Positions 1 to 19,418 of a stretch of 19,418 nt of DNA are shown here, one piece after another. Source of the stretch: Thermodesulfobacteriota bacterium. Its GTDB lineage: Bacteria > Desulfobacterota > Desulfobulbia > Desulfobulbales > SURF-16. The position numbers and the translations under genes were made by a program. The notes beneath the pieces are model-generated. The model had not been told where the DNA came from, searched no databases, and saw only the letters and a list, made by a program, of their open reading frames with translations. Every line of letters begins with the position of its first letter. Positions within the stretch are counted from its first letter, which is position 1. Location of the stretch: the NCBI GenBank assembly GCA_039715015.1, contig JBDLIE010000050.1, positions 1-19,418 of the forward strand, given 5' to 3'.

Positions 1-345
1 GGCGGCTGTGTGATGTATATCTTTGTTCGCCATGTGGTGATCCGTAAACTAGGGCATTTGGCCGCCTCCACGGCCAATGATCTTGATGATCGCCTTGTCT
101 ATTTTGCCAGGCAATTTGTTGGCATTGTCATTCTCTTTTGCGTGGCAACACTTGTTTTGAAGGTCAATGGCGTGAAGATCTCGCCTCTCCCGGCAGGTGC
201 AGGTATCGTTGGTGTATCACTTGGTTTTGCCGCCAAGGAGACCATTGCCGATATCCTGGCCGGAATTTTTTTGATTGCTGACCAGCCCATTATCCGTTCG
301 GTGGATGATTCTGCGGGCAGAATGCTCACCGGTGTTTTGGTCTAG
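1..345 (+). pseudogene. Degenerate MscS-family small-conductance mechanosensitive channel; 5'-partial, with an apparent internal deletion and an in-frame TAG
   Basis: The frame is open from base 1. GVKISPLPAGAGIVGVSLGFAAKETIADILAGIFLIADQP matches the MscS TM2-TM3 signature, but the usual PFxxGDxI beta-domain does not follow. TAG at 343-345 is followed in the same frame by ARYMIEDVRMRTLIRSDVLQK (346 to about 410), which resembles an MscS C-terminal segment. Confidence 0.7.
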
Positions 346-469
346 GCCCGCTATATGATTGAAGACGTCCGCATGCGGACCCTCATTCGTTCCGATGTTT
401 TGCAGAAGGGTGCTCGGCCAAGGCTGGCTGGGGGAAATTTCAGGGTCCTAAATTCTTATTTTAAGGATA

Positions 470-1783
470 TCAGTTCTTCGCAGCATCAGCAGCCATCTGA
501 CGGGCAATCTCCCGCCGCATTTCATCTTTTTCATCCCGCATAAAGACGATAAAGCAGACACCGGCCACCAGGAGGCTGCCGGACATGGCAAAGGAGGTGG
601 CAAAACTGCCGGAGCTGACCTTGAGGGCCTGGGAGAATTTGCTCATGAAGAAACCGCCAATTCCCCAGGCCGTAAAGAGAATTCCGTAATTCATGCCGAA
701 ATGCTTCATGCCCCAGAGATCCTTGGCAAAGGTGGGGAATAATGCCAGATTAGCCCCGTAATTGAAACCGATACCTGTGGTCAAGATAATCAGCAAAATC
801 GCACTGGGTGACTGGGCGCCGATAATCGGGATGGCCCCGAACATCATCACCGCCTGCAGAGTAAAGACCCCGGCCAGGGTCCGGCTTCGGCCGGCCTTGT
901 CGGCAAGATAACCAGCGACAATACGGCCTCCGGCATTACCAATAGCCAGGATGGCCACCACCAGAAAGGCATTGCCCCCCATACTGCTTTTGGCCATGCC
1001 AGCGATGCTGCCGATAACCATCAGGCCGGCTCCGGCACCGATAAAATAGAGAAACCATACCCGCCAGAAATCAGGGGTCCTCATGACCTCCCGGGGGGAA
1101 AGATTGACATCGTCAAACTTGACGCAGGCAGCATATGTTTTTGAGGTAGGGTCGCGTCTGTCGACAAATCCTTCGGGGCGGTGGCCCTCCGGCGGGTTTT
1201 CTAAGAGCATGGCAAAGAGGCTAACCACAACAAGAAAAGCGATGCCGAAAAAAAGCATGGTTTGGCTCAGTCCCCAGGCACCAAGAAGATACTGGGCCAG
1301 GGGGGCAATATAGACCGAGGCCAGACCAAAGCCGGAGACGACAACCCCGGCAACAAGGCCCGATTTGCTGGCTGGAAACCATTTGAGGGCAGGGGGGGTG
1401 GCAGAGGAGTAGCCAAAGGCGATGCCCAGGCCCACCAAAACACCAAAGCCTATGATCCAACTCCAGTAGGCGCTGGACTGAGATATCCAGATAAAACCAA
1501 GACCGACCAAAAGAGCTCCGATGATCGCAGTGAGGCGCGGCCCATAGGTGTCTTGGCATTTGCCGGCGACCATCATGCCGAATGCAAAGATCAGGCAGCA
1601 AGCCGCGTAAGGGTCATTAAGGTTGGCCAAGTCCCAGGCAAAGGCATCTGGGCCGCCTGTCTCTATAGATTGTCTGATCGCCCCTTTGAAAATACTCCAG
1701 GTGTAAAGAATGCCCAGGGCAAGGTTAATGCCGGTGCCGGCAAGAACGACAACCCGACCTTTATTCTCTACTTCATCTGCCAT
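470..1783 (-). CDS. MFS transporter, OFA (oxalate/formate antiporter)-like family, 437 aa
   Basis: About 12 hydrophobic segments. Motifs GxLYxWSIF, GKCQDTYGPR, KWFP..GLVAGVVVSGFG, GRIVAGYLADKAGR and FGMNYGILFTAWGIGG are typical of OFA/MCT-like MFS proteins. Start moved to ATG 1783 because of a GAGGGA RBS (complement of 1791-1796). Confidence 0.9.
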   Translation of the reverse strand: MADEVENKGRVVVLAGTGINLALGILYTWSIFKGAIRQSIETGGPDAFAWDLANLNDPYAACCLIFAFGMMVAGKCQDTYGPRLTAIIGALLVGLGFIWISQSSAYWSWIIGFGVLVGLGIAFGYSSATPPALKWFPASKSGLVAGVVVSGFGLASVYIAPLAQYLLGAWGLSQTMLFFGIAFLVVVSLFAMLLENPPEGHRPEGFVDRRDPTSKTYAACVKFDDVNLSPREVMRTPDFWRVWFLYFIGAGAGLMVIGSIAGMAKSSMGGNAFLVVAILAIGNAGGRIVAGYLADKAGRSRTLAGVFTLQAVMMFGAIPIIGAQSPSAILLIILTTGIGFNYGANLALFPTFAKDLWGMKHFGMNYGILFTAWGIGGFFMSKFSQALKVSSGSFATSFAMSGSLLVAGVCFIVFMRDEKDEMRREIARQMAADAAKN

Positions 1784-1925
1784 GGTAAAATCCCTCAAGA
1801 AGGTGCGCAGCGGGCTGAACCCTGTGAAAAGTAATCCGTTGAATAGACGGACAAAAATAGCGTAAAAAAGAACAAGGCATACAGATGACAACTGCTGGAA
1901 GTATGTAAAAAAGTCCCTGCATTCG

Positions 1926-1955
1926 ATTACACTATCAGGACTCAAATGGTGTCAA
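1926..1955 (-). promoter_or_regulatory. Putative sigma70 promoter for the MFS gene
   Basis: The minus strand reads TTGACA-N18-TGTAAT, about 140 bp upstream of the MFS start codon. Confidence 0.5.
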
Positions 1956-1968
1956 GGCAAACCTGCAT

Positions 1969-2007
1969 TCTTCTGCTGTATTTATCTGAAACGACCATGC
2001 TATACTT
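1969..2007 (+). promoter_or_regulatory. Putative acnA promoter with extended -10 (TGCTATACT); copy 1 of a 39-bp shared motif
   Basis: TCTTCTGCTGTATTT-N10-ACCATGCTATACTT; both blocks recur identically at 8233-8271. Confidence 0.65.
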
Positions 2008-2128
2008 TTGATGATTGGCTATTAATGGAGCGATTCTCTCCGGGCCCATCAGGGCAGCGTGGCTAGAGGCAGGGGATCTGGCCGGGCAGTTCTAAAATTT
2101 ATTGAGACCAATTTCCCAGGAAAAAATC

Positions 2129-4870
2129 ATGAAAAAACAGGATTTTTTTAAAAAGATGGTCGCAGGTTCCCGTGAGTTTTGTTTCTACGATATCAACGGG
2201 ATGGAAGAGCATGGTTTTGCGGTTGGCCATTTACCCTTTGCCATCAAGATTTTGGCTGAAAACGTCCTGCGCAACATGGGTGAGGAGGGTGTCTCTGAGG
2301 CGGATCTTAGAAATATTGCCGGCTGGCAGAAGGAGTATAAAGAACCGGTGGAGATTCCTTTCCATCCGGCCCGGGTCCTCATGCAGGATTTTACCGGGGT
2401 GCCGGCAGTGGTTGATCTGGCCGCCATGCGGGATGCTCTCCAGAAGTTGGGGGGAGATCCACAGAGGATTAATCCGGTTATCCCGGTTGATTTGATTGTC
2501 GACCACTCGGTGCAGGTGGACCAATACGGCTCCGCTGAAGCCTTGGCCCATAATGTTGAAAAGGAGTACCAGCGCAATTCCGAGCGCTATGCCTTTTTAA
2601 AGTGGGCCCAGGATAATTTTGATAATTTCAATGTGGTGCCGCCCAATTCCGGTATTTGTCATCAGGTCAACCTGGAGTATCTGGCCCAGGTGATTGTTGC
2701 AGCAGGCCAGCAGGAAGAGAGCACGCTCTATCCGGACACCCTGGTTGGCACCGATTCCCATACAACCATGATTAACGGCATCGGCGTCATGGGCTGGGGG
2801 GTAGGGGGAATTGAGGCCGAGGCAGTGATGCTGGGGCAGCCCTATTTTATGGCCATTCCCCAGGTCATCGGGGTGCGCCTTGATGGAGAGCTTAAGGCCG
2901 GAGTGACGGCCACCGATCTTGTCTTGACCATCACAGAGAGGTTGCGAAACTATAACGTGGTGGAGAAATTTGTGGAATTTTTTGGGCCGGGCATGAAGAG
3001 GCTCAGCGTTACAGATCGGGCAACCATAGCCAACATGAGCCCGGAATATGGCGCCACCATGGGTTTTTTTCCGGTTGATGAAAAAACCATCGACTACCTT
3101 AATATGACCAACCGAGCCGAGCAGGCTCAAATTGTCGAAGCTTACTGCAAGCAACAGGGGCTGTTTTATAGCGGCGAGAACAGCCAGCAATACAGCGATG
3201 TTGTAGAAATAGATCTCGCAGAGGTTGAGACCTGCATGGCTGGCCCCAGCCGGCCTCAGGATAGAATAGCCTTGGCTGATCTCGAAGACGCATTTCAGGC
3301 CTTTTTAAAGGAAGGCCGTCATCAAAATGCCAGCCTCATCCAGATCTCTCAGTTCTTTGACGAGTCTGGCTGCGTCACCTGCCGGGATAATGTCTGCCTG
3401 CCCTGTGCTAAGCATGAAGCGGTAACCGTTAATATCGACAACCAGCAAGCATATCTTGCGGACGGCAGTCTTGTTATTGCTGCCATCACCTCCTGCACTA
3501 ACACCTCCAACCCTGCTGTGCTTATCGGTGCCGGTCTCCTGGCCAGAAACGCCGTGGCCAAAGGGCTCAAGGTCCCTGTCCATGTCAAAACCTCTCTGGC
3601 GCCGGGTTCCAAGGTGGTGATCCGTTATCTCGAAGAGAGCGGCTTGCTCTCCTCGTTGGAAAGCCTCGGCTTTTATGTGGCAGGTCTGGGCTGCACAACG
3701 TGCATCGGTAACAGCGGTCCACTGCATCCGGAGATCGGCAAGGCCATTGCTGAACACAACCTGGCCGTGGCCGCTGTGCTTTCCGGCAATCGCAATTTTG
3801 AGGCCCGGATTCACCAGAGTGTGAAGGGTAACTTTCTGGCCTCGCCCCTGCTGGTGGTGGCCTTTGCCTTGTGCGGCCGTATCGACGTGGATTTAAGCAG
3901 GGAGCCCTTAGGGGTGGATGAGCAGGGCTCCCCTGTCTACCTCAAGGATATCTGGCCTGCAGAATCTGAAATCCAAGATCTTGCCCTGAGCCATGTCCGG
4001 CAGGAACTCTTTGCTGAGGAGTATGCCTCCATCTTTACTGGTGACGAGCTCTGGCGAAATCTTCAGGTCCTGGAGCACAACACCTTTGCTTGGCAGGAGG
4101 ACTCTTCCTATATCAGAAATCCCCCTTATTTTGAGGGGCTCAAGAGGGAACCTTCTCCTCTGGAAGATGTGCTTGGGGCCCACGCTCTTCTTGCTCTTGG
4201 AGACTCCATCACCACCGATCATATCTCTCCGGCGGGCGCCATCCCTGAGGAGTACCCTGCCGGGCTATACCTTCAGAAGAGAGGTGTCAGCAAAGAGGCT
4301 TTCAACTCCTATGGCTCGCGGCGCGGTAATCATGAGGTGATGATGCGCGGCACCTTCGGCAACATCCGGCTGAAAAATAAGATCGCCGGCAACAAGGATG
4401 GCAGCTTTACCCTGAAGTTTCCGGAGGGCCAGGAAGAGTATATTTATGACGCGGCCTGTCAATATCAGGAGGAAGGTACACCCCTGATCATCCTGGCTGG
4501 CAAGGAGTATGGCACCGGCTCTTCCCGGGACTGGGCGGCCAAGGGCACAAATTTACTTGGAGTGAAGGCGGTGATTGCCCAGTCCTACGAGAGGATTCAC
4601 CGTAGTAACCTGGTGGGCATGGGTGTCTTGCCACTCCAGTTCAGGGATGGAGAAAGCTGGCAGGGCCTGGGCCTTGATGGCGCCGAGGTTTTTTCCATAG
4701 AGGGCATCAGCGAGATGTCCCCCCTGAAGATTTTGACCGTAAAGGCAGTGAAGGAAGATGGTCAGCTTGTCGTGTTTAAGGCCCTGGCCCGCCTCAACAC
4801 TGATATTGAGGTCACCTATTATCTGCATGGGGGTATCCTGCCCTATGTTTTGAGAAAGTTGAGCAGGTAA
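2129..4870 (+). CDS. acnA: Aconitate hydratase AcnA, 913 aa
   Basis: Motifs RVLMQDFTGVPAVVDLAAMR, DHSVQVD, GICHQVNLE, GTDSHT, ITSCTNTSN and GCTTCIGNSG (Fe-S cysteines), SGNRNFE, TTDHISP, GSSRDWAAKG. ATG 2129 follows AGGA. Confidence 0.97.
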   Translation: MKKQDFFKKMVAGSREFCFYDINGMEEHGFAVGHLPFAIKILAENVLRNMGEEGVSEADLRNIAGWQKEYKEPVEIPFHPARVLMQDFTGVPAVVDLAAMRDALQKLGGDPQRINPVIPVDLIVDHSVQVDQYGSAEALAHNVEKEYQRNSERYAFLKWAQDNFDNFNVVPPNSGICHQVNLEYLAQVIVAAGQQEESTLYPDTLVGTDSHTTMINGIGVMGWGVGGIEAEAVMLGQPYFMAIPQVIGVRLDGELKAGVTATDLVLTITERLRNYNVVEKFVEFFGPGMKRLSVTDRATIANMSPEYGATMGFFPVDEKTIDYLNMTNRAEQAQIVEAYCKQQGLFYSGENSQQYSDVVEIDLAEVETCMAGPSRPQDRIALADLEDAFQAFLKEGRHQNASLIQISQFFDESGCVTCRDNVCLPCAKHEAVTVNIDNQQAYLADGSLVIAAITSCTNTSNPAVLIGAGLLARNAVAKGLKVPVHVKTSLAPGSKVVIRYLEESGLLSSLESLGFYVAGLGCTTCIGNSGPLHPEIGKAIAEHNLAVAAVLSGNRNFEARIHQSVKGNFLASPLLVVAFALCGRIDVDLSREPLGVDEQGSPVYLKDIWPAESEIQDLALSHVRQELFAEEYASIFTGDELWRNLQVLEHNTFAWQEDSSYIRNPPYFEGLKREPSPLEDVLGAHALLALGDSITTDHISPAGAIPEEYPAGLYLQKRGVSKEAFNSYGSRRGNHEVMMRGTFGNIRLKNKIAGNKDGSFTLKFPEGQEEYIYDAACQYQEEGTPLIILAGKEYGTGSSRDWAAKGTNLLGVKAVIAQSYERIHRSNLVGMGVLPLQFRDGESWQGLGLDGAEVFSIEGISEMSPLKILTVKAVKEDGQLVVFKALARLNTDIEVTYYLHGGILPYVLRKLSR

Positions 4871-4883
4871 TTTTTTTCCGGCA

Positions 4884-4913
4884 TTGACTTTAAAAAACCA
4901 GTGGAGACACAAT
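4884..4913 (+). promoter_or_regulatory. Possible sigma70 promoter for the UPF0316 gene
   Basis: TTGACT-N18-CACAAT, followed by an AGGAG RBS before ATG 4959. Confidence 0.35.
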
Positions 4914-4958
4914 GGCAAGAGCTTCATTGCATAGCCGCCACACCTAGGAGCCTGCGCC

Positions 4959-5465
4959 ATGAACCCCGCTATCCTCTTTATTCTGATTATCTGTGTTCGT
5001 ACGATCAGTATCACCTTTGGCTCCTTGCGAGATATTTATCGTCTTAAAAAGCAGATTATGGTGGTGATTGGTACCAGTGCCATTGAGGTGTCGCTATGGC
5101 TTGTGATAATCTCCAAAGCACTTGAGCAGATCAGGTCAGAGCCTTTTTATGCCGTAATCTACGGTATCGGTTTTGCTATTGGCAGTGTGCTTGGCGTCTT
5201 GGTGGAGAGAAACATCCCCTTGGGAAATGCCCAGGTAATTTTTTTCGCACCCAAAGATCTGGCTCTTGCCGAAGTCATCCATCAAAACGGTTTTGCCGCA
5301 ACAACCATCAAAGGCCATGGACTTAAAGAGAATATTGATGTGGTCTTTTGTTACGTCCAGAAGCGAGAGGTCCGCCATCTTCAGGATATTTTGCCTCAAG
5401 ATGAGCGACTGTTCTACACCATGGATTACGGTATTAAATCGAGCAAGCTGACACGGTTCATGTAA
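4959..5465 (+). CDS. UPF0316 / DUF5698-DUF2179 family membrane protein (YebE-like), 168 aa
   Basis: Three N-terminal TM segments with R..SITFGSLR, EVSLWLV and YGIGFAIGSVLGVLVE..IPLG, then a soluble C-terminal domain (GFAATTIKGHG). RBS AGGAG. Confidence 0.85.
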   Translation: MNPAILFILIICVRTISITFGSLRDIYRLKKQIMVVIGTSAIEVSLWLVIISKALEQIRSEPFYAVIYGIGFAIGSVLGVLVERNIPLGNAQVIFFAPKDLALAEVIHQNGFAATTIKGHGLKENIDVVFCYVQKREVRHLQDILPQDERLFYTMDYGIKSSKLTRFM

Positions 5466-5467
5466 CG

Positions 5468-5686
5468 GCTAATCACATTTCATAATGTGATTAGCACTAA
5501 TCTTCAGCTGTTTTGAGGCACGATTTCGTAGGAGCCTGCCCCTGCAGGCGATAGAGAGGCTATTTCATCATCACGCCTTGCCCACATCGCCCGCAGGGGC
5601 GGGCTCCTACAATTCAAACCTTACGAGTGTTTAGCCGCCATAATAATCAAGATTGGCTGAGATTCGAAGGTAATCACATTTCATAA
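5468..5686. repeat. 16-bp direct repeat (TAATCACATTTCATAA at 5470-5485 and 5671-5686); the first copy lies in a perfect 12-bp-stem palindrome (5468-5495)
   Basis: GCTAATCACATT-TCAT-AATGTGATTAGC is read directly from the sequence, and the 16-mer recurs exactly 201 bp downstream. Confidence 0.85.
5528..5610. repeat. GTAG-type REP doublet (REPIN-like): two inverted 25-bp REPs with a 33-bp spacer
   Basis: GTAGGAGCCTGCCCCTGCAGGCGAT (5528-5552) and the reverse complement of 5586-5610, GTAGGAGCCCGCCCCTGCGGGCGAT. Each has a GTAG foot plus an internal hairpin, and the two differences are compensatory. Confidence 0.85.
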
Positions 5687-5819
5687 AGTAGTTTCATCGT
5701 CTCTCCAAATTTTTCTCAACAGTATCAATGCATTTCGATTCTTAACTGCTTATAGCACCATTGCCTTTGGCGTGGTTCAACAACACCTTGGCACACCAGC
5801 TGACTTTTCTTGTTAATCA

Positions 5820-5874
5820 GTAACGCGTTACCAAAGGGTAGCTTGCGGCAGGCTGAATGTGTCTGTTTGGTAAC
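5820..5874. promoter_or_regulatory. Candidate upstream activator (bEBP) sites
   Basis: Perfect palindrome GTAACGCGTTAC (5820-5831) and inverted pair GTTACCAAA (5827-5835) / TTTGGTAAC (5866-5874), 40-95 bp upstream of the sigma54 motif. Confidence 0.5.
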
Positions 5875-5914
5875 ACGGTTGGCCGTGAAGGCCTGTGGTG
5901 CGGATGAAAAAAGA

Positions 5915-5930
5915 TGGAACGGGACTTGCA
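5915..5930 (+). promoter_or_regulatory. sigma54 (-24/-12) promoter for the cytochrome operon
   Basis: TGGAACGGGACTTGCA against consensus TGGCACG-N4-TTGCW: one mismatch, exact GG-N10-GC spacing, oriented toward 6057. Confidence 0.7.
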
Positions 5931-6056
5931 AACTACAAGTTTAAGAAAAGAGGAAGGTTGAATTTCTCCTTTTCGAGCAGGCTCCGCCTGACATGTTGAA
6001 TGGATGATTTTTTTACAAACTAGTTTTGAAATCTAAACCGAAAAGGAGGTGATTAA

Positions 6057-6617
6057 ATGGAATTAGAGGGACCCAAACATCCCAGCAGTAAAAAGGCGTT
6101 GTGGGTCGGTCTGTCCATGGGGGTGGTTCTTGCCCTGGTTACTGTTTTGGCGTCTGGATTCATGGTTGAAACCACCAACACAGATAAATTTTGTGTCAGT
6201 TGCCACGCCATGACACCTTTTCGGATGTCGTGGAAAGAGTCGGTGCATGGCGGCCAGAACCCGCAGGGCTTTGCAGCCCAATGTGTGGACTGTCATCTGC
6301 CCCACGGAAACTTTGTTGAGTATCTGACGACAAAGGCGATTACCGGTACCGGCGATGTTATTCACAATGTGACGTTTGACCCGGAGAAGTTCGACTGGGC
6401 AGCAAATGCTGAAAAGAATCGGCTGGATTTCACCTTTGACAGCGCCTGTAAGGCCTGCCACCACAATTTGACTCCACCTGGCATCCCCAGAGGGGGGCTC
6501 ATTGCCCACCGAGCGTATCTCAGTGGTGAGACAAGAAAACAGTGCGCCGAATGTCATCCCCATGTTGGCCATAAGGACATGTTGGAAACCGCCACCACGT
6601 TTTTTCAACAACAATGA
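6057..6617 (+). CDS. NapC/NirT/NrfH-family membrane-anchored tetraheme cytochrome c (quinol dehydrogenase), 186 aa
   Basis: N-terminal TM helix and four CxxCH motifs (CVSCHAM, CVDCHLPH, CKACH, CAECHPHVGH). Strong RBS AAGGAGGT. Confidence 0.92.
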   Translation: MELEGPKHPSSKKALWVGLSMGVVLALVTVLASGFMVETTNTDKFCVSCHAMTPFRMSWKESVHGGQNPQGFAAQCVDCHLPHGNFVEYLTTKAITGTGDVIHNVTFDPEKFDWAANAEKNRLDFTFDSACKACHHNLTPPGIPRGGLIAHRAYLSGETRKQCAECHPHVGHKDMLETATTFFQQQ

Positions 6618-6657
6618 TCACCGTTAGATTGGTAAAGAGAAGAGGGAGGAAACAACG

Positions 6658-8028
6658 ATGAGAGAGAAAATTTTACAAAGAGGGCTGATGGGTTCAGCGC
6701 TGCTCGCGGGCGCCTTGCTGGTCGGTGCAACCACGGTCCAGGCTGCGGCCATGCCCAATATGGCCCCCAAAGAGGTTGTTGTCAAACGGTCGATTTCCAA
6801 AGAGGCGGCAGCCTGTATCGAGTGCCACGCCAAAAAGACCCCGGGAATTATTGAGGCCTGGAAAAACGGCAAAATGGGACATGCCAACATCACCTGTTAT
6901 GACTGCCATAGCGTGGAGAAAACCTCCCCCATGGCCAGTCAATGTTCCGGCATCAAGGGCAGTAAGACCTTTATCTCCCCCATGGTCTCATCAAAGACCT
7001 GTGCCCGCTGTCATCCGGCCGAGGTTGATCAGTTTATGAACAGCGCCCATGCCGATCTTTCCAGGATCGCCGTTTACGACGAGAAGAAGGCGGGCGGCAA
7101 GCTGGTGGCCCTGCAGCTCCACCATGAGGGTGGTGAATTCATGGGTGTCGAGAAAGGCTCTGCAGCCAACAACGCCTCCCGTCAATCAGGATGTCAGGTC
7201 TGTCATGGTTCTGAGGTCAAGGTTGGTCCTGATAATAAGCCAATTGCCGGGACCTGGCCGGCCGGTGTCGGCACCCTCTATCCGGACGGCTCGGTGGGCA
7301 CCTGTACGGTCTGCCATACCCGCCATCAATTTTCCGTGGCTGAGGCCAGAAAACCGGAGGCCTGCGCCAGCTGTCATCTTGGCCCGGATCATCCAGATAT
7401 CGAGATCTATCTTGAGAGTAAGCATGGCCAGATCTACCTCACCCAGGGTGAGGAGTGGAACTGGGATGCTGCCCCTGATACCTGGCAACCTGGTGACTAT
7501 ACGGCTCCCACCTGTGCAGTCTGCCACATGAGCGGTATTGGTGAACTGGCAACCACCCATAATGTTGAAGAACGCCTGCATTGGGACCTGATGCATAAGC
7601 GTAGTGAGGTGAGAAGCGGCATCCACGGCAACGGCGAGAAAGGCCGGCAGAATATGCGCAAGGTCTGCGTTAACTGTCATGGTCCGAGCCATACCGCCAC
7701 CCAGGAAAAAACAGTGGATGATGCGGTTGCCCTTTACAATACGTACTGGGACGGAGCTGTAAAAATGAAGGCTGATTTGAAGGCCAAGGGGCTGCTGAAA
7801 AAAGACGCCTGGCGTGACGGCTTTCAGGAGCTGATGTACTACCTCTGGCACCATACCGGTAGGAGGGCTCGTCAGGGTGCGGCAATGAACGCCCCGGACT
7901 ATGCCCACTGGCATGGCTTTTTTCAGATTTTTCAGGTCTACAAGGATATGGAAGATATCTACAACCACCGTATTAAGAATAACAAAATCGAGGATCTCAG
8001 TACTGTCATGAGTACTGGGCCTACTTGA
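6658..8028 (+). CDS. Octaheme hydroxylamine oxidoreductase-like cytochrome c (epsilon-Hao / reductive type), 456 aa
   Basis: Sec signal peptide and eight CxxCH motifs in Hao spacing. Family motifs [44 protein letters not shown] and [23 protein letters not shown]. Confidence 0.92.
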
Positions 8029-8073
8029 TAAAAACGGGGAAGCAAGATCTGGAGGATAGATCGCTCCCTTATG

Positions 8074-8115
8074 AAAAAAGAGCCTTCAGCCCTTGCGGTT
8101 GGAGGCTCTTTTTTT
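8074..8115 (+). terminator. Rho-independent terminator, probably bidirectional
   Basis: AAAAAAGAGCCTTCAGCC-CTTGC-GGTTGGAGGCTCTTTTTTT: a GC stem with flanking A and T tracts just after the Hao-like gene. Confidence 0.9.
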
Positions 8116-8232
8116 ATGCGGCCACCCAATCGTTTTGGCAGACGAAAAATACAGAGGCCGCGCTAAAAAGGGCTCTCCTTGTTCAGCCTCGTCGTCATCT
8201 AGAGGCCTCTTTAAGAACTGTAACGCCTCAAC

Positions 8233-8271
8233 TCTTCTGCTGTATTTCATCGCAACAACCATGCTATACTT
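8233..8271 (+). promoter_or_regulatory. Putative promoter for the putA' fragment and ABC operon; copy 2 of the 39-bp motif
   Basis: TCTTCTGCTGTATTT-N10-ACCATGCTATACTT, with both blocks identical to 1969-2007. Confidence 0.65.
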
Positions 8272-8331
8272 GTTTTGTCCAGGAGATGCGTTGCCGTCTT
8301 TTATTATCTAAGCCATGGAGGAAGTCTGGCA

Positions 8332-8505
8332 ATGGCGGCAGATCAGGCACGGATCAACAAGCGGATTACAGGGCTTGGCGAACAGTATTGGCAGCGGATG
8401 AAGGGCGAGATGCCCAGCCTTTTTAACAGTCATTACCGGCAGGGCCATCTTCTTGACTGGGTCATGGATGATGAGGCCTTTCAGGTTGATGTCTTCCTCC
8501 TTTAA
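8332..8505 (+). pseudogene. Truncated duplicate of the putA 5' end (57-codon ORF)
   Basis: 8332-8497 aligns without gaps to 12872-13037 (13 mismatches in 166 bp by hand count), then diverges to TAA. It has its own GGAGG RBS. Confidence 0.9.
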
Positions 8506-8544
8506 ATTGGTGGAGGATTGCCCTGTTTAGCTTGAGGAGGGGTT

Positions 8545-9819
8545 GTGCGAGAACAGGTAATGCTGTTGGTCATAGCCGTGCTGCTTCTTGTTGCCGGCTG
8601 CGCAGAGGAGCAGGGGGAGCAGCCAGGAGTGATGAAGCTCCAGGCATGGGTTCATGCCGGTCAACAGGCAGAGCGTTTGGTGCTTGAAGAACAGGTGGCC
8701 CGTTTTAATCGGCGTCAGCAAGGGGTTCAGCTTGAACTCACCTTGATTCCAGAACGTTCCTATAACGCCCAGATTCAGGCCGCCGCCCTGGCAGGCGATC
8801 TGCCGGACCTTCTAGAGTTTGACGGACCATACCTGGCCAACTACGTCTGGCAGGGGCATCTTCGCCCTCTGGATGATCTGCTGCCTTCGCAACTCAAAGA
8901 CGACCTGTTGCCATCAATTATTACTCAGGGTACCTATCGGGGCCGGCTTTTTGCTGTTGGCGTGTTTGATTCCGGGCTGGGGCTGTATGGCCGCCGTAGT
9001 CAGCTGCTGGCAACCGGCGCCCGCATCCCGGCCAGGCCTGACGAGGCGTGGGGCGCCGAGGAGTTCAGCAGGCTCCTCAAGGAGTTGGCCAAGGGCGATG
9101 CGGACGGTGCTGTCCTTGATCTTAAATTCAATTATCCTGGCGAGTGGTTTACCTACGCCTTTTCTCCCATTGTCCAGTCGGCCGGTGGAGATCTTCTTGA
9201 TCGGCGCCATTCGGGGAAGGCGGCCGGAGTCCTGGACAGCTCTGAAAGTGTGGGGGCCCTGACTCAGCTCCAGTCTTGGCTGGCTGCCGGCTATGTGGAT
9301 GGCAATGTTGATGATGCGGCTTTTGTCAGCGGCCGGGTGGCTTTGTCTTGGGCGGGCCATTGGGAGTATCGCCGCTATAAAGAGATGGTGGGGGATGATT
9401 TGGTTGCCCTGCCCCTGCCTGACTTCGGTTACGGTAGCCGTACTGGCCAGGGTTCATGGTGCTGGGGAATAACCGCAACCGGCGACAGGGCTAAGGCTGC
9501 CGGCACGTTTTTGCGTTTTCTGTTGAGGCCTGCGGAAGTGCTGGCCATGAGTGGTGCTAATGGTGCCGTGCCGGCCACCCACAGCGCCCTGGCCCAGTCA
9601 GAGCTCTACGGCCCCCGGGGTCCCTTGCATCTCTTTGCTGAGCAGCTCTCTGGGGGCATCAGTGTGACGCGTCCCCGCACTCCGGCTTATCCGGTGATTA
9701 CCTCTGCCTTTCAGCAGGCCTTTCATGATATCCGCCATGGCGCTGATGTCCGCACCACCCTGCAGAGGGCAGCGGCCATTATTGATGAGGATATTGCCGA
9801 TAATAAGGGGTATCCATGA
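8545..9819 (+). CDS. Carbohydrate ABC transporter (CUT1) substrate-binding lipoprotein, 424 aa
   Basis: GTG start with GAGGAGG RBS; lipobox LVAG-C; family-1 SBP motifs AGDLPDLLEFDGP, F.SG.VAL...GHW and RPRTPAYPVI. Confidence 0.92.
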   Translation: MREQVMLLVIAVLLLVAGCAEEQGEQPGVMKLQAWVHAGQQAERLVLEEQVARFNRRQQGVQLELTLIPERSYNAQIQAAALAGDLPDLLEFDGPYLANYVWQGHLRPLDDLLPSQLKDDLLPSIITQGTYRGRLFAVGVFDSGLGLYGRRSQLLATGARIPARPDEAWGAEEFSRLLKELAKGDADGAVLDLKFNYPGEWFTYAFSPIVQSAGGDLLDRRHSGKAAGVLDSSESVGALTQLQSWLAAGYVDGNVDDAAFVSGRVALSWAGHWEYRRYKEMVGDDLVALPLPDFGYGSRTGQGSWCWGITATGDRAKAAGTFLRFLLRPAEVLAMSGANGAVPATHSALAQSELYGPRGPLHLFAEQLSGGISVTRPRTPAYPVITSAFQQAFHDIRHGADVRTTLQRAAAIIDEDIADNKGYP

Positions 9820-10712
9820 CAGACGACCGGCATGGCAGGACTCTTATTGCCTGGTTTTTTATTGCCCCAGGCCTGCTGGGGTTGGCTCTTTTTGTCGCCT
9901 TGCCCTTTCTGCTGGCTGTGGGCCTTTCCTGCACCAACCTGCGCCTCGGCTCCCCTCTCCCCTTGGAGTTTGTCGGTTTCGAGCAGTTCCGGCGCATTTT
10001 CAGCGAGCCCACCCTGCTGCGGGCCCTGGCCAATAACGGTCTCTTTGCCCTGGTGGTGGTGCCACTCCAAACCCTGCTGGCTCTGGGGTTGGCCCTGCTC
10101 TTGAATCGTCGTCTGGCCGGGCTGATTTTCTTTAGGACTATTTTTTTTATGCCGGTGGTCTTCCCCCTCTCATTGGTGGCAGTGGTCTGGGTATTGATTT
10201 TTGCTCCGGGGATAAACGGTATGCTCAACAGCGCCTTGGATGTGGTGAGCCTCGGGGCTTGGCAGCCGCGGGACTTCCTCCATGATCCCTACCTGGCCCT
10301 GCCGGCAATCATGCTCACCTCCATCTGGCAGGGGATGGGCTTCCAGATGGTGATTATTCTGGCCGGGCTCCAAGCCATCAACCAGGAGCTCTACGAGGCC
10401 GCTGCCATGGACGGCGCGGGTAGATGGCGGCAATTTGTCAATATTACCCTGCCACAGCTTCGCAACACCTTGATCTTTGTGGTGTTGGTGACCACCGTTC
10501 TCGCCTTCCGCCTCTTTGACCAAGTGCAGATTATGACCCAGGGCGGGCCGCGCAACGCTACCACCACTGCTATGTACGAGGCAGTCCAGGCTGCCTTTGG
10601 CCGTCAGCAGGTGGGCAGGGGAGCTGCTATCACGGTGGTCCTTTTTTGCGTCGCCGTGGCTATCACCTGTCTGCAGCGCCGGATCATCCGTCAGGAGCGT
10701 CAGGTCTCATGA
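9816..10712 (+). CDS. Carbohydrate ABC transporter permease 1 (MalF/UgpA-like), 298 aa
   Basis: FVGFEQF, FRTIFFMP, EAA loop LAGLQAINQELYEAAAMDGA and ITLPQL; ATGA overlap with the SBP gene. Confidence 0.93.
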   Translation: MTDDRHGRTLIAWFFIAPGLLGLALFVALPFLLAVGLSCTNLRLGSPLPLEFVGFEQFRRIFSEPTLLRALANNGLFALVVVPLQTLLALGLALLLNRRLAGLIFFRTIFFMPVVFPLSLVAVVWVLIFAPGINGMLNSALDVVSLGAWQPRDFLHDPYLALPAIMLTSIWQGMGFQMVIILAGLQAINQELYEAAAMDGAGRWRQFVNITLPQLRNTLIFVVLVTTVLAFRLFDQVQIMTQGGPRNATTTAMYEAVQAAFGRQQVGRGAAITVVLFCVAVAITCLQRRIIRQERQVS

Positions 10713-11539
10713 CTTTTCGCGCTTGTCATACCCTCCTTTACCTGGTGCTTTGCCTATTGGCCCTGCTCTTTTTAAGTCCCATTTTGCTCATGGTCATGGG
10801 CAGTCTCAAGGCCGATGGCCGGGTGCTGGTAGAGGCCGGAAGCCTGAAGGCTTTCTGGCCTGGCCAGGTCAGCCTCAATAATTATGAAGATGTTTTTCGG
10901 CGCGTTGATTTTGGGCGTTACATGGTCAACTCTCTCTTTATCAACTGCTCCATTGTCATTAGCGGCCTGTTGGTCAATTCGCTGGCCGGCTACGCCTTTG
11001 CCCGTCTGCAGTGGCGCGGGCGTGATCTGCTTTTTGGTATGGTGCTGCTGGTAATGATTGTTCCCTTGGAGGCCATTGCCGTACCCCTCTTCTACCAGGT
11101 CACCCTCCTTGGTTGGCGCGATAGCTATCTCGTCCAAATTGTCCCTTTTATTGCCAACGCTTTTTCCATCTATCTCTTCCAGACTTTTTTCCTCGGCCTG
11201 CCCCGGGAGCTTGAGGAGGCGGCACGTATGGACGGCGCCGGAATTTTGCGTACTTTTTTCAGCATTATTGTTCCCAACGCCAAACCGGCCTTTGCCACAG
11301 CGGCTATCCTCACTTTTCTCAGCCAGTGGGGTGCTTTCCTTTGGCCCTTGATGGTCACCAGTGGTGAGGCGGTGCGGCCCCTGCCTCTGGCCATTGCCGC
11401 ATTCTACACCCTGCCGCCTCTGCAATGGGGGGATATTTTCGCTTTTGGGGTGATGATGGTCTCGCCCGTCCTGCTGGTCTTTCTCCTCTTTCAGAATTGG
11501 TTTGTCCGCGGTGTGGCCACAACCGGGATCAAAGGGTGA
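10709..11539 (+). CDS. Carbohydrate ABC transporter permease 2 (MalG/UgpE-like), 276 aa
   Basis: NSLAGYAFARL, LPRELEEAARMDGA and FLWPL motifs; ATG 10709 overlaps the previous stop (ATGA). Confidence 0.93.
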   Translation: MTFRACHTLLYLVLCLLALLFLSPILLMVMGSLKADGRVLVEAGSLKAFWPGQVSLNNYEDVFRRVDFGRYMVNSLFINCSIVISGLLVNSLAGYAFARLQWRGRDLLFGMVLLVMIVPLEAIAVPLFYQVTLLGWRDSYLVQIVPFIANAFSIYLFQTFFLGLPRELEEAARMDGAGILRTFFSIIVPNAKPAFATAAILTFLSQWGAFLWPLMVTSGEAVRPLPLAIAAFYTLPPLQWGDIFAFGVMMVSPVLLVFLLFQNWFVRGVATTGIKG

Positions 11540-11541
11540 GT

Positions 11542-12690
11542 ATGGCAACTCTTCTTTTCGAAAATATCAACAAGACCTTTAGCGATGGCACTGAAGCTAT
11601 CCATGATTTCAACCTGGAGGTCAGCGATGGCGAGCTTGTTGTTTTAGTGGGTCCTTCCGGCTGTGGGAAGTCAACCCTTTTGCGGCTGGTTGCCGGCTTG
11701 GAGAAGGTGAGCTCCGGGCATATTGCCATTAATGGTGAGCTTGTCAACGAGCAGCCACCCCAAGAGCGTAATATTGCCATGGTTTTTCAGAACTACGCCC
11801 TTTACCCCCATATGACAGTGCAGAACAATCTGAAATTCCCGCTTCGCATGATGGGCTTAAGCAAGGCAGATCAGACGAGAAGGATCGCCGAAGTCGCCCA
11901 GCTCCTCCATCTTGAGGAGCTGCTAGGGCGCCGGCCCAAGCAGCTCTCCGGCGGTCAGCGGCAGCGGGTGGCCATGGGGCGGGCTATCATCCGCCAGCCG
12001 CAGGCCTTTTTAATGGACGAACCCCTCTCAAATCTCGATGCCAAGTTGCGGGTTCAGATACGTACGGAGATTGCCGCCCTCCAGCAGCGCTTGCAAACAA
12101 CCACCCTCTATGTCACCCATGATCAGGTGGAGGCCATGACCTTAGGACACCGCGTTGCCGTCCTCAGCAACGGTCGTCTTCAGCAGGTGGCTAAGAGTCA
12201 GGATCTTTACAAGGCCCCTGCTAATATTTTTGTGGCGGGTTTCATAGGCAATCCAGGCATGAATATTTTCAAGACCCACCTGGCGGTCGGTGATGGTGAT
12301 CAGCTGGCTCTGGCTTGGGGTGATCGTTCTTTACCGTTGCCCGAGGCACGCGGCACGTATCGCAATCTTCTTAAGCAGGGAGAGCGAATCTGTTTCGCTG
12401 GGCTCAGACCAGAGGCCTTTTGCCCACCAGATAAGGCGGCAATCAAGGTAAGCGTTGAGGTGGCTGGCGTTGAGGCCCTGGGGCATGAACAGCTTGTCTA
12501 TTTCAAGAGCGAGGTGGAGGCCCTTGATAGTGATCGTTTTACTGCTGGGACCTCGCCGCCCCTTGCCGGCGGGATGGTGGCCCGCCTCTCCCATGAGCTG
12601 AAGGCACGGCCAGGGCAGAGAGTTGAGCTGGGTGTTGATCTGCAGGGGCTCTGTTTTTTCAACGACAGAGGGGGCGCTGCTGTTGGCTAG
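11542..12690 (+). CDS. Carbohydrate ABC transporter ATP-binding subunit (MalK/UgpC-like), 382 aa
   Basis: Walker A GPSGCGKST, VFQNYALYPHMTV, LSGGQRQRVAMGRA, DEPLSNLDAKLR and YVTHDQVEAM, with a C-terminal TOBE-like region. Confidence 0.95.
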   Translation: MATLLFENINKTFSDGTEAIHDFNLEVSDGELVVLVGPSGCGKSTLLRLVAGLEKVSSGHIAINGELVNEQPPQERNIAMVFQNYALYPHMTVQNNLKFPLRMMGLSKADQTRRIAEVAQLLHLEELLGRRPKQLSGGQRQRVAMGRAIIRQPQAFLMDEPLSNLDAKLRVQIRTEIAALQQRLQTTTLYVTHDQVEAMTLGHRVAVLSNGRLQQVAKSQDLYKAPANIFVAGFIGNPGMNIFKTHLAVGDGDQLALAWGDRSLPLPEARGTYRNLLKQGERICFAGLRPEAFCPPDKAAIKVSVEVAGVEALGHEQLVYFKSEVEALDSDRFTAGTSPPLAGGMVARLSHELKARPGQRVELGVDLQGLCFFNDRGGAAVG

Positions 12691-12743
12691 TGAGGGCCAT
12701 CTTTGATAACGATGAGCGCAATATCGGCAGGTTAGCTGGCCAT

Positions 12744-12782
12744 GCTTCTCCTTTCTTTCATGGAGCCAGCCGTGCTATACTT
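12744..12782 (+). promoter_or_regulatory. Putative putA promoter; degenerate copy 3 of the 39-bp motif
   Basis: GCTTCTCCTTTCTTT-CATGGAGCCA-GCCGTGCTATACTT aligns ungapped with 8233-8271 (11/15, 6/10 and 12/14 identities). Confidence 0.55.
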
Positions 12783-12871
12783 TTATGGGCAGAAGCTGGT
12801 TGGTCTTGGTGGCGACGCGCTAGGAGCCCTGTTTACTACCACGGATGGGCAATCATAAAGGGAAGAGAATT

Positions 12872-15844
12872 ATGACAGCAGAACAGAAACGGATCAACAA
12901 GCGGATTACAGAGCTTGGCGAGCAGTACTGGCAGCGGATGAAGGGCGAGATGCCCAGCCTTTTTAACAGTCATTACTGGCAGGGCCATCTTCTTGACTGG
13001 GTCATGGATGACGAGGCCTTTAAGGTCGATGCCTTCCGTTTTGTTGATGTGCTGCCCGCCCTCAACTCCACCTCAGCCATTGCCTCCCATGTCCAAGATT
13101 ACCTGTTACGCGATGATCGTAAGCTGCCAGTGGTTGTGCGCTCCGCGCTGGCCATGGCCAGCGGCGGCATTGCCGCGCCCTTGGCAACCCGCGCTATCCG
13201 CGCCAATGTTACGGAGATGGCCCGCCGCTTTATCTGTGAGAGTGACAGCAAAAAGGCAGTGGCCGCCTTTCAGAAGCTGGGTAAGGATAATCTCACCTTT
13301 ACTGCCGACATTCTTGGCGAGGCCAGCACCAGCGATGAGGAGGCGGACCGCTGCCTCCAGAACTATCTGAACCTTATTGCCCAGTTGGGTAAGGCCACTA
13401 AGAGGTGGCCCGATAATGATCAGCTCTATAACTCGCCTGCCGGGGCACTCCCTAAGGCCAACGTGTCGGTGAAGATCTCGGCCCTGGACCCCTATCTTGA
13501 CGCCATGGACCATCAGGGCTCGGTGGCGCGCCTCAAGGAGAGGTTGCTGCCACTCTTGCGGACCGCCCGGCGCCATAATGTCTTTATTAATTTTGATCTT
13601 GAGCAATGGGCCTGCCACGATATCACCTATGATCTCTTTGAGGCGGTGGCCCTTCATGCCGATCTCATCGACTGGCCCCATCTCGGCCTGGTCATCCAGG
13701 CCTATCTCAAGGCCTCGGGCAGTGATTGCAACCGCCTCCTGGAGTTGAGTGAAAAACGGGGCACTCCCTTTACGGTGCGCTTGGTTAAGGGGGCCTATTG
13801 GGATTATGAGGTGGTTCATGCCCGCCAGAACGGTTTTTTCTGCCCGGTCTACACCAATAAGGCCCGTACCGATCTAAGCTACGAGCATCTGACTGCCAAA
13901 CTCATTGAGAACCATGAGTTGATCACTCCGGCCTTTGCCAGCCATAACCTGCGTTCCCTGGTCCATGCCCTGGTTATGGCCGAGGAGCATGGTCTGCCGC
14001 GCAACGCCTTTGAACTGCAGATGCTCTACGGCATGGCCGAACCCCAGCGCCGGGTCTTAGCCGAGGACGGCTATCGTCTCCGTATCTATGCCCCCATTGG
14101 TGAGCTTTTGCCCGGCATGGCCTATCTGGTGCGGCGCCTTTTGGAAAACACCTCGAACGCCGGGTTCCTCCGCCAGAGTTACCACGAGGGTGTGGCCATC
14201 AATTCCATGCTGGCGGGCCCTGATCCCGGCCCGGAGATGGTTGAAGAGGAAAAGTTGGTGCGTGGTGATCTCCATACGCGCTTTAGCAATGTCAATCTCC
14301 TTGATTTCACCGATCCCAAGGTGCGCAGCAGGATGGCTGAGACAGTAGGCGCCATCCAAGAGAAACTGCCCTTAAGCGTGCCCTTTGTTGTGGGCGGCAA
14401 GATGACCAGCAAGGCCGTGAAGAACCATGTTTCCCCCAATGATCCCGCCTTGGTGGTGGCCGAGGTGAGTCAGGCCGCTAAGGGCCAGGCCAAAAAAGCA
14501 GTGGCAGCGGCCAAAGCGGCCTTCCCGGCTTGGCGGGACAGGCCAGTGGTGGAACGGGCCCAACTCCTTGCCACCTTGGCCGGTGTTCTGGAGAAGGATC
14601 GTTTTGAGCTGGCCGCCCTCCAGGTCCATGAGGTGGGCAAGCCGTGGCGTGAGGCTGATGCTGACGTGGCCGAGGCCATAGATTTTTGCCGCTATTACGC
14701 CCGCCGGTCCTTGAAGGAGTTACTACCCCAAAGGCAGGGGGGGATGGCTGGCGAGGAGAATGTTCTCTTTTATGAAGGGCGCGGCCCCTGTGTGGTCATT
14801 GCCCCCTGGAATTTCCCCCTGGCCATTCTCTGCGGCATGACCACTGCTGCCCTGGTTGCCGGCAATCCTGTGCTCATCAAACCAGCCGGAGCGGCCAGCG
14901 CCATTGCCTTTGAATTTTATCAACGTCTGCTTAAGGTCGGCTTTGGGCCCGAGGTGGTCCAGTTTCTGCCCGGCTCCGGTGCTGAGATAGGCAACTTCCT
15001 GGTTGGGCATCCAGATATCTCCCAGATTGCCTTCACCGGTTCTAAAGAGGTGGGCCTGGGGATCATTGAAAAGGCGGCCAAAACGGTGGCCGGCCAGCCG
15101 GAGGTGAAGCGGGTGGTCTGCGAGATGGGGGGCAAGAACGCCATAATTGTTGACGAGGATGCCGATATCGATGCTGCCATCAAGGGCGTTATGCAGTCGG
15201 CCTTTGGCTATGCCGGCCAGAAATGTTCTGCCTGTTCCCGCCTTATTTTGGTGGCTGATGCCTACCAGACCTTTATGCCGCGTCTCCTGGCTGCCTGTGC
15301 CAGCCTGCCCATGGCCTCAGCCCTTGATCCGGCCTGTCGCCTGGGGCCGGTGATTGATCAGGTGGCCCATGAACGGCTGGCCAAGGTGATTGCTAAACCG
15401 CCCAAGGGTGCCAAGCTGCACTTCTTGGGGGAGAACATGTCGCCGGGCTTCTTTATTCCGCCCGCCATCTTTGAGGTGAAAAAGGCTGATAATATAATGA
15501 TGCAACAGGAGTTTTTTGGGCCCATCATCACGGTGATGAGAGTCCCTGATTTTAGGAGAGCCCTGGAGGCGGCCAACAGCACCGAGTTTGCCCTTACTGG
15601 TGGTGTCTACTCCCGGAGCCCGCGCAACATGGAGGCGGCCCGCAGAAATTTTAAGGTGGGTAACCTCTACATCAACAGGGGCTGCACCGGCGCCTTGGTT
15701 CAGCGCCAGCCCTTTGGCGGCTTTGGCATGAGCGGCATAGGCACCAAGGCCGGTGGCCCAGGATACCTCCGCCATTTTTCCAACCCGCGCTGTGTCACAG
15801 AAAACACCATGCGCAGTGGCTTTACCCCGGACCTGCAGATGTAA
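12872..15844 (+). CDS. putA: Bifunctional proline dehydrogenase / P5C (GSA) dehydrogenase PutA, short type without a ribbon-helix-helix domain, 990 aa
   Basis: PRODH motifs VSVKIS, VRLVKGAYWD, ASHN, QMLYGMA and YLVRRLLEN; ALDH motifs PWNFP, FTGS, EMGGKN, GQKCSAC, EFFGP and QPFGG. The start at 12872 matches the ATG of the duplicated copy. Confidence 0.97.
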   Translation: MTAEQKRINKRITELGEQYWQRMKGEMPSLFNSHYWQGHLLDWVMDDEAFKVDAFRFVDVLPALNSTSAIASHVQDYLLRDDRKLPVVVRSALAMASGGIAAPLATRAIRANVTEMARRFICESDSKKAVAAFQKLGKDNLTFTADILGEASTSDEEADRCLQNYLNLIAQLGKATKRWPDNDQLYNSPAGALPKANVSVKISALDPYLDAMDHQGSVARLKERLLPLLRTARRHNVFINFDLEQWACHDITYDLFEAVALHADLIDWPHLGLVIQAYLKASGSDCNRLLELSEKRGTPFTVRLVKGAYWDYEVVHARQNGFFCPVYTNKARTDLSYEHLTAKLIENHELITPAFASHNLRSLVHALVMAEEHGLPRNAFELQMLYGMAEPQRRVLAEDGYRLRIYAPIGELLPGMAYLVRRLLENTSNAGFLRQSYHEGVAINSMLAGPDPGPEMVEEEKLVRGDLHTRFSNVNLLDFTDPKVRSRMAETVGAIQEKLPLSVPFVVGGKMTSKAVKNHVSPNDPALVVAEVSQAAKGQAKKAVAAAKAAFPAWRDRPVVERAQLLATLAGVLEKDRFELAALQVHEVGKPWREADADVAEAIDFCRYYARRSLKELLPQRQGGMAGEENVLFYEGRGPCVVIAPWNFPLAILCGMTTAALVAGNPVLIKPAGAASAIAFEFYQRLLKVGFGPEVVQFLPGSGAEIGNFLVGHPDISQIAFTGSKEVGLGIIEKAAKTVAGQPEVKRVVCEMGGKNAIIVDEDADIDAAIKGVMQSAFGYAGQKCSACSRLILVADAYQTFMPRLLAACASLPMASALDPACRLGPVIDQVAHERLAKVIAKPPKGAKLHFLGENMSPGFFIPPAIFEVKKADNIMMQQEFFGPIITVMRVPDFRRALEAANSTEFALTGGVYSRSPRNMEAARRNFKVGNLYINRGCTGALVQRQPFGGFGMSGIGTKAGGPGYLRHFSNPRCVTENTMRSGFTPDLQM

Positions 15845-15850
15845 AAAATA

Positions 15851-15919
15851 GCCACGGAACCCACGTAATACGCTGAAAGAAATTCTACTTTTTCCGTGTT
15901 CTTCCGTGGGTTCCGTGGC
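15851..15919. repeat. Intergenic inverted repeat built from CACGGAA-like units
   Basis: Perfect 15-bp arms GCCACGGAACCCACG (15851-15865) and CGTGGGTTCCGTGGC (15905-15919); three TTCCGTG units on the right and degenerate counterparts on the left. Confidence 0.85.
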
Positions 15920-15939
15920 AGCAACAAGAGTGAGTTTTC

Positions 15940-17034
15940 ATGTCCTTTCTGCTTCCTGACTATCATCCCCCTGATTTTGCCAGTGCCCCCCTGCGTGAGG
16001 CACCGCCTGCCACTCTGCTGCCGGTGGTGAGGGAGGGTGTGGCTCCGGAGAATTTTCATGCCACATCCAACCACCCTGAATATGTCAAGCTGGCGGATGG
16101 CCGCTGGCTGCTGGCTGCAGAGTCGCGGATGGATGGGGTGCTGGCGGTTGCTGGTGACGTGCTGGTGGTCAAGGAACCCCGGACCCTCCGGCAAGGGGAG
16201 AGGGTGGTGGTGGGCCGCAGCGAAAATGGCGAGGAGGGTATCTTTGTCCATATTGATGGCTTCCAACAGGAGACTGCTGGCCAGCCGGATAAATTTGCCT
16301 TCCGAACCCGGGGAACCAGGGAAACCCCTTTTTCCCGCTCTTATGATGAACTTTATGAGCTTCTGCGCCATGAACGCGCTCATGGCCATATCGCCTGGGT
16401 ACTAGGGCCAGCGGCGGCTTTTGATCGCGACTGCCGAGACGCCATGCAGGGCCTCATCGAGGCAGGTTTTTGCCATTCACTGCTGGCCGGGAATGCCTTG
16501 GCCACCCATGACCTGGAGGCAGCACTGTACGGTACTGGTCTGGGGCAGGACATCTATAATCAGCAGCTCCATGTCCATGGCCATTACAATCATCTTGATG
16601 TCCTCAATAAGGTGCGATGGTCTGGCTCCATTCCTACTGCCCTTGAGGAGCTGGGTATCTCTGACGGCATTATCCACGCCTGTGAGAAAGAAAAAGTCCC
16701 CTATGTTATGGCGGGTTCCATCCGGGATGACGGCCCTCTGCCTGGGGTGATCGCCCATGCCTACCAGGCCCAAGACGCCATGCGGACCCATGCTCGGCAG
16801 GCCACCACGGTAATTACCATTGCCACCCAGCTTCACTCCATAGCCTTTGGCAATATGACCCCCAGTTATAAGGTGATGGCCGATGGCCGGGTGCGGCCAG
16901 TCTATTTTTATATTGTTGACATGACGGAATTTTCGGCAGACAAGCTGGCCAACCGCGGATCAGCCCAGGCCCAGGCCATCCTCACCAATGGTCAGGATTT
17001 CATTGTTAATCTCTGGAATAATCTTTCCCCTTAA
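15940..17034 (+). CDS. TIGR00300 / LOR-SDH-associated family protein, probable NAD-dependent ornithine cyclodeaminase (related to the AgrE/ArgZ C-terminal part), 364 aa
   Basis: Motifs GVAPENFHATSNHP, RMDG, LLAGNALATHDLEAALYGTGLG, GHYNHL, AGSIRDDGPLP, LHSIAFGNMTP and KLANRGS; located between putA and arginase. Confidence 0.8.
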   Translation: MSFLLPDYHPPDFASAPLREAPPATLLPVVREGVAPENFHATSNHPEYVKLADGRWLLAAESRMDGVLAVAGDVLVVKEPRTLRQGERVVVGRSENGEEGIFVHIDGFQQETAGQPDKFAFRTRGTRETPFSRSYDELYELLRHERAHGHIAWVLGPAAAFDRDCRDAMQGLIEAGFCHSLLAGNALATHDLEAALYGTGLGQDIYNQQLHVHGHYNHLDVLNKVRWSGSIPTALEELGISDGIIHACEKEKVPYVMAGSIRDDGPLPGVIAHAYQAQDAMRTHARQATTVITIATQLHSIAFGNMTPSYKVMADGRVRPVYFYIVDMTEFSADKLANRGSAQAQAILTNGQDFIVNLWNNLSP

Positions 17035-17044
17035 AGGAGAAGGC

Positions 17045-17935
17045 ATGGAAAAGAAGATCCGCATCATCGGCGTGCCCATGGATCTGGGCCAGAACCACCG
17101 AGGGGTGGACATGGCGCCTTCTGCCATCCGCTATGCCGGGCTAAGTGAGGCGTTGCAGAAGTTGGCATATGAGGTCCATGACATGGGCAATCTCGCCGTG
17201 CCCCAGCGTTTTGGTCTGGAGGATATCAGCGAGCAAGCCCTGTACAGGGCCATCCACCATGGCTGTGAACTTGCCTGTGAAACCGGGCGGCAGGTGATTG
17301 AGGCGGGAGAGTCTGCAATTTTTCTTGGCGGCGATCATACCATTGCCCTGGGGTCGATCAATGGTATCAACAAAAATGGCCAGGTGGGGGTGATCTGGTT
17401 TGATGCCCATGCCGACTGCAATACCCCGGCAACAACGCTTACCGGAAACATCCACGGCATGCCCCTGGCCGTGCTCCTTGGCCACGGCTCCGAAGAGCTG
17501 GTTAATGTCGGCGGCTCCGGGGCCTGTCTGCACCCTGAGGATGCTGTTATTTTGGGGGTGCGGAATCTTGATGGTGCTGAGAAACAATTCCTTCGCGATC
17601 TTGGCGTAACGGTCTTTACCATGCGCGATATTGATGAACAGGGGATGGCGGCGGTGATGACCAAGACCCTCCATGATCTCCGCCATTGCTCCCAGCTCCA
17701 TGTCAGCCTGGATATGGACGGGCTTGATCCCAAGGATGCCCCCGGCGTCGGCACCCCCTGCAGTGGCGGCATTACCTATCGTGAGGCCCAGCTGGCCATG
17801 GAGATCATTGCCGATACTGGGCGCTGTCTGTCGTTAGATATCGTGGAAATTAATCCAATTTTAGATCAGGGAAATAAGACGGCACAGATTGCCGTGGAGT
17901 TGGCGGCCTCCTTGGCTGGCAAGACTATTTTATAG
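17045..17935 (+). CDS. rocF: Arginase, 296 aa
   Basis: IGVPMDLGQ..RGVDMAPSAIR, GGDH, DAHAD, GNIHGMP, SLDMDGLDP..APGVGTP and EINP (Mn-binding ureohydrolase motifs, arginase subtype). RBS AAGGAG. Confidence 0.95.
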   Translation: MEKKIRIIGVPMDLGQNHRGVDMAPSAIRYAGLSEALQKLAYEVHDMGNLAVPQRFGLEDISEQALYRAIHHGCELACETGRQVIEAGESAIFLGGDHTIALGSINGINKNGQVGVIWFDAHADCNTPATTLTGNIHGMPLAVLLGHGSEELVNVGGSGACLHPEDAVILGVRNLDGAEKQFLRDLGVTVFTMRDIDEQGMAAVMTKTLHDLRHCSQLHVSLDMDGLDPKDAPGVGTPCSGGITYREAQLAMEIIADTGRCLSLDIVEINPILDQGNKTAQIAVELAASLAGKTIL

Positions 17936-17994
17936 ATTTGGATTATCCCTGGGAAGTTGCTTCCTGTATTTATCTCCCTTCTCGTAATGTCCTT

Positions 17995-18193
17995 TTGTTC
18001 CTTTTTACTCGTCTAAAAAGGAACCGAAAAAGGACGCCCCTAACAGCCCTGGCCTGACGGCACCACTCGCCTTCCGCCGTGAAAGGGGCATTGCCCTTCG
18101 ACAGGCTCAGGGGCCGGGCTTTTAAACTCATAGTTCGTACCCTGAGCCTGTCGAAGGGTGCCCGGCTCCCTGCTTGCTCAGGGCTGAATGGGG
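17995..18193. repeat. Structured intergenic repeat element, copy 1 (about 200 bp, MITE/REP-like)
   Basis: 17995-18075 is about 88% identical to 19340-19418. Internal inverted pairs: CCCC..CAGCCCTG / CAGGGCTG..GGGG (18037-18051 / 18179-18193) and GCCGGGC / GCCCGGC (18113-18119 / 18160-18166). Confidence 0.85.
18094..18158. repeat. Perfect 19-bp inverted repeat of the CCTGAGCxTGTCGAAGG REP-like type
   Basis: CCCTTCGACAGGCTCAGGG (18094-18112) and CCCTGAGCCTGTCGAAGGG (18140-18158). Confidence 0.9.
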
Positions 18194-18298
18194 AAACATC
18201 TAAACCCCATAAACCCACTTTGGGTGAAATATATCGCTCCTTTTCCTTGGATAGGCTACCTTGGTGGTCAGACATGATACGACCTACCAGGAGAACCC

Positions 18299-19279
18299 AT
18301 GGCAAAATATAAACCCCAGCATTCCCGTCTGCTCTTTATTGACCGCAAGATTCAGGAGGGTTGTTTTCCCAACTGCAGCAGCCTGGCGGAAGAGTGGGAG
18401 GTGAGCGGTAAGACCATCCAGCGCGATCTTGACTATATGCGCTATCAGCTCGATGCCCCCCTGGAGTATTCGGCTAAGGATCGCGGCTATTATTACACCG
18501 AGGCGCGTTTCCAGTTGCCGGCCATGGATGTTAAGGAGAGCGATCTCTTTGCCATCTACCTGGCCGAAAAACTCCTCAGCCAGTATGAGGGCACCCCGGT
18601 CTATCACAACCTCTGTCAGGTCTTTCAGAAGATCGAGGACTCTCTGCCCTCCAAGACCTCCCTGGGGCCGGGTTCTGATTTCTCCAGGTTCTCCTTCTTC
18701 TCCGCCGCCCAGACCATGATCCAGCCCGGCATCTGGCAAGCGGTCTTTGAGGGCCTGCGCACCCTGCACAGTATCGATATTACATACCAGCTCCCCACCA
18801 GCCAAGAAGCACCACAACGCCGCCGCATCGACCCCTACCATGGAGTCCGTTTTGAGGGCGATTGGTACGTCATCGCCTACTGCCACCTGCGCAAAGACAT
18901 CCGCACCTTCAGCCTGGCCCGCATCATTGAGGCCGAATCAAGCAAAGAAAGCTTCTCCATCCCCGAAGATTTCGACTTCCAGGCCATCAGCGCCAGCCAT
19001 TTCGGGGTACATTGGAGCGATGAGGAGACCTTGGTGCGTATCCGTTTCAGCAGCAAGGTGGCGCCCTATATCAAGGAGCGTACTTGGCACCAGAGCCAGG
19101 AGATCAGTGACAATAGTGACGGCAGCCTGGATTTAGAGCTTACGGTCAGTCATCTTTTTGAGCTGAAGAAGTGGTTGCTTTCTTGGGGGAGTCAGGCCCA
19201 GGTGTTGGAGCCGGTTGCATTGGCTGAGGAGGTCAAGGCTGAGGTGGCGGCTATTGTCGGGTTGTATGAGGGGAAGTGA
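18299..19279 (+). CDS. HTH-WYL-WCX transcriptional regulator (PafB/PafC/YafY-like), 326 aa
   Basis: N-terminal wHTH (LAEEWEVSGKTIQRDLDYMR..GYYY); WYL domain (RRIDPY..WYVIAYCHLRKDIRTFSLARI); C-terminal WCX domain (WHQSQ, WLLSWGSQAQVLEP). RBS AGGAG. Confidence 0.95.
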   Translation: MAKYKPQHSRLLFIDRKIQEGCFPNCSSLAEEWEVSGKTIQRDLDYMRYQLDAPLEYSAKDRGYYYTEARFQLPAMDVKESDLFAIYLAEKLLSQYEGTPVYHNLCQVFQKIEDSLPSKTSLGPGSDFSRFSFFSAAQTMIQPGIWQAVFEGLRTLHSIDITYQLPTSQEAPQRRRIDPYHGVRFEGDWYVIAYCHLRKDIRTFSLARIIEAESSKESFSIPEDFDFQAISASHFGVHWSDEETLVRIRFSSKVAPYIKERTWHQSQEISDNSDGSLDLELTVSHLFELKKWLLSWGSQAQVLEPVALAEEVKAEVAAIVGLYEGK

Positions 19280-19339
19280 TTTCGGGGGTGGAGTAAGGGG
19301 GCTTTGGGTGTTTTGATTTTGTTTGGTTGCCAGTGATTC

Positions 19340-19418
19340 TTGTTCCTTTTTGTTCGCCCAAAAAGGAACCGAAAAAGGGCGCCCCAGCAGCCCTGGCCTG
19401 ACGGCGCGCTCGCCTTCC
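19340..19418. repeat. Structured intergenic repeat element, copy 2 (truncated by the window end)
   Basis: Direct repeat of 17995-18075 with 8 substitutions and 2 single-base gaps by hand alignment. Confidence 0.88.

Follow-up and report, generated by a model that had tools for sequence, protein, structure and literature searches.

The minus strand of an intergenic bacterial repeat of ~190 nt, two copies of which lie in the window analysed here (19,418 nucleotides of a Thermodesulfobacteriota genome), is predicted to form a capped rod and, behind it, a triple-helix pseudoknot, and the molecule that folds is likely single-stranded DNA. The repeat is spread across phyla, its stems are paired, three of its strands covary, and a subset of its copies in the genus carries ISL3 ends. 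From our point of view, this knot-and-rod element appears to be an undescribed structured repeat, judged by its sequence, and the triple-helix knot, which seems to be under selection, would be its unusual part.

The first-pass annotation had reported two 44-nt stretches at one end of the window as a pseudoknot-forming element, and the sequences and coordinates it gave for both are exact. The two ends lie at 17995-18040 and 19340-19385 in the same orientation, 1345 nt apart and with 89% identity over 46 nt (repeat family D3). They differ at five positions, four of which do form two compensatory pairs: the change from A-T to G-C at 18007/18014 affects the closing pair of a hairpin and that from T-A to C-G at 18012/18034 a pair of the knot, while the fifth, at 18008, lies in a loop. 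Chance is excluded for the two stretches, since the motif terminates a repeat for which nhmmer gave 31 matches in the 3.0-Mb genome (~30 copies; a few matches are weak or partial). The motif is hence real, but 44 nt is too short a delimitation, as it represents one end of the ~190-nt repeat, whose copy 1 spans positions 17997-18193.

The folding strand of copy 1 is the minus strand of the window, read from its 5' end at 18193 towards the 3'-terminal knot, and the covariance model R1 recovers it at 17990-18200 on this strand with 120 bits (E 1.7e-37). The rod (18037-18193) is closed by CCCC/GGGG pairing of 18190-18193 with 18037-18040 and comprises stacked helices, bulges and a side hairpin; its usual TGAGC-GNA-GCGAG tip is replaced in this copy by an inverted pair of another, REP-like repeat (18094-18158), the 19-nt arms of which are 100% complementary. 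In the knot, the 5' arm of stem S1, CGTC on the minus strand (18033-18036), has its partner at 18010-18013, and the third strand L1, a T5 tract at 18027-18031, is predicted to lie parallel on the A5 tract 18002-18006. The 11-bp stem S2 (17997-18024) is predicted to form between a pyrimidine arm at 18014-18024 and a purine arm at 17997-18007, and its loop (18008-18013) contains the 3' arm of S1. Copy 2 (19342-19418, minus strand) consists of the knot and the first part of the rod, where it is ended by the end of the contig at 19418 (R1 match 19335-19418, 75.8 bits).

The REP-like repeat nested in copy 1 has 33 matches in the genome and has a TGAG...CGA core in common with the knot-and-rod tip. 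Several of its copies flank a gene for a 101-aa GIY-YIG protein elsewhere in this genome (contig C51, 1370-1900, L563), and the two could possibly represent a nuclease-repeat pair; R1 found no knot-and-rod copy at that locus.

Regarding the local setting, an arginase-family gene (17045-17935, plus strand, Pfam PF00491) is the upstream neighbour of copy 1, and a WYL/WCX-domain regulator gene (18299-19279, plus strand, PF13280 and PF25583) lies between the two copies, outside the element. The regulator gene was considered as cargo and rejected as such, as its orthologue is found in 5 of 5 relatives irrespective of whether the repeat is present or absent. In 4 of these 5, putA is directly joined to the WYL gene, a gap that is filled here by copy 1 and two arginine-catabolism genes, and at the site of copy 2 a copy or remnant occurs at the same place in 3 of 5 genus relatives. 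Elsewhere in the window, a 166-nt direct repeat of the putA 5' end (8332-8497 and 12872-13037, 92% identical) brackets an ABC sugar-transporter operon (8545-12690), and a 46-nt upstream motif is shared at 1962, 8226 and 12737; this arrangement resembles the scar of an insertion that left a dead putA start behind. We further note a typical REP doublet at 5528-5610, that is a GTAG-tagged inverted pair with 25-nt arms and a 33-nt spacer, and a NapC/NirT cytochrome beside a 456-aa multi-haem cytochrome at 6057-8028.

Beyond the window, BLAST detected the repeat in each of the 7 other genus genomes and, among 33 relatives at a greater distance, in 3. R1, which was built from an alignment of 33 full-length copies (A1; one of 34 candidates was omitted) and thus from copies of this family only, matched in 35 of 101 genomes of the order. 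A 19-nt tip motif occurs at no fewer than 126 loci in GTDB contigs, which among the matches listed belong to Proteobacteria, Bacteroidota, Bacillota, Nitrospirales, Acidobacteriota and others, and at 119 loci in viral contigs; about 42 of the viral matches fall within one recurring phage ORF and were treated as chance, as were most matches to a looser motif pattern. When R1 was applied to 33 sources, 25 of which were tip-motif genome loci, it recovered full-length homologues on the same strand (E 1e-8 to 1e-25) in Bacteroidota, Beta- and Gammaproteobacteria, Nitrospirales and Sporomusaceae. Copies number from 1 to 90 per genome, are intergenic and lie near the 3' ends of genes.

A full copy was also observed between two head-gene ORFs of a recurring prophage (L316, L318, L319, L323, L327, L347 and related viral loci), which we take by eye to be P2-like, and such a prophage-borne copy is a possible route of horizontal transfer. 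In phage and plasmid collections, BLAST gave no match to either one distant or one local copy. A comparison with Rfam 15, which the first-pass annotation had suggested, matched no described family: the window and 40 related loci stayed below any gathering score, apart from one unrelated tRNA match, and matches to miRNA models, far under the gathering score, were discarded. Likewise, no description was found in the literature texts searched by concept and short sequence motif; the family may nevertheless be listed among the motifs of PMC5737381, PMC8632094 and PMC6429828, in the ITxF database or in Hoyne 2000.

On alignment A1, RNAalifold predicts the rod and a terminal hairpin with 49 pairs, 29 of which show two-sided changes. 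Read 5' to 3' on the minus strand, the rod begins with a C-run and continues through stacked helices with purine bulges to a TGAGC-loop-GCGAG tip, a return arm with a side hairpin and the G-run that closes it. A GCGNAGC-type hairpin thereby caps the rod, and an H-type pseudoknot comes next, in the order S1 5' arm, pyrimidine loop, short linker, S2 pyrimidine arm, S1 3' arm, 0-3 nt and S2 purine arm. Both interleaved stems covary, with S1 being 97.7% paired in the 33 copies (13 two-sided changes at 2 of its 4 pairs) and S2 97.8% paired (two-sided changes at 6 of 11 pairs), numbers that overstate independence since the copies are related and the stem changes in A1 are not independent events. None of 500 shuffles reached the value of S1, and slid registers gave 13-49%. 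Across phyla, the S1 arms are very different in sequence and their complementarity is kept. The pairing of the loop with the downstream strand, which had been proposed from the two window copies, is hence upheld over many copies. Among the matches listed, 219 unique tip-motif matches include 89 with the S2 hairpin and only 75 with the knot according to a descriptor that is blind to the third strand.

Several variations of this architecture were observed. A 16-nt GNA-hairpin module can be inserted beside each of the three A tracts in the knot; it occurs on both strands, with junctions that keep the fold, and is carried by copies on contigs C16, C18, C20, C28, C30, C33, C36, C67 and C73 of this genome and by genus relatives. 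In Beta- and Gammaproteobacteria (L509-L533, L259, L224, L252), a further small hairpin that ends in GAAAC or GAGAC follows the knot and is absent in the genus. The flank past the knot is mildly A+C-rich (0.55-0.58).

As both tracts, T5 and A5, are invariant in the genus, the window's own copies provide no test of the triplex, and the evidence for it comes from relatives. A first set of heads comprised 74 of 75 knots that could be parsed, 50 of them unique among the matches listed; in these 50, the mean parallel match was 6.22 nt compared to 4.51 nt in permutations (0 of 10000 as high), and among the 29 asymmetric heads of the same matches the parallel register was the better one in 18, the antiparallel in 1, with 10 ties. 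The second, independent set consisted of heads found by the model, which does not score the triples, at 23 of 30 loci of the order scan, 3 loci from the training family and 4 without listed coordinates having been omitted. Here, 22 of 23 heads were exact and C stood opposite G at 19 of 20 positions, compared to 1 of 20 in the reversed register. Moreover, four species carry the same simultaneous three-strand change at one orthologous site in Ralstonia. Because the third strand matches changes of the purine strand in parallel register, selection for a triple helix on the minus strand appears well supported. The pyrimidine-motif triplex of the first-pass annotation, including the coupling of its third strand to the purine tract, is hence found again in both head sets, and selection for a single-stranded structure, which it had also put forward, agrees with the covariation of both pseudoknot and triplex. 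Its sixth, C+.G-C triple turned out to be optional: the base after the T5 run is C in just 17 of 51 heads (G in 32, another base in 2), although wherever C occurs the purine strand has G opposite (17 of 17).

One could argue that this covariation is a mutational by-product of template switching in inverted repeats and of gene conversion, so that only the hairpins matter and no triplex is selected. Mosaic copies and module swaps indeed show frequent conversion, each of the three A tracts has, in one copy or another, received the 16-nt hairpin module, and the triplex columns never vary in the genus. However, template switching and conversion yield direct or complementary copies, not the mirror image that the third strand represents, so that selection for the triplex would be the simplest reading. 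The parallel register further prevails by 18 to 1 and 19 to 1 with many tract patterns and in several phyla. We thus regard a mutational origin of the pattern as very improbable and, from the sequence comparisons, as already largely refuted.

The mirror match would also be compatible with a purine-motif triplex on the opposite strand (coupled classes, in the available part of PMC4666352). Nevertheless, the minus strand is favoured as the folding strand: it shows 42 G-T compared to 11 A-C wobbles in a tally of the A1 pair table, and 11 compared to 5 in a second count, and folding energies favour it in 26 of 30 cases as RNA and in 29 of 30 as DNA. The H-type geometry, in which loop 1 crosses the major groove, points to this strand as well. 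Since RNA and DNA energies favour the same strand, they do not separate the two molecules. The loops are more telling in this respect. With the loop left free, 72 tip loops comprised 42 cGNAg, 9 GNRA, 2 GNYA, 1 GNAB, no UNCG and 18 others, and in side hairpins cGNAg was found 15 times on the minus strand vs 2 times on the other, with GNRA at 5 vs 6; the pan-bacterial and viral tip scans required GCGNAGC and are not counted as evidence for DNA-type tips. Such loops belong to the mini-hairpins that are extra stable as DNA: according to the available part of PMC13037366, the melting temperature of d(GCGNAGC) is 70-76 °C, that of r(GCGAAAGC) just 39 °C. With regard to neighbouring genes, 26 copies were placed 9 times in sense and 8 times in antisense between co-directional genes, 9 times between convergent and never between divergent genes. 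Because the loops are of DNA type and the copies ignore the direction of transcription, single-stranded DNA is favoured over RNA as the acting molecule, and between the two functions imagined in the first-pass annotation we lean towards a structure by which a mobile repeat is recognised, and away from the end protection of a non-coding RNA.

The latter idea can be widened to a structured non-coding RNA or an RNA-borne (retro-)element, in which the minus strand would be transcribed and protected at its end by the 3' triple-helix knot, as in ENE- or telomerase-type triplexes. It would be in line with the position of the knot at the 3' end of the folding strand and with the H-type, major-groove U.A-U knot geometry, which is an RNA architecture with RNAs as its precedents. 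In addition, the excess of G-U/G-T over A-C wobbles (42 to 11) fits RNA as well as DNA, 9 of the 72 tip loops are GNRA, and in one Flammeovirga operon all three copies are in sense orientation. We nevertheless consider an RNA unlikely, as the loops are mainly GNA triloops and include no UNCG, nothing resembling a promoter precedes the folding strand in the window, several copies show a terminator-like hairpin (by eye) just 5' of it, and no reverse transcriptase is found among the neighbours.

In many taxa, the copies occur back to back, as do 21 of 23 close pairs and 42 of 62 motif matches in the Ralstonia genome G056; both pair orientations occur in the order, and tandem arrays in Flammeovirga. 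The match list of the present genome has no inverted pair within 400 nt, its copies are not arranged in pairs, and no heads-in pairs were found in viral contigs. The spacers of back-to-back pairs (L220, L546, L615, L621, L624, L650) are often non-coding, strand-skewed simple repeats of up to 400 nt. A partner gene did not emerge: Pfam searches of 122 neighbour ORFs detected neither a transposase nor a nuclease nor a reverse transcriptase, and no theme among the neighbouring genes, clustering of 1220 ORFs from 373 loci gave no recurring mobiliser, wide pairs held no partner gene, and 45 back-to-back pairs ~500-560 nt apart in metagenomes enclosed, among the pairs listed, non-coding spacers or one Rieske gene.

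This arrangement resembles that of REP/REPIN sequences and their RAYT transposases, which in the available parts of PMC3116915 and PMC3733652 are likewise non-coding, multi-copy, intergenic and found as tandem clusters and inverted pairs (the latter here in Ralstonia and not in the present genome), are never seen between divergent genes (here 0 of 26), persist at a site for long and serve as the target of another IS. As a multi-copy extragenic palindromic repeat, the knot-and-rod element shares the general REP trait. It differs, however, in its unit of ~190 nt with rod and knot, compared to a palindrome of 20-40 nt in the same available parts, and by eye its ends have no GTAG/CGTC tag. Moreover, none of the 6 Y1_Tnp/RAYT loci in this genome adjoins a copy, the 4 of them that were scanned with R1 gave no match, and none was found among the 122 neighbours.

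Copies can be long-lived. At one Ralstonia site, 21 of the orthologues that could be aligned (23) retain the element, the other two seem to have lost it by deletion and no clean empty site was found; at this fixed site the element is a mosaic of module variants, and such persistent but mosaic copies would point to exchange between copies. Retention together with deletion-like losses also fits an element kept by the host, i.e. a domesticated chromosomal or mRNA signal for protein docking, replication priming or restart, or transcript stabilisation, which is held by selection and rarely spreads. The presence of the repeat behind the WYL gene in 3 of 5 relatives could be seen in the same way, and of the 30 loci on one Ralstonia chromosome (G056:C1), 21 are no further than 500 kb from the inferred origin (p 3e-6). 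Mini-hairpins are further described at the primase start sites of phage G4 and of ssiA (PMC13037366, available part). However, the origin clustering comes from one genome only, 66 of the 101 order genomes searched gave no match to the repeat, its copy number varies from 1 to 90, copies are truncated, deleted or interrupted by IS elements, and their neighbour genes share no theme, so that from our point of view domestication is improbable. A bias towards the leading or lagging strand was considered too and dropped, as single copies were mixed by eye.

In the genus, one vehicle can be named. Many copies are enclosed, at a constant distance, by a pair of inverted 22-nt repeats, and these match the end of a remnant of an ISL3 transposase (PF01610, contig C39). 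Both ISL3 ends are present on 13 of 62 full-length genus copies and not on the other 49, and in 7 of the 13 the flanks match at 7-8 of 8 bases, as for an 8-bp duplication (0 of 20000 permutations as high), which fits miniature elements (MITEs) mobilised by ISL3. In the window, copy 1 shows decayed ISL3-type flanks only: on its left, the inner inverted repeat and linker (17940-17996, plus strand) align to the flank of an intact copy with a score of 52, reached by 2 of 1000 shuffles, and on its right there is a weak remnant (18194-18258, plus strand; score 39, reached by 6 of 1000). Copy 2 has no such flank, its score being reached by 323 of 1000 shuffles. The assembly (100 contigs) holds only broken ISL3 pieces, and neither this end nor the repeat was found on any of 17 other ISL3 loci. 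No empty-site joint was seen in two DNA runs at one ISL3-bracketed copy, a 324-nt skip with 25 letters on one side having been disregarded, and a further check for empty sites gave strain variation only. With ends that match an ISL3 transposase end, 8-bp AT-rich duplications, lengths of 284-374 bp and no coding capacity, this genus subset is comparable to ISL3-mobilised MITEs such as the 187-nt MITE of Microcystis (PMC11448079, available part); the likeness applies, however, to 13 of 62 copies only, and no such ends were seen by eye around copies in four other lineages. ISL3 ends are hence a vehicle of the knot-and-rod family and not its definition.

A second IS has used the repeat as its target. 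Five left and four right copy halves break at one point in the tip, and four of these run into the ends of another IS. This IS is multi-copy and unassembled, has IS110/IS1111-like ends and sits in the conserved tip of ~five copies; it corresponds to the contig ends of C16, C17, C67, C35, C76, C4, C69, C32 and C93. Its subterminal inverted repeats and two-base core presumably place it with IS110/IS1111, a family call made from end features alone since the genome has no PF02371 match and a 29-aa piece has no Pfam match; in one relative, only end remnants were found.

Taken together, we infer from these comparisons how the strand folds, in which molecule and for which enzyme, and the account that we consider somewhat more probable than improbable is that of a non-autonomous repeat whose minus strand would fold as single-stranded DNA, the fold being the signal for a trans-acting enzyme. 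Such an enzyme would likely copy or rewrite the repeat, as REPINs depend on RAYT. The strand may fold when it is exposed at a replication fork or in an intermediate of transposition or recombination; the GCGNAGC-type caps would nucleate folding, and the knot would mark the 3' end and block a polymerase or exonuclease. Strand exchange between copies could swap modules and thereby yield mosaic copies at one orthologous site. In the genus, some copies would likely have travelled as passengers within ISL3-type miniature transposons of ~300 bp, and the IS110/IS1111-like element likely struck about five at the conserved tip. More tentatively, and with less probability, one could speculate that these repeats represent a pan-bacterial class of folded single-stranded DNA, defined by a knot that covaries in three strands and a rod capped by a mini-hairpin, with propagation or maintenance of its own (e.g. 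as a priming or cutting signal for a host replication or repair enzyme) and no dedicated transposase.

Among known structures, the H-type pseudoknots of telomerase RNA and SAM-II as well as the ENE triplexes likewise have the pyrimidines of loop 1 running parallel to the stem 2 purine strand, with 5-10 triples. These are, however, functional RNAs present in single copy, whereas the knot-and-rod is a dispersed repeat with DNA-type loops and without an Rfam match that is known from DNA sequence alone. The conserved tip has the same sequence as the mini-hairpin d(GCGNAGC) found at single-stranded DNA priming sites and N4 promoters (PMC13037366, available part), a likeness by sequence alone, and the tip is replaced in window copy 1. 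The BoxC/PIT/TM-ECO family (PMC4666352, available part) is also comparable, being an intergenic repeat of bacteria in which one strand carries three triplex-forming tracts in succession. Membership in this family was rejected, as its G-rich class II purine-motif triplex of 33-37 nt, with the consensus CCCTCNCCC...GGGNGAGGG given there, is not what the knot-and-rod heads contain: these are A/T-rich, follow the class IV order on the folding strand, are knotted and have a rod attached. The word 'pseudoknot' does not occur in the available part of PMC4666352.

Whether bacteria make natural use of nucleic acid triplexes has long been asked, and BoxC/PIT, a known triplex repeat, had no in vivo effect in the tests summarised in the available part of PMC4666352. 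A third strand that changes together with both duplex strands across phyla provides direct comparative evidence for a selected triple helix. The present study gives one concrete route of spread, the ISL3 ends, and identifies the tip as an IS target, in a repeat that is small and present in up to 90 copies in cultured strains. If its acting form is DNA, it would represent a rare natural single-stranded DNA fold beyond the hairpin, cases of which are called rare in the available part of PMC5737381.
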